Source: Candidatus Eiseniibacteriota bacterium
Lineage (GTDB): Bacteria; Eisenbacteria; RBG-16-71-46; CAIMUX01; VGJL01
Direction: 5' to 3'
Length of the DNA stretch: 64,000 bases
Assembly: GCA_041946735.1 (NCBI GenBank)
Contig: JBHGAY010000023.1
Location: 1-64,000 of the forward strand
The notes under the pieces were generated by a model. It did no database searches and was not told the origin of the DNA. It saw only the letters and a list, made by a program, of their open reading frames with translations. Each line of letters begins with the position of its first letter. Positions within the stretch are counted from its first letter, which is position 1. Shown here piece by piece: positions 1 through 64,000 of the stretch. The translations under genes were made by a program, and so were the position numbers.

Positions 1-1026
1 GGCGCGCCCGACGCTGTAGGCGGGGACGGTCAGGCTCGACGCGAGCGCGAGCGAGAAGAGCGGTGCGAGAGTGAAGATCGCGGCGAACAGGGCGGGACGG
101 CGAAGCGGCGGCGGCGGCTCGCCGGGGCGCATCGCCAATGCAGCGCGGGCCCGCGGGAGGAAGGCGCCGATCAGCAGCGCGGCGGTCGACGCGAGCGCGA
201 GGATCGACAGCGGCGCGGAGCCCCACTTCCAGTAGTACCAGCGCTCGGCGGGAGCGAGCGGCCAGACGCGCGCGCCGCTCGTGAACGCGGCGAGGCTCTC
301 GAACGGACCGAGCGCGAGCGGAACCTTCCGCCAGTAGGCGTGGAGCCAGACGTTCAGGCTCGTGTGGATCGCGAGCTGATCCGGGACGACGAGAACGAGG
401 TACGGCAGCCAGACGAGGAACGCAGCCGCCTGCGCGAGCAGCCAGCCTCGCACCTGCCGACGCCCGCAGAGAAGCCACGCCAGGTTCGCGGCGATCACGA
501 TCCCGGGCGCGACACTGTGCGTATAGAGCAGGCAGGCCTCGGCGAGGGCAACGATGCCGAGCCAGCGCCGCCGTCCCTCGAGCACGCGCGCCGTCGCGGT
601 CATCAGGACGAAGCTGAAGAAGAAGAGAACCGCGTAGGAGCGCGCATGGCGCCCGTAGTAGATGCCGTGCGTGCCGAGGGCGTAGAAGGCGAGCGGCGCC
701 TCGACCCATCCGCGGATCGGCGGGGCGGCGACGAGCCAGGCCATCGTCGCGGCGGACGCGGCAACCGACAACGCCCGGGCGGACGCCTCCCCGGGAGGGA
801 GATGCGGCAGGATCAGCCGCTGGATCTCGTAGTAGAGGGGAGGGGCATCGTCATCGCGGACCGCTTGCACGTGCTCGCGCCACGGGAGACCCGCAGTCCA
901 GACCGTGTACGCCTCGTCCATCCAGAGACCGTCGCCGGCCAAAGAGGCGGTTCGCAAGGCGAGCCCGAGGAGGATCCAGAGGACGATTCGCGCCACCGTC
1001 GATCGCCGGGTCCGCAGCTTCCCCAC
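1..1026 (-). CDS. GT-C fold membrane glycosyltransferase (GT39/GT83/PMT_2-like), 3' end runs off the window
   Basis: Not in the ORF track; my manual minus-strand translation gives MGKLRTRRSTVARIVLWILLGLALRTASLAGDGLWMDEAYTVW...DDAPPLYY...RHARSYA followed by several TM segments. W-x-DE after TM1, PPLYY and R-x-Y are typical GT-C motifs. Start codon uncertain. Confidence 0.75.
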   Translation of the reverse strand, partial: MGKLRTRRSTVARIVLWILLGLALRTASLAGDGLWMDEAYTVWTAGLPWREHVQAVRDDDAPPLYYEIQRLILPHLPPGEASARALSVAASAATMAWLVAAPPIRGWVEAPLAFYALGTHGIYYGRHARSYAVLFFFSFVLMTATARVLEGRRRWLGIVALAEACLLYTHSVAPGIVIAANLAWLLCGRRQVRGWLLAQAAAFLVWLPYLVLVVPDQLAIHTSLNVWLHAYWRKVPLALGPFESLAAFTSGARVWPLAPAERWYYWKWGSAPLSILALASTAALLIGAFLPRARAALAMRPGEPPPPLRRPALFAAIFTLAPLFSLALASSLTVPAYSVGRA

Positions 1027-1112
1027 CTCCTTCTGCTCTTTGCAGCGTCGTGCGGGCGGCGAAGCCGCATCACGCACGGCAGGGATTGTATCAGACGACT
1101 CGAGATTGCGTG

Positions 1113-1163
1113 AGGGCAGGGCCAGCAACAGGGCAGGGCCAGCAACAGGGCAGGGCCAGCAAC
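1113..1163. repeat. Perfect tandem repeat, 3 x 17 bp (AGGGCAGGGCCAGCAAC)
   Basis: Copies at 1113-1129, 1130-1146 and 1147-1163, between divergent genes. Confidence 0.95.
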
Positions 1164-1179
1164 CGGCGGAATCACTGGC

Positions 1180-1205
1180 TTGACACTCGCCGGGGGGCGT
1201 ACACT
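1180..1205 (+). promoter_or_regulatory. Possible sigma70-type promoter (TTGACA ... TACACT)
   Basis: Consensus -35 TTGACA at 1180-1185 and -10-like TACACT at 1200-1205, but the spacer is only 14 bp. Confidence 0.3.
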
Positions 1206-1304
1206 CCATGGCGTCGAACCGGGGGCCACACGCGGAGAGATGGGAGCCCAGCACCCTCGACAACGCGCCTCTCTTGGGGTGTTCGAAAGACGGAGGTCAC
1301 GGGA

Positions 1305-2447
1305 ATGAAGGTCGCGATCCGGTTTCCTTTCCTCCTCCTCCTGTGCATCGCCGCTGTCCCACCCGCTCACGCGGGCAAGAACGCCGGCGGAACGCTGATC
1401 GTCCACACGAACGACGCCGTCTACTTCCGCTACCCGGATCAGTACTGCAATCCGGAATTCGAGCCGGGAGCCTGCGAATCCGCGGTGACCCGGACCGATC
1501 ACGCCGAGAATCAGGCGAGCTTGGTCTGGTTTCTGGCCGCCTTCCCGCAGTACTCCCAACCGGCGGTGACCTCGATCTCATTCGGGGTTCGCCACAATCT
1601 CCCGATCGGTCAGGGATACGTGTTTGCCTGGTCGGCCTGCGGAGCCTTGCCGTTCCAGGATCCGGAGCCAGGATTCCCCGACACTCCCGGCGGAGACACG
1701 ATGGACTTTCTGGATCCTGTCCGGGACGCCTTCTTCCCGTTCTCCTGGTTCGCGGCCTACGGCTTCCCCGACGCGTACTTCGGCTCCAGGCCCGATCCGA
1801 GGCTCGGGGTCGCCCAGTTCGTCGACGACGTGCTCCCTCCGAATGTCGACCAGGCCGAAGCCTTCGGAGAGGTGCGCTGGTATGCCGAGGGAACGAACGA
1901 GTGCCCTACGGCCGACGTGGTCGTCTGCTGTCTGCCGACCGGGCTCTGCGTAGTGCAACCGGCAAATGTGTGCGTCGAGGAAGGTGGCACCGTCCTTCCC
2001 GGCTACGACGCCTGCACACCCGATCTGTGCGGGACGAACCAGTTCGGAGCCTGCTGTCTCGACGACGCATGCCGGATCTCGCAAGCGGAGGCGTGTGAAG
2101 ACGCCGGTGGCATCTTTTATGGGATCGGATCGACTTGCGATCCCAACCCCTGCTTCTCGGAGTTCGGGGCTTGCTGCGACGGCGATGTCTGCGCCTTGAA
2201 AACCAGGCTGCAGTGCGAGGCGGACGGCGGGGAATGGCTCGGCTACATCCCCTGTGACCCGGTCAACCCGTGTCCGCTGGCGGGCGCCTGCTGCATGCCC
2301 GACGGAAGCTGCACGTTGTCGCTGGAGCAGGACTGCGTGGACAGCGGCGGAACGTGGACCGATTCCGGCGTGCCGTGCCTTCCGAACCCGTGCCCGACCG
2401 CGGTTCAGCCGACGACATGGGGGAGGGTCCGCGCGACCTATCGATAG
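1305..2447 (+). CDS. Secreted Cys-rich repeat protein (GACC...C...GG...C-x-PNPC repeats) with C-terminal TWGRVRATYR motif; paralog 1
   Basis: ATG at 1305 after GGAGG; signal peptide MKVAIRFPFLLLLCIAAVPPAHA; four Cys-rich modules; 380 aa, same length as and colinear with 2492..3634. Confidence 0.85.
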   Translation: MKVAIRFPFLLLLCIAAVPPAHAGKNAGGTLIVHTNDAVYFRYPDQYCNPEFEPGACESAVTRTDHAENQASLVWFLAAFPQYSQPAVTSISFGVRHNLPIGQGYVFAWSACGALPFQDPEPGFPDTPGGDTMDFLDPVRDAFFPFSWFAAYGFPDAYFGSRPDPRLGVAQFVDDVLPPNVDQAEAFGEVRWYAEGTNECPTADVVVCCLPTGLCVVQPANVCVEEGGTVLPGYDACTPDLCGTNQFGACCLDDACRISQAEACEDAGGIFYGIGSTCDPNPCFSEFGACCDGDVCALKTRLQCEADGGEWLGYIPCDPVNPCPLAGACCMPDGSCTLSLEQDCVDSGGTWTDSGVPCLPNPCPTAVQPTTWGRVRATYR

Positions 2448-2491
2448 ACAGATAGAGAACGAGATAGCGGGCGGGAGAGAAGGAGAGGCCG

Positions 2492-3634
2492 ATGAACGTG
2501 AACCGCTTTCGCCTCGGGTCGCTGATCGCGCTCCTCGCAGTGATTCCGTGCCTCGCGCAAGCAGGGAAGAACGCAGGGGGAGCGCTGATCGTCCACACGA
2601 ACGACGCCGTCATGTATCGATACCCCAACCCCCTCTGCAATCCGGAATACGAACCGACCAGCTGCGAAGGGGCGGTCACCCGGAGCGAGGCGTCGGGCAA
2701 CTTCCCAACCGTCACATGGTTTCTCGCCGCCTTCCCGGACGGCTCGGAGCCGGCCGTCACCGAGCTACGCTTCGGAGTGCGGCATGGCTTCCCGCCGGGC
2801 CAGGGCTACTGTGTCGGCTGGATGCCGTGCGGTCCCAATGTGGCCGTCGACGTCACGGAAGGGTTCCCGGATACGCCCGGCGGAGCTCGGATCGCCTATT
2901 TGGACGTGGTCCGCGACCCCTTCTTCCCGGTCTGTTTCTTCGGCTTCTGGGCGCTTTCCGGGAGCTATCTCGGCACGGGCCCCGATCCTCGTACCGGGGA
3001 AGCACACTTCGTCGACGATCTCGTCCCAATCACCCAGGACGGAATCGAGCGGTTCGGCGAGGTCCGCTGGTACGACGACGGCTACAACGACTGCCCGTCG
3101 GCCGAGGTGGCCGCCTGCTGCCTCCCGAACGGGTTCTGCGTGATGCAACCCACGGATGTCTGCATCGAGGAGGGGGGCGATGTCCTGCCCGACGACGCTT
3201 GTACTCCCGGCCTTTGCGCGCCTGACGCATTCGGAGCCTGCTGTCTCGACGACCTGTGCCTGATCTCGGCGCCGCAAGCGTGCGAGGATGCTGGCGGCGT
3301 CTTCCAGGGGATCGCATCGACGTGCGACCCGAACCCTTGCTTCCTGATGTTCGGGGCCTGCTGCGTGGAAGGCGTCTGCAGCTACAAGACGAGGCTGCAG
3401 TGCGGCAGGGACGGCGGGGAATGGCTGGGCTACATCCCGTGCGACCCGGTCGACCCGTGTCCGTTGGCGGGCGCCTGCTGCATGCCCGACGGAAGCTGCA
3501 CGTTGTCGCTCGACCAGGACTGCCTGTACAACGGCGGAACGTGGACCGATTCCGGCGTTCCGTGCGTTCCGAATCCGTGCCCGACCGCCGTTCAGCCGAC
3601 GACATGGGGAAGGATCCGCGCGACCTATCGATGA
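2492..3634 (+). CDS. Secreted Cys-rich repeat protein with C-terminal TWGRIRATYR motif; paralog 2
   Basis: AGGAG upstream; signal peptide ending AQA; same architecture as 1305..2447 with near-identical 3' DNA. Confidence 0.88.
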   Translation: MNVNRFRLGSLIALLAVIPCLAQAGKNAGGALIVHTNDAVMYRYPNPLCNPEYEPTSCEGAVTRSEASGNFPTVTWFLAAFPDGSEPAVTELRFGVRHGFPPGQGYCVGWMPCGPNVAVDVTEGFPDTPGGARIAYLDVVRDPFFPVCFFGFWALSGSYLGTGPDPRTGEAHFVDDLVPITQDGIERFGEVRWYDDGYNDCPSAEVAACCLPNGFCVMQPTDVCIEEGGDVLPDDACTPGLCAPDAFGACCLDDLCLISAPQACEDAGGVFQGIASTCDPNPCFLMFGACCVEGVCSYKTRLQCGRDGGEWLGYIPCDPVDPCPLAGACCMPDGSCTLSLDQDCLYNGGTWTDSGVPCVPNPCPTAVQPTTWGRIRATYR

Positions 3635-3722
3635 AGCATAAGGCGAGGAGCGAAGCGACCGGTGCGGGATTGGAGAGCGACGTTCGACCGACGGCTCCCA
3701 GCGTGCGCCCCTGCCGCGAGAT

Positions 3723-4373
3723 CTAGCGTTCGCTCTCCCGCCTCTCCGCGAGCAGCTCCAGGATCTCCTCGTCGGTCGTCTGATCGAACCTCTCGTAGTG
3801 CGCACCGACCGCGTGGAACGGCTCGGGCATGTAGCCGCAGTACACCTCGTCCACCTCGCGGCTGATCTGGCTGCATGCTGCGCGCGCGGCGACCGGGACT
3901 GCCACCACGACCCGCTTCGCGCCATCCGCGCGCGCGGCTCTCGCAGCGGCCAGCATCGTCGCGCCGGTCGCCAGGCCATCGTCGATCAGGATCACCGTTC
4001 TGCCCTTCAGATCGATCGGAGGCCGCTCGCCGCGATACAAGGCCTCGCGTCGCGCTCGCTCCTGCTCCTCGCGCCGGACTACTTTCTCGACGCTCGCCGC
4101 CGGAATCCCGAGCGACCGAATGAGCGGGATGTTCAGCAGCGTGCGCCCCCCGGACGCGATCGCGCCCATCGCCAGCTCCTCCTGCCCGGGAAGGCCGAGC
4201 TTGCGGACGACCACGACGTCCAGCGAGAGGCCCAACCGCTTGGCGACGACGGCGGCCACAGGCACGCCGCCTCGCGGCAGGGCGAGCACCACGACGTCGG
4301 ACATGTCGGCGTAGGCCTTCAACTCCTCGGCGAGGAAGAGACCGGCGTCGGCGCGGTCCCGAAACGGCTTCAT
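3723..4373 (-). CDS. Phosphoribosyltransferase family protein (Rv0571c-like)
   Basis: FRDRADAG N-terminus, LALPRGGVPVA, PRPP-binding motif VILIDDGLATGAT, AVGAHYERF. Start placed at MKPFRDR. Confidence 0.9.
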   Translation of the reverse strand: MKPFRDRADAGLFLAEELKAYADMSDVVVLALPRGGVPVAAVVAKRLGLSLDVVVVRKLGLPGQEELAMGAIASGGRTLLNIPLIRSLGIPAASVEKVVRREEQERARREALYRGERPPIDLKGRTVILIDDGLATGATMLAAARAARADGAKRVVVAVPVAARAACSQISREVDEVYCGYMPEPFHAVGAHYERFDQTTDEEILELLAERRESER

Positions 4374-4534
4374 CCCCTGATGTGGCGCCTTCACGAGCCT
4401 CGCTCCTTCCGTCGGCCCGGTCCCTCGTTCCTTCACATTACGAGACCGCGCCGAACGCTCAAGCGCCAGAAAGTCGCCGATGGGCCGGTGACCGGACCGT
4501 CACGATGGCGCCGGCGACGTTTTGGCCGCTGCGC

Positions 4535-7500
4535 TCAGTCCCGCGCGCCGGCCACCGCCCCTCGTCTCGAGTCCAGCCACAGCCACACCACCGGGATCAA
4601 CAGGACGACGATCGCCGCGATCCCGTTTGCGCGCGCCCAGCCGTCCGGCTCGGCGGCGAGGGCGAGCGGGGAGCGAAGCACGAAGAAGCCGTAGATGGCT
4701 GCGAGATACGCGAGCGGATTCCCGCGAAGGAGGATCCGGGCGAACAGGACGATTGCGACGACCGGAAGCGCGAGACGGATCGCGTTCTGCAGCGCCTCGG
4801 CGCCGGACCGCGCCGGGAGCAATACGATCCCGAGGAGAAGGCTTGCGAGGATCGCGATGCGCAATGCGCGCCCCGGCGCCTCGCGGGAAGGAACGACGCG
4901 TACGAGTGCCGCGGCGACGATCCCTGCGAGGAACGTGCCGCCGATCGTCGAGACGATGGCGGACAGCGCCGGAAGGGCGCTGCCCAGATGCGCGGACACG
5001 TCCAGGCCCGGGGGCGCCGCGCTCCTCGGGAAGGCGGCGGCGAGCCACAGGCCGGCGTTGCCGATCACCTTCGCCGCAAGCGGAGCGAGGACCAGGGCGA
5101 GCAACGCCGCCGGAAGCATCGACCGGCGAGCGCCCCGGTCCAGCACGGCCGTGATCGACGGTTGCAGCGCACGGGCGAGCGCTGCCCCCGCCCACGCGAC
5201 GAAGAAGTAGAGGATCGTCGCCGTCAGGAAGCCGACCACGACGACGAGCAGGTAGTTCCCCCACGCGACCGTGGTGTCGTAGCGATAGAGAACACGCGGT
5301 ACCCCGGCAACGGCGCTCAGCAGACCGAGCGCCGCGCCGAAGATGCCGAAGCGCAGGAACTGCTTCCAGCCAATGCCTCGCAACGAGGTGCGGCTGGCGT
5401 CGCGGAAGGTGAGGGCGAGGAGCCCCAGAGTCCCGACCAAGACCAGCGCGAGCGCCAGCCCCCAGAGCGCGTTGTGCCGTCCCCGCTCCCGTTCGTACGA
5501 CTCCGGGATCTTGAGAGAGAGCCCGAAACTGCCCGGCTGATCGCCGTTCACCGTCGCATCGACCCGGTACCGCGCTTCCCCGGTCGTCCGGGGATCGCCC
5601 AGCGTCGATTCCCACGTGAACTCATGATCGGTCCGCTTCGGTCGCGGCTTCTCGGACGACTCGGTCTTCTCCATTCCGGCGACGTCGATCCCGGCTGCAT
5701 CGAGGACGGAGACAGCGATCGACTCCGCCCGCGCGCTCGAGACGGTCGGTAGGCTGTCACGCTCGGCGACGCGATGCTCGAAGGCGACGACACGCCCCTT
5801 CGCCGCGTCGACGCGCACGCGCACCTCCTCGGCCGACAGCGGCCGGAAGCGGCGCACCGACCAGCTTTGCGCGGGGAGGAGCCCCGGCCATAAGCGTCCG
5901 ACCTCGTCGAGACCGGCGTGCGACAGGACGTAGCGCTCGGCGTCGGGATTGACCTCCTCGTTGAACTGCCACACCGTCCGGCCGTCCTCGTAGCGGATCG
6001 CCTGGCCGCTCAGGAAGTCGCTCGCCCGCCGCATCGCTTCCGCGCGTCCGATCCGCACCTCCGGCTCGGGCGCCTCGATCGAGCGCGTGGCGGCCCAACT
6101 GATCGCGAAAGCCGCGACGATGCCCGCGCCGAAGATCCACGCCGTCCGGGCGGACAGCGGCGGCGCAGGCGCGATGACGCCGGCGCGCGCCCCCGTGTCC
6201 TCCGACGCAACCGGCTCGGAGCCCCCCGCCGCGGCCGAAGCTGCCGCCGCTTCGACGCTCGCCTCCGCCTCCTCGATCGGCTTGGGCGCGGTCGCGTCGT
6301 TCTCGTGACGCATCGGCTCTGGGTCCGCGAAGCGTCCGGTCCGAAGGTACGCGACGATCGCGACGGCGAGCGGCAGGAGCATGACGCACCCGGCGAGGAT
6401 CGTCGTCGTGACGTAGTACGGATTGCCGGATCGCAGCAGCAGGTAGCCGGAGTACATCGCGTCGACCGTGTAGTGCCAGACGAGAAGCGCGAGCACGTTG
6501 AACCGGATCATCAGCACTCCGATCAACACGCCGGCGAGCCCTACCTCGAGGCCGCGAATGTAGAAGGGCTGATTCGGATAAGTCGAATGCCCGAATCCCC
6601 AGATGAAGGCGGCCAGCACGACGGCAAGCCATCGGCTCTTGAACAATCGGTGAAAGAACGGGATCGAGAACGCCCGGCTCATGAACTCCTCGCTCACTGC
6701 CGGGAGGAAGCCGATGAAGAGCAGAAACGCCCACGGGAACGCGCTGTTCAGCAGCTCGTCGTACGGCACTTCGGCCGGGGACCAGGCTCCGAGCTTCGAG
6801 GCGGCGAGATAGAAAACCGTCTGGTAGGCGAGGAAGAAGCAGGTGAGCGCGAATCCTCCCACCGCCGAGAAGAGGAACTCCTTCGTCCGCAGCCCTTGCC
6901 AGCGGAACAGGCGCGCCAGGGAGAGCTTGCGCGGGAAATGCTCCCGGTACTCGCTCTCTCCCGCGCCGACGAGGACGGTGAGCAGAACGCCGAGGCCGAT
7001 CGCGCCGAGCAGGCTCATCAGGATCGTCTCGCTGAGGAAGCCACCGAACGACTTCGTCGTGTCGTATCCGTAGAGCGCCTGCGGGAGGCTGTTGAGCGAG
7101 GAGAGGAAGAGCAGCGAGGCCCCCACGATCCCGAAGGTGAGGGCGAAACGCCAGCGGACGAGGCCACGGCGGGCGTTCAGGAACAGGACGACCACCATTG
7201 CGAGCGCGGTCAGGACGAAGAAGACGCTGTCGACGGCGCCTGCCGCCTCGTTCTTCGATCTCAAGCCCGCATAGGAGCGCACCCACTCCTCGGGCACCTT
7301 CACGTACTGTCGATAGCCGCCGAGGTGATCGCCGCGGATCGTCACCTCGTAGCGGTACCGTCCCCCCTTCCAGTCGACTCCGGCAAGCTCCCAGGTGAAC
7401 GAGTGGTCCGCCCGCATGTCGAGATTGCGCGTGGTTGCTCCCAGGAAGCGGAGGCCGTCGAGCCCTTCCGGACGGAGGTGGCGAAGCTCCGCTTCGGCGA

Positions 7501-7999
7501 TCGCGCGCGCCTGCGGGACGTCGAGCTTCGCTCCCGGCACCTTCTCTCCGAGAACGTGATCGAAGCCGGCCAGCTCCCCGCCCGGCGTGATCTCGACGAG
7601 GAACTCTTCTTCCTGCAGCGGCCGGAACCAGCGGTGCGACCACTTCCAGATCCTCGCGCGCTCCGCGACGATCCGGTCCATCTCCTCGAGGCCGAGCTCC
7701 TTCTCGAGAAACGTCTTCGCGGTGTCGGCGTAGCTGAAGGCCGAGGCATAGCGATACCCCGCGAGGGGCCAGCCGCGCTCGGCCAGCCAGCGTTCCGCCT
7801 GCTGCCGGGATTCCTTGCGCCCGACGTCGAAGCGGATCGTCGCCTCCGGGAAGACCCGGTCGTAGAGCGAGAAGCCGAGCCAGAGGGAAGCGGCGCCGAG
7901 GAGAACGAGGAGCAGCAGCCGGAGGCGGTCGGTGCGGGTCAGGCGGAGCTGCGGCTTCAAGGAGGACGGCAAGCGATCGGCGGCCTCGTCATCGCTCAT
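4535..7999 (-). CDS. Large CPBP-family (Abi/Rce1-like) intramembrane glutamic endopeptidase with internally duplicated architecture
   Basis: Catalytic motifs SEEFMSR, IWGFGH and WHYTVD; many TM helices; two homologous extracytoplasmic blocks. ATGA overlap with the gmhA stop. Confidence 0.85.
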   Translation of the reverse strand: MSDDEAADRLPSSLKPQLRLTRTDRLRLLLLVLLGAASLWLGFSLYDRVFPEATIRFDVGRKESRQQAERWLAERGWPLAGYRYASAFSYADTAKTFLEKELGLEEMDRIVAERARIWKWSHRWFRPLQEEEFLVEITPGGELAGFDHVLGEKVPGAKLDVPQARAIAEAELRHLRPEGLDGLRFLGATTRNLDMRADHSFTWELAGVDWKGGRYRYEVTIRGDHLGGYRQYVKVPEEWVRSYAGLRSKNEAAGAVDSVFFVLTALAMVVVLFLNARRGLVRWRFALTFGIVGASLLFLSSLNSLPQALYGYDTTKSFGGFLSETILMSLLGAIGLGVLLTVLVGAGESEYREHFPRKLSLARLFRWQGLRTKEFLFSAVGGFALTCFFLAYQTVFYLAASKLGAWSPAEVPYDELLNSAFPWAFLLFIGFLPAVSEEFMSRAFSIPFFHRLFKSRWLAVVLAAFIWGFGHSTYPNQPFYIRGLEVGLAGVLIGVLMIRFNVLALLVWHYTVDAMYSGYLLLRSGNPYYVTTTILAGCVMLLPLAVAIVAYLRTGRFADPEPMRHENDATAPKPIEEAEASVEAAAASAAAGGSEPVASEDTGARAGVIAPAPPLSARTAWIFGAGIVAAFAISWAATRSIEAPEPEVRIGRAEAMRRASDFLSGQAIRYEDGRTVWQFNEEVNPDAERYVLSHAGLDEVGRLWPGLLPAQSWSVRRFRPLSAEEVRVRVDAAKGRVVAFEHRVAERDSLPTVSSARAESIAVSVLDAAGIDVAGMEKTESSEKPRPKRTDHEFTWESTLGDPRTTGEARYRVDATVNGDQPGSFGLSLKIPESYERERGRHNALWGLALALVLVGTLGLLALTFRDASRTSLRGIGWKQFLRFGIFGAALGLLSAVAGVPRVLYRYDTTVAWGNYLLVVVVGFLTATILYFFVAWAGAALARALQPSITAVLDRGARRSMLPAALLALVLAPLAAKVIGNAGLWLAAAFPRSAAPPGLDVSAHLGSALPALSAIVSTIGGTFLAGIVAAALVRVVPSREAPGRALRIAILASLLLGIVLLPARSGAEALQNAIRLALPVVAIVLFARILLRGNPLAYLAAIYGFFVLRSPLALAAEPDGWARANGIAAIVVLLIPVVWLWLDSRRGAVAGARD

Positions 8000-8568
8000 G
8001 GGAAGATCTCCCTCTCGACCAGCTCACAGATGATGTGGCCGGCCAGGATATGGCCTTCCTGGATCCTGGGGGTCTCGTCGGAATCGACGCGGAGGCAGAG
8101 ATCGACGAGCGGCGGAAGCGCGCCGCCGGTCCTCCCGGTCATTCCGGTCGTCACGAGACCCATCTCCCTCGCCTTGCGCAGCGCGCGCAGCACGCTCTCG
8201 GAGTTGCCGCTCGTCGAGATGCCGACGGCGACGTCGCCGGGTCGCGCGAGCCCCTCGAGCTGCCGCGCAAAGACCTCGTCGTAGCCGAAGTCGTTGCCGA
8301 TCGCCGTCAGGCACGAGCTGTTCGTGGTAAGCGAGACGGCGGCGAGTCCGGGGCGGTTCTTGTAGAAGCGTCCCGACAGCTCGCACGCCATGTGCTGCGC
8401 GTCGGCCGCGCTTCCCCCGTTGCCGAAGTAGAGAATCCTTCCTCCGTCCTTCAGGCTGTCGATCCACTGCTCGGCGATTTGGCGGATCAGTCCCGCCTGC
8501 GCCTCGAGCGACTGCTTGACGCGGATCGACTCGCGGATCCTGTCGACGATCTCCTCATCCCGGATCAT
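7996..8568 (-). CDS. gmhA: D-sedoheptulose 7-phosphate isomerase
   Basis: GNGGSAADAQH, IGNDFGY, ISTSGNS and RIQEGH motifs of the GmhA SIS family. Confidence 0.95.
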   Translation of the reverse strand: MIRDEEIVDRIRESIRVKQSLEAQAGLIRQIAEQWIDSLKDGGRILYFGNGGSAADAQHMACELSGRFYKNRPGLAAVSLTTNSSCLTAIGNDFGYDEVFARQLEGLARPGDVAVGISTSGNSESVLRALRKAREMGLVTTGMTGRTGGALPPLVDLCLRVDSDETPRIQEGHILAGHIICELVEREIFP

Positions 8569-9860
8569 GGCTCGCTCCCTTCGGAGGTAGGGCCGGACGC
8601 GGAGCGGCGGGTGGACACCGCTTGGCCTCCCGGCGTTCGCGTTCGCGATGTCGCCTCGTCGTCGGGATCGGCGGCGCCCGCTTGGCCGGCATCGACACGC
8701 CCGCGCGACTGCTCGATCAGTTGCACGATCGCGGCGGCCAGACGGTCCCAGCCCATGTTCGCTCGGACGGCGCGGATTCCGTCGACGAGCGACGGCTCGA
8801 GGTCCTCTTCAAAGTAACGTGCCACCGCGTCGGCCAGCGCGGCCGGATCGTCGGGCGGGACGAGAATCCCGGTTTGTCCATCAGTCACCATCTCCTCGAG
8901 ACCGCCGACCCTCGTACAGACGACCGGGCGCTCGAGCTGGTAGGCGACCTGCACGATCCCGCTCTGGGTCGCCGACCGGTACGGAAGGACGACCAGGTCG
9001 CTCGCCGAGAACGCCGGCCCCACCTGCTCGTTCGGGACGTAGTCGCCCGTCATCGTCACCAGATCGCCGAGCGAAAGCTCCTCGATCAGCCGGTCGTACG
9101 GCCGGCGATCCTCGTAGAACTCCCCGAGGACGACGAGGCGAAGGCGCGGCCCGAGCCGCCGGCGCAGCTCCGGCATCGCGCGGAGCAGGACGTCGAGCCC
9201 CTTGTAGCGCCGGATGTAGCCGAAGAAGAGGAGCACGCGATCGTCGCGATCCCAGTCGAGGGCCGCTCGCGCCTCTTCGCGCGGCATCGGCTCGCCGAAC
9301 TGCTCGTAGAGCGGATGCGGCACCTTCGCGTAGAGAGCGCCGGGGCGGAAGCGCAGGAGATCGCGCTCCACCTCGCTCGACATCACGACGAAGGCGTCGG
9401 CGGCGCCGAGCATCCATCGCGTCAGCGCCTCGTCCAGCGGCCGCTTCTCGTGCGGAACGACGTTGTCGCAAATCAACACGACGCGCGCTCGCCCCGCCTC
9501 CCCTGCCTGGCGCGCGGTCTCGCGCCGCACCCGCCGGGCGATCGTCCCGAAGGAGGGGGCGAAGAACGGCATCCAGTACTTGAACAGGAGCGCGTTGGGA
9601 CGATCGGCGGCGATCACGCGCGCCGCGCGACGCCACGACAGCGGATTGACCGAGTCGACGATGGGACGAGCCGGGAAGGGGGCGGCGTCTGTCCCCGCCT
9701 CCATCTGGGTCTTGCCCGGGAAGAGCAGGCCGGGATACTGGCGGGTGAAGGAGTAGAGGCGGACGTCGTGCTGCCGGGCCAGCTCGCGGCAGAGGAGCGC
9801 GTTGTACTGAGCGATGCCGCCCCGCATCGGCCATGCGGTCCCGACGTAGGCGATCCTCAA
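8565..9860 (-). CDS. Glycosyltransferase family 4 (GT-B)
   Basis: Likely TTG start overlapping the hddA stop (LRIAYVGTAWPMRGGIAQY); FFGYIRRYKG and VLPYRSATQSG motifs. The upstream extension in the ORF track is a shadow of hddA. Confidence 0.88.
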   Translation of the reverse strand: MRIAYVGTAWPMRGGIAQYNALLCRELARQHDVRLYSFTRQYPGLLFPGKTQMEAGTDAAPFPARPIVDSVNPLSWRRAARVIAADRPNALLFKYWMPFFAPSFGTIARRVRRETARQAGEAGRARVVLICDNVVPHEKRPLDEALTRWMLGAADAFVVMSSEVERDLLRFRPGALYAKVPHPLYEQFGEPMPREEARAALDWDRDDRVLLFFGYIRRYKGLDVLLRAMPELRRRLGPRLRLVVLGEFYEDRRPYDRLIEELSLGDLVTMTGDYVPNEQVGPAFSASDLVVLPYRSATQSGIVQVAYQLERPVVCTRVGGLEEMVTDGQTGILVPPDDPAALADAVARYFEEDLEPSLVDGIRAVRANMGWDRLAAAIVQLIEQSRGRVDAGQAGAADPDDEATSRTRTPGGQAVSTRRSASGPTSEGSEP

Positions 9861-10912
9861 GCGCTCTCCCCGTTCTCGGGCGGGACGATCCACGTCTGCA
9901 GTCCCCGGTCCTCCAGCGCAAAGGGGACGATACGTCCTCCCTCCGCCTCGAGCGCGCGCTCGACCGGCTGCCTCCGCTCGAACGGACAGAAGAGGAGCAG
10001 AAAGCCGCCGCCTCCCGCGCCGAGCAGCTTGCCGCCGATCGCGCCCGAGGCGATCGCCGCTTCGTGCAGCCGATCGATCCGCTCGTTCGTGATCCCCGGA
10101 TCGAGATCCTTCTTCGCGATCCACGCCTCCCGCAAAAGCTCCCCGAAGCGACGGACGCGGTCGCGCAGCAGCGCCGCCTTCATCTCGGACGCGAGATCCT
10201 TCATGCGATCGAGACTCCGGACGACCAGGGGATTCCCGTCGATGAAGGAGCGTGTCTGACTCTCGACGATGCTCGCCGACAGGCGGCTCGCGCCGCTGTA
10301 GCAGAGCAGAAGCGAGTACTCGAGCTCGTTGACGACGTCGCGGCGGATCCGCAGCGGATTGACGATCGTGTGGTCGCGGTGGAACTCGATCCAGTTGAAG
10401 CCGCCGAAGGTGGCCGCGTACGGGTCCTGACGCCCTCCCGGGATCGCGAGATCGGTCCGCTCGATCCGGTAGCTCAGCTCGGCGATCTCGTAGTTGCCGA
10501 GCGGTTCGCGAAGCCAGGAACGGATCAAGCCGACGAGCGCCGTAACGAGCGTCGACGAGGAGCCGAGGCCGGAGCCGGGCGGCGCATCGGAATGCACGAG
10601 CAGGTCGAACCCGCCCGCCGGGCCTCGCGAGCGCGCGAGCAGCCGCTCGCGGAAGTGGTTCACCACCCCCTTCAAGAGATCGAGATCGCCGTCGAGGGGG
10701 AGCGGGTCGTCGAGCGGGAAGGTGCGCGTAGTGTCGTAGTCGAGGCTCGTCAGCGACACGACCCGGTCGGCGCGCGTCCGGAGCGTCGCGTAGACGTACT
10801 TGTCGATCGTGGTCGAGAGGACGACTCCGCCTCGTTGCTCCGGATAGGGAGAGACGTCCGTCCCTCCTCCGCAGAACGAGATCCGGAGCGGGGCCTTGGC
10901 ACGGAGGATCAT
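9857..10912 (-). CDS. hddA: D-glycero-alpha-D-manno-heptose 7-phosphate kinase (GHMP kinase)
   Basis: APLRISFCGGGTD, PPGSGLGSSS, GGRQD and GGKLLGAGGGG motifs; co-transcribed with gmhA. Confidence 0.9.
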   Translation of the reverse strand: MILRAKAPLRISFCGGGTDVSPYPEQRGGVVLSTTIDKYVYATLRTRADRVVSLTSLDYDTTRTFPLDDPLPLDGDLDLLKGVVNHFRERLLARSRGPAGGFDLLVHSDAPPGSGLGSSSTLVTALVGLIRSWLREPLGNYEIAELSYRIERTDLAIPGGRQDPYAATFGGFNWIEFHRDHTIVNPLRIRRDVVNELEYSLLLCYSGASRLSASIVESQTRSFIDGNPLVVRSLDRMKDLASEMKAALLRDRVRRFGELLREAWIAKKDLDPGITNERIDRLHEAAIASGAIGGKLLGAGGGGFLLLFCPFERRQPVERALEAEGGRIVPFALEDRGLQTWIVPPENGESA

Positions 10913-11005
10913 TTGCGGCCATTCTCCGGGAGGGCCGCAGGGGTGTCAACGCCCGCGCCTTTCTCCTTCCCCTCGCGGGCTCCCGAGCGGCATCATCGAC
11001 CCCCG

Positions 11006-12883
11006 ATGCAACCTTCCACGACTGAGACCATCGCGCCGGGGACGCCGGCGCCGCAAACCGGGCCCGCGAGCGATACGCGCGCTCTCTACGAGCAGCGTCT
11101 CGCGGACCGCGCCCAGCGGCGACGTTCGCTGTCCCGGCGGGATCTCCTGCTCGCGAATGCGCGCCTCGTCCTGTTCCTGGCGCTCCTCGTCATGCTCTGG
11201 CTGGCCTTCCTCTCGAGCCTGTTCCCCCCGGCCTGGTGCATCCTCCCCGCGATCGCCTTCATCGGGCTGATCGTCGCCCACGACCGGGCGATCCGCGCGC
11301 GCCGGCGGGCCGAGCGCGCGACGGCGTTCTACGAGGCCGGTCTGCGGCGGATCGACGACACGTGGGCCGGTTCCGGCCCAGCCGGTGAGGCCTACCTCGA
11401 TCGTGCGCACCCGTATGCCGAGGACCTCGACATCTTCGGCCCCGCGTCGCTCTTCCAGCTGCTCTGCGCCGCTCGTACGTCGATCGGCGAGCACACTCTC
11501 GCTTCCTGGCTGCTCGCCCCCGCCTCGAGCGGCGAGGTCCGCGAGCGCCAGGCCGCCGTCGCGGACCTCCGCGACCGCCTCGATCTGCGCGAGGACCTCT
11601 CCGTCGAAGGGGAGGAGATCGCCGGGACGATCCATCCCGAAGCGCTGGAGCGGTGGGCCTCCGCGCCACCGAGCCTCGTGTCGCCCTGGGTGCCGATCGG
11701 CGCCGCGCTCACCTCCGCGGCGACGACCGCCGGAGTCCTCGGCTGGGCCGCCTTCGGCGCAGGGCCACTCCCGTTCCTCGCGGCCCTCGCCGTCCAGCTC
11801 GCCTTCGGGCAGGTGACGAGACGGCCGGTCGTCCGCGTGCTGCGGGACGTGGAGCAGCCGGGGCGCGAACTCGACCTTCTCGCCCGGATCCTCTCCCGGG
11901 TCGAGCGCGAGGGGTTCGCTTCGCCGCGCATGCAGGCGCTCGCGGGATCTTTGTCGGGACGGTCCGCATCCCGGCGGATCGCGGGGCTCGCCCGCCTCAT
12001 CGAGACCGACGAGTGGCGCAAGAATGTCTTCTTCGCGCCGTTCGCCTTCCTGCTCGGATGGCAGACGCAGTTCGCGGCCGCGATCGATCGCTGGCGGGCG
12101 AGAAACGGCGCGGAAGTGCCGGGCTGGCTGCGCGCGGTCGGCGAGGTCGAGGCGCTCGTCTCCTTCGCGTCCTACGCGCACGAGCACCCGGGCGATCCGT
12201 TCCCGGAGATTCTCGACGCGCCGGCGATCGCGGAGCGGCGAGGCGGCGAGCCTCGCTTCGAAGCGGAAGAGGTGACGCACCCGCTGATCCCCGCGTCGCG
12301 CGCCGTGCGCAACTCCGTCTCGCTCGGTCCGGACATGCGCCTGCTGGTCGTCAGCGGATCGAACATGTCGGGAAAGAGCACCCTGCTGCGGACGGTCGGC
12401 GTGAACGCGATCCTGGCTCTCGCGGGCGCCCCAGTGCGCGCGCGCCGGTTTGCGATCTCGCCGCTCGCGATCGGCGCCTCGATCCGGCCGGTCGACTCGC
12501 TCCAGGAAGGGACCTCCCACTTCTACGCGGAGATCACGCGGTTGCGCACGCTGGTCGAGATCGCCGGAGGCCCGCTTCCGCTGCTGTTCCTGATCGACGA
12601 GATCCTGCACGGGACGAATTCGCACGATCGCCGGATCGGCTCCGAGGCAGTGGTGCGAGGGCTGCTGGATCGTGGAGCGGTCGGATTGATCACGACGCAC
12701 GACCTCGCCCTCGCGCGCGTGGCCGACTCGCTCGCGCCGCGCGCCGCGAACGTCCACTTCGAGGACACGATCCTCGAGGGACGGATCCGCTTCGACTACA
12801 GGCTCCGGCCGGGCGTTGTGACGAAGTCGAACGCGCTCGCTCTCATGCGGGCGGTGGGCCTGGAGGTGCCGGAGGTGGAGTGA
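11006..12883 (+). CDS. Membrane-anchored MutS-related ATPase (MutS domain V), not canonical MutS1
   Basis: N-terminal TM pairs; Walker A SGSNMSGKST, Walker B LIDEILHGTNS and TTHD; no mismatch-binding domain. Start at MQPSTTET is approximate. Confidence 0.88.
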   Translation: MQPSTTETIAPGTPAPQTGPASDTRALYEQRLADRAQRRRSLSRRDLLLANARLVLFLALLVMLWLAFLSSLFPPAWCILPAIAFIGLIVAHDRAIRARRRAERATAFYEAGLRRIDDTWAGSGPAGEAYLDRAHPYAEDLDIFGPASLFQLLCAARTSIGEHTLASWLLAPASSGEVRERQAAVADLRDRLDLREDLSVEGEEIAGTIHPEALERWASAPPSLVSPWVPIGAALTSAATTAGVLGWAAFGAGPLPFLAALAVQLAFGQVTRRPVVRVLRDVEQPGRELDLLARILSRVEREGFASPRMQALAGSLSGRSASRRIAGLARLIETDEWRKNVFFAPFAFLLGWQTQFAAAIDRWRARNGAEVPGWLRAVGEVEALVSFASYAHEHPGDPFPEILDAPAIAERRGGEPRFEAEEVTHPLIPASRAVRNSVSLGPDMRLLVVSGSNMSGKSTLLRTVGVNAILALAGAPVRARRFAISPLAIGASIRPVDSLQEGTSHFYAEITRLRTLVEIAGGPLPLLFLIDEILHGTNSHDRRIGSEAVVRGLLDRGAVGLITTHDLALARVADSLAPRAANVHFEDTILEGRIRFDYRLRPGVVTKSNALALMRAVGLEVPEVE

Positions 12884-12884
12884 G

Positions 12885-13025
12885 TGTGCGCGCGAGAGAG
12901 AGACCGCCGGAGAGCGCGCCGGAGAGCGCGCCGGAGCGAGCAGCGCCCGAGAGCGCGCAAGAGAGCGCGCCAATGAGAGAGGACGAGCAAGAGAGCGAGC
13001 GAGCGAGTCAGTGAGAGAGCGCGCG
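12885..13025. repeat. Degenerate tandem and low-complexity repeat (GAGAGCGCGCCG-like, about 12-bp period)
   Basis: Repeated gagagcgcgc units and (GAGC)n between convergent genes. Confidence 0.7.
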
Positions 13026-13097
13026 AGCTAGAGTGAGGGCCGGCATTGCAGCCGGCCCTCTCCCTTGCAGCTTTGGAACGAGGCGCCCTGGATCGGG

Positions 13098-13802
13098 CTA
13101 CTCGTGATGCTCCGATGGCGGCGGCGGCGCGGGAGCCGCGGGCGGCGCTGGCGGAACGGGAGCGGGCGGGGCGATCTTCATCCCGCCTCGGTACGGCGCG
13201 ACGCGGCGATGGCCCCTCTGCATCGGCTCCGGCGCGGGAGCGCTCATGCCGGCACGGCAGCAAGGGCCGCCGCACGGGCAGTTCTCACCGCCGCGATGCA
13301 TCCATATCCTGTCCCGATGGTGACGCCGCACGGGCCGCTCGATGTATCCCCAGCCGGCCGGATCGGGGATGCGCCTCGTGCGCTCCATCTTCCCGTCCGG
13401 GCAGCCTGCGCTCGTCGCTGACGGGCACCCCATGCCCATCCCGGCGGACGCCTTCATCGGAGTGCCGAATCGCGCGGACATCGCGGCCTGCGCCGCGTAC
13501 CCCATCGACTGCTGCCCACGCGCCATGGACTGCTGCCCACCCGCCATCGGACAGCCCGGAGGACATCCCATCTGCGATCCGCCCGCTCGAGGCATCGTTG
13601 CGGCTGCGTGGCTCGGGCACGCCGGCTGAGGCTGCTGCGCCTGTGTCTGCTGCATCGCCGCCCGCTGGTGCAAGCACGCCTGCTGGCAGCCGCCCTTGCC
13701 TTCGCACATCCCCCCGTGGCGCATCGCGAAACCCTGTGCGCACCCGAGCGCCAGTACGGCGACCAGCGCCCCGAGGGCCAGCACGTAGATCCTTCCCTTC
13801 AC
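13098..13802 (-). CDS. Exported or lipoprotein-like Cys/Met/His/Pro-rich hypothetical protein
   Basis: GTG start after AAGGAG; signal MKGRIYVLALGALVAVLALGC; 13 Cys with repeated GCP/ACP motifs, CPCGGPCC, and a Pro-rich tail ending EHHE. Confidence 0.65.
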   Translation of the reverse strand: MKGRIYVLALGALVAVLALGCAQGFAMRHGGMCEGKGGCQQACLHQRAAMQQTQAQQPQPACPSHAAATMPRAGGSQMGCPPGCPMAGGQQSMARGQQSMGYAAQAAMSARFGTPMKASAGMGMGCPSATSAGCPDGKMERTRRIPDPAGWGYIERPVRRHHRDRIWMHRGGENCPCGGPCCRAGMSAPAPEPMQRGHRRVAPYRGGMKIAPPAPVPPAPPAAPAPPPPSEHHE

Positions 13803-14056
13803 GTCGCGACTCCTTCCTCTTCGTCCCCTCTTGCCTACCCTCTGCGTCCCCTCTGCCTACCGGCTGCCCGCGTCCTGTCGTCCGCGGATCCGAACGCACG
13901 TTACCCGGAGTATCGGCCTCCCGGCCGGGGCGGAAAAGCGGAGCCTGTGATTGGCGACGGAGAATCGTTCGGAGCGGCCGGCGGCGAAGGGCGGGCGGAA
14001 GGGGCGGAAGCAGGCAACAGGGGGCGGCCGCCGCTCCGGCCGGCTCGGCCGGCCCG

Positions 14057-14815
14057 TCAATCGTCGGCGGAAGCGGAAGATGCGGCGGCGTCCTGCTCGA
14101 GACGCCTTCGGATCTCGGCGAACTCGCGCTCCGCCCGGGCCAGGCGATCCGGAGTCCCGATGTCCAGGAAGTAGGCGCTGGAGCGGAAGGCGTGGAGCCG
14201 CCCCTCGCGCGCCCACCGTGGCAGAACCTCCTGCTCGAGGCTCCCCGGCCGCTCGTCGATCTCTTCGATCATCGAGCGGTCGAGGACGTAGACGCCGGCG
14301 TTGATCCAGCCCGCTCCGGAGGCGCCCTTCTCGAAGAAGCGCTCGACCGTCCCATCCGCGCGGATCTCGAGCCCACCGTAGTCCGAGCGGTCCGCGCCGA
14401 CCGAGACGGCCACGATCGTCGCCGTGCCCGGCTTGTGCGCCGCGAGAACCGCCGGGGCGTCCACGTCCACGAAGGAGTCCGCGTTGGCGACCCAGTTGCG
14501 GGCGCCGGCGACCGCGCGAGCGCTGGCGAGCGCGCCGGCGGTCCCCAACGGCGAGGATTCCGCGAGGAAGATCCGGTCGGGCCCGGCGGGACCGAAAACG
14601 CTCTCCACTTCCGCCGCGCGATAGCCGGTCAGGAACACGATGCGCGCGGGATCGAGCGCCCGCGCGCGCTCGAGGGAGTAGCGCAGGAGCGGCCATCCGG
14701 CGACCGGCAGGACCGCTTTCGGCCGGTCGGTCACCGAGCGGAGCCGACTCCCCTGTCCGCCACAGAGGAAGAGGACGACGACCTCCCGCTCCCGGGATGC
14801 GATGTTCGAGTCCAC
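14057..14815 (-). CDS. hddC: Sugar-1-phosphate nucleotidyltransferase, likely D-glycero-alpha-D-manno-heptose 1-phosphate guanylyltransferase
   Basis: LCGGQGSRLR...PK, ESSPLGTAGA, WINAGVY, SLE and FLDIGTP motifs; short single domain near gmhA and hddA. Start at GTG 14815 is inferred. Confidence 0.75.
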   Translation of the reverse strand: MDSNIASREREVVVLFLCGGQGSRLRSVTDRPKAVLPVAGWPLLRYSLERARALDPARIVFLTGYRAAEVESVFGPAGPDRIFLAESSPLGTAGALASARAVAGARNWVANADSFVDVDAPAVLAAHKPGTATIVAVSVGADRSDYGGLEIRADGTVERFFEKGASGAGWINAGVYVLDRSMIEEIDERPGSLEQEVLPRWAREGRLHAFRSSAYFLDIGTPDRLARAEREFAEIRRRLEQDAAASSASADD

Positions 14816-15074
14816 GCGAGGATCGTATAGGAGGCGCGGCGGCGAGGGGCGTAACAATGCGCCCCGTGTCCGGCGGTGGCGTTCCCGGAAGAATCTCGAG
14901 CCCCTGCCTGGCCCGCCTCGGAAGTCCGGCGGCGGCGCAACTGTCAAGGAAGCGCGTCGCTACAGCCCGTTCGACGGGACTGCAGGACCTGCTGACCCCG
15001 CGTTCGGTGCCCCTCGCAGCGCTGCTGGCCATGCGATCCCCCCGTGACAGTAGGGTCTGCAGCCCTGCTGGACG

Positions 15075-15790
15075 TCTTGTCCCGCGTTTCGATGCGTCCC
15101 GCAGCGGCGGCGGACGCGCCGGTCCCGACGTCCGACCGCTCCGGCGGCGCCGGGGGACGGGCTGTCCCGCGTTTCAACGCCTCCTCCGGCGCTGCGTGAC
15201 GTTCTGTCCCGGCGCATCGCGCCGCGTGCAGCGCTGCAGGTGACCGTTTCCGTGCCTACGATGGGATCTTCCGCAGCGCTGGCCGCGTTTTCCGCGTTTT
15301 CTCTCCAGCCCGCTCGTCCTGCTGGCACCATCGAAAACGGGGACAGCATGTCCGGCAGTCCTGCATGGCGCTTCGAACGCGGGGACAATAGGTCCCGCAG
15401 CGCCTGCAGGCGGGAGTTCCGGCGGGATCCTGAGTCCGGCAGCGCTGCGCGAGGCCCGATGCGAGGGGACGATGCGGCCCGCGGCGCTGCGTGCCGCGCT
15501 GTACGCGGGATCCCATGCGGCCCGCGGCGCTGCGTGCCGGATGTTGCGCCCGCACCATGGGCCCGGCGGCGGTGCACGGCGCTTCGAATGCGGGGACAGC
15601 GCGGCCGGCGGCGCTGCACGGCACTTCGAACGCGGGGCCGATGCGTCCGCCGGCGCCGCAGGCGGCTTCGAACGCGAGGACGATGCGTCCGCCGGCGTCG
15701 CGCGCCACGTGGCACCCCAGGCCGATGCGTCAGCCGGCGCCGCGCGCCACGTGGCACGCCCGGACGATGCGTCCGCCGGCGCCGGCAACC
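15075..15790. repeat. Degenerate array of about 42-bp repeats (about 11 direct units at about 15328-15790, plus partial inverted units at about 15075-15240)
   Basis: Recurring cttcgaacgcggggac and gatgcgtccgccggcg blocks at a 42-43 bp period; the reverse-complement block tgtcccgcgtttc occurs upstream. Confidence 0.75.
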
Positions 15791-15949
15791 CCTTCCGATC
15801 CAGGGACCGCGCCGGTCCCTGGCCCGCCCCTGTCCCGCCCCCGCTTTCCTCGCCGCCGCTCCAGAGGCTGTGCTAGCCTCGGATCCCGTGCGCCGGGAGC
15901 GCGCGCGATCCGGCCCGAGCGATCGTCGCGTCCCGCCAACGGACCGAGA

Positions 15950-18523
15950 TTGGAGAACTTACTCGTCAAGCTGCTCTTCCTCCTGCTCGGAGGCGTCCTG
16001 CTGCTGGCCCCCGGACTGGGGATCGTGGGGTTCGTCCCTGCATTCCGGCGTTCGCTGCGCCCGGCCGAGCAGATCCCGGTCGCTCTCCTGCTTTCGACGG
16101 CGGTCAGCGGGCTCGCGGCGATGGCCGGCAAAGCGGCCGGGATGCGCATCGGCCCCTGGTCGTGGATCCTGCTCTCCGTGTCCCTGCTCCTTCTGGCGGC
16201 CGGCACCGTCGCTCGGGCTCGGGCGCGGGCGCGGGCACGAGCGCGGGCGCGAGCGGGGCGGGGCGAGCGGCAGGCGGCGCAGACGGCCCTGGCCGCGCCC
16301 GATGGCCGGCCGAAGGGAAGGCGCTACCACCTCTTCCTGATCCTCCTCGGCGCGTTCGCGTTCCTGCTGATGGCGCGAAGCGGCGGCTCACTGGGCCCCG
16401 TGCACGACTCGCTCGACTTCGTCGCCTTCGTGCACGAGACGCTCGAGACCGGCGACCTCTCCCCCGCCTCGCCGATCTACGCGGTTCCTCCCGGCACGCC
16501 GCCCGATCCGCGGCGGGGGACGTTCCACACGATCGTGGCCGCGATGTGCCGGCTCTCCGGGACGCTGCCGACCGACGCCTGGCGCTGGCTGCCGATGCTG
16601 CTCGCGCCGCTCGCGATCGTCGGGCTCGCCGCCCTCTATCGCGCCTGGCTCGGCGAGAAGGTCGCCGTGCTCGGGACGCTGATCTTCGTCGCGTCGACCT
16701 TCTTCACCTCCGACCGCTTCATCCAGAACCTCGGCTACGCGAGCCGCTTCGGCTGGGTGGTGGGATGGGGAGCCTTGCTTCTTCTCGCGCGGGGTCTGCA
16801 GGCGGCGCGCGACCCGGATCACGCAGGAGCCGGCGCCGCACGCCAACGGCGCAAATGGCTTCTCGGGCTCGCGGCTCTCGGCCCCGCGATCCTGATCCCG
16901 ATGCACCTGCTGAGCGGCTTCCAGGTGCTGCTCGCGCTCGGCTGCGCGGGTCTCGCCGTGCTCGTCGATCGGGCGGCCTCGGCGAGCGAGCGTCGCGACA
17001 CGATCCTGACGGTCGTCGCGGCGACGGTTCTGATCGTCCCGGCCGTGCTGCTCAAGCTGAGGGGAGGCGCGAGCATCGGGAATCCCCTCTTCGATCATCT
17101 CTACGGGGTGCTGCTCGTCGCGCCCGGATGGCCGGTACTGCATCCGGCCTATCTGATCGACCGGTTCGGGATCGCGGGGATCGTCGGCTCGGCGCTCGGC
17201 CTCGCGCTGCTGCCGGTCGCGCGCCGGGACCGCGGGGCGGGCTTCCTTGCCTACTCGACGCTCGTGCCGCTCGCGATCCTCTTCGTGCCGCCGATCGTGC
17301 GAGTGGTCGTCGAGGCGCATGCGCACAGCATGCTCTTCCGCGTGATCCTGACGATCCCGTTCGCCGGGACACTCGCCTTCTGCGCCCTGCGTGCGGCGCG
17401 GACGCTCGCGCAGCCAGCGCCCGCCGGCGGGCGAACGGCGTGGCGGCGGGCAAGAGCCGGCTTCGTCCTGCTGCTCGTGGCGGGCGGGCTCACGGGGCAG
17501 GCGATCGCGACGCGATCGTCGTGGGCGGTGCCCGAGAAGCTGCGGCGGCAATACGAGGAGAGCCAGCCTCTCGTCGCGGCGCTGGACTTCCTCGAACACC
17601 GCTATCCGCAGCGCCTGACGATCCTCTCCGACCCGATTTCGAGCTACGCGATCCCGGCCTACACGCACCACGACGCTGTCTCGCCGTTCCAGCAGCACTC
17701 CTCGCCGTCCGATTCGACCGTCGACGACCGCCTGCGCGACGTCCAGGAAGCGCTGAACGGCTCGGTCGGGCCGGCCCGCACCTTCGAAGTGCTTCGCCGG
17801 TACGGCGTCGACATGATCCTGCTCAATCAGAGCTGGGGGAGTTTCGTCGACGCCTACTACGTCTTCATCTCGCCGCTCGCCTACGAACGGCAGCGGAAGA
17901 AGTTCGACGGAGCGCCGGATCTCTTCGAGAAGGTCTACGACGCGGATGGTATCGCACTCTACGCGGTGCACGACCCGGGACCGACGGTCGCGCTGCCGCA
18001 GGGGCCGCCCCCCGAGTGGCGCACTGAGGATCCGGGGAACGCGCCGATCCTGCGCGCCGGGCCGGTGGCGCTGCTGCGCGCCGCGCCGCGCGATTCCATC
18101 GCGCCGATCGACGGCTGGCTCTGCTTGGACCTCCTGTGGCGGAGGACCGAGGAGCCGTACCGGTTGCCGGCCGGCGCGGAGATCAAGGTGCAGCACCACA
18201 CCGAAGACGGCCGCTACGGGGTTCCTGTGCTCGGCCGCCTGCTTCGCGTGATCGATGCTACGAGCGGGAAGCGGATGACGCGCTTCGGCCAACCATTCCG
18301 CCCTCTCGCGACCTTCTATCCGGACTTCTTGTGGAAGCCCGGCGAGGTGTATCGCGACGAGCTGTGGTTGCACGTTCCCGAGATCGCCATCCCGGGGATG
18401 TACGACATCTACCTCCGGCTCGGCGTCGAGCCATACGCACCGGTCGCCTGGCTCGACGAGATGGTGTCGAACCGCCTGCGGGACGATTGGAAGAAGGTCG
18501 GAGAGGTGAGGATCGGCGACTGA
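15950..18523 (+). CDS. Large polytopic membrane protein, probable GT-C-type glycosyltransferase with a C-terminal extracytoplasmic domain
   Basis: TTG start inferred; more than 10 TM segments; loop HDSLDFVAF; C-terminal ILSDP...YGVDMILL and WKPGEVYRD...PGMYDI motifs typical of GT-C-associated domains; contains an (AR)7 tract. Confidence 0.7.
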   Translation: MENLLVKLLFLLLGGVLLLAPGLGIVGFVPAFRRSLRPAEQIPVALLLSTAVSGLAAMAGKAAGMRIGPWSWILLSVSLLLLAAGTVARARARARARARARAGRGERQAAQTALAAPDGRPKGRRYHLFLILLGAFAFLLMARSGGSLGPVHDSLDFVAFVHETLETGDLSPASPIYAVPPGTPPDPRRGTFHTIVAAMCRLSGTLPTDAWRWLPMLLAPLAIVGLAALYRAWLGEKVAVLGTLIFVASTFFTSDRFIQNLGYASRFGWVVGWGALLLLARGLQAARDPDHAGAGAARQRRKWLLGLAALGPAILIPMHLLSGFQVLLALGCAGLAVLVDRAASASERRDTILTVVAATVLIVPAVLLKLRGGASIGNPLFDHLYGVLLVAPGWPVLHPAYLIDRFGIAGIVGSALGLALLPVARRDRGAGFLAYSTLVPLAILFVPPIVRVVVEAHAHSMLFRVILTIPFAGTLAFCALRAARTLAQPAPAGGRTAWRRARAGFVLLLVAGGLTGQAIATRSSWAVPEKLRRQYEESQPLVAALDFLEHRYPQRLTILSDPISSYAIPAYTHHDAVSPFQQHSSPSDSTVDDRLRDVQEALNGSVGPARTFEVLRRYGVDMILLNQSWGSFVDAYYVFISPLAYERQRKKFDGAPDLFEKVYDADGIALYAVHDPGPTVALPQGPPPEWRTEDPGNAPILRAGPVALLRAAPRDSIAPIDGWLCLDLLWRRTEEPYRLPAGAEIKVQHHTEDGRYGVPVLGRLLRVIDATSGKRMTRFGQPFRPLATFYPDFLWKPGEVYRDELWLHVPEIAIPGMYDIYLRLGVEPYAPVAWLDEMVSNRLRDDWKKVGEVRIGD

Positions 18524-18627
18524 GCGGCGACCAGGCTAAGCCTACAGCCTGGCGCTGCGGCATCCGCCGCGCCAGGAGGAGAAGCGCTTCGGCGAGCGGG
18601 TGATGACGTAGCCGCAAGACCCGAGGA

Positions 18628-19275
18628 TCAAGCTCTCCGCTCGATCAGCGCACGCATGAGACGGGTTCCCGCCGCAATCACCGGCCCTCCCATCGGATCT
18701 TTCGAGAGAACGTCGAGCGGCGCCTCTCCGAAGTGCAGGCCCGAGGCGGTCAGCATGTTGATGCGGGCGCTGCCTGCCGGCGGAGCGCCACGCCTCGCGC
18801 CCGCCCAAGGTCCGATGACGTCCGCGACCCGTTGCCCCTCCTCGATCAGCGCGTCGATGAGGCCGTCGATCGTGGCGTCCGATCCCGCAGCTTCCCAGAG
18901 GATCACCGCGCCCCCGTGATGGAGGAACCGGGCCGTACGATCCGCATAGGCAGCGAGCGTGTCGAGACCCTCCGGAAGATGGACTTCCAGCACGACGCCG
19001 CGCACGCGTTTGCCTTCCCCGGGCCCCGGCTCCACGCCCATCTCCCTCATGAAGTGCCACGCCTGCAGCGTCTGCCTCGATTCCAGGTCGCTCCTGCCCG
19101 CGATCTCGCGCAGCAGCCGGACAGCTTCGTTCCGATCGCCCCGCGCCAGCGCGCCGCGCGCGTCCTCGAAGCCGCGCCACGCCTCGGATCCCGCAGCCGC
19201 CGCAACCACCTCGTCGCTTGGCGTCCACTCAGCAAGCGGGACATCGGCGAAAAGCATGTCTCGAAGGTCAGGCAT
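18628..19275 (-). CDS. Hypothetical protein
   Basis: ATG after GGAGG; globular-looking composition (LDTLAAYADRTARFLHHGG). Confidence 0.75.
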   Translation of the reverse strand: MPDLRDMLFADVPLAEWTPSDEVVAAAAGSEAWRGFEDARGALARGDRNEAVRLLREIAGRSDLESRQTLQAWHFMREMGVEPGPGEGKRVRGVVLEVHLPEGLDTLAAYADRTARFLHHGGAVILWEAAGSDATIDGLIDALIEEGQRVADVIGPWAGARRGAPPAGSARINMLTASGLHFGEAPLDVLSKDPMGGPVIAAGTRLMRALIERRA

Positions 19276-19523
19276 CGGTCGTTCCTCCAAATTGGGGCGG
19301 AGCCGGGTGGCATCGCTTCACGGCTGCGGGACATGCGAGCATACACGGACGCGTTCCGACCGGCCCCCATCGATTCGCAGTTGTCGCTTCAAAGACGCCC
19401 GGGCGGAGTCTAGAATCAGGGTTGCGAATCGTGCGTGACCAGGTCCCGCCGGCCGGCGAGTCGCCGATCCGGCAGGGACATTTCCATCGATCACCCATTC
19501 GTCTCCAGAAGGGGTCCTTCGAG

Positions 19524-20990
19524 ATGTTCCGGTCGTCGTCGCCGCAGCGTCGCCGGTTTTTTGCGCTCGTCTTCGTTCTGCTGATCGCCCCACTCGGCTT
19601 CTCGGCCGTTCTCGGTCTCTCCGCCGCCCTTGCCGACACCTGGTTCGGAGATCCGATCGTCACCCCCGTCGACCGACGCCAGCTCGGCCTGCGGGTCGCC
19701 GATCTCGACCGGGACGGAACGGACGAGGTCATCGCGTCCAACACCGCCTCCCAGTACGTGGTCTACCGTGCCGACTCCACGGGAATGTTCACCGCCGGCC
19801 AGATGCTCCCCGGGTATCTGTGGGGCGCGTTCACAGCCCTCGATGACAATCAGGACGGATGGCCGGACCTGCTCGTTCAGGAAACCCAAAGCCTGCTTCG
19901 CCTGTGGCGCAACGACGGCTCTGGGCAGCTCGTCGACTCGGGGTTCACGATCCCGCTGCAATCCACGATCCTCTCGGTGGGCCGGCTTCCAGGAGACTCG
20001 GTTCCCGATCTGATGGTTCGGGGAAGCGACGCGGATCTTCTTCTCCTCCACCATGGCATGGTCACGGGACTCTTCTCGACGCCCGACTCCGTCCTGCTGC
20101 GCCTCACCGGAGAGCCGCCCAACACGTTCGCCGCGAACATGGCTGTCCTCTACGATCTGAACCTCGACGGTCTCGCCGACGTGTTCGCGTCCGGATGGCG
20201 TCCGGCGGAATGGCTGCCGGAGATTCGCTGGAGGCTGTCGCGTCCCGACGGGTCCTTCGGACCGATCCGCCGCTTCTTGCACGAGAGCCCGATGAGCGAG
20301 TTCAACCATTTCACGATCAAGGACATGGACGCGGACGGGGATCCGGAGATCGCCGTGATGTGGGTCGGCTTCGAATGGGGCAACACCTTCATCTACTCGT
20401 ATCGTCGCGCGACCGACGATCTGGACTATCTCTGCACGGCGCCGGGCTACGGCCTGCCGGTCGTCGAGCACCTCGACGACGATCTTCGCGCCGACCTCAT
20501 GATGACCGATTACGGGACGACGAGCGTCTACCGCTACCTCGGAGGATCGTCGTTCCAGCTCGTGCAGTCCTTCCCGGGAGAGAACATGACGCTCGCCTCG
20601 ATCCTCGGGTTCGAGGCCCGCGATCTCGTCTACTCGAGGAGGGATCCCAACGAGATCCACGTCCGCCGCAGCCTCGTCGCCCCCGCCTCTACGGAGGAGC
20701 CCTCGCTCGATGGTCGGGTGCGACTCGTCGCCGCCCCCAGCGTGGCGGTGAACGACGTCCGTATCGGCTTCCGCGGGCTCACCCGGCCGATGCGCGGCGC
20801 CCAGGACCGGATCGAGATCTTCGACGTAGCCGGCCGCGAGGTGCGCAGGCTGCCCCTCGGTCCCGGTACGGTGGCGACGACTTGGGACTTGCGGGCCGAC
20901 TCCGGCGCCCGGGTCGCGCCCGGCGTCTATTTCCTGCGCGCGACCCTCGGCGGCACCCTCTGTCGAGGCAGGGTTCACGTGCTGCGATGA
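19524..20990 (+). CDS. Secreted FG-GAP/VCBS repeat protein with C-terminal FlgD-Ig/T9SS-CTD-like domain
   Basis: Signal peptide; DLDRDG, DLNLDG and DMDADG repeats; C-terminus IFDVAGREVRRL...WDLRADSG...PGVYFLR. Confidence 0.85.
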   Translation: MFRSSSPQRRRFFALVFVLLIAPLGFSAVLGLSAALADTWFGDPIVTPVDRRQLGLRVADLDRDGTDEVIASNTASQYVVYRADSTGMFTAGQMLPGYLWGAFTALDDNQDGWPDLLVQETQSLLRLWRNDGSGQLVDSGFTIPLQSTILSVGRLPGDSVPDLMVRGSDADLLLLHHGMVTGLFSTPDSVLLRLTGEPPNTFAANMAVLYDLNLDGLADVFASGWRPAEWLPEIRWRLSRPDGSFGPIRRFLHESPMSEFNHFTIKDMDADGDPEIAVMWVGFEWGNTFIYSYRRATDDLDYLCTAPGYGLPVVEHLDDDLRADLMMTDYGTTSVYRYLGGSSFQLVQSFPGENMTLASILGFEARDLVYSRRDPNEIHVRRSLVAPASTEEPSLDGRVRLVAAPSVAVNDVRIGFRGLTRPMRGAQDRIEIFDVAGREVRRLPLGPGTVATTWDLRADSGARVAPGVYFLRATLGGTLCRGRVHVLR

Positions 20991-21021
20991 AGGCGAAAGC
21001 GACCCTTCGCCTCCGTCACCG

Positions 21022-22995
21022 TCACTTCAAGAGGATCACGCGAACCGTCCTGCTCGCCCCGCCGGCTCGCAGGCGGCAGAAGTAGACGCCGTTCGAGAGC
21101 GCGGCGCCCTCCTCGCCGGTACGATCCCACGCGACTGCGTGCGTCCCGGCGCCGAGCGGTCCCAGGACGAGCCTGCGGACGCGCCTCCCGGCCGCGTCGA
21201 AAACCGAGAGATCGACGACGGAAGCTTCGGCCAGTGCGAACGTCAACGTCGTCCGTCCCGAGAACGGGTTGGGGCTGGCCCGGAGGTCCGCCGGTCCCAG
21301 CCCGATCTCCTCCGCGGCGATGCCGGACGCCCCGGTATTCTCGAAGTAGTTGAAGGTGCCGGAGTAGTTGCCGACGGTGAGATCGAGGTCATGGTCGCCG
21401 TCCAGGTCACCGAACGCGGGAGCCGCGTTCTGCCCGACCACGAGGCCCGCAACGACCGTCGGATCCTCCTGCCAGGCGGTCCCTACGTGCCGGAAGAAGC
21501 GGAGCTCGTGCGAGAGCGTGCCCGCGAGCAGATCGATGTCGCCGTCCCGGTCGTAGTCCGCGAGGGTCGGCGAGCAGTTCGATCCGACGTCGATCGACCC
21601 GAAGTACGAGGGGACCTCCTGCCACGCCATCGTCTCCTCGCCGACGTTCTGGAAGTAACGCAGCCGGCCGGCTTCGTTCCCGACCACGAGGTCGAGGTCG
21701 CCGTCTCCGTCCATGTCGACCAGGCGCGGGACCGACCACGCGCCGACGTTGATCCCGGCGAACACGCTCGGGTCGTACACGAAGCCCGATCCGGTGTTGT
21801 GGTGGAAGAACAGGTTGCCCGAGAGGTCGCCGACCACGGCATCCGGAAGATCGTCCCCGTCGAGCATGCCGAGCGCGATCGCCGAGTAGATGGAATGATC
21901 GATGTCCACGAAGAGCTGGTGCGCGGCGAGCCATGCGGGCGCCTCGACCGTCCCGACGTTCTCGTAGTACTTGATGTCGCCGAGCTGGCTGCCGCTCGCG
22001 AGATCGAGGTCTCCATCGCGATCGAAATCGTAGAGGAACGGCGAACTGGCCGCGCCGACGTCGAGCACGCCGCCGAAGAGCGAGGTGTCGACGACCCAGA
22101 CGGGATCGGCCGGCGGGCCGCCATTGACGTAGTACTGCAAGCTTCCGGCGCTCGTGCCGAAGACGAGGTCCGGCAAGCCGTCGCCGCCGAGATCGCTCAA
22201 GGACGGAGAGTTCCAATAGGTCGATGCGCCGAGTCCTTCGAAGACGTTCGGGTCTTCGACCCAGGCCCAGGCCGTCGGATTGCCGTCGTTCCTGTAGTAG
22301 ACGAAACCATGCTCGTCGCGGCCGGCGACCAGGTCGACGTCGAGGTCGCCGTCCAGGTCGACCAGGTAGGGATAGGCGTAGAGGCCGATGTCGAACCAGG
22401 ACTGCGCTTGGGCCTCGGAGAACGCCGGGGCGCCGGGCGTCCCGATGTTGGGGAAGAACTTGATCATTCCGCTCTCGCTCAGACCGGCGACCAAGTCCAG
22501 GTCGTGATCCTGGTCGAGGTCGGCGAGGGCCGGCACGGGGCTGGGGCCGGTGACGAGACCGGAGAAGAGGTCGGTGCGCCGGAGAAAGGCCGGAGCCGTC
22601 GCGGTTCCCGTGTTCTCGAAGAAGATCAGCCCGTAGAAGCCCCCGGTGACGAGATCGAGATCGCCGTCGCCGTCGAGGTCCCCGCAGACGCCGACCTCCG
22701 CGTCGAGCGGTCCGACGGGAGCGAAGATGTCGGGGCCGGGGGCAAACCTCGGCGCGACCGGCGTCCCGGTGTTCTCGTAATAGAGGAGCGTCGTCTCGGT
22801 GCTGCCGAGCATGAGGTCCATGTCCCCGTCCGCATCCAGATCGGCGAAGCGCGGCTGCGAGAAGGTGAGCGAAGGAATCCCGCTGGGATTGAAGATCGAG
22901 TCGTCCTGCCGCCAGTTCTGCGCCTGGGAGGCGCTGGCGGCGGCGAGCATTGCGAGGAGCGAGCCGAGGAGGATCGATCTGCCGGGGGTGCGCAC
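21022..22995 (-). CDS. Secreted FG-GAP/VCBS repeat protein with C-terminal FlgD-Ig/T9SS-CTD-like domain
   Basis: GTG after AAGGAG; signal ending ASQA; about 10 P-x-x-x-DLDGDGDLDL repeats; SPNPF...VFDAAGRRVRRL...GVYFCRL. Confidence 0.9.
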   Translation of the reverse strand: MRTPGRSILLGSLLAMLAAASASQAQNWRQDDSIFNPSGIPSLTFSQPRFADLDADGDMDLMLGSTETTLLYYENTGTPVAPRFAPGPDIFAPVGPLDAEVGVCGDLDGDGDLDLVTGGFYGLIFFENTGTATAPAFLRRTDLFSGLVTGPSPVPALADLDQDHDLDLVAGLSESGMIKFFPNIGTPGAPAFSEAQAQSWFDIGLYAYPYLVDLDGDLDVDLVAGRDEHGFVYYRNDGNPTAWAWVEDPNVFEGLGASTYWNSPSLSDLGGDGLPDLVFGTSAGSLQYYVNGGPPADPVWVVDTSLFGGVLDVGAASSPFLYDFDRDGDLDLASGSQLGDIKYYENVGTVEAPAWLAAHQLFVDIDHSIYSAIALGMLDGDDLPDAVVGDLSGNLFFHHNTGSGFVYDPSVFAGINVGAWSVPRLVDMDGDGDLDLVVGNEAGRLRYFQNVGEETMAWQEVPSYFGSIDVGSNCSPTLADYDRDGDIDLLAGTLSHELRFFRHVGTAWQEDPTVVAGLVVGQNAAPAFGDLDGDHDLDLTVGNYSGTFNYFENTGASGIAAEEIGLGPADLRASPNPFSGRTTLTFALAEASVVDLSVFDAAGRRVRRLVLGPLGAGTHAVAWDRTGEEGAALSNGVYFCRLRAGGASRTVRVILLK

Positions 22996-23155
22996 CTGGC
23001 ATCTCCTTCCTTGTGGGTTCGTCGGCCGTCGCCGTTGTGCGAGTGCGACATGCAATCGTGAGCGATATCGATGATAGGCGACCGCACGGGGATCGTCAAC
23101 GCGTTCGGCCGGCAGGCGGCCGGATCGAGTACGCCGATGACGGCCGGCCCGGCGG

Positions 23156-23210
23156 GCGCCGGGCTGGCGAGCGCCGGGCTGGCGAGCGCCGGGCTGGCGA
23201 GCGCCGGGCT
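23156..23210. repeat. Tandem repeat, 3.7 x 15 bp (GCGCCGGGCTGGCGA)
   Basis: Perfect copies between divergent genes. Confidence 0.95.
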
Positions 23211-23390
23211 TGTACGAAAGGCGACATTCTCGTAGCCTTTCCTCTTGCACAGATCGAATAGCCGGAAGTTGAAGGGCAGGGTCGGAAGTCGAGGGGCAAA
23301 GTCGGAAAGGAGATGAGAATTCCGATGCGGCCGCACCGCTCCCGGAGAGCTGCCTCGAGTCGCCCGCGATTCGCTCGACCGATCCCCGCC

Positions 23391-24833
23391 ATGTTTCGCG
23401 CCTCCCTCGTCCCCCTCGCCGTTCTCCTGGTCGGCCTCCCGCTCGGCGGCTGCTCTGACGACGACTCGCCGGCAGCCGATCGCGTGGCGCCCGCGCAGGC
23501 CGCGATCTTGACCGTCCAGGTCCATCCGACGGGGGTGTTCCTCGCCTGGACGGCCCCCGGGGATGACGGCAACACCGGGACGGCGGCCGAATACGAGATT
23601 CGATATTCCACCGGATGGATCACGCAGGAGAACTGGGATACCGGCACCCTGGTACGCAATGTCGAAGCTCCCGAGGAAGCAGGCACGACGCAGGTTGCGT
23701 TCGTCCTCGACCTGGCGCCAGGGACCCTCTACTTCTTTTCCGTTCGGACCGCCGACGAAGCGGGCAACTGGTCTCCGATCTCGGACCCGGTCTCGGCCGT
23801 CACGATCGGCGACAACCCCGAGGACTCACACTGGTGGGACGGATTCGGCAACGAGTCGGCTCCCTTCGGCGACGTGCTCGCCTTGACGGTGCACGACGGC
23901 GAGCTGATCGTGGGCGGCCTGTTCAATCACGTCGGCTCGATGCCCGCAGACGCGGTCGCCGCATGGAACGGAACGAGCTGGCGGGCGCTGGGGAACTCCA
24001 GCGGCCTCGAGACCGTGCAGGCGCTCACTTCGTGGAACGGGAACCTGATCGCGGCCGGACGCGCCGCCATGGCGAAGGGACCGGAGCGCTACATGGTCGC
24101 CTCCTGGGACGGTTCGTCCTGGACTCCGCTCGGACCCGCGACCTGGATCGAAGCGGATGACGAGGTCCGCGCTCTCGCCGTCTTCGAAGGAGACCTGATC
24201 GCCGGGGGCAGCTTCAATCTCTGTGCGGGAGGCTCATGCCCCAACGTCGCGCGCTGGGACGGCGATTCGTGGTCGCTTCTCTCGGGCGGGCTCGACGGTC
24301 CGGTGCGCGCCCTTCTCGTCCACGACGGCACCCTCTACGCGGCAGGCCACATCGGCGCCGGGACGGTCGGCGTCGCCGCATGGGACGGATCGCACTGGAA
24401 GCCTGTCGGCTCGGGAATCGAAGGGACGGTGACCGCGCTCACCGTCTTCGAAGGCGACCTCGTCGCGGCCGGAGACATCTGCCGGTCGGGCGGATCGGCG
24501 TCGGAGCGGGTCCTGCGCTGGAACGGAAGCTCCTGGTCTGGGGTGGGCGGCAGCGTCCCGATGACATGTCTGCTGTCTCTCGGCGTCCACGACGGCGCCC
24601 TGATCGTGGGGGGGATGTTCGGCCACCAGGGGGCAACGAGCTGCCCGAGTCCGTTCCGCATGCTCTCCGCCTGGGACGGGATCGCCTGGCGCTCCCCCGG
24701 TTCCGGCCTTCTGTCCAGCACCGAGGATGCCGGCGTAGCCGCAATCCAGGCTTACGACGGCGACTTGTATGTTGGCGGCGTATTCCTCGAAGCGGGAGGT
24801 AAGCCGTCGATCTGCATCGCGCGCTGGCGGTGA
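23391..24833 (+). CDS. Lipoprotein with fibronectin type III domain and W[DN]GxxW beta-propeller repeats
   Basis: Lipobox LGGC; FN3 LAWTAPGDDG...YFFSVRTADEAGNWS; six W[DN]GxxW repeats. Start could instead be 23313 or 23325. Confidence 0.85.
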   Translation: MFRASLVPLAVLLVGLPLGGCSDDDSPAADRVAPAQAAILTVQVHPTGVFLAWTAPGDDGNTGTAAEYEIRYSTGWITQENWDTGTLVRNVEAPEEAGTTQVAFVLDLAPGTLYFFSVRTADEAGNWSPISDPVSAVTIGDNPEDSHWWDGFGNESAPFGDVLALTVHDGELIVGGLFNHVGSMPADAVAAWNGTSWRALGNSSGLETVQALTSWNGNLIAAGRAAMAKGPERYMVASWDGSSWTPLGPATWIEADDEVRALAVFEGDLIAGGSFNLCAGGSCPNVARWDGDSWSLLSGGLDGPVRALLVHDGTLYAAGHIGAGTVGVAAWDGSHWKPVGSGIEGTVTALTVFEGDLVAAGDICRSGGSASERVLRWNGSSWSGVGGSVPMTCLLSLGVHDGALIVGGMFGHQGATSCPSPFRMLSAWDGIAWRSPGSGLLSSTEDAGVAAIQAYDGDLYVGGVFLEAGGKPSICIARWR

Positions 24834-24867
24834 TCAGCGGACGTCCTTCCGAGCCTTACGGACTCGC

Positions 24868-24958
24868 CACGAGATCCTTAGCGGATTCCCTCGCGAGATC
24901 CCTTTGCGGTTCCCTCACGAGATCCTTAGCGGTTCCCTCACCGATTCCTGCGTTCCCT
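24868..24958. repeat. Tandem repeat, about 4 x 23-24 bp (CACGAGATCCTTAGCGGTTCCCT)
   Basis: Copies at 24868, 24892 and 24916, plus a degenerate copy at 24939. Confidence 0.9.
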
Positions 24959-25048
24959 CGCGATGCCGGTTCCGCTAGAATCGGGACCGCTGAAACGGCA
25001 CATGGTCGCATCGTCTTTCCGCCAGCAGCAACCAGGGGGAACCTCGCC

Positions 25049-26644
25049 ATGGCAAGGACAGCAACGCGGAAGTCCGCAGGGCAGCTTCCATCGAACGCCA
25101 GAATCGGCGTGGCGCTTGCAGCCACCGCCCTCTCGACGCTTCTGATCCTCTCGGGTGCCTTTGCGGTGGCCGCCGCCGCGGACTGGAACAACAAGGGTGG
25201 CAACGCGCAGCGCAACGGACTGACCAGCGAGACCGGGCCGACCTCCGCGACCGTCGCCTGGTCGGGGGCTCGCACGTCGCTGATCGCCTGGCTCCCCGTC
25301 ATCGAGGGAGATGACGTCTTCACCGTCCGCCAGGCGAACTGGCCGGGCCAGGTCCACGACGCCTACGTCGTCTGCATGGATCTCATTTCCGGAGGCGAGC
25401 GCTGGGCGGTGGAGCTTCCCGCCGACGAGGGCGACTGGACTCCCTGGATCGCCGGCGTGCGAGACGGCAAGGTGTACGCCTCGCGCTCCGGCAACGGGGC
25501 GAGCGTGTGGGCACCGATGTACTGCCTCGACGCGCAGGACGGCCACACGATCTGGGTGAGCAGCATCGAGCAGAGCGGCGGTCCCTACGACGGCTGCGTC
25601 TTCGCCCCCGACGGCGATCTCATCGTCGCATCCTTCATGGACATCTGGCGATTCGACGCGGCCGACGGCACCGTCGTCTGGCACGCTTCCCGAGTCGGCT
25701 CGGTCAGCGGCAGCTGCGGCGGCGCGTTGTACGGGGATGCGCTCTACGTCGCCGACGCGGTTCCGGGCGGCAACGCGATCGTCTGCTTCGACATCGAGAC
25801 CGGCGCCCGCCGCTATCAGAGCGAGACGATGAGCGGCTTCTTGATCCAGAACACCCCGATGTGCGGCGCGGACGGAACGATCTACCTTGCGCGGACGCAG
25901 AACAATCCCGCCGTCGACTACTACTACGCGTTCACCGACACGGGGACCGAGCTCGTGGAGAAGTGGCACATTCCGGCCGGATACTCCGCCTTTGCGGAGT
26001 TCGCGGCCGGTCCGGACGGTTCGCTCTACTTCATCGTCCCCGGGCCCCGGCTCGCGCGCATCGACCGGGAGACGGGCGAGATCGTCGATCAGACCGATGT
26101 GCTCTCCGGCCTCTCCGCGGCTCACGTTGCGGTCGACGCCGGCGGCAAGGTCTTCTTCTCGAACGGCGGCTTCGCCTCCGGGCGCCTGACATCCTATGAG
26201 GCCGACCTCACGGAACGCTGGAGCGTGCCGGTCCCGAACATCAACATCGGCGGTCCGGCGATCGGACGCTACGGGACGCTCGTCGTCTGCGGCACCGGCA
26301 GCGACATGCGCGCCTACCGCACCCAGGACCCCGCGGACGTCGGCCCGTCGACGGACTTCGCCGCGGGCGGGATCGCGATGCGCGCGGCGCCGAACCCCTT
26401 CGCCGGCGCCACGACGATCGCCTACCGCCTCGTCCGGAGCAGTCCGGTGAGTCTCGAGGTGTTCGCCGCCGATGGGCGTCGCATCGCGCAGCTTCTGTCG
26501 GGCGAGGAGCAGCCCGCCGGCGATCATGCCTTGACGTGGGAAGGCCGTGACGACGCCGGCCGCCCGGTCGCCTCGGGGATCTACTACCTGCGCCTCAGCG
26601 GCGACGGCGAGCTTGGGAGGACGCGAGTTCTGCTCGCGAGATAG
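25049..26644 (+). CDS. Secreted PQQ-like (BamB-type) beta-propeller protein with C-terminal FlgD-Ig/T9SS-CTD-like domain
   Basis: DWNNKGGNAQRNG at the mature N-terminus; CLDAQDGHTIW-type repeats; APNPF...WEGRDDAGRPVASGIYYLRL. Confidence 0.85.
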   Translation: MARTATRKSAGQLPSNARIGVALAATALSTLLILSGAFAVAAAADWNNKGGNAQRNGLTSETGPTSATVAWSGARTSLIAWLPVIEGDDVFTVRQANWPGQVHDAYVVCMDLISGGERWAVELPADEGDWTPWIAGVRDGKVYASRSGNGASVWAPMYCLDAQDGHTIWVSSIEQSGGPYDGCVFAPDGDLIVASFMDIWRFDAADGTVVWHASRVGSVSGSCGGALYGDALYVADAVPGGNAIVCFDIETGARRYQSETMSGFLIQNTPMCGADGTIYLARTQNNPAVDYYYAFTDTGTELVEKWHIPAGYSAFAEFAAGPDGSLYFIVPGPRLARIDRETGEIVDQTDVLSGLSAAHVAVDAGGKVFFSNGGFASGRLTSYEADLTERWSVPVPNINIGGPAIGRYGTLVVCGTGSDMRAYRTQDPADVGPSTDFAAGGIAMRAAPNPFAGATTIAYRLVRSSPVSLEVFAADGRRIAQLLSGEEQPAGDHALTWEGRDDAGRPVASGIYYLRLSGDGELGRTRVLLAR

Positions 26645-26898
26645 GACCTAGGGCATTTCCTTCCCGGGCTTACAGGCCCGGCGGCTCTGCCTCTGCGTCC
26701 CTAACGGCTCTGCCCTCAGCCCGCAGCCGCTCTGCCTTCAGCCCTCTGCCCCGGCGCCCTATGGCGCCGGGGTATCAGAGGACCGAACAGTTCGACTCCT
26801 GATGTCCTCGACCTTCCGCCGGTACGCTTGGACGGCGGAAGCTGCTTCCGGATCGCCGTCTTGCCGGCGGAGAGCCCGGCCGCCCGAAGGAGGAACGA

Positions 26899-29253
26899 AT
26901 GATCCCGCACCGCATCTCGGCCCCTCGATCGTCCCTGGCGCTCGTCCTCCTGTTCCTCGTTTCCGCCTGTCCGGCGATCTCGGTGATGATCGGGATCGCG
27001 GCGCCGGCGCCGGCTCTCGCGCAGCCGCCGGATTGGAGCGTTCTCCGTCCCAGCAATTCAGGCATTCCGGGCGAAGAGATCCGTTGCCTTCGATTCGCTC
27101 CGGACGGCGGGTTCTGGGTAGGCGCCCGCTGGCCGTTCTGGCAGGAAGGCGGCATCGGCATCTACGATTCGGCCGCAGACGTATGGACCGACTACTCGAA
27201 CTTCGAGACGCCGATCCCGAGCGAATACGTGAACGATCTCGCCTTCGCGCAGGACGGAAGCGTCTGGATCGCGACGGACGCCGGGCTCGTGCACAAGGGG
27301 GGAGACACCTGGACGGTGTACACCACCGCCAATGCGCCCTTTCTGCATAATGTGATTCGCGAGGTCGAGATCGACTCGGCGGGACGCGTCTGGGTGAACA
27401 ACACCAACGTGCAGAACCAGAATGCAGCGGTGCTGGTCTGGGACGGCTCCACCTGGCGCTCCTTTCGCGTACCGACCGACATCCCGTGGCAGGACCCGTG
27501 GCGTCAGCTTCAAGGGCTCCTCGTCGACCGGCAGGATCATGTCTGGATCGGCAACATGACCTTGCCGGGCGTGGCCGAGTACGACGGGCAGTCCTGGATC
27601 CTCCGCGGGCAGAACATCGATCTTCTCGTGCCGCACGCCGCCGATCTGGCGAACGGGGTCTGGATGATCACGGGAAACCTGGGCTACCAGGTCTATCGAT
27701 GGAACGGCAGCCAGTTCGTCCTCTTCGGCGGAACGCCGCCGCCGCTGAGCAACACGACGATCACGGAGGTCGCAGTCGACGGCTCCGGCGCGGTCTTCAT
27801 CGGCAACTGGGTTGGAGAGACGGTCAAATCCACGAACCTGGGGCAGGCGTGGGCGCCTTTCACCGTCGTTTCGGACAGGGTCACCGGATTCGCTTTCGAT
27901 GCGGACGGCGCAGAGGTGTGGATCGGAAGCGCGGGGGCGATCCACCGCTTCTCGGCCGGTGCGCAGCCGATCCACGTCTACAACACCTACAACACGGGCA
28001 TCCCCGACTTCTGGATCGATCGCATGTCGACCGACCGCGACGGCTACTTCTGGCTTGCGACCGGAGAAGCGGGGTTGTCGCGATTCGACGGGCTCCGATG
28101 GCGGAACTGGGGCGACCACAATGCCGGCTCCGAGCCGTATCCCTTCGCCGGCAACGAACCGATGGGCTGCGCGTACCAGGATCGGTCGGGAACCCATTGG
28201 TTCGGCGGCAACGGCATCGCGCGCTGGGACTCCGGCACCGGGCAGTTCACCGGCTTCTGGAACTGGCAGAACAATCCCGGAATGGGTGTGGGACTTTGGA
28301 TCGCCTTCGCGGAGGACATGGCGGGGAAGCTCTTCTCCGCCGAGGAGTATGGATCGATCTACCGGTTCGACGAAGGGCAGCAACGATGGGTGCGGGAGCC
28401 GGTTCAACCGTACGCCCCCCTCGGGCTGCCCGGAATGCAGGCGGACAGCCACGGCAATGTCTGGATCGCCGGCTGGTTCGATCTGTACAAATGGGACGGG
28501 TCGACCTGGTCGACAGTCACGCTCCCCGATCCGAACTACTTCTTCGACCTCGGGGGCATCTCCTGCCTGGACATCGGGCCGGATGGGACGTTCTGGATCG
28601 GCACCGGGGGCGGGCTCGTGCGGTGGGACGGGACGACCTTCACGTTATTCGATCCGTCCCAGGTTCCCTTGCCCGCGAACTTCGTAAGCGGCGTAGACGC
28701 GCGGGAGGACGGGCTGCTGGCCCTGGCGGCCGCGGACGACCAGGCTCATAGCGGCGTCTGCCTGATCGACGGAGATCCGGCCGTTCCTTCCAACTGGACG
28801 GTGTACCAATACGGCAGCTCTCCTCTGCAGCACTGGCAGCTCGGGACCGTCGCCTTCGACGGCAACGGCGACCTGTGGGTCAGCTGTCTGAGCATGGGAG
28901 TGGTGATCCTGCGGATCGGACAATCTCCGGCCAACGTCGCGCAAAACGGATCGCCTGTTCCCGGCGAGATGCTCGCGGTCGGCTCCCCATCGCCGAACCC
29001 CTTCCACGACGCAACCTCGATGCGCTACTCGATCGCGCGGGCGGCAGCCGTGACGTTCGACATTTTCGATCCGCAGGGGCGGCGGGTGCGCCGTCTCGTC
29101 GACGCGCACCAGAGCGCGGGAGAGTACGTGGTGGGATGGACGGGAACCGACGAGGCCGGCCGGCCGGTGCCGAGCGGCGTCTACTTCGGCCGGATCCAAT
29201 CCTCGGACCCGGCGGGTGGGACACGTACGATCCGGATCGTCAAGACCGAGTGA
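26899..29253 (+). CDS. Secreted two-component-regulator-propeller (Reg_prop-like) repeat protein with C-terminal FlgD-Ig/T9SS-CTD-like domain
   Basis: AGGAGG upstream; repeated D-x-x-G-x-x-W-I/V blades; PSPNPF...IFDPQGRRVRRL...SGVYFGRI. Confidence 0.88.
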   Translation: MIPHRISAPRSSLALVLLFLVSACPAISVMIGIAAPAPALAQPPDWSVLRPSNSGIPGEEIRCLRFAPDGGFWVGARWPFWQEGGIGIYDSAADVWTDYSNFETPIPSEYVNDLAFAQDGSVWIATDAGLVHKGGDTWTVYTTANAPFLHNVIREVEIDSAGRVWVNNTNVQNQNAAVLVWDGSTWRSFRVPTDIPWQDPWRQLQGLLVDRQDHVWIGNMTLPGVAEYDGQSWILRGQNIDLLVPHAADLANGVWMITGNLGYQVYRWNGSQFVLFGGTPPPLSNTTITEVAVDGSGAVFIGNWVGETVKSTNLGQAWAPFTVVSDRVTGFAFDADGAEVWIGSAGAIHRFSAGAQPIHVYNTYNTGIPDFWIDRMSTDRDGYFWLATGEAGLSRFDGLRWRNWGDHNAGSEPYPFAGNEPMGCAYQDRSGTHWFGGNGIARWDSGTGQFTGFWNWQNNPGMGVGLWIAFAEDMAGKLFSAEEYGSIYRFDEGQQRWVREPVQPYAPLGLPGMQADSHGNVWIAGWFDLYKWDGSTWSTVTLPDPNYFFDLGGISCLDIGPDGTFWIGTGGGLVRWDGTTFTLFDPSQVPLPANFVSGVDAREDGLLALAAADDQAHSGVCLIDGDPAVPSNWTVYQYGSSPLQHWQLGTVAFDGNGDLWVSCLSMGVVILRIGQSPANVAQNGSPVPGEMLAVGSPSPNPFHDATSMRYSIARAAAVTFDIFDPQGRRVRRLVDAHQSAGEYVVGWTGTDEAGRPVPSGVYFGRIQSSDPAGGTRTIRIVKTE

Positions 29254-29303
29254 CGGCGCGGGGAGACCGAGTGACGGCACGGGGAGACGGAGTGACGGCG
29301 CGG
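29243..29303. repeat. Tandem repeat, about 3 x 21 bp (AGACCGAGTGACGGCGCGGGG), includes the upstream gene's stop codon
   Basis: Copies at 29243, 29264 and 29285. Confidence 0.9.
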
Positions 29304-29323
29304 CGCCGCCGGGAGGGACTTTC

Positions 29324-30022
29324 ATGAACACGATCGGGATCCTCGGCGGCCTCGGGCCCCAAGCGACGATCCACTTCCAGCAGCTCGTTCTCGAGGTCTC
29401 CCAGCGGCTGCTGCCTCGCAACATGAACCTTGGCTATCCGCCGATGGTCGTGCACTTCCACCGCGGCTCGCCAATGGCTATGGACGATTCCGGCAAGCTG
29501 CTCGTGCCTCCACAGCCCGCGCCAAGTCTCCTCGAGACGGCGAGGCGAATCGGGCGGGATGCCAACATTCTCGTCTTCGTCTCGAACGGGGTTCACCTGT
29601 TCGCCCGGGACCTCGAAGCCGCATCCGGCATTCCGGTCCTGAACCTGATCGACCTCGTCCTCGCAGAGGTCCGGCAGCGCGGGTGGAAGAAGGTGGGCGT
29701 GTTGACCTACTACGACCCGCGGATCTACGAGCAGCCGGTGCGCGAGAGCGGCTTGGAGCCGGAGACGTTGGGAAAAGACCTGCAGGCTCCCCTCGACGCG
29801 GGGATCGAGGCGGTGATCGAAGGCCGGGCGGGAGCCGATCATGCGGCGAACGCGCAGCGCGCGCTGTCCGCCCTGCGCGCTCGACAGGTGGACGGCACGA
29901 TCCTCGGCTGCACCGAGATCCCTTTCCTTCTCGACGAACGCGCCCGGCCCGACTCCCCCGATCTGATCGATCCCCTGCCGCTACTCGCCGAAGCGGCCGT
30001 CAGGCGCGCCGCGCATTCCTGA
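29324..30022 (+). CDS. Aspartate/glutamate racemase family protein
   Basis: MNTIGILGGLGPQAT and ILGCTEIP motifs; the first catalytic position reads SNGVH instead of CNTAH. Confidence 0.88.
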   Translation: MNTIGILGGLGPQATIHFQQLVLEVSQRLLPRNMNLGYPPMVVHFHRGSPMAMDDSGKLLVPPQPAPSLLETARRIGRDANILVFVSNGVHLFARDLEAASGIPVLNLIDLVLAEVRQRGWKKVGVLTYYDPRIYEQPVRESGLEPETLGKDLQAPLDAGIEAVIEGRAGADHAANAQRALSALRARQVDGTILGCTEIPFLLDERARPDSPDLIDPLPLLAEAAVRRAAHS

Positions 30023-30079
30023 AGCGGGAGCTTCCGCGCGCCTGCAACCGGCACACGCGCGGCGCACCCGGCGCCCTCA

Positions 30080-30400
30080 TCACCCGGCATCCTCATCCCA
30101 GGAGACGATGAAGAGGACGACCGGCTCAGAGCCGGGATTGCCGGCTCGATGCTCGGTCCCCGCATCGATCTCGAAGCCATCACCTTGCTCGATGGTCAAG
30201 GAGCCGTTCCGGAGTTCGAAGCGCAGCGCTCCGCCGAGGACGTAACCGGCATGCCCGCGAGCGCACCAGTTCGGATCGGCGAAGCCGGGCTCGAACGCGA
30301 GCATGGCCGCGCGCGCGCCGGGAAGGCTCTTCTTGCGCTCGAGCGGATGCCCACCCGGTTGCCAAGGAAGCTGTCGAAAGGGAATTCCCGTTTCGTTCAT
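30080..30400 (-). CDS. Small cupin-fold protein
   Basis: ATG after AGGAG; WCARGHAGYVLGG and GDGFEIDAGTEH cupin motifs. Confidence 0.75.
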   Translation of the reverse strand: MNETGIPFRQLPWQPGGHPLERKKSLPGARAAMLAFEPGFADPNWCARGHAGYVLGGALRFELRNGSLTIEQGDGFEIDAGTEHRAGNPGSEPVVLFIVSWDEDAG

Positions 30401-30686
30401 GCGCTCTCCTCCTGCCGAATGGCGTCCGGAGCGCCGAACGTAGATGCCGTCGAACCGAGGGTCAAGGATCGCAGCGGGCCCGGCGGGTCCGCGCCCCCGG
30501 CCAGTCCGCCGCCCTCGCCGGCTCGCGCCCGGTCGCAGCGCCGTGGCGACAGACACCGCATGGCCGCCTCAGTGCCATCACCTAGCATCAGTCACCTCTC
30601 GCCCATACGACCGTGGAGCGCGTACAATTGCCCCCGGCTGACTGGAAGAGCCTTGCGTGAACAGTGGCAGTGGAAAGGAGGAGGTC

Positions 30687-31637
30687 ATGCGAGCACTGGC
30701 CGCATCGTTGCTCGCCTCTTTGATCCTGTCCGTGCCGGCGATTGCCGCCACCTATGTCGTCGATCCCTATGGCACCGGCGACTACCCGACGATCCAGGCC
30801 GCCGTGAACGGTTCCGCCAGCGGCGATGTGATCGAGCTGACCGATGGGACCTTCACCGGCCCCGGCAACCGGGACATCCGGTTCAATGGAAAGGACCTCA
30901 CCGTCCGGTCGCAGAGCGGCGATCCCACACGCACGGTCATCGACTGCGAGCTGGCGGAGCAGGCGTTCCTCATCTGGGAGGGCGAAGAGGTGCACTTCCA
31001 GGGAATGACGATGACCCGGGGGCGCGACTCCTCCTGGGGAGGAGCCGTCTGTGTGGAGATGGCGGCTCACGGAGTTTTTCGGGACTGCATCTTCAGCGAC
31101 AACAGCGCGCCGGGCAACGCCGGAGCCGTGATGATCATGAACTGCGGGTACGCGGAGTTCGAGGGGTGCACCTTCATCGACAACTCCAGCTATGCGGGCG
31201 GCGCCGTATGCACCTGACCCGGTGACATTGCACTGGTCCAGTGCACCTTCTACGACAACCAGGCCGAGGAAGGCAGCGCGATCTCCTTCCGCGGCGGTTG
31301 CGGAGTGGAGCTACGCGTCGAGAACACGATCATCGCCTTCAACAACGGCGGCTCGGCCATCGAGGGCGGCGCCGATGCCTTCTTCAGCTGCGTGGACATC
31401 TATGGCAATCCGGGCGGCGACTGGACGCCGGCGATCGTCGACCAGCTCGGCCTGCGCGGAAACATCAGCGACGACCCGCTCTTTTGCGACGCTGCGGGCG
31501 GAGACCTTCGCCTGAATGAGGGCTCCCCCTGCGCGCCGGGCGGCGAGTGCGACAGGATGGGCGCCTGGCCGGTCGGGTGCGAGGCGACCGCCATCCGCGA
31601 GGCGAGCTGGGGCGAGGTCAAAGCGCTGTTCCGGTAG
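30687..31637 (+). CDS. Secreted right-handed beta-helix (pectin-lyase-like) protein with in-frame UGA at 31215-31217, candidate selenoprotein; C-terminal SWGEVKALFR motif
   Basis: AGGAGG-ATG and signal peptide; GDYPTIQAAV...DGTFTGPGNRD; repeated GGAV and CTF-x-x-N coils. The ORF-track pieces 30657..31217 and 31305..31637 share one frame and the repeat continues across the TGA (GGAVCT*PGDIALVQCTFYDN). The alternative reading is a nonsense pseudogene. Confidence 0.7.
31215..31247 (+). promoter_or_regulatory. Candidate bacterial SECIS element
   Basis: UGA, then 11 nt, then stem UGCACUG(31229-35) / loop GUC / CAGUGCA(31239-45); resembles the E. coli fdhF SECIS in spacing and apical GGUC. Confidence 0.55.
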
Positions 31638-31750
31638 AGGCGGCCCCGGCTCATCGGCGGATCGAGTTTCGTGGGATCGAGCTTCGACAGAGGCGCGGCA
31701 GGGAGCGAGACCCGGCCGCGCTTCCTCTACGGGCTCGTGAAGGTTCGCCG

Positions 31751-33007
31751 CTACTTGCCGATCAGCACCAAGACGGCCGAGCCGATCGCGAGGACTGCCA
31801 GCGCCGCGCACAGCAGGATGCAGGCGATGTTGTAGGCGAGAGAGTTCGTCCGCTCCCCCATGATCCGGCGGTCGTTGATCAGGATCAGCATGAAGACCAG
31901 GACGATCGGTAGGACCATGCCGTTCACCACCTGGCTCACGTACATGACCCCGAGCAGCGAGATCTTCGGGATCAAGACGGCCCCGGCCCCGATCGCGATC
32001 AACGCGGTGTAGAGGATGTAGAACTCCCGCGCTTCGTCGAAGGAACGGCTGATCCCCGACTCCCATCCGAACGATTCGCAGATCGTGTAGGACGTCGAAA
32101 GCGGCAGGATGCTGGCCGCGAACACCGAGGCGTTCAGCAGTCCGAACGCGAAGAGCAACGACGCGTACCGCCCGGCGATCGGAGCGAGGCCGCGCGCCGC
32201 ATCGGCGGCGGACTCGATCCGCATCCCCTGGGCGTGCAGGTTCGTCGAGCAAACGACGACGATGAAGACGGCGACGACCGTGACGGAGAGGCATCCGACG
32301 ATCGTGTCGATCCGGGAGAGATAGTAATCCTCCACGCGGATGTTCTTTTCGACGACCGCAGCCTGCTGGTAGAACTGCATCCACGGCGCGATCGTCGTCC
32401 CGACGAGCGCAATCAGCATGATCAGGTAGTCGGCATCCCCCTGCAGATGGGGGACGAGCAGCGCATGCGCGACCTCGCCTGCCGGTGGATGGCTCACGGC
32501 TCCCGCCACGATGTAGCTGATGTAGAACGTGCAGGCGACGAGGAACACCTTCTCGACCGTCCGGTAGCTCGACCGAAGGACGATCGCCCAGACGAAGAGC
32601 GCCGCGATCGGAACCGCGACCCAGCGCGGGACTCCGAAGATCTCTCCCGCCGCCGCCACTCCCGCGAACTCGGCCAGGATGTTGCCGAAGTTCGTCACCA
32701 GGAGCCCGGCCATCAGATAGAAGGTGATCTTGACGCCAAACCGCTCCCGGATCAGGTCGGAAAGCCCCTTGCCGGAAACGACCCCCATCCGGTTGGACAT
32801 CTCCTGCACCACGATCAGCGCGAGGCAGAGCGGCAGGAAGATCCAGAGCGTCGCGAGTCCGTAGCGGGAGCCGGCTTGCGAGTAGGTGGTGATGCCGCCC
32901 GCATCGTTGTCGACGTTCGCCGTGATGACACCGGGTCCGAGGATCGCGAGGAAGAGGCCCAGGCGGGCGCCGATGCCGCGGACCGCCCCGCGAGCCCGCA
33001 CCTTCAA
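31751..33007 (-). CDS. NRAMP-family divalent metal transporter (NRMT-like, probably Mg2+)
   Basis: GPGVITANVDNDAGGITTYSQAG, QEM..RMG and GTTIAPWMQFY; DAGG replaces the MntH DPGN motif. Confidence 0.88.
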   Translation of the reverse strand: MKVRARGAVRGIGARLGLFLAILGPGVITANVDNDAGGITTYSQAGSRYGLATLWIFLPLCLALIVVQEMSNRMGVVSGKGLSDLIRERFGVKITFYLMAGLLVTNFGNILAEFAGVAAAGEIFGVPRWVAVPIAALFVWAIVLRSSYRTVEKVFLVACTFYISYIVAGAVSHPPAGEVAHALLVPHLQGDADYLIMLIALVGTTIAPWMQFYQQAAVVEKNIRVEDYYLSRIDTIVGCLSVTVVAVFIVVVCSTNLHAQGMRIESAADAARGLAPIAGRYASLLFAFGLLNASVFAASILPLSTSYTICESFGWESGISRSFDEAREFYILYTALIAIGAGAVLIPKISLLGVMYVSQVVNGMVLPIVLVFMLILINDRRIMGERTNSLAYNIACILLCAALAVLAIGSAVLVLIGK

Positions 33008-34284
33008 GCTCGTCCTTCCCGCCGGAAGTCGGGAAGCAGCTCGTCGAAGGCGTGCTTGATCAATACGACGCCGATCATCCGCATCTCCTCATCGACGACC
33101 GGGCAGCCGAGGAAGGAGTACTTCTGGAACACCTCGGCCACCTCGCGCCGGTGCTCGTCCGGGCCGACGGTCACCAGCCGGCGCTCCATGATGTCGGCGA
33201 CCTTGTCGGCCGCCTGCGCCCTGAGCAGCGTTCGCAAGGTCGTCACCCCGAGGAGCCGGTGCTCCGGGTCGAGGACATAGACGTAGTAGATCCCCTCGAT
33301 CTCCGGCGCCATCCGGCGGACCTCTTCCATCGCCTCGGCGACGGTCGCCGTCGGGCCGACCGACACGAACTCCGGTGTCATCAGCGACGCGGCCGTCTTC
33401 TCCTCGTACTCGATCAGCTGCTCGAGCTGCGCGCGCTCGGGCGCCTCGACTTCCGCGATGATCTCCTCCGACTGGGCGTCGGGGAGGTTGGTGAGGATGT
33501 CGGCCGCTTCGGACGGATCCATCTCCTCGAGGATGTCGGCCGCGACCTCCGGATCGAGCTGAGCGATGATCGAGGCCTGCATCTCCTCCTCGACCTCCTC
33601 CAAGGCATCCGCCGCCGCCTCGGGACCCAGCGAGTGAAGGATCGCGACGCGTTCGTTGCGGTCCAGCTCCTCGAGGATGTCCGCAACCTCGCCCGGGTGC
33701 AGGTCGCGGATCCTCGCCTGCTCCACGCGGAGCCGGAGCGGCTCACCGACGCTCGACGGATCGGCGAGGGGCTGGACGAACTTCCAGGAGATCAGGTCCT
33801 CCGGCTCGGGACGGCCGACCGCCTTCCAGATCGGGCGCGCCGCCCTCTCCACCCCCATGCGGCGCAGGAGCCCGCTGAAGCCGACGTCGACGTGGACGAT
33901 CCAGACTCGGTCGGTGACGAGCAGATGGACGTCGTTCACCCGCTCCACCTTCGCTCCCTGGACGTCGACGATCTGCTTGTCGAGGAGAAGCTCACGAACC
34001 AGGAAATCGTTCGGTTCGAGTTGCGGGATGACCAGCTCGCGCGTCCCGAGATGGATCGCGCTCTTGCGGCTGCGCGAGTCCCGCATCGCGGGGATCGGCA
34101 CCGGCGCGGCGAGCCTTGGGCCGCGACCGCTGCGGATCACGATCGCGCGGACGACGGGGTACATCTCGCCGCTCGTCGCGATGAGATCGACCACCCTGCC
34201 GATCCTTCGCCCCTCGGGGCCCCGGACGCGCCGGCCCAGGATCTCGGAGACGAAAACGAAGGCGAATCCGCTGGAATGGCTCAT
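33004..34284 (-). CDS. Soluble PRC-barrel + MgtE N-terminal + CBS-pair protein
   Basis: Two PRC-like segments (LLDKQIVDVQG), acidic ADILEE repeats, CBS pair (TAASLMTPEF, YYVYVLD); no TM domain; overlaps the NRAMP start. Confidence 0.88.
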   Translation of the reverse strand: MSHSSGFAFVFVSEILGRRVRGPEGRRIGRVVDLIATSGEMYPVVRAIVIRSGRGPRLAAPVPIPAMRDSRSRKSAIHLGTRELVIPQLEPNDFLVRELLLDKQIVDVQGAKVERVNDVHLLVTDRVWIVHVDVGFSGLLRRMGVERAARPIWKAVGRPEPEDLISWKFVQPLADPSSVGEPLRLRVEQARIRDLHPGEVADILEELDRNERVAILHSLGPEAAADALEEVEEEMQASIIAQLDPEVAADILEEMDPSEAADILTNLPDAQSEEIIAEVEAPERAQLEQLIEYEEKTAASLMTPEFVSVGPTATVAEAMEEVRRMAPEIEGIYYVYVLDPEHRLLGVTTLRTLLRAQAADKVADIMERRLVTVGPDEHRREVAEVFQKYSFLGCPVVDEEMRMIGVVLIKHAFDELLPDFRREGRA

Positions 34285-34447
34285 CCGGACCTCGAATGCC
34301 CCTGCCGCGTCGATCCCCCCGAGGGAGGTTGGACGCGACTTCGATTCAGATCAAGACCCGAATCGGCGGGCTGCGAAGTTCGCGAGCGGCGGGTGCGTGG
34401 GAGGGCGCGTGAGCGGGCGGATGCGCGGGCGGGTGCGCTGACCGCGA

Positions 34448-34600
34448 AGCTTGCCGTTACCCTTGCCCGTTGCGTCGCTCTCAGCCTTGAGCTTGCCCGC
34501 GGCGTTACTCTCGGCCTTCCCCGTTGGCTTGCCCTCGGCCTTCCCCTTGCCCTTGCCTTTGCGTTGGCCCCTGACCTTGCGCCGGCCCTCGCGTTCCGCC
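34448..34600. repeat. Low-complexity tract with about 6-bp period (CCTTGC-like)
   Basis: Repeated cttgcc, ccttcc and ctcggc hexamers upstream of the MgtE-like gene. Confidence 0.55.
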
Positions 34601-34605
34601 CTTCC

Positions 34606-35514
34606 TCACGCGGCTGGCGCTTGCCCCTCGGTCTCCCGCCAGATCTGGAGCAGGAGCTCCACCGAGCCCGGGGCGAATCCGGCGTAGTGATTGTTGAAGT
34701 AGCAGAAGACGTCGGCAACGCGGCCGGTCAGTGTGCGGAGGACCGGGATCCAGGCCCGCATCTCGGCCGATCGGTCGATCACCAGCTCGTTCCAGTCCCC
34801 CGTCTTCTCCCCCTTCTCGCGCTTGTCGGCAATCAGCTCGTCCATCGCGTGGTGGTCGCCCAGAAAGCGCACGTAGGAGAAGTCGGAGGTGATGGGATCG
34901 CAACGGTCGAACCAGCGTTCCGGCTGCGGCATCGTCACGTAATCGACGAGGGCGAGAGCGATGTTGCGCGAGCGCAAGAGATCGCAGAGAGGGGAGGCGA
35001 TCCAGGTGGGATTGCGGATCTCGACGACGTAGAGACGTCCCTCGGGCAGCAAAGGAAGGAACGCCTCCAGCCGGCGCAGAAAGCCCGAGCCGGTCTCGTG
35101 CTCCTTGGGATCCTGCCGTTTCGAAACGGCCGGAAACTGAAAGAGCAGCGGCCCGAGCTTCGAGCCCAGCCCTTCCATCGTCTCGAGGAAGTACTTCCAG
35201 TCGTCCCCGCAGTCGAGAAGCTGCTTCTCGTGCGTGATCGTCTTCGGCACCTTCGCGGAGAAGAGGAAGCCGGGCGGGACTTTGCGCTCCCACGCGGCGA
35301 CCGTCTTGGCTCCCGGCATGAAATGCCAGGTGGCGTCGATCTCCACCGTGCGGAACGTGCGCGCGTAGTGCGTCAGGAACTCGTGGGGAGGGAGGTCCGC
35401 CGGGTAGAAGCTGCCGCACCAATCGGGAGCGCTGAACGAGGAGGTGCCGACGTGCAATCGGGGCGGCAGCACCGAGAGATCAAGAACCAAGGGATCCCCC
35501 GGTTCGATTCTCAC
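34606..35514 (-). CDS. DUF72 (YecE-like) protein
   Basis: HVGTSSFSAPDW.GSFYP, TVEIDATW, FSAKVPKTITH, LLFQFP, YVRFLG and YFNNHYAG motifs. Start uncertain. Confidence 0.9.
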   Translation of the reverse strand: MRIEPGDPLVLDLSVLPPRLHVGTSSFSAPDWCGSFYPADLPPHEFLTHYARTFRTVEIDATWHFMPGAKTVAAWERKVPPGFLFSAKVPKTITHEKQLLDCGDDWKYFLETMEGLGSKLGPLLFQFPAVSKRQDPKEHETGSGFLRRLEAFLPLLPEGRLYVVEIRNPTWIASPLCDLLRSRNIALALVDYVTMPQPERWFDRCDPITSDFSYVRFLGDHHAMDELIADKREKGEKTGDWNELVIDRSAEMRAWIPVLRTLTGRVADVFCYFNNHYAGFAPGSVELLLQIWRETEGQAPAA

Positions 35515-36325
35515 GCACGCGGATCCCGCTGCGCATGCGCACGTCGTGGAACTCGCGCGCCTCGATCCAGAGATAGTTCGCGATCAGGCGCAGCTCGAGA
35601 AGCTCCGACTCGTCGATCTCTCCATCGGAGGCGGCCCCGCCGAAGAGGCTCTCGAGCAACGCGATCCTCTCCTCGATCTCGCTGACGCGGTTGAACGAGG
35701 CGCACAGGCGCTGGCGATCGAGATCGTCGAGGGTGCGGGCGCGCACGAGCCCCAGGATCCGCTCCGCTTCGTCCGTCCCGAACCCGAAGCGGTCCTGCAG
35801 CTGGCGGCGGAGGTAGCGGGTCTCCTCCGGCGCCACCTCGCCGTCGCCGAGGATCACGCGAAAGTGAATGGCGGCGAAGAGGAGCGCGCGTTGGAAGCGC
35901 TCCTCGTCCTCCCTGATCGGAGCGCGAGGGACCGTCCGGCGGAGGAGGCCGCGAACGCGTGACAGGACGGTGGGGGCGGCGCTGGCATCTGCCGCCTCGA
36001 TCGCCTCCCGCATGCGGGAGAGCAGGCGGCTCTCCCCGCCGCTCCGCCGCCCGTCGGCGCCGGCGAGCGACTCGATCCGGGCGAGCACGCGCTCGCGGTC
36101 GGTTGCCGGAATGCCGGTCACGAAGTCGACGGCGAGCTTCTCGGCCTCCTCGATCGGGACCGGCCGGTCCAGCATCGGGCGCAGGCCGGCCCATTCGGCG
36201 GCGTCCAGGCCGACGTCGCGGGCCACACCTTCGAGATACTCGGTTTCTTGCGGGGAGAGATCGCCGTCGGCCCAGGCGGCCGCCACGAGCAGCCTCACCA
36301 GGGCGACCTCGGTCCTTTCGTTCAC
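35480..36325 (-). CDS. Tandem TerB-like domain protein
   Basis: AAWADGDLSPQE, ADGRRSGGE, GDGEVAPEE and SDGEIDESE acidic TerB-type motifs. Start approximate. Confidence 0.8.
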   Translation of the reverse strand: MNERTEVALVRLLVAAAWADGDLSPQETEYLEGVARDVGLDAAEWAGLRPMLDRPVPIEEAEKLAVDFVTGIPATDRERVLARIESLAGADGRRSGGESRLLSRMREAIEAADASAAPTVLSRVRGLLRRTVPRAPIREDEERFQRALLFAAIHFRVILGDGEVAPEETRYLRRQLQDRFGFGTDEAERILGLVRARTLDDLDRQRLCASFNRVSEIEERIALLESLFGGAASDGEIDESELLELRLIANYLWIEAREFHDVRMRSGIRVRENRTGGSLGS

Positions 36326-36629
36326 CAAACGATTTGCCTCCACGGGGTAACTTGCGGCCACTCTAGGCAGCCCGGCTTCGGCCTGTCAATCGGGGCGCCG
36401 GCGAGCGCGCGCGCGCCGGCGAACGCCAACGGTCGGTGGCCGCCCGCGCGTCAGCGAACGTGGACGGTCGGTGGGCCGCCCGCGCGCCAGCCGCGTGCCG
36501 CCCGCGCGCCGCCCGCGCGATCCATGACAGCCCCGGGCGCAGGCGGTACCCTCGCCCAGGCACCGACGACGGCGGGAGGGACTCGGCAGGAGCCGGAGCC
36601 CGCTCTCCGTCCGATTCATGGAGGAGCCG

Positions 36630-39600
36630 ATGACCGCTCGCCGCTTCATCTGGATCGCCCTGGGGATCGTTCTCGCTCTCTCGTTCGCCGGTCGCGCGAT
36701 GCTTCGCAGCCAGCCGCGCGGGGAGCCGGCGCCCGGCGAGCTGACCGTGACGCTCGCCTCTCCCCGGGGAGAGGTGGCGAGGCTCTACTCCGTCGACGTC
36801 CTGTTCAGTTCGGCGATGAAGCCGCTCGGGGAGCGCGGCCCGTCCGGCCCGGTCCGTGCGGACGGCAAGAAGATCCCGCTCGAGATCGACCCGCCGATCG
36901 AAGGGAGCGCGACCTGGATCGGAACCCGCGCCCTTTCGTTCGCGCCTCGCGAGCCGGTCCCCGCCGCGAGCCGCCTCACGTGCAAGGTGCCGGCCGGCAC
37001 GCGCGCGCTCGACGGCTCGACGCTCCCCTCCGACGTCGTGTGGGAGATCTTCGTCCGGCCGCCCCGCCTGCTCCGAAGCGTTCCGGAGGACGCCTCCCTC
37101 TACGCGCCGGGCGAGACGATCTACCTGCTCTTCAATGCGCCGGTCCGTCCCGGAGCGGAAGACTCCGTCCGTTTCGCCGGCCCGGACGGTCCGATTCCCC
37201 TGACGCGCGTCGCCCCCGACTCCGCGGCGATCGTCGAGCTTCTCGGACGGCGCGGGCCATCGGGCCCGATTCCGACTCCTGAGGAGGCGGAGCAGCGGGG
37301 ACTGCTCGCTCTCCGGCCCACAGGGACGGTCCCGCCCGCCGCATCGCTTTCGCTCGAGATCGCCCCCGGGATCCCGCTCGGCGCCGGAGAGGTGGGGCTC
37401 GAGGAGCCGGTCGAGGTCTCGTTCGCCTCCTATGGACCTCCGCGCTTCGTCGACGCCCAGACGGGGCCGACGACCATCGACCTCACCCTCGGAGGGCCGG
37501 TCGATCCCGAGGCGCTCCGCGAAAACCTGCAGATCGAGCCGCCGGTGCCGAACCTCGCGATCGACCCGCGCAGCGGCACGGAGTTTCACATTCGCGGGCG
37601 CATCCGCTCCGGCACGACCTATACATTGACGCTTCGCGCAGGGTTGACGTCCCTGCTCGGCGCCCGCCTCGAAACGGCGGACCGCCTCACGGTGGCGACG
37701 GCGCATGACTTTGCGGAACTTTCGATCGTCCCCTCGAGCGGGTACCTGCTGCGCACCGATGATCCCCGGATCCGGATCGAAGGGGTGAACGTCGACTCCG
37801 TCACGATCCGCGGCGCGTGGGTTCCGGCCGACAGCATGCCGTCGAGCCTCGCGCACGAGACCTGGGAGCCGCCGCTCGGCCCACTGCCGCTGCTCGGTCG
37901 ATGGGGCGAGCCGGCCGCGACTCCCGACAGCCTCCGCGCGATCCATCTCGATCTCTCGCGCTTCGGCAAGCGGCCGAAGGGAGCGCAGGCCGTGCGCGTC
38001 CAGGTGCGCTCCCGCGCCCTGTTCCCGGATCCCTCCGGGGAGCGCGAGACGTTGCGCGGGGAGGCGCTGCTCCAGATCACCGATCTCGGCATCTCGGCCA
38101 TCGCGGCGCATGAGAAGAGCCTGGTCTGGGTCACGCGGCTCTCGACCGGCAAGCCGGCCGCCGGGGCGACCGTGCGCTTGTGGCTTCCGGGACGGCGCCG
38201 CCCCCTCGGCTCGGCGACGAGCGACGCCGACGGGATGGCATGGCTTCCCGGCGTCGCGCCGCTGTCGCGCGGGGATCGCCCCGTGATCGAAGTGCGGACG
38301 GAGAGCGACGCCGCCTGGATCCGCGTGTCGCCCGAGGTCTACCAGGCGGGCAGCGAGGCGGGCCCCGAGTTCGCCGGCGCTCCACCGGCCGGGTACGTCT
38401 TCACCGACCGGCCGCTGTACCGGCCGGGCGAGGCCGTCTCGTTCGTGGCCCACGTGCGCCGGAGCGGCTCGCAGGGGATCGCCGGCGCCGGCATCCCGGC
38501 CGTCCACTACGAAGTGAGCGCCTCGGAGGGCGGCACGGTGATCGGCGAAGGGGAACTCGCGCTCGCCCCTCCGGGCGACGGCTCGCTCACCGTGACGCTC
38601 CCCGCCGATGCGCCGCTCGGCTACTACGCCATCGCGCTCACGCTGCCGCGCGCCCCCCAGAAGGAGACGCCGGAGTCGAAGGGGCAGCCTGGAGGCGATG
38701 AGGAGGACGGCGGAGGCCGCCGCGCCTATCCGGTCGCCTACGGAGGCTTCCAGGTCGAGGAGTACCGGCTGCCCCGCTTCGAGGCGGCGGTACGCGGACC
38801 CGCCGAGCCGGTGATCGCCGGCGAGGAAGCGACCGTCACGGGACGGTTCGCCTACCTCGGCGGCGGCCCGCTCGGAGGCGTCCCGGTGCGCTGGACCGTC
38901 TCGCGATCCGCTTATTGGGAGGCGCCGGAAGGATACGAGGACTATCAGTTCACCGACGAGCGGCCACGCGGGATGGAGGAGGTGCGGCCGATCTACGGGA
39001 TGGACCGCGTGGCGGCGGGCGAAGGGACGCTCGACAAGGAGGGGCGGATCGCAATCCACGTGACCCCGGACATGTCGGGCCTCGGCGCCGACCAGACCTA
39101 CATGGTCGAGATGGGCGCGCGCGACTTGGCCGACCGCTCCGCCTACGACGTCGGGACGTTCACCGCGTTGCGCGCGGGGCTCCGCGCCGGCATCCGGACC
39201 GAGTCGTTCCCCGCCGCCGGCGAGGAGCCGGAGCGGGTGCAGCTCGCGGCGATCGCGCTCGATCCGTCCGGCAAGCCGCTCGCCGGCGTCCCTTTGACGC
39301 TGCGGATCGAGAAGCGGCTCTGGCGGACGGTCCGCGTGCGCCGGATCGGCAGCGCGTTCGGCTACGAAAACGTGCCGCAGGACAGCCTCGTCTCGTCCGA
39401 GGAGGCGGCGTCCGGCTCGGAGCCGGTCGTCCGCACGTTCACGCCCCGGAGTCCCGGCACCTATTCGTTCGTCGTGGAGGCGCGAGACGATGCGGGCCGC
39501 TTCACGAGCGCGCGCAGCTTCGCCTACGTGGCGGGACGGTCCGCGGCCGGCTGGTACCGCGGCGACCAGGCCTGGCTCGAGCTGAAGCCTGACGAGCGAA

Positions 39601-42600
39601 AGTACATGCCGGGCGACACCGCGCAGGTGCTCGTTCCCGCGCCGGCGATTCCGACCGAGGCGCTCGTCCTGATCAGCGACAACGGCATCCAGCGCGCGCG
39701 CCGCCTTTCGGGGCTGCGCGGGGCGCCGCGCGTGGCGGTCCCGCTCGCCCCGTATTCCCCGCCGGCAGTCTGGATGCAGGCGATCCTCGTCGGGCCGACC
39801 GTGGTGCCGGAGCCGGGCGGAGCGATCGAGCACCTCCCGTATTACGGGTGGGGACAAACGGCGCTCACGATGTCGCTCGATCCGTGGAAGCTCGACTTCG
39901 ACGTCACGACCGACCGCGCGGTCTACGAGCCGGGGAACGAGGTGACGATCGTCGTGACAGGCGGCGACGCGGCGCGCGCGGCCGGCGGAAAGGTGACGCT
40001 GGCCGTCGTCGACGACGCGATCTTCCAGCTCTCCGGCGAGCCGTCGGTCGATCCGTGGAACGCGATCTTCCAGTGGCGCGGGCCGGGCACCGACTACAAG
40101 GACGTCCGGCAGGATCTCCATCTGCCGGCGCGCGGCGAGAAGGGGCGGATCACCCCCGGCGGCGACGGCGGCGAGGAGGGAGGCGGTCCGCGCAAGCGGT
40201 TCGTCCCGACGGCGGCGTTCGCGCCGCTGCTTCCGATCGGCGCCGACGGCCGGGCCGTCTATCGCTTCCGCCTTCCCGACGACTTGACGCGCTTTCGCGT
40301 GCGCGCGCTGGCGAGCGCCGGCGTCGATCTCTTCGGGTACGAGGAGACGAAGTTCGACGTCCGCAAAGGGCTGCAGCTCGAATGGTCGGCTCCCCGCTTC
40401 GTGCGCGACGGCGACCGCCTCGACCTCGTCGCCGTGGCGCGCAACAACGGCCCGGAGAAGATCGACGCGCGCGTGAGCGTGTCGGTGCGCGGGGCGCGGA
40501 TCGACGGCAAGGCGGAGAAGAAGCTGTCCAAGATCCCGGCGGGGGGCGGCGCGCGAGCCGTCTTCACGATCCGCGACCCGGCGGCGCCCGGCATCGAGGT
40601 CACGATGCGGGCGCAGGCGGGCGGCGGGCTCGAGGATGCCGCCACGTTCACGATCCCCTTCGAGAAGCCGGTGCTCTGGGAGAGGGACTTCCTGGCGGCG
40701 CGGCTCGAGCCGTCCTATCGGACGACGATCGCGCTCGACCGGACGGCGATTCCCGACCTCGGCGGATTGACGACGACGATCGGGCCGTCGCTGCTGTCGG
40801 GCATCGGACCGGCGCTCGCCTCGACGATCGACTATCCCTACGGCTGCCTCGAGCAGCTCTCCAGCTCCCTGCTCGCCGCCGTTGCGGCGCGCACGGCGGC
40901 GCAGCATCTGGGCGAGGAGCCCGACTCGCTCGTCGGCGCCGGAGACGCCGGAGGCGCGGGCGGCGCCGAAGGCGCGGGCAGCCGCGGCATCGATCTGGAG
41001 ACACGGGCGAAGCGCGCCTCGGAGCAGATGGCCGCGGCCGTCCAGCCTTGGATGGTCCTCTCCTGGCCCGACATGCAGTCACCGCCGGCGAGCGACTACG
41101 TCGTCGGCTACGCGCTGCTCGCCGCCACGCACGCGCGCGCTGCAGGGCTCCCGTTCCCCGAGGAGGCATGGAGCCGCCTCGATCAGGAGACGGCGCGGCG
41201 CCTCGAGAGCGCGTGGTCCGGCTGGAACGCATGGAACGAGCAGGACCGGCGAGGGCGCGACCGTTCGGGAGGCAGCGCGGAGCCGGAAGAAGGCGGCCTC
41301 GAGCCAGGCGGCGAGCCGGAGGCCGGCGGCTTCGACCGGCCGAGGGATCACGGCGAGTCGTCGCTGCGACAGCTGCGCGAGACGATCCCCTGGCTGCTCT
41401 TTGCGCAAACCGAGTCGGAGCGGCTCGCGCCGGGGGCCGCCGCCGGAGCGGGCGGAGCGGGCGAAGCCGTCGAAGCGGGCGCAGCGGGCCAAGCGGCCGA
41501 GCCGCGCGCGCGACGGGACGATCTCGAGAGCCTGTTCGCGCGCCATGGCGAGCTTCCTCTTCCGTCGCGGATCGTCCTCGCCCTCGCCCTGCAGAACCGC
41601 GCGGAGAGCGAGACCGGAGAGCCGAAGGCGCTTTGGAGCGGGTACGTGGAGGCGATCGTCGGCGAGGTGTTGCAGAGCAGCCTGCAGCGGACGGGCCGCT
41701 TCGTCTGGATTCACGAGGAGGACGAGACCTGGGCGGACGGCATGGGAAGCGACGAGGAGGCGACCGCGTTCTTCCTGCGGCTGCTCGCCGCTCACGATCC
41801 GCAGAACGAGCAGATTCCCGGGCTCGTCTCCTGGCTGCTGGATCGCCGCCGTCCCTCGTCCGGGATGTGGGCGAGCCAGCACGCCTCGGCGCTCGTGCTC
41901 GACGTCGTCACCTCGACGGTCGCGCGCCTGGAAGGACCGCTCTCGCAGGTGACCGGACAGGTCGCGGTCGGTGAGAGGTTCGAGCCGTTCCGCTTCACGG
42001 GCGGCGATCGCGTCGTGCGCTCCTTCTTCCCGCTCGCGGATCTCTTCCGGATGGCGGGGACGAACGATGCGATCCCGCTGCGCGGAGATTCCGACGGAAG
42101 GCGCACCGTCTATCTCACCGCGACTCTCGACGTCGCCCATCCCGCGCTGGATGCCGGGTCGGTCGAGCGCGGCATGATCCTCTCGAGGGAGTGGGTCGAC
42201 GCGGCGGGACGGCCGTACGGCGATCGCCTTCCGTTGGCCGAGCCGCTCTACGTCCATCTCGCGATCGTGGCGCCGCGGGACGCGCGGATGCTGGCGATCG
42301 AGGACCCGCTCCCGGCGGGCGTCGAGGCGGTCAACCTTGCCTTCGCCAACGCTCCGAAGCTCTCGCTCTCCGAGACGCCGGATGGGGCGGCCGAGTTCTC
42401 CCCGGCGGGAGGCGACTACGGCATGGGATATGGAGGCGGAGGCGGCGGAGGAGAAGAGGGCGGCGGCCCGTACGACGGCGGCGAGGGTGGCGGCGAGCTG
42501 TGGATCGTGCACAAGGAGCTGCGCGACCGCCGCGTGCTCGCATTCGCGGAGGACGTGCGCGCGGGGATCTACCACCTCTACTACCCGGCGGTCGCGACCG

Positions 42601-42710
42601 TCGCCGGCACCTACAGGGTGCCGGGCGCCCGCGTCGAGATGATGTACAGCCCGGAGATCTACGCGACGACGCCCGCGACGACGGTGCGCGTGGAGGAGAA
42701 GACGCGATGA
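36630..42710 (+). CDS. Bacterial alpha-2-macroglobulin with N-terminal Ig-like (Big_5-like) domains
   Basis: FTDRPLYRPGE, FQVEEYR, LAVVDDAI, LPDDLTRFR, thioester YPYGCLEQ, IEDPLPAGVE and EMMYSPE; followed by pbpC. Confidence 0.93.
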   Translation: MTARRFIWIALGIVLALSFAGRAMLRSQPRGEPAPGELTVTLASPRGEVARLYSVDVLFSSAMKPLGERGPSGPVRADGKKIPLEIDPPIEGSATWIGTRALSFAPREPVPAASRLTCKVPAGTRALDGSTLPSDVVWEIFVRPPRLLRSVPEDASLYAPGETIYLLFNAPVRPGAEDSVRFAGPDGPIPLTRVAPDSAAIVELLGRRGPSGPIPTPEEAEQRGLLALRPTGTVPPAASLSLEIAPGIPLGAGEVGLEEPVEVSFASYGPPRFVDAQTGPTTIDLTLGGPVDPEALRENLQIEPPVPNLAIDPRSGTEFHIRGRIRSGTTYTLTLRAGLTSLLGARLETADRLTVATAHDFAELSIVPSSGYLLRTDDPRIRIEGVNVDSVTIRGAWVPADSMPSSLAHETWEPPLGPLPLLGRWGEPAATPDSLRAIHLDLSRFGKRPKGAQAVRVQVRSRALFPDPSGERETLRGEALLQITDLGISAIAAHEKSLVWVTRLSTGKPAAGATVRLWLPGRRRPLGSATSDADGMAWLPGVAPLSRGDRPVIEVRTESDAAWIRVSPEVYQAGSEAGPEFAGAPPAGYVFTDRPLYRPGEAVSFVAHVRRSGSQGIAGAGIPAVHYEVSASEGGTVIGEGELALAPPGDGSLTVTLPADAPLGYYAIALTLPRAPQKETPESKGQPGGDEEDGGGRRAYPVAYGGFQVEEYRLPRFEAAVRGPAEPVIAGEEATVTGRFAYLGGGPLGGVPVRWTVSRSAYWEAPEGYEDYQFTDERPRGMEEVRPIYGMDRVAAGEGTLDKEGRIAIHVTPDMSGLGADQTYMVEMGARDLADRSAYDVGTFTALRAGLRAGIRTESFPAAGEEPERVQLAAIALDPSGKPLAGVPLTLRIEKRLWRTVRVRRIGSAFGYENVPQDSLVSSEEAASGSEPVVRTFTPRSPGTYSFVVEARDDAGRFTSARSFAYVAGRSAAGWYRGDQAWLELKPDERKYMPGDTAQVLVPAPAIPTEALVLISDNGIQRARRLSGLRGAPRVAVPLAPYSPPAVWMQAILVGPTVVPEPGGAIEHLPYYGWGQTALTMSLDPWKLDFDVTTDRAVYEPGNEVTIVVTGGDAARAAGGKVTLAVVDDAIFQLSGEPSVDPWNAIFQWRGPGTDYKDVRQDLHLPARGEKGRITPGGDGGEEGGGPRKRFVPTAAFAPLLPIGADGRAVYRFRLPDDLTRFRVRALASAGVDLFGYEETKFDVRKGLQLEWSAPRFVRDGDRLDLVAVARNNGPEKIDARVSVSVRGARIDGKAEKKLSKIPAGGGARAVFTIRDPAAPGIEVTMRAQAGGGLEDAATFTIPFEKPVLWERDFLAARLEPSYRTTIALDRTAIPDLGGLTTTIGPSLLSGIGPALASTIDYPYGCLEQLSSSLLAAVAARTAAQHLGEEPDSLVGAGDAGGAGGAEGAGSRGIDLETRAKRASEQMAAAVQPWMVLSWPDMQSPPASDYVVGYALLAATHARAAGLPFPEEAWSRLDQETARRLESAWSGWNAWNEQDRRGRDRSGGSAEPEEGGLEPGGEPEAGGFDRPRDHGESSLRQLRETIPWLLFAQTESERLAPGAAAGAGGAGEAVEAGAAGQAAEPRARRDDLESLFARHGELPLPSRIVLALALQNRAESETGEPKALWSGYVEAIVGEVLQSSLQRTGRFVWIHEEDETWADGMGSDEEATAFFLRLLAAHDPQNEQIPGLVSWLLDRRRPSSGMWASQHASALVLDVVTSTVARLEGPLSQVTGQVAVGERFEPFRFTGGDRVVRSFFPLADLFRMAGTNDAIPLRGDSDGRRTVYLTATLDVAHPALDAGSVERGMILSREWVDAAGRPYGDRLPLAEPLYVHLAIVAPRDARMLAIEDPLPAGVEAVNLAFANAPKLSLSETPDGAAEFSPAGGDYGMGYGGGGGGGEEGGGPYDGGEGGGELWIVHKELRDRRVLAFAEDVRAGIYHLYYPAVATVAGTYRVPGARVEMMYSPEIYATTPATTVRVEEKTR

Positions 42711-45250
42711 GATCCGGCCGGCAGGAGCGAGGGCGGGGAGCGGCTCCTTCTTTCCCGCTCCTCGCCCTCCTCCTCCTTCTCGTCCTCGTCCTCGTCTTCG
42801 GTGGACTCGTCGTCGCGCCGCGGATCGTTCCGCTCCCGAGCGAGCTGACCGCCGACCCTCCGTCCTCCGTCGTGCTGCTCGATCGTGGCGGTGGTCTGCT
42901 CGAGGAGCGGCGAGCGCCGGACGGCGACGCGCGCCTCGCCGTCCCGCTCGGAGGGATCGATCCCCTCTTGCGCCGTGCCACGCTCGCCGCCGAGGACCGC
43001 CGCTTCTTCCGCCACGTCGGTGTCGATCCGCTCGCGCTGGGCCGCGCCGTCGTGCGCTCGATCGCGCGCGGCGCGGCCGTGCAAGGCGCGTCGACGATCT
43101 CCATGCAGACCGTCCGGCTCGCGCGCGGCCGCCCGCACGGAGCCATGGCACGAGGCGTCGAGGTGTTCTGGAGCCTCGCGCTCGACGCGCAGTGGGGGAA
43201 GGATCGCATCCTCGAGGCGTACCTGAACCGCGCGCCCTACGGCCCGCGCGTGACCGGCGCCGGCGCCGCCTCGCGCCGCTACTTCGGCAAGCCTCCGGCG
43301 CATCTCTCGCTCGCCGAGGCCGCGCTTCTCGCCGCGATGCCGCGCGCTCCGAGCCGGCTGGATCCGCTGCGTCACCCGGAACGGGCGCAGGGGGCTCGCG
43401 ACGCCGTGATCGCGCGGATGCTCCGGCTCGGGTGGGTCAGCGAGAGCGACGCGCAGCGCGCCCGCTCCACCCCGATCGATCTCGTCTCGGCCGCCAGCGG
43501 GGCGGCGGCAGAAACGGCCGCGCATCACTTCGCCGAGGTCGTCCTCGTGGACCTCGCGGGCGCCCCGGCCGCCGCCCGGGTCCGGACGACCCTCGATCCG
43601 GCCCTCCAGGCGGCCGCGGAAAGCGCGTTGCGCGCGCGGATCGAGGCGCTGCGCGAGCGCCACGCGAGCAGTGGGGCCGTCGTCGTCCTCGACACGCGAA
43701 GCGGCGAGCTGCTCGCGCTCGTCGGCTCCCCCGACTTCGCTTCGAAGAACGCGGGACAGTGGAACGCGGCGCTGGCTCCACGCCAGCCGGGCAGCGCGGT
43801 GAAGCCGTTTGCCTATGCCGCCGCCTTCTCGAGCGGTCTCCGCCCGAGCACGGTGCTCGCCGACGTCCCGGCTTCCTACCGTGGCCCGGACGGCGTCTTC
43901 GCACCGCGCAACTACGCGCAGCGATTCTCCGGACCGATTCCGGCTCGTGAGGCGCTCGCGAACTCCTACAACGTGCCGACGGTCGAGGTGATCGCCCGCA
44001 CGGGGATCGACCGGGTGGCGGCGGTGTTCCGCGCGTTCGGGCTCTCCTGCCCGGAGCCGGAGCGGCTCGGCCTCGGGATCGGGCTCGGCGTGGGCGAGAC
44101 GTCGCTCCTCGATCTGGCGGCCGCCTACGCGACGCTCGCGCGCGGTGGCGAGCGGATCGCGCCGCGGACGATCCTCGAAGCGCGCGATGCGGCGGGCCGT
44201 CCGCTGCCGCTCGACGAGCCACCGCCCGAGCGGGCGATCGATCCCATCTCCTGCGCCTGGGTGAACGAGATCCTGTCCGACCCCGCCGCGCGCGCCGCGG
44301 CCTTCGAGCGCGGAGGTCCTCTCGAGATGGAAGGGCGCCCGATGGCGGGAAAGACGGGGACCTCGTCGGACTGGCGCGACGCATGGGCCGTCCTGTATAC
44401 GACCCGCCACACGGTCGCCGTCTGGATGGGCAATCCCGACGGCTCGCCGATGGACGAAGTGGTCGGCGTCGCCGGCCCGGCGGTCGTGGCGCGCGACATC
44501 CTGGAGCGGCTGGAGAGCCGGGAGCCGTCGCCGGCGTTCCCCGTCCCGCAGGGGATCGAGCGGCGCGCCGTCTGCCCGCTCTCTGGAAGGGCCGCGGGCA
44601 AGGACTGCCCGCAGGCGGACTGGGAACCGTTCCGCTCGAGCGATCCGCCGCTCGGCCCCTGCGACGTGCACCGGGGCCTCCGCGTCGACGCCGCGACGGG
44701 GCTTCTGGCGCGTCCCTGCACGCCCGCCTCGCGCATCCACAGGATGGTGTTCGTCGATCTCCCGCCTCGCTTCGCGCTCTGGCGCGCGGACGAGGCGCGG
44801 CCGGCGCCGCCCGCGGAAGCGACGCCCTGCCTCTGCGGCTCGCCCGCCTGTCGCCCGCTCGACGCGCCCGCGCTCGGCGGCGACGGTCGTGACGGTGATG
44901 GCAACGTCGACGGCGATGGCTGGGGTTTCGCGATCCTCCGCCCGATCGAAGGGACGATCCTCGTGATCGACCCTACCCTTCCGCCGAGCCAGCAACAGCT
45001 CGCCCTCGAGGCGGCGATGCCGCCCGGGGAGCGCGTGGAGTGGCGCGTCGACGGCGCGCGGGTGGCGACGACCGGCCCCGGCGAGCGGGCGTTCTGGCCG
45101 CTCGCCGCCGGAGACCACCAGATCGAGGCGCGCGCGCTCCGCCCCCCGGGCGGCGCCGGGCGCTCCTCCCGGTTCTCCGGTCCGCCCTTCCGCGACGTCC
45201 GGACCGTCCGCGTCCTGGCTGGAGGGGAGCGATCGGGGATTCTCCCCTAG
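42707..45250 (+). CDS. pbpC: Penicillin-binding protein 1C
   Basis: TM anchor; GT51 EDRRFFRHVGVD and GASTISMQ; transpeptidase SAVK, SYN and KTG; C-terminal BiPBP domain; ATGA overlap with the A2M stop. Confidence 0.92.
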   Translation: MRSGRQERGRGAAPSFPLLALLLLLVLVLVFGGLVVAPRIVPLPSELTADPPSSVVLLDRGGGLLEERRAPDGDARLAVPLGGIDPLLRRATLAAEDRRFFRHVGVDPLALGRAVVRSIARGAAVQGASTISMQTVRLARGRPHGAMARGVEVFWSLALDAQWGKDRILEAYLNRAPYGPRVTGAGAASRRYFGKPPAHLSLAEAALLAAMPRAPSRLDPLRHPERAQGARDAVIARMLRLGWVSESDAQRARSTPIDLVSAASGAAAETAAHHFAEVVLVDLAGAPAAARVRTTLDPALQAAAESALRARIEALRERHASSGAVVVLDTRSGELLALVGSPDFASKNAGQWNAALAPRQPGSAVKPFAYAAAFSSGLRPSTVLADVPASYRGPDGVFAPRNYAQRFSGPIPAREALANSYNVPTVEVIARTGIDRVAAVFRAFGLSCPEPERLGLGIGLGVGETSLLDLAAAYATLARGGERIAPRTILEARDAAGRPLPLDEPPPERAIDPISCAWVNEILSDPAARAAAFERGGPLEMEGRPMAGKTGTSSDWRDAWAVLYTTRHTVAVWMGNPDGSPMDEVVGVAGPAVVARDILERLESREPSPAFPVPQGIERRAVCPLSGRAAGKDCPQADWEPFRSSDPPLGPCDVHRGLRVDAATGLLARPCTPASRIHRMVFVDLPPRFALWRADEARPAPPAEATPCLCGSPACRPLDAPALGGDGRDGDGNVDGDGWGFAILRPIEGTILVIDPTLPPSQQQLALEAAMPPGERVEWRVDGARVATTGPGERAFWPLAAGDHQIEARALRPPGGAGRSSRFSGPPFRDVRTVRVLAGGERSGILP

Positions 45251-45506
45251 CCCGCTGTCTCCTCCTCTCCCCTAACCGGTTGTCTCCTCCCCGATAACGC
45301 CGGTCCTTCTCTCCCTCGCGCCTCAAGATGGCGCCTCCCACGTCCGATCTGTGGAAGGAGCGCGAAAAGCGCCCTGCGCGCGCGTGACGGACGGCGTACG
45401 CGGAGGTCGTGGAGCTTGGATGCGCAACGGTCCGCTCGAGGACCGCGCTGGCCGCTCGAAAGCCGGGAGCAGCGGACGGGCGGCGCGATCGTTCCCTCGG
45501 GGGAGG

Positions 45507-50669
<5,163 letters not shown>

Positions 50670-50905
50670 GACATCGACAGCCCCGCCGCGGCGCGGACAC
50701 GCACGAGTCTCGCGCCGCTGCGGCTGTCTGAAGAGAGCGCCGGGGCGGGCCCATCGCCCCGGCGATTCCGTTCTTCCCGACAGGACAGCCCGCTGGACAG
50801 ATCCTCGTTCGATGGGCGGCCGGGCGATGGTAGAATTCCTCCGCGTCTCCTAATGGAGTCCGGCTCTGCCTCGAGCGACTTCGATTGAGAAAGGCGGTAC
50901 TGGAA

Positions 50906-51877
50906 ATGGGTCGCGTGATTGGTCCGCATCTCCTGCGGCTCCTCGTCCTCTCGCTGTTCCTGACCGCGGTCGCTTGGCCGGCCCTGGCCGCCGCTCCCGT
51001 ACTCGGCAGGCCGGGCTCCGGCATCGATCCTTACCATCCCGCCCTCCCGCGCGAAGTCGTCTGGCAGCAAGACCCGAACGTGGCCGGATACGTCTTCACC
51101 TCCGAGGAGTTTCCCGACTTCCATTCGGAGACGGCCAACGACTTCGTCCTTCCGCAAGCCGCCACCGTCCGATCGGTGACCTGGTGGGGCGGCTTCTTCA
51201 ACGGCCCGCCGCACGTGGAACTGGCGGGCTTCTGGTTCCGCTGGTTCCGGGACGGCGGCGGCTGCGCCCCCGCGGAGATGATTCGCGAAGAGCTGATCCT
51301 CGGTGATTGCGAGGAAAGCCAAATTCCCGGCTCGGAGATCTACGCCTACCGCGCCGACGTCTCGCCCGTCGACCTCGAGGGCGGGGTTCGCTACTGGCTC
51401 GTCATCCAGGCGCGCAACTGGTACTTCCCTCCCCAGTGGGGACGGGTCGCCGCCCTGGCGGTCGAGGAATGCGAAAGCGTTTTCCGATGCCCCGAGGCCG
51501 GATATCCCGACTGGACCGTCGTCTCCTCGGTCATCGGTGAACCGTACGACGCTTCCTTCGCCCTCTCCACCGATTCGGACGCGGAGGCCTGCTGCTGGGG
51601 CGAGGGGTTCTGCTCGATGGTCCCGCCCGAAGACTGCACGCTCCAATATGGCGGCACTCCTCAGGGACCCGGCAGCAGCTGCGTCCCGAACGCCTGCCCT
51701 CCGCCGCCGATCGGAGCGTGCTGCCTCGGCGAGGATTGCCAGGTGATGACCGAGGGCGGCTGCTGGATGGCAGAAGGCGACTTCCAGGGGCCGGACACCG
51801 ACTGCGATCCGAATCCCTGCATCGTGATCGCGGTCGAGGAGAAGAGCTGGGGCAACGTGAAAGCGATGTTCCGCTAG
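50906..51877 (+). CDS. Secreted protein with a beta-sandwich-like domain (ANDF...YWLVI), two Cys-rich GACC/PNPC repeats and C-terminal SWGNVKAMFR motif
   Basis: Signal peptide ending ALA; Cys modules homologous to those in 1305..3634; extended -10-like TGGTAGAAT at about 50828. Confidence 0.82.
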   Translation: MGRVIGPHLLRLLVLSLFLTAVAWPALAAAPVLGRPGSGIDPYHPALPREVVWQQDPNVAGYVFTSEEFPDFHSETANDFVLPQAATVRSVTWWGGFFNGPPHVELAGFWFRWFRDGGGCAPAEMIREELILGDCEESQIPGSEIYAYRADVSPVDLEGGVRYWLVIQARNWYFPPQWGRVAALAVEECESVFRCPEAGYPDWTVVSSVIGEPYDASFALSTDSDAEACCWGEGFCSMVPPEDCTLQYGGTPQGPGSSCVPNACPPPPIGACCLGEDCQVMTEGGCWMAEGDFQGPDTDCDPNPCIVIAVEEKSWGNVKAMFR

Positions 51878-51911
51878 ATCCCTCTCCGCGCGCCGGTCCC
51901 TTGCGTGCGTG

Positions 51912-53702
51912 TCAGCGGGAGGGCAGGACGATCGCCTCGCCCCGGGCCGATCGCGACCCGCGGCTTCGGACCTCGAGGACATAGCGTCCCGGCGCGAGCC
52001 GGCTCGCGTCCCACGACACGGTCGCCGTTCCTTCCCGGAGACTTGCGGGCCCGACACGCCCGACCTGCCGCCCATCGATGGAGAACAGCTCGACCCAGAT
52101 GGGAACCGCGTCGTCAGCGTGGCGGCCACCGTCCGGTAGCGTGATCGTCACGCGCGCTCCGCTCCTCGGATCCACCGGATTCGGGACCACGCGGATCGTC
52201 CCGGAGTCAGCGCCGTCGAGCACTTCTGCTTGCTGCGCGGGCGGCTCCGGCGCCGCGGCCGCCACGCCCGCCTGGAAGAAGACGAAAAGCGAGTCTGCGT
52301 TCTCGTCGACGACCGAGAGGTCGAGGTCGCCATCTCCATCCAGGTCGTGCGCCCAGGTATAGGAGCCGGATTGGGCGACCGGCAGCGTGGTCGCGTAGGC
52401 GAGCAGCCCGTTCCCCGGATTGCGAAACAGATCGACCGTCCCGCCCGCATAGTTCGAGGAGGTCGCATCCACGTCGCCGTCGCCGTCGAGGTCGGCGACG
52501 AAGACGCCGAGCGGAAAGGCTCCCGTCGAGACGAGATGGGAGGTCCCGAAGCCGCCCGATCCGTCGTTGAAGAGGACGATCAACCGGTTCGCGTACGAGG
52601 CGACGGAAGCGAGATCGAAGTCTCCGTCTCCATCGAAGTCGTTTCCGTTCAGGCACCACGGCCCGTTCGCCATCGCCCAGGTTCCGGTGCGCGCGAAGAC
52701 GCCTCCGCCTTGGTTCGTGAGGACCGTCAGGCTGTCGGCATCCTGGCAGGCGACAGCGATGTCGAGGCGCCCGTCCGGATCGAGGAGCCCGGTGCGGATC
52801 GCAAACGGGCCGGCCGAAACGGCCGTGATCGGCGGCAGTGGGACGAATGTGCCATCTCCATTGTTGAGGTAGACATGGACCCGGTTCTGGCCTCGCGACG
52901 TTGCGCAGAGATCGACATCATTGTCCCCGTCGAAGTCGCCGCCATGGATCTGCCTGCACTGGCCGCCGGCCGGGTAGTTCGTCGCCGGCGCAAAGGTACC
53001 GTCGCCGTGGTTCAGGAGAACGGAGACATTCCCCGATTGTATGTTGGCGGTCGCGAGGTCCTGATCCCCGTCGTTGTCGAAATCCTCTCCGAAGATCGAC
53101 GAGGGCACCTGCCCCACCGCGTATTCCTGACGCAGCGGGAACGATCCGTCGCCGCCCGTATTCCGGAAGATCGAGACGTCGTGCGTCCCCTCGTTGGGAG
53201 CCGCTACGTCCGGGCTTCCATCACCGTCCAGGTCGCCGCCGTAGATGAAGTACGGGACGTCGGAGGCTCCCCAGCCTTGCCGGTCCTGCCAGGCGAACGT
53301 CCCGGCGCCCGAGGCGATCGTGAAGGCGCTCGTGTAGCCGCCTGTGAGACTGTCGCCGGTCACGCTCGCGATGTCGTTGCGATAGTTCACAACAACCATC
53401 TCGCCACGCAGGAAGGGACGCAGACCGTTATGGAAGGTGACGGCATCGTCCACGACCGTGACCGTCCCGTCGTGCAGGCCCGACATCGTTCCGGAGACTC
53501 GCACGGCGCCGGGCGGCACCGATGCCACAGGCGCGGAGAAGATCGCCTGGATTTCTGTCAGGTACGATGGAACGGCGAGCGCATACCGGGCCGGGGTGAC
53601 CGATTGAACCTGCAGGACGGCGGACGCGGGGATCGGCAGCGCGAGACCGACCAGCCCGGCGGCCGTCGGAGCGAGCATGGCGAGCTTCGTCGCGAGTTTC
53701 AT
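51912..53702 (-). CDS. Secreted Ig-like + FG-GAP repeat protein with C-terminal FlgD-Ig/T9SS-CTD-like domain
   Basis: GGAGG-ATG; signal ending ASA; seven D[FL]D[GNP]DG-type repeats; VVPNP...LFSIDGRQV...PGRYVL. Confidence 0.88.
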   Translation of the reverse strand: MKLATKLAMLAPTAAGLVGLALPIPASAVLQVQSVTPARYALAVPSYLTEIQAIFSAPVASVPPGAVRVSGTMSGLHDGTVTVVDDAVTFHNGLRPFLRGEMVVVNYRNDIASVTGDSLTGGYTSAFTIASGAGTFAWQDRQGWGASDVPYFIYGGDLDGDGSPDVAAPNEGTHDVSIFRNTGGDGSFPLRQEYAVGQVPSSIFGEDFDNDGDQDLATANIQSGNVSVLLNHGDGTFAPATNYPAGGQCRQIHGGDFDGDNDVDLCATSRGQNRVHVYLNNGDGTFVPLPPITAVSAGPFAIRTGLLDPDGRLDIAVACQDADSLTVLTNQGGGVFARTGTWAMANGPWCLNGNDFDGDGDFDLASVASYANRLIVLFNDGSGGFGTSHLVSTGAFPLGVFVADLDGDGDVDATSSNYAGGTVDLFRNPGNGLLAYATTLPVAQSGSYTWAHDLDGDGDLDLSVVDENADSLFVFFQAGVAAAAPEPPAQQAEVLDGADSGTIRVVPNPVDPRSGARVTITLPDGGRHADDAVPIWVELFSIDGRQVGRVGPASLREGTATVSWDASRLAPGRYVLEVRSRGSRSARGEAIVLPSR

Positions 53703-53841
53703 GCGTTCCTCCGTTCCAGCGGCCACCTTCCTCAGGAACGAAGGAGGATATCAGCGCAGACCTCGGGAGGCGCGGGAGAAGCTTCGTTCGCCCCCTGCCG
53801 ACGCCCGGTCCAACCATCCGGCTGTTTGCGGTCTCTGGACG

Positions 53842-54357
53842 CTACGCGGTCTGCCCAGCCCGCATCGCTTCGCCTCTCCGCTCCGATCGACCGGCGCGAA
53901 GCGCATCGAGACTCCATGGCCCGGGACCCGCCGCCGACAGGTAGAGCCACACGAAGCAATAGAGGATCGCCGGCTGCCCGTTGTTGATGATCGGCCAGAA
54001 CGAGACCGGCGCGTGGAACTGGAAATAGGCGACCGCCATCTCGCCGGCCAGGACGAACGCGACGGGACGCGTGAACAGCCCGAAGAGCAGGAGCAGCCCG
54101 CCTGCGAACTCGAGGATTCCCCCCGCCCCCGTCTGTGTGAGCAGGCGGGCAGTGGCGTTGTCGGGCGGCATCCCGATCGGAAAGGCGAAGAGCTTCATCG
54201 TCCCCGCCGTCACGAACATGAAGGCTGCGACGATTCGAAGCAGGCTTCGGATCTGCGGTGCCCAGGTCGCCCACCTCGCGGTAAGCGTCATGGTGCCGTT
54301 CGCCACTTCGTCCTGGACGCCGCCTCGGGGAACGGTGCCGTGTGGAGTGGTTCCCAT
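53842..54357 (-). CDS. DoxX family membrane protein
   Basis: LLRIV...GTMKLF, GILEFAGG..LLFGLFTR, GEMAVAYF and GPGPWSLD motifs. Confidence 0.92.
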   Translation of the reverse strand: MGTTPHGTVPRGGVQDEVANGTMTLTARWATWAPQIRSLLRIVAAFMFVTAGTMKLFAFPIGMPPDNATARLLTQTGAGGILEFAGGLLLLFGLFTRPVAFVLAGEMAVAYFQFHAPVSFWPIINNGQPAILYCFVWLYLSAAGPGPWSLDALRAGRSERRGEAMRAGQTA

Positions 54358-54598
54358 CGCTTTCTCCTCCTTCTCGTGCGGCCGCCTTCACATCTAGCTT
54401 CTTGCCTTGACGACGATCTGCCTAGGCTGGGATCGACAGGCGGCGCCGAGCCGGGTCTCGTGCCGGGTGGAGGCTCGCGCCAGGTCGCGGGGCACGACGA
54501 AATCCGCTATCCTCAGCGGGCCCGATCCGAGGAGCGGGAGCTCGGAGCTCGGGGCCCGGATCGAGAGGGATGGACCGAATCGAAGAGGAGGCGCCGCC

Positions 54599-55441
54599 AT
54601 GCGTTGGACTTCCGGTCGACGGAGCACGAACGTCGAGGACCGCCGCGGTCGGGGAACCGGACTGGCGATCGGTGGAGGCATCACCACGCTGATCGCGCTC
54701 GCGGTCGCGCTCCTGTTCGGCGCCGACCCCAGGGCGCTGCTGGAACAGGTCACGACGAGCGAGACGAGCCAGGGGGAGTACCAGGCGAGCCCGCAGGAGC
54801 AGCAGCTCGCCGACTTCGTCTCCGTCGTCCTCGGCAGCACCGAGGACGTGTGGAAGCAGCTGTTCCAGGAGTCCGGAATGAGCTATCAGGACCCGATCCT
54901 GGTCCTCTTCACCGATCAGGTGCAGTCCGCTTGCGGGATCGCGGGAGCGGCGGTCGGCCCTTTCTATTGCTCCGAGGATCACCGGCTCTACATCGACCTC
55001 GGTTTCTACGACGAGTTGCGCGAACGTTTCGGCGCGCCGGGCGACTTCGCGCAGGCCTACGTGATCGCGCACGAGGTCGGGCACCATGTGCAGAACCTCC
55101 TCGGAACGCTGAACGAAGTACACAACGCACAGCAGCAGGCGAGAAGCGAGCGTGAGGCGAACGCGCTCTCCGTCCGCCTCGAGCTGCAAGCGGACTATCT
55201 GGCCGGAGTCTGGGCGCATTACGCGCAGCAAGAGGGACTGCTCGAACCCGGAGACATCGAAGAGGCGCTGAACGCGGCGAGCGCGATCGGCGACGACCGG
55301 CTCCAGCGCGAGATGCAGGGGCGGATCGTGCCGGACAGCTTCACGCACGGCACCTCGGCCCAGCGGGTCGAGTGGTTCCGCCGCGGGCTCCAGTCCGGAG
55401 ACCCGGGCGGCGGCGACACGTTCGACGCGCCGGATCTGTGA
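54599..55441 (+). CDS. Neutral zinc metallopeptidase (YpfJ family)
   Basis: MRW..GRRSTNVEDRR, GPFYC, HEVGHHVQ, ELQAD and SFTHGTSAQR motifs. Confidence 0.93.
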   Translation: MRWTSGRRSTNVEDRRGRGTGLAIGGGITTLIALAVALLFGADPRALLEQVTTSETSQGEYQASPQEQQLADFVSVVLGSTEDVWKQLFQESGMSYQDPILVLFTDQVQSACGIAGAAVGPFYCSEDHRLYIDLGFYDELRERFGAPGDFAQAYVIAHEVGHHVQNLLGTLNEVHNAQQQARSEREANALSVRLELQADYLAGVWAHYAQQEGLLEPGDIEEALNAASAIGDDRLQREMQGRIVPDSFTHGTSAQRVEWFRRGLQSGDPGGGDTFDAPDL

Positions 55442-55565
55442 GATCGGCCTGAGGAGAAGGTCCGCGGCCTGCGAGGTCGCAGCCGGCGAGGTCGCGGCCG
55501 CTTGGACCGAGCGGCGGATCCTCGACGGCGAGGCCCCCGCCCTTCGGATCGAGGCTTCGTCTACG

Positions 55566-55844
55566 TTGCCAACTCCCAACCGCTCGTATAGTCTGCCCCG
55601 TTCCCCGGCGCCACACCGGCGACCGGGGCCCATCGACTTCGCCTCCCCGCACAAGGGGAAAGGAGAACGAAGGTTCGCAGATGAATCGCAGGACCTGAAA
55701 CCGCCGACGGCCTGAGGGACTCAGGCCTGGCCGTCGAGCGATCCTTCGCGCGCCCGCGGAGGTCCGGAGCGCTTCCACGTTCTTCTGATCGCTCCTCCGC
55801 CTCCTCCCGTCACGCGAAGACTCGCTGGACCGGGAGGAGGAACG
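55566..55844 (+). promoter_or_regulatory. Putative promoter (TTGCCA-15-TATAGT) and structured 5' leader with an anti-Shine-Dalgarno hairpin
   Basis: Hairpins at 55603-55628, 55637-55672 and 55705-55736; CCTCCTCCCG (55800-55809) is perfectly complementary to CGGGAGGAGG (55831-55840), which contains the SD of the next gene. Confidence 0.5.
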
Positions 55845-57005
55845 TTGATCGAATCCCACGACACCGAACCGAGTGGCCGCTTCCGTTTTGAAGACCATCA
55901 CGAGACGCTCGAGCGCATCGCCGTCGACGTCACGGCGCGACATGCGCCCGAAGTCGACGCGACCGCGACCTTTCCCTCCGCCTCGATCGATGCCCTCGCC
56001 GCCGCCCGCCTTCTCGGGATGGTGAGCGCCCCTGAGGTCGGCGGGCTCGGAGGCGGCATTGCCGGCGCGGCGGCCGTCGTCCGCCGCCTCGCGCGCGAAT
56101 GTCCCTCCACGGCGATGGTCGTCACGATGCACTACTGCGGCACCGCCGTCCTCGAGCAGCACGCGGACGAGGCGACGCGCCGCCAAGCAGCGTCCGGCCG
56201 CCACCTTTCGACCCTCGCCTTCTCGGAAGCGGGATCGCGTAGCCACTTCTGGGCCCCTACCAGCACGGCCCGGCGCACGAAAGACGCGATCGAGCTCGAC
56301 GCGCGGAAGAGCTGGGTCACTTCGGCCCATCACGCGAGCGCCTACGTCTGGTCGAGCCGTCCGGTCGAGGCGGATGGAGCGAGCACGCTCTGGCTCGTGC
56401 CCGCGACCGCGCCGGGACTCGAAGCGCCCGAGCGCTTCCAGGGCCTCGGCCTTCGAGGGAACGACTCGACGCCGGTCACGGCGAAGGGGGTGCGCGTGCC
56501 GGAGTCGGCGAGGCTCGGCGAGGACGGGCAGGGCTTCAGCATCATGATGCAGACGGTGCTGCCGATCTTCGACGTGCTGATCTCCGCCTGCTCGGTGGGG
56601 ATCATGGAAGCAACGACGTCACGCGCTGCGGCGCACGCGTCGGGCCAGCGCTACGAGCACATGGAGGCGGCCCTCGCCGACCTTCCGACGATCCGGGCGT
56701 ACCTCGCGCGGATGCGGGTGAAGACCGACCAGGCGGCGACGCTTCTCGAGGACACGATCGCCGCCCTCACGCACGGCCGCGAGGACACGATGCTGCGCGT
56801 GCTCGAATCCAAGGCGGCGGCCGGCGAGCTTTCCCTCGAGGTCGTCGCGCTCGGCATGCGGGTCTGCGGCGGAGCCGCCTACCGCAAGGACCTCGGCATC
56901 GAGCGCTTCTTCCGCGACGCGCAGGCGGCGAACGTCATGGCTCCGACCACCGACGCTCTCTACGACTTCATCGGCAAGGCGATCTGCGGGATGCCGCTGT
57001 TCTAG
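55845..57005 (+). CDS. Acyl-CoA dehydrogenase-fold flavoprotein
   Basis: TTG after GGAGGAGG; LAFSEAGSRS, KSWVTS, GLRGNDS, GGAAY and IERFFRDA motifs. Confidence 0.9.
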   Translation: MIESHDTEPSGRFRFEDHHETLERIAVDVTARHAPEVDATATFPSASIDALAAARLLGMVSAPEVGGLGGGIAGAAAVVRRLARECPSTAMVVTMHYCGTAVLEQHADEATRRQAASGRHLSTLAFSEAGSRSHFWAPTSTARRTKDAIELDARKSWVTSAHHASAYVWSSRPVEADGASTLWLVPATAPGLEAPERFQGLGLRGNDSTPVTAKGVRVPESARLGEDGQGFSIMMQTVLPIFDVLISACSVGIMEATTSRAAAHASGQRYEHMEAALADLPTIRAYLARMRVKTDQAATLLEDTIAALTHGREDTMLRVLESKAAAGELSLEVVALGMRVCGGAAYRKDLGIERFFRDAQAANVMAPTTDALYDFIGKAICGMPLF

Positions 57006-57044
57006 CGGCTGCGTCGAGTCGCGGACCACGAGAAAGGAACGACG

Positions 57045-57944
57045 ATGCAGAGGAGAACCGAACTGATCCTGGGAGCGGTCGCATACGACCCCAAGGTCGT
57101 CACGATCTGGGAGGGCTTTCAGCGCTACTTCGACGAGCGGAGCCTCCCGTTCGACTTCGTCCTGTTCACCCGCTACGAGCGCCAGGTCGAGTCGCACCTC
57201 GCCGGCCAGATCGACGTCGCGTGGAACTCCCCTCTCGCCTGGATCGAGACCGAGCGGCTTGCGGCGCGCGCCGGACGGAAGGCGCGGGCGATCGCGATGC
57301 GCGACACCGACCGCGATCTCACCTCGGTCATCGTCGTGAGAGAGGACTCGCCGATCCGGACCGTCGAGGAGCTGCGCGGGCGGCGGGTCGCAGTCGGCGC
57401 GGCCGATTCCCCGCAGGGGCGTCTGATCCCGCTCGGATTCCTCGCTCGCTTCGGACTCGAGCCGGGCGAGGACCTTTCCGTCGTCCCGCACGATCTGCTC
57501 GTCGGCAAGCACGGCGACCACGTTGGCGGGGAGCGTGAGGCGGTGCGCGCGCTCCTCGCGGGACGCGCCGACGCCGCCTGCCTGCTCGACGCCAATCTCC
57601 TGCAGTTCGCGCAGGAGGGAACGTTGCCGGCGGGCTCCCGGCGCGTTCTCGCCCAGACGCCCCCGTACGACCACTGCAACTTCACGGCCCTCGACGTAGC
57701 CGGGCCGGAGAAGGAGGAGCTCCTCACGCGCTTCCGGGAGGAGCTGCTCGCCATGTCGTACGACGACGCGCGTGTGCGTCCCCTGATGGATCTCGAAGGG
57801 CTCAAGCGCTGGCTGCCGGCGCGCACCGAAGGCTACGAGCAGTTGAACCGTGCGGTGGACCGATTCGGGACGATCGAAGCCTGGCTCGCGTCCGCCTCCG
57901 GCGCGGCCGGCGTTCCTTCGCCGGGCGACGAGGTCCGCGCGTGA
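57045..57944 (+). CDS. PhnD/SsuA-like substrate-binding-fold protein without a signal peptide
   Basis: YERQVE.L.G.ID.AW, SVIVVREDSPIRTVEELRG and DSPQG..IP motifs; no N-terminal hydrophobic stretch. Confidence 0.85.
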   Translation: MQRRTELILGAVAYDPKVVTIWEGFQRYFDERSLPFDFVLFTRYERQVESHLAGQIDVAWNSPLAWIETERLAARAGRKARAIAMRDTDRDLTSVIVVREDSPIRTVEELRGRRVAVGAADSPQGRLIPLGFLARFGLEPGEDLSVVPHDLLVGKHGDHVGGEREAVRALLAGRADAACLLDANLLQFAQEGTLPAGSRRVLAQTPPYDHCNFTALDVAGPEKEELLTRFREELLAMSYDDARVRPLMDLEGLKRWLPARTEGYEQLNRAVDRFGTIEAWLASASGAAGVPSPGDEVRA

Positions 57945-59167
57945 GGACCGGCTCGGTTCAGGCGGTGGTCGACCTCGGCAATCTCTCGCTCGATCGAGGC
58001 GGGCGCCTGCTCCTGCAGCGGGCGATCGCCCCTCTCGTCCCGGGCGAGCGGCTCGAGGTGCGCGGTTCCGATCCGGAGCTGCCGGTGCATCTGCGCGCCT
58101 GGTGCCGCTCTCGCGGCTATCGATTCGAGACCGGCGCCGTGGGCGAGAACGGCTCCGGCGCACTGGCCGTCGTCATCGGAGAAAGCGGATCGGGGGGACG
58201 ATGGAGCGGCGCGGAGCCGGCCGGGCGCGCAAGCCGTACGGCGTCCGGAGCGGTCGTGGACAGGCCGCCCGCCCGCTGGGGCCTCGCCCCCCGCGGCGCC
58301 TCGGTCGAGATCGGGACGCCGTCCTTCGACTTCGATCTCGACGCCAAGGAGCAGGTCTGGTCCGACGATGCCGCTCGCCTCTATGCGCAGGCGTGCGCAG
58401 CGCAGTGGGATCCCGAGAAGGCGATCGACTGGCGCTCGTCAGCCGACCTGCCCGGCGAGATCGAGCAGGCGGTCGTGCAGATCATGACCTACCTGATCGA
58501 GAACGAGACCGCCGCGCTGGTCGTCCCGGCGCGCTTCCTCGGACGGATCCATCCTCACTTCCGCGAGGTGCAGCAGCTCCTCGCGATCCAGGTGGCGGAC
58601 GAGGCGCGCCACATCGAGGTGTTCACGCGCCGGGCGCTGTTGCTGGGCGACTCGCTCGGACTGTCGACGGCCGGCGGCCAGGAATCGCTGAAGACCCTGC
58701 TCGATGAGCCGGACTTCGCGATCGCCTCCTTTTTGCTCTCCGTCCTCGGCGAAGGGAGCTTCCTCTCGCTCCTGCACTTCCTCGACGAGAACGCGCCGGA
58801 TCCGGTCACGCGGCAAGTGTGCCGTCTCGCCGGACAGGACGAGGCGCGCCACGTCGCCTTCGGCCTATCGCATCTGAGGCGGCATCTGGAGATCGATCCA
58901 TCGCTGCGCGCCCGCCTCGCCGCGTCGGTCGATCGCCGGCATCGGGCGCTCCAGCATTCGGCCGGGTTGAACGAGGAGGTCTTCGACGGGCTGGTGCTGC
59001 TGGCGGCGGGATCGTGGGAGCCCGATCGCATCGCGCACGGCCACGAGCAGGTCGCCGCCCTCCAGCACGACATGGACGAGGGACGGCGGGCGCGCCTCGC
59101 CCGCCTCGGGTTCACCCAGGGGGAGGCGGAGGCGCTGTCGAGCCTGCATACGAAGAACTTCATGTAG
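57941..59167 (+). CDS. TusA-like domain fused to a ferritin-like diiron four-helix-bundle domain
   Basis: N-terminal VVDLG...PGERLEVRGSDP...LRAWCRSRG (TusA/SirA fold); ENE, DEARH, EGSF and DEARH carboxylate/His ligand pattern; GTGA overlap with the previous gene. Confidence 0.8.
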   Translation: MRTGSVQAVVDLGNLSLDRGGRLLLQRAIAPLVPGERLEVRGSDPELPVHLRAWCRSRGYRFETGAVGENGSGALAVVIGESGSGGRWSGAEPAGRASRTASGAVVDRPPARWGLAPRGASVEIGTPSFDFDLDAKEQVWSDDAARLYAQACAAQWDPEKAIDWRSSADLPGEIEQAVVQIMTYLIENETAALVVPARFLGRIHPHFREVQQLLAIQVADEARHIEVFTRRALLLGDSLGLSTAGGQESLKTLLDEPDFAIASFLLSVLGEGSFLSLLHFLDENAPDPVTRQVCRLAGQDEARHVAFGLSHLRRHLEIDPSLRARLAASVDRRHRALQHSAGLNEEVFDGLVLLAAGSWEPDRIAHGHEQVAALQHDMDEGRRARLARLGFTQGEAEALSSLHTKNFM

Positions 59168-59443
59168 GGACATAGGGGCGGACGGAGTCCGTCCCGGCGC
59201 CCCACGCTGCACCCACGCCTCACCGCCCGGGCCGCCGGCCTCACAAGTCCCCGCCCACCTGCGCGTGCCCGGCCAGCCCAGGCCTGTCCCCGGCGGCCGG
59301 CGGCCGCCGCATCTTCTTCCTTCTTCCCGGCAACTTTCGGCAGCCTCTCGCGTCTACGGGTTGGGAGGTCCATCGTTTGGGCCGGAATCGACCCTCGCTG
59401 GGTCGGCGGCTCCCTTCGGGAGACATGGAGGAGCGGTCGGTCG

Positions 59444-59995
59444 ATGAGAACGGATGCGGAACTCGCGAGCGCCTTCCGGGACGGGGACGACCGGGCATTC
59501 GCGATCCTGTACGACCGCTACAAAGGACCGCTGTTCGTCTTCGCCTGCAAGATGCTGGGCAACGAGGAGAGGGCCCGCGATCTCGTCCAGGATGTGTTTC
59601 TGAGCTTGTACGAGAAGCGGCTGCAGCTCGCGCGACCCGAGAGCTTCCGAAGCTGGCTCTTCGCGAGCGGACGAAACCGGTGCCTCTCGCAGTTGCGGCG
59701 GACGGACACGGACTCTCCGCTCGACGATGGCTGCTTCGCGGTGCCGATTCCCGCGAGCATGCTCCCCGATGCCCGCCTGGAGGCGGGCGAAGAGATGCGG
59801 AGACTGCGGCACGCGCTGGCGCGCCTACGTCCCGAGTACCGCGAGGTCCTGGTGCTGAGGGAATACGAGGACATGTCCTACCAGGAGATCGCGAGAATCA
59901 CGGAGACGGCCGAGAGCGTGGTCCGGTCGAGGCTGTTCAAGGCCCGCAAGGCGCTCCATGACGCCCTGGTCTCGACGGCGCCGGGAGGGAGATGA
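59444..59995 (+). CDS. ECF RNA polymerase sigma factor
   Basis: GD..AF..LYDRY, DLVQDVF, FRSWLF and MSYQEIA...VRSRLFKAR motifs. Confidence 0.93.
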   Translation: MRTDAELASAFRDGDDRAFAILYDRYKGPLFVFACKMLGNEERARDLVQDVFLSLYEKRLQLARPESFRSWLFASGRNRCLSQLRRTDTDSPLDDGCFAVPIPASMLPDARLEAGEEMRRLRHALARLRPEYREVLVLREYEDMSYQEIARITETAESVVRSRLFKARKALHDALVSTAPGGR

Positions 59996-59996
59996 C

Positions 59997-60488
59997 ATGC
60001 AGTGTGACGATGCGAAGTCGATGCTGAGTCTCTTCGCCGATTCGAATCTCGAGGGAGAGGAGCTGCAGGGCGCGATGTTCCGACACCTGCAGGAGTGCTC
60101 CGATTGCCGCGGCTTCTTCGACTCGATCCTTCGGCAGAGAAAAGCGGCGTCGGTCGAGCGGGAGATGCTGCTCCGAGAAGCGGACGAGCTTCTGCCGGCC
60201 GCCGAATCCCTTCTGGCGCGAGCGCGAAGCGGCCGGGCAGAGCGTCGGTCGCTTTCGGTCTGGCAGCGGATCCTGGCGGGCGGCGGCATGCGGATGCCGG
60301 TGCCGGTCGCCATCAGCATCGCGATCGTGCTGCTCCTGGCCGGCATCGTGCTAGGCACCCGTATCGCGGGACGGCCGGGGCAGGACGGCCTCAGGATCGA
60401 TCGACTCGAACGCGCCTCCCGCTCCGAGGTCGTCGTGGTCTGCGGGTTGCCGGAAGTGCAGGTGGTCGGATCGACCCCGAAGCGTTGA
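59997..60488 (+). CDS. Zinc-binding (ZAS/zf-HC2) membrane anti-sigma factor
   Basis: C...HLQECSDC (HxxxCxxC) and one TM helix; immediately after the ECF sigma. Confidence 0.85.
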   Translation: MQCDDAKSMLSLFADSNLEGEELQGAMFRHLQECSDCRGFFDSILRQRKAASVEREMLLREADELLPAAESLLARARSGRAERRSLSVWQRILAGGGMRMPVPVAISIAIVLLLAGIVLGTRIAGRPGQDGLRIDRLERASRSEVVVVCGLPEVQVVGSTPKR

Positions 60489-60558
60489 AGGGCCGGGGGC
60501 TGCGGGAACGGTGCCTCGTCGTGCAGAGGCGGCGGAACGCTGCGAAGGAGGAATGCAG

Positions 60559-61023
60559 ATGAAACGACACGTGAAGGTATGGCTTTGGCCGGTTCTCGTT
60601 GCCGTCTTGTCGGTCGCGGTGACGTCGTGCGCCGCGAAAGAGGACCAGGCGAGCGAGCAGCCGTCACGGGAGGGCGTCACCGAGCAGGCCCCCGGGCAAG
60701 ACCAGGCCCAGGCGCCGGCGATTCCGGTCGAGGAGATGCCGAAGCTTCTGTCGAGCGAACCGCCCGACTATCCGGAGGAGGCAAGAGCCAACGGAGTCGA
60801 AGGCACGGTCTTCGTGCGTGCTCTCGTCGGGAAGGACGGAACGGTGCAGAGCGCGACGTCCGATCCGGCGAAGCCCGCGCCTGCCGTCCTCGAGAAGGCG
60901 GCGGTCGATGCGGTGCGCGGCTGGACGTTCTCGCCGGCAAAGTCCAAGGGCGATGCGGTCGAGACGTGGGTCGTGGTACCGGTCAGGTTCGTGCTGGATT
61001 CGGACTCGAAGAAGACGCAGTAG
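60559..61023 (+). CDS. TonB C-terminal domain protein, probable lipoprotein
   Basis: AAGGAGG upstream; signal ending VTSC; PDYPEEARANGVEGTVFV...AAVDAVRGWTFSPA...VPVRF. Confidence 0.88.
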   Translation: MKRHVKVWLWPVLVAVLSVAVTSCAAKEDQASEQPSREGVTEQAPGQDQAQAPAIPVEEMPKLLSSEPPDYPEEARANGVEGTVFVRALVGKDGTVQSATSDPAKPAPAVLEKAAVDAVRGWTFSPAKSKGDAVETWVVVPVRFVLDSDSKKTQ

Positions 61024-61068
61024 TGCGCCTGCGCTGCGCAGCCGGGGACGATCGGAAGGCGACAGGAA

Positions 61069-61227
61069 TCAGAACAAAGCGTAGATGAACGGGGCGATCG
61101 CGCTGCTTCCACTCAGGATCACGAAGACTCCGAGCACGAGCAGCATCAGGATGACCGGCAGGAGCCAGAACTTCTTCCGCTCCCTGAGGAAATCCCACAG
61201 ATCGCGCAGCATCGAGATTCTCTCCAT
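61069..61227 (-). CDS. DUF5989 family (SxtK-like) small membrane protein, 52 aa
   Basis: Not in the ORF track; my manual translation MERISMLRDLWDFLRERKKFWLLPVILMLLVLGVFVILSGSSAIAPFIYALF has the RKKxWLxP and APFIY-x-LF signature. Confidence 0.88.
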   Translation of the reverse strand: MERISMLRDLWDFLRERKKFWLLPVILMLLVLGVFVILSGSSAIAPFIYALF

Positions 61228-61285
61228 CGCCTTCCTTCTCCCCGCCGTGCCGCTTCTCGATCGCCCCTTAGCCGCTCCGAACGGT

Positions 61286-61687
61286 TCAGAACGGCCGCCG
61301 GTACCGCTCCCGCGTCGCCTGTGACGGCGTCTTCGGGAGCCACGACGTCCTCTCCCCCTTCCCCCAGCGCAGATCGATCCCCGATCTTCCCAGCGCCCGC
61401 ACGATCAGCCCGACCGGCGTCACGATCACGAAGAAGAAGGTCGCGAGCAAAAGGACGGTGATCGCCTGTCCGATCCAGCCGGCGATGCGAAGCCACCCGC
61501 GATGGATCGGCATCCACACCGCCGGCAGCGCCCACGCGAGCGCAGGCGCCACGAGCGCGCACCCGCCGAGGATAGCAGCGCGCAGCGGATGATGGCGCAG
61601 CAACGAGACGATGGTCCAGAGCAGCAGCGCCCCGGCCAGGATCAGGGAGAATCGGCGCGATTCGCGCTTCTCGTTTCCCGGCTTCAT
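61286..61687 (-). CDS. SxtJ-family membrane protein
   Basis: R.F...TM-TM...P.H..W...IG...FF.IVTP.G...R and terminal PF; lies between the carbamoyltransferase and DUF5989 genes. Confidence 0.82.
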   Translation of the reverse strand: MKPGNEKRESRRFSLILAGALLLWTIVSLLRHHPLRAAILGGCALVAPALAWALPAVWMPIHRGWLRIAGWIGQAITVLLLATFFFVIVTPVGLIVRALGRSGIDLRWGKGERTSWLPKTPSQATRERYRRPF

Positions 61688-61735
61688 CCCTTGCGATCCT
61701 TCGCCCGCATTCGCACCGGCGCCCCCCTCCCCCTC

Positions 61736-63610
61736 TCAATCCAGCGGGATCGCGCTCTGCCACGACGTGTCGACCGGCGGCAGATCCAGCTTCTCCCGCT
61801 CGATCACGAACGGTCCCAGGACGAGAACGTCCATCTGCGTCCGCCGGAAGCAGAGCCAGGCATCCTGCGGCGTGCATACGATCGGCTCGCCCCGAACGTT
61901 GAACGACGTGTTCACGATCATCGGGCAGCCGGTCTTCTCGCCGAACTTCTCGATCAACCGGTGATAGAGAGGATGGTCGTCGCGTCCGACCGTCTGGACG
62001 CGCGCCGACCCGTCAACGTGCGTGATGGCCGGCACGACCGAACGCGGCTGCTGCAGGAGCGCCAGGCCGCGGGCCGCCGGATCGGCCACCGGGAGCCGCT
62101 TCTCCGCCCGCACGGTCGCCACGAGGAGCATGTACGGGCTCTCGTGCTCGAGGTCGAAGTACTCGCGCGCCGCCTCCGCGAGCACCGACGGCGCGAAGGG
62201 CCGGAACGACTCGCGGAACTTGATCGCGAGGTTCATCCGCGATTGCATCTTCGGATCGCGTGGATCGCCGAGGATCGAGCGGCTGCCGAGCGCGCGCGGG
62301 CCAAACTCCATCCTCCCCTGGAACCAGCCGACGACCTTCCCCTCGGCAAGCAAGGTCGCGACGCGATCGGCGAGCGACTCCTCATCCGCGTACCGCTCCG
62401 CCGCCGCCGCAATCCCCTCGTCTTCGAGGAAGCGAGCGATTTCCGCGTCGTCGAACCGCGGACCGAGGAGGCTCGCCTTCTGCCGATCCTTCACAGTGAC
62501 GCCGGCCGCGGCGCCGGCCCCGCCGGCGCGGCCCTCGCCGTCCCCGGCGGGCGTCCGCGCGGCTCCCTCGATCTGATGGTGGACGAACAGCGCCGCGCCC
62601 AAAGCGCCGCCCGCATCGCCTGCCGCCGGCTGGATCCAGATTCTCCGGCAGAGCTGCTCGCGCAGGAGCATCCCGTTGGCGACGCAGTTCAGCGCGACGC
62701 CGCCCGCCAGGACGAGATCGTCGATCCCCGTCTCCTTGCGCGCGAACCGCACCATCTTGCGCAGAATATCCTCGGTGACGACCTGGATCGACGCGGCGAG
62801 ATCCATCTCGCGCTGCGTGAGCGGAGACTCCGGATGCCGCGGCGGCCCGCCGAAGAGCCGCGCGAAGCGCCCGTTCGTCATGCGTAATCCGGCCGCGTAG
62901 TCGAAGTAGCGAAGATTCAATCGGAACGAGCCGTCCTCGTACACCTCGACCAGCTCGCGCCGGATCGCGTCGGCCCATCGCGGCTCGCCGTACGGCGCGA
63001 GCCCCATCAACTTGTACTCTCCGCTGTTGACCTTGAAGCCGCAGAAGTACGTGAAAGCCGAATAGAGAAGTCCGAGGGAATGCGGGAAGTGGATCTCGCG
63101 CAAGATGCGGATCCGGTTCCCCTCGCCGATCCCGAGGCTTGCCGTCGCCCACTCGCCGACGCCGTCGGTCGTGAGGATGGTCGCCCGCTCGAACGGTGAC
63201 GGGAAGAAGGCGCTCGCCGCGTGCGCCTCGTGATGCTCCGTGAACAGCACCTCGCCCCGGTAGCCCAGCTCCCGGCGGATCTCGTCGCGCATCCACAGCT
63301 TCTGCTTCAGCCACAGGGGCATCGACTTCAGGAACGACGGCAGCCCGGCCGGGGCAAAGCGCAAATACGTCTCGAGCAACCGCTCGAACTTGACCAGCGG
63401 CTTGTCATAGAAGACGACGCAATCGAGCCGGTCCGCGCTCTCGATCCCACCCTCCTGCAGGCAGCAGGCGGCGGCGCGCGAGGGGAATCGATGATCGTGC
63501 TTGCGCCTCGTGAAGCGCTCTTCCTGGGCGGCCGCGACGATCTCGCCGTCTCGAAGGAGACAGGCGGCGCTGTCGTGATAGAAGGCCGAGATACCGAGGA
63601 TGGTGCTCAC
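61736..63610 (-). CDS. O-carbamoyltransferase (NodU/CmcH/SxtI family)
   Basis: ILGISAFYHDSAA, EERFTRRKH, HHEAHAAS, GEYKLMGLAPYG, GGVALNC, EFGPRALG.RSI, KFRESFRPFAP and NTSFNVRGEPIV motifs. Confidence 0.95.
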   Translation of the reverse strand: MSTILGISAFYHDSAACLLRDGEIVAAAQEERFTRRKHDHRFPSRAAACCLQEGGIESADRLDCVVFYDKPLVKFERLLETYLRFAPAGLPSFLKSMPLWLKQKLWMRDEIRRELGYRGEVLFTEHHEAHAASAFFPSPFERATILTTDGVGEWATASLGIGEGNRIRILREIHFPHSLGLLYSAFTYFCGFKVNSGEYKLMGLAPYGEPRWADAIRRELVEVYEDGSFRLNLRYFDYAAGLRMTNGRFARLFGGPPRHPESPLTQREMDLAASIQVVTEDILRKMVRFARKETGIDDLVLAGGVALNCVANGMLLREQLCRRIWIQPAAGDAGGALGAALFVHHQIEGAARTPAGDGEGRAGGAGAAAGVTVKDRQKASLLGPRFDDAEIARFLEDEGIAAAAERYADEESLADRVATLLAEGKVVGWFQGRMEFGPRALGSRSILGDPRDPKMQSRMNLAIKFRESFRPFAPSVLAEAAREYFDLEHESPYMLLVATVRAEKRLPVADPAARGLALLQQPRSVVPAITHVDGSARVQTVGRDDHPLYHRLIEKFGEKTGCPMIVNTSFNVRGEPIVCTPQDAWLCFRRTQMDVLVLGPFVIEREKLDLPPVDTSWQSAIPLD

Positions 63611-64000
63611 CGCCGCATTTTAGGTCAGCCGTCCGGAGACCCGCAATTGGCAGGGGGCCCAAGGGCGACGCAAGACGCGAGGACCTGCGCGCCGCCGATT
63701 TCTCGCCGGCCGCGAGGCGCGGCGACGGGCACAGAGCGCCGCATCGCCGTCTCGGACACACGAGCGCGGCATCTCGGACTTCCGCCTGGGAGGCGCCGCG
63801 CGGGGATGCTACGTTTGTCGGCGACCGCCGCGGCCTTTGACGGTCCGGCCGGCCGAGGGAAGCCGAGGGAACAGGGACAGGGGGAAGCCCGGCAGATGAA
63901 GACGGGAGGCGGGTCGGGGCGCGCCGGTGCCGGCAGACGAGGAGCAGGCCGGGGCGCGTCCGGGGGCTCCGGCGGAACCGCCGGCGCCGCACGGTCCACC

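Follow-up and report, generated by a model that had tools for sequence, protein, structure and literature searches.

The window, that is, the whole stretch of 64,000 nucleotides of DNA that was analysed, carries on its forward strand at 30687..31637 a single frame of 316 codons, which by direct reading of the sequence runs from an ATG to a TAG at 31635-31637. The sole break in this frame is codon 177, a TGA (31215-31217) that stands within ...GGAVCT-U-PGDIALVQCTFYDN..., where U marks the proposed selenocysteine (Sec). A Shine-Dalgarno-like AGGAGGAGG (AGGAGG) at 30676..30684 of the same strand, also read directly, lies 2-5 nt 5' of the ATG. Scans for a sigma-70 promoter and for a terminator at this gene found none of either. 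If the one UGA is read through, the whole gene (316 codons plus the TAG) would encode a secreted right-handed beta-helix protein. From 5' to 3', all on the forward strand, its parts are a predicted signal peptide of residues 1-20 (...SVPAIA / ATYVV; 30687..30746), whose cleavage site was put by eye; the in-frame UGA itself (31215..31217), proposed Sec codon of a C-T-U motif and located at a column that is kept across relatives; a SECIS-like hairpin, UGCACUG-GUC-CAGUGCA (31229..31245), recognized by comparison and folding; a Cys-rich C-terminal module at about residues 235-297 (31389..31577), delimited by conservation in the family alignment; and a C-terminal tail, ...ATAIREASWGEVKALFR-COOH (31578..31634), a tag common to many ORFs of the genome. 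An earlier note on this DNA had described one frame broken only by the TGA, with the tail motif SWGEVKALFR reached only by the read-through product. Coordinates and translation bear out the first point, and the location of the tail 3' of the UGA bears out the second. The three further ORFs of the window to which it had ascribed a like tail do have one; they end at 2447, 3634, and 51877, and the paralogs at 1305..2447 and 2492..3634 terminate with TAG and TGA, respectively, also as described.

The protein resembles right-handed parallel beta-helix proteins in both profile and fold matches. In Pfam, the profile Beta_helix (PF13229) scores 38.2 bits against a cut-off of 25.9, and the Chlam_PMP repeat (PF02415), the Pmp-type repeat with GGA[ILV]/FxxN motifs, scores 29.2 bits against a cut-off of 20.6. 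In NCBIfam, no model was above threshold, the only two matches being at 12.3 and 11.3 bits. The AlphaFold2 model, for which the input was a 40-row family alignment, has a mean pLDDT of 93.5 and a pTM of 0.88, and its fold is unbroken across residue 177. Foldseek matched the model to pectin methylesterase, PL6 alginate lyase, rhamnogalacturonan lyase, and Rhombotarget A (TM to query 0.58) at 10-15% identity, so that the likeness to carbohydrate enzymes such as pectin methylesterase and the lyases is at the fold level only. The N-terminus is hydrophobic and forms a lower-confidence helix in the model, and homologs align from ATYVV/ETYVV onward. The layout, as modelled, is a signal peptide (placed by eye), an N-terminal cap, the beta-helix coils, the Cys-rich module, and the tail, and the protein is probably exported. 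Unlike chlamydial Pmp-type autotransporters, it has no C-terminal barrel: the protein stops at residue 316 with the Cys-rich module and the short tail. One source labels the family 'predicted outer membrane repeat protein'. There are hundreds of beta-helix paralogs across related genomes, and the tail motif ends 74 ORFs of the window's genome, with 99 occurrences in its six frames.

The part of the gene beyond the TGA is conserved. The Cys-rich module, with the motif C-[CV]-D-I-x-G-N...DPLFCD...SPC...C...GAWPVGC, lies wholly 3' of the UGA, and many columns past residue 177 are at least 90% conserved among 40 family rows. The TGA itself stands in further contigs. Those of three public runs (three studies) are identical across the TGA, at depths of 13, 26, and 4; no RNA run was listed as containing the stretch. 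The first two of these contigs may be the source of the present assembly; the third is of 255 nt and spans 30991-31245. A search of 5.8 billion proteins has as its nearest entries seven gene calls, each exactly 176 residues long. The first is at 99% identity, the other six are at 65-80%, and all seven finish ...AGGAVCT; in the same collection, no full-length match to the read-through protein is above 47% identity. Two orthologs found in metagenome DNA, L134 (78% identity) and L135 (72%), likewise carry TGA at codon 177, and they share with the window gene the hairpin, the 316-codon length, and the C-terminal tail. In pairwise comparisons with these two orthologs, made at dS 0.75-1.25, codons 178-316 have a dN/dS of 0.15-0.18 and codons 22-176 one of 0.11-0.20. 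Purifying selection thus acts on the post-TGA part no less strongly than on the part before it, and the post-TGA part is, on this evidence, translated; the relaxed selection that the earlier note had named as a sign against its proposal is not seen.

Conservation of the TGA extends well beyond the two orthologs. When 41 related genomes were searched with the read-through protein, each of the eight best non-self matches had one in-frame TGA, and in the aligned relatives the TGA occupies one column, with A-L-V-[Q/E]-C after it. A scan for TGA-N12-GCACTSGTSSAGTGCAC, with one genome per species, returned 19 stretches, 18 of which lie in this beta-helix family with the frame open on both sides, the remaining one being a chance match. 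The carriers include MAGs labelled Candidatus Krumholzibacteriota and uncultured Fibrobacteraceae. With a spacing of either 12 or 15 nt between TGA and hairpin, the number of distinct genes is 27, from 12 genomes, with up to 7 Sec paralogs per genome. In a quick tree of 72 family rows, which is poorly resolved, the Sec rows cluster (6 changes vs 22 in shuffles). The TGA is, in short, kept at its column both in these 27 genes and in the orthologs at 65-80% identity.

The perfect 7-bp stem that the earlier note had placed 11 nt past the UGA is there. The spacer (31218-31228) is followed by the 5' arm TGCACTG (31229-31235), the loop GTC (31236-31238), and the 3' arm CAGTGCA (31239-31245), which puts the apical G-U-C loop 18 nt 3' of the UGA; the loop reads GGUCC if the top pair opens. 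The conserved core of the hairpin, GCACUGGUC[C/G]AGUGC (31230-31244), codes for A-L-V-Q-C. The bSECIS model, as summarised in PMC13188914, calls for a loop of 3-9 nt with G in its first two positions (mostly G[G/U]), a stem of 4-16 bp, a UGA-loop spacing of 16-37 nt, and an MFE of -7.5 kcal/mol or lower. The window hairpin lies within all four of the constraints as set out there, having 7 bp, GUC, 18 nt, and -8.1 kcal/mol. Taken by itself, it is matched in stability by 2 of 200 shuffles. Over the 40 nt from the UGA, folding is ordinary for this GC-rich DNA (z -0.78, 41/200 shuffles), and since this context folds no better than shuffles, the single sequence alone is within chance. Nothing in Rfam matched 31100-31400, even at E values as high as 10. 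The comparative data, unlike the lone sequence, do put the hairpin beyond chance.

The comparative case begins with the coupling of the hairpin to the UGA. When the core pattern was searched alone (RYRCTSGTBSAGTGYAC, 41 genomes), there were 25 matches, of which 18 had a TGA at -12, while in 3 an in-frame TGA stood at -15. The remaining four were one decayed copy (TGA at -21, TAA at -9), one TGA-less paralog with a weak variant of the core, and two unrelated chance matches. With the pattern reversed as a control, the numbers were 0 for TGA plus hairpin and 2 for the core alone. The coupling is seen also in folding energies: in 18 TGA rows the best local hairpin at the column has a median of -8.2 kcal/mol and 89% are at -7.5 or lower, whereas in 67 sense-codon rows the median is -4.2 kcal/mol and 12% reach that value.

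The codons within the hairpin are also restricted in a way that background codon usage in the same genes does not account for. The Ala codon is GCA in 24/25 cases (12% background), the Leu codon is CTG in 24/27 (40% background), and the Val codon is GTC in 24/27 (42% background), while the Thr codon directly 3' of the stem varies freely. This freezing of synonymous sites supports a constraint on the hairpin that would act at the RNA level. At the five core pairs, pairing is kept in 135/135 cells, and the changes in the stem are one double change, from G-C to A-U, that turns a TGC codon into the synonymous TGT, and two wobbles; the RNAalifold consensus is the 5-bp stem only. Covariation, which the earlier note had raised as a possible mark of the hairpin, is not significant, the score of 0.055 vs 0.045 in shuffles being equalled by 130 of 500 shuffles. 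The sequence of the hairpin is conserved, down to its synonymous sites, without significant covariation. The note had also cautioned that the 3' arm encodes the repeat motif QCT. The arm does code for the Cys-Thr of the repeat, and a homolog with Cys in place of Sec, P0026, retains the peptide ALVQC; some of the stem conservation may for this reason act on the protein. The coupling of the hairpin to TGA speaks against the repeat being the whole cause.

The genome to which the window belongs has a full set of genes for making and decoding Sec. The tRNA-Sec scores 72 bits and is called SeC, with anticodon tca, by ARAGORN, and selB, selA, and selD score 349, 479, and 388 bits, respectively. The earlier note had remarked that the window holds none of selA, selB, selC, and selD; they do lie outside it, on contigs C10, C20, C15, and C2, the window being contig C16. 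The selD gene has an in-frame TGA of its own (Sec-type), and two Prx-like genes (AhpC/TSA), on C71 and C7, are further selenoprotein genes of this genome; no FdhA selenoprotein was found in it, the best match being at 45.7 bits. The hairpins of selD, Prx-like C71, and Prx-like C7 have stems of 7-8 bp at 9-12 nt past the UGA, with loops GGA, GUU, and GUA at 20, 17, and 17 nt past it, respectively. The window gene resembles these three genes in its order of elements, namely, a UGA, then a 7-8 bp stem at 9-12 nt, and then a 3-nt loop of the form G[G/U]N at 17-20 nt. Among relatives, selA is present in 12/12 genomes that hold TGA+hairpin genes. It is also above cut-off in 38/41 genomes of the class, the three misses being genomes that are 56-86% complete, and because nearly all class genomes have selA, the co-occurrence with Sec machinery is not discriminating here. 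As for TGA usage in the window's genome, gene ends could be defined by the tail tag in 68 ORFs, of which 19 end in TGA, 45 in TAG, and 4 in TAA. UGA is still a stop in this genome, as had been claimed, and a reassigned TGA (Gly or Trp code) is ruled out by the 19/68 tag-defined ORFs that it terminates.

Many Cys homologs are the usual finding for most selenoproteins. Here the residue aligned with codon 177 in 109 full-length TGA-less homologs is hypervariable (G in 14, S in 13, A in 11, N in 10, and so on), and Cys is at the column in one of the 109, P0026. P0026, at 44% identity, reads ...GAICI-C-AVGSALVQCTFYDN, a CxC counterpart of the C-T-U of the window protein. At E <= 1e-70, seven sequences from 206 genomes of the class match it, all with TGA, which places P0026, as a Cys form, inside the Sec subfamily; DNA encoding P0026 itself was not found in the 206 genomes. 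As for the CxU motif proposed in the earlier note, the window gene does have C-T-U, but among the 27 genes the residue at -2 of the UGA is C in 12, R in 10, and another in 5, so that CxU is not general and RxU is nearly as frequent. When the coils are put in register by hand, C175 and U177 probably lie on the same face of one beta-strand. If so, the two might act as a selenenylsulfide redox pair, or might bind soft metals or chalcogens. A second candidate Sec site in the family, apart from that of codon 177, is found at G000:C5:130285-130287.

These results make it highly likely that the UGA at 31215-31217 is a Sec codon, recoded by the standard SelB/SECIS route to give a full-length exported protein. 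The hairpin UGCACUG-GUC-CAGUGCA would recruit SelB carrying Sec-tRNA(Sec), and the ribosome would pass UGA 177 with insertion of Sec. The product would have 316 residues, comprising the signal peptide, a right-handed parallel beta-helix, the Cys-rich C-terminal module, and the ...SWGxVKxLFR tail, and the Sec would sit on a coil of the beta-helix in a C-x-U context. It is Sec itself, we infer, and not another residue that is put in at UGA 177. The Sec-containing exported protein with a pectin-lyase-like fold that the earlier note had suggested is supported, since none of the checks run that might have refuted it went against it. It is very probable that 30687..31637 founds a new selenoprotein family by way of the standard SelB/SECIS route.

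A further reading concerns the origin of the Sec residue, and it is offered as a tentative one that we think rather less likely than its opposite. Sec may have been newly gained at a hypervariable coil position, rather than swapped for a catalytic Cys, in a family with at least two Sec sites and at most seven Sec paralogs per genome. If true, this would be an extracellular use of selenium that has not been described. Such a use might take the form of a Se-S or Se-Se bond with a partner at the surface, of soft-metal or chalcogen capture by the C/R-x-U site, or of a selenium-availability gate on the tag-bearing surface form.

The last of these is close to the alternative that survives best. It holds that the UGA mainly terminates and works as a selenium-gated switch, yielding a 176-residue untagged fragment, or the tagged full-length protein if Sec-tRNA is plentiful. 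Sec is still inserted under this scheme, which to that extent overlaps with the Sec-codon explanation, and what differs is that the identity of residue 177 would be of little weight. The hypervariable residue of TGA-less homologs fits a position that seems tolerant, the tail found on 74 ORFs is in this gene reached only by read-through, and as many as seven such paralogs in one genome are what a regulated set might have. On the other hand, C or R at -2 in 22/27 genes, together with the Cys form, suggests that the residue matters, and a 176-residue half of a beta-helix would probably not fold. We regard a gate of this kind as improbable.

Slightly less probable still is read-through stimulated by the hairpin without Sec, in which the hairpin slows termination and a near-cognate tRNA (Trp, Cys, or Arg) is accepted at the UGA. 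The weak covariation leaves some room for a hairpin of this lesser kind, as does the fact that the inserted residue is deduced from sequence comparison. Against this reading, the window hairpin lies within the bSECIS constraints and has the geometry found in selD and the two Prx-like genes, and selA accompanies such genes in all 12 genomes that have them. For Trp, Cys, or Arg a sense codon would also be simpler, yet UGA has been kept at dS near 1. Lastly, a pseudogene or an assembly error in an ordinary beta-helix gene, which might be suspected because 22 alignments to paralogs of the same genome span the column and none has TGA there, is refuted by the same TGA in the contigs of three studies, by TGA at the same codon in L134, L135, and the other orthologs and throughout the 27 genes, and by the low dN/dS downstream.

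With the UGA taken as a Sec codon, the decoding route is canonical and the novelty is in the host protein family. Most bacterial selenoproteins are redox enzymes of the cytoplasm that have a thioredoxin-like fold, and to our knowledge none of the beta-helix proteins of the types matched here (PF13229, PF02415) is a selenoprotein. Unlike selD, the Prx-like proteins, and other SelB-decoded genes, the host here is an exported beta-helix and not a thioredoxin-fold or redox enzyme. It also departs from known SelB-decoded genes in that homologs do not have a conserved Cys at the Sec column, and the SECIS of the beta-helix subfamily is nearly invariant in sequence, unlike that of the known set. Literature searches on selenoproteins in Eisenbacteria gave no paper, none of the papers listed for selenocysteine in beta-helix proteins was relevant by its title or the opening of its abstract, and wider searches likewise brought up no report. 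In the portion available of the 2026 review PMC13188914, Table 1, which has 119 selenoprotein families, includes no beta-helix or pectin-lyase-like family. The words 'helix' and 'pectin' do not occur in the accessible text of that review or of the deep-Sep paper, nor 'helix' in the accessible text of BSepDB, its family table aside. Several CxU selenoproteins are given in the same Table 1, as far as it was available, among them a rhodanese-like form 3, a UshA-like protein, a thioredoxin-like Sec.1, and a ferredoxin-thioredoxin reductase (PMC13188914). The window protein and 12/27 genes are like these in having C-x-U, with P0026 as the CxC counterpart; they are unlike the CxU selenoproteins seen there in that the folds are unrelated and that 10/27 genes have RxU instead.

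Sec in an exported beta-helix would broaden the places in which selenium is used, and the residue would serve as a reactive handle for studying the beta-helix family. There is also a consequence for annotation: gene callers cut the protein at codon 177, with the result that neither the full protein nor its tail appears in the annotation of these uncultured genomes. For finding other members, the subfamily offers a search key in the nearly invariant GCACUGGUC[C/G]AGUGC 12 nt past a UGA. In the window's genome, the hairpin core occurs once.

The beta-helix family appears to contain at least two Sec sites. A second family member with an in-frame TGA lies outside the window in the same genome (G000), on the minus strand of contig C5 (TGA at 130285-130287). 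This TGA falls in the first coil, at a different place from that in the window's own gene (30687-31637), and its context, ...AAEGT-U-PYCSGGGVRC, makes a UxxC motif. A GGU-loop hairpin was picked by eye about 20 nt 3' of the TGA, where the RNAfold minimum-energy fold (60 nt) gives different pairings. The first-coil class of site is also found in two relatives, G008 (loci L048 and L076, as U-x-C) and G032 (L049, L075, and L089), with a G-rich-loop hairpin at each locus.

The Sec subfamily, in which the TGA is followed after 12 or 15 nt by a conserved SECIS-like hairpin core, has expanded within one genus, as seen from the matches to TGA-N12-hairpin per genome, spread over several contigs: seven in G007, five in G022 (three of them on a single contig), and three in G020. 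Some copies are directly adjoined by a beta-helix paralog lacking the TGA (L042, L043). Locus L109 (G023, contig C1, 7426-7442 and upstream) looks like a decayed member: the hairpin core is present, with TGA at -21 nt and TAA at -9 nt, and the upstream frame is broken.

Elsewhere in G000, in-frame TGAs accompanied by hairpins of 7-8 bp occur in three minus-strand genes, namely, selD (C2, 108941-109867; ...ACAG-U-ASK) and two Prx-like AhpC/TSA genes (C71, 109419-109787, and C7, 65469-65810), whose contexts are ...NTGG-U-TAEG and ...WHPT-U-GACR. The FdhA selenoprotein is absent from this genome (top TIGR01553 match, 45.7 bits), and the Sec trait has therefore been retained without it.

Two paralogous, Cys-rich secreted proteins of 380 residues are encoded in tandem in the window (1305-2447 and 2492-3634). 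Neither has a Pfam match (E up to 0.1), and both carry the C-terminal tail common to the beta-helix gene. This terminal motif, P[TV]A[TV]xxx[ST]WGx[IVL][KR]xx[FY]R-COOH, is found in the window at 2417-2447, 3604-3634, 31578-31634, and 51847-51877. In a six-frame scan of G000, 74 of the 99 occurrences of the motif terminate ORFs, 65 of which are at least 150 aa long.
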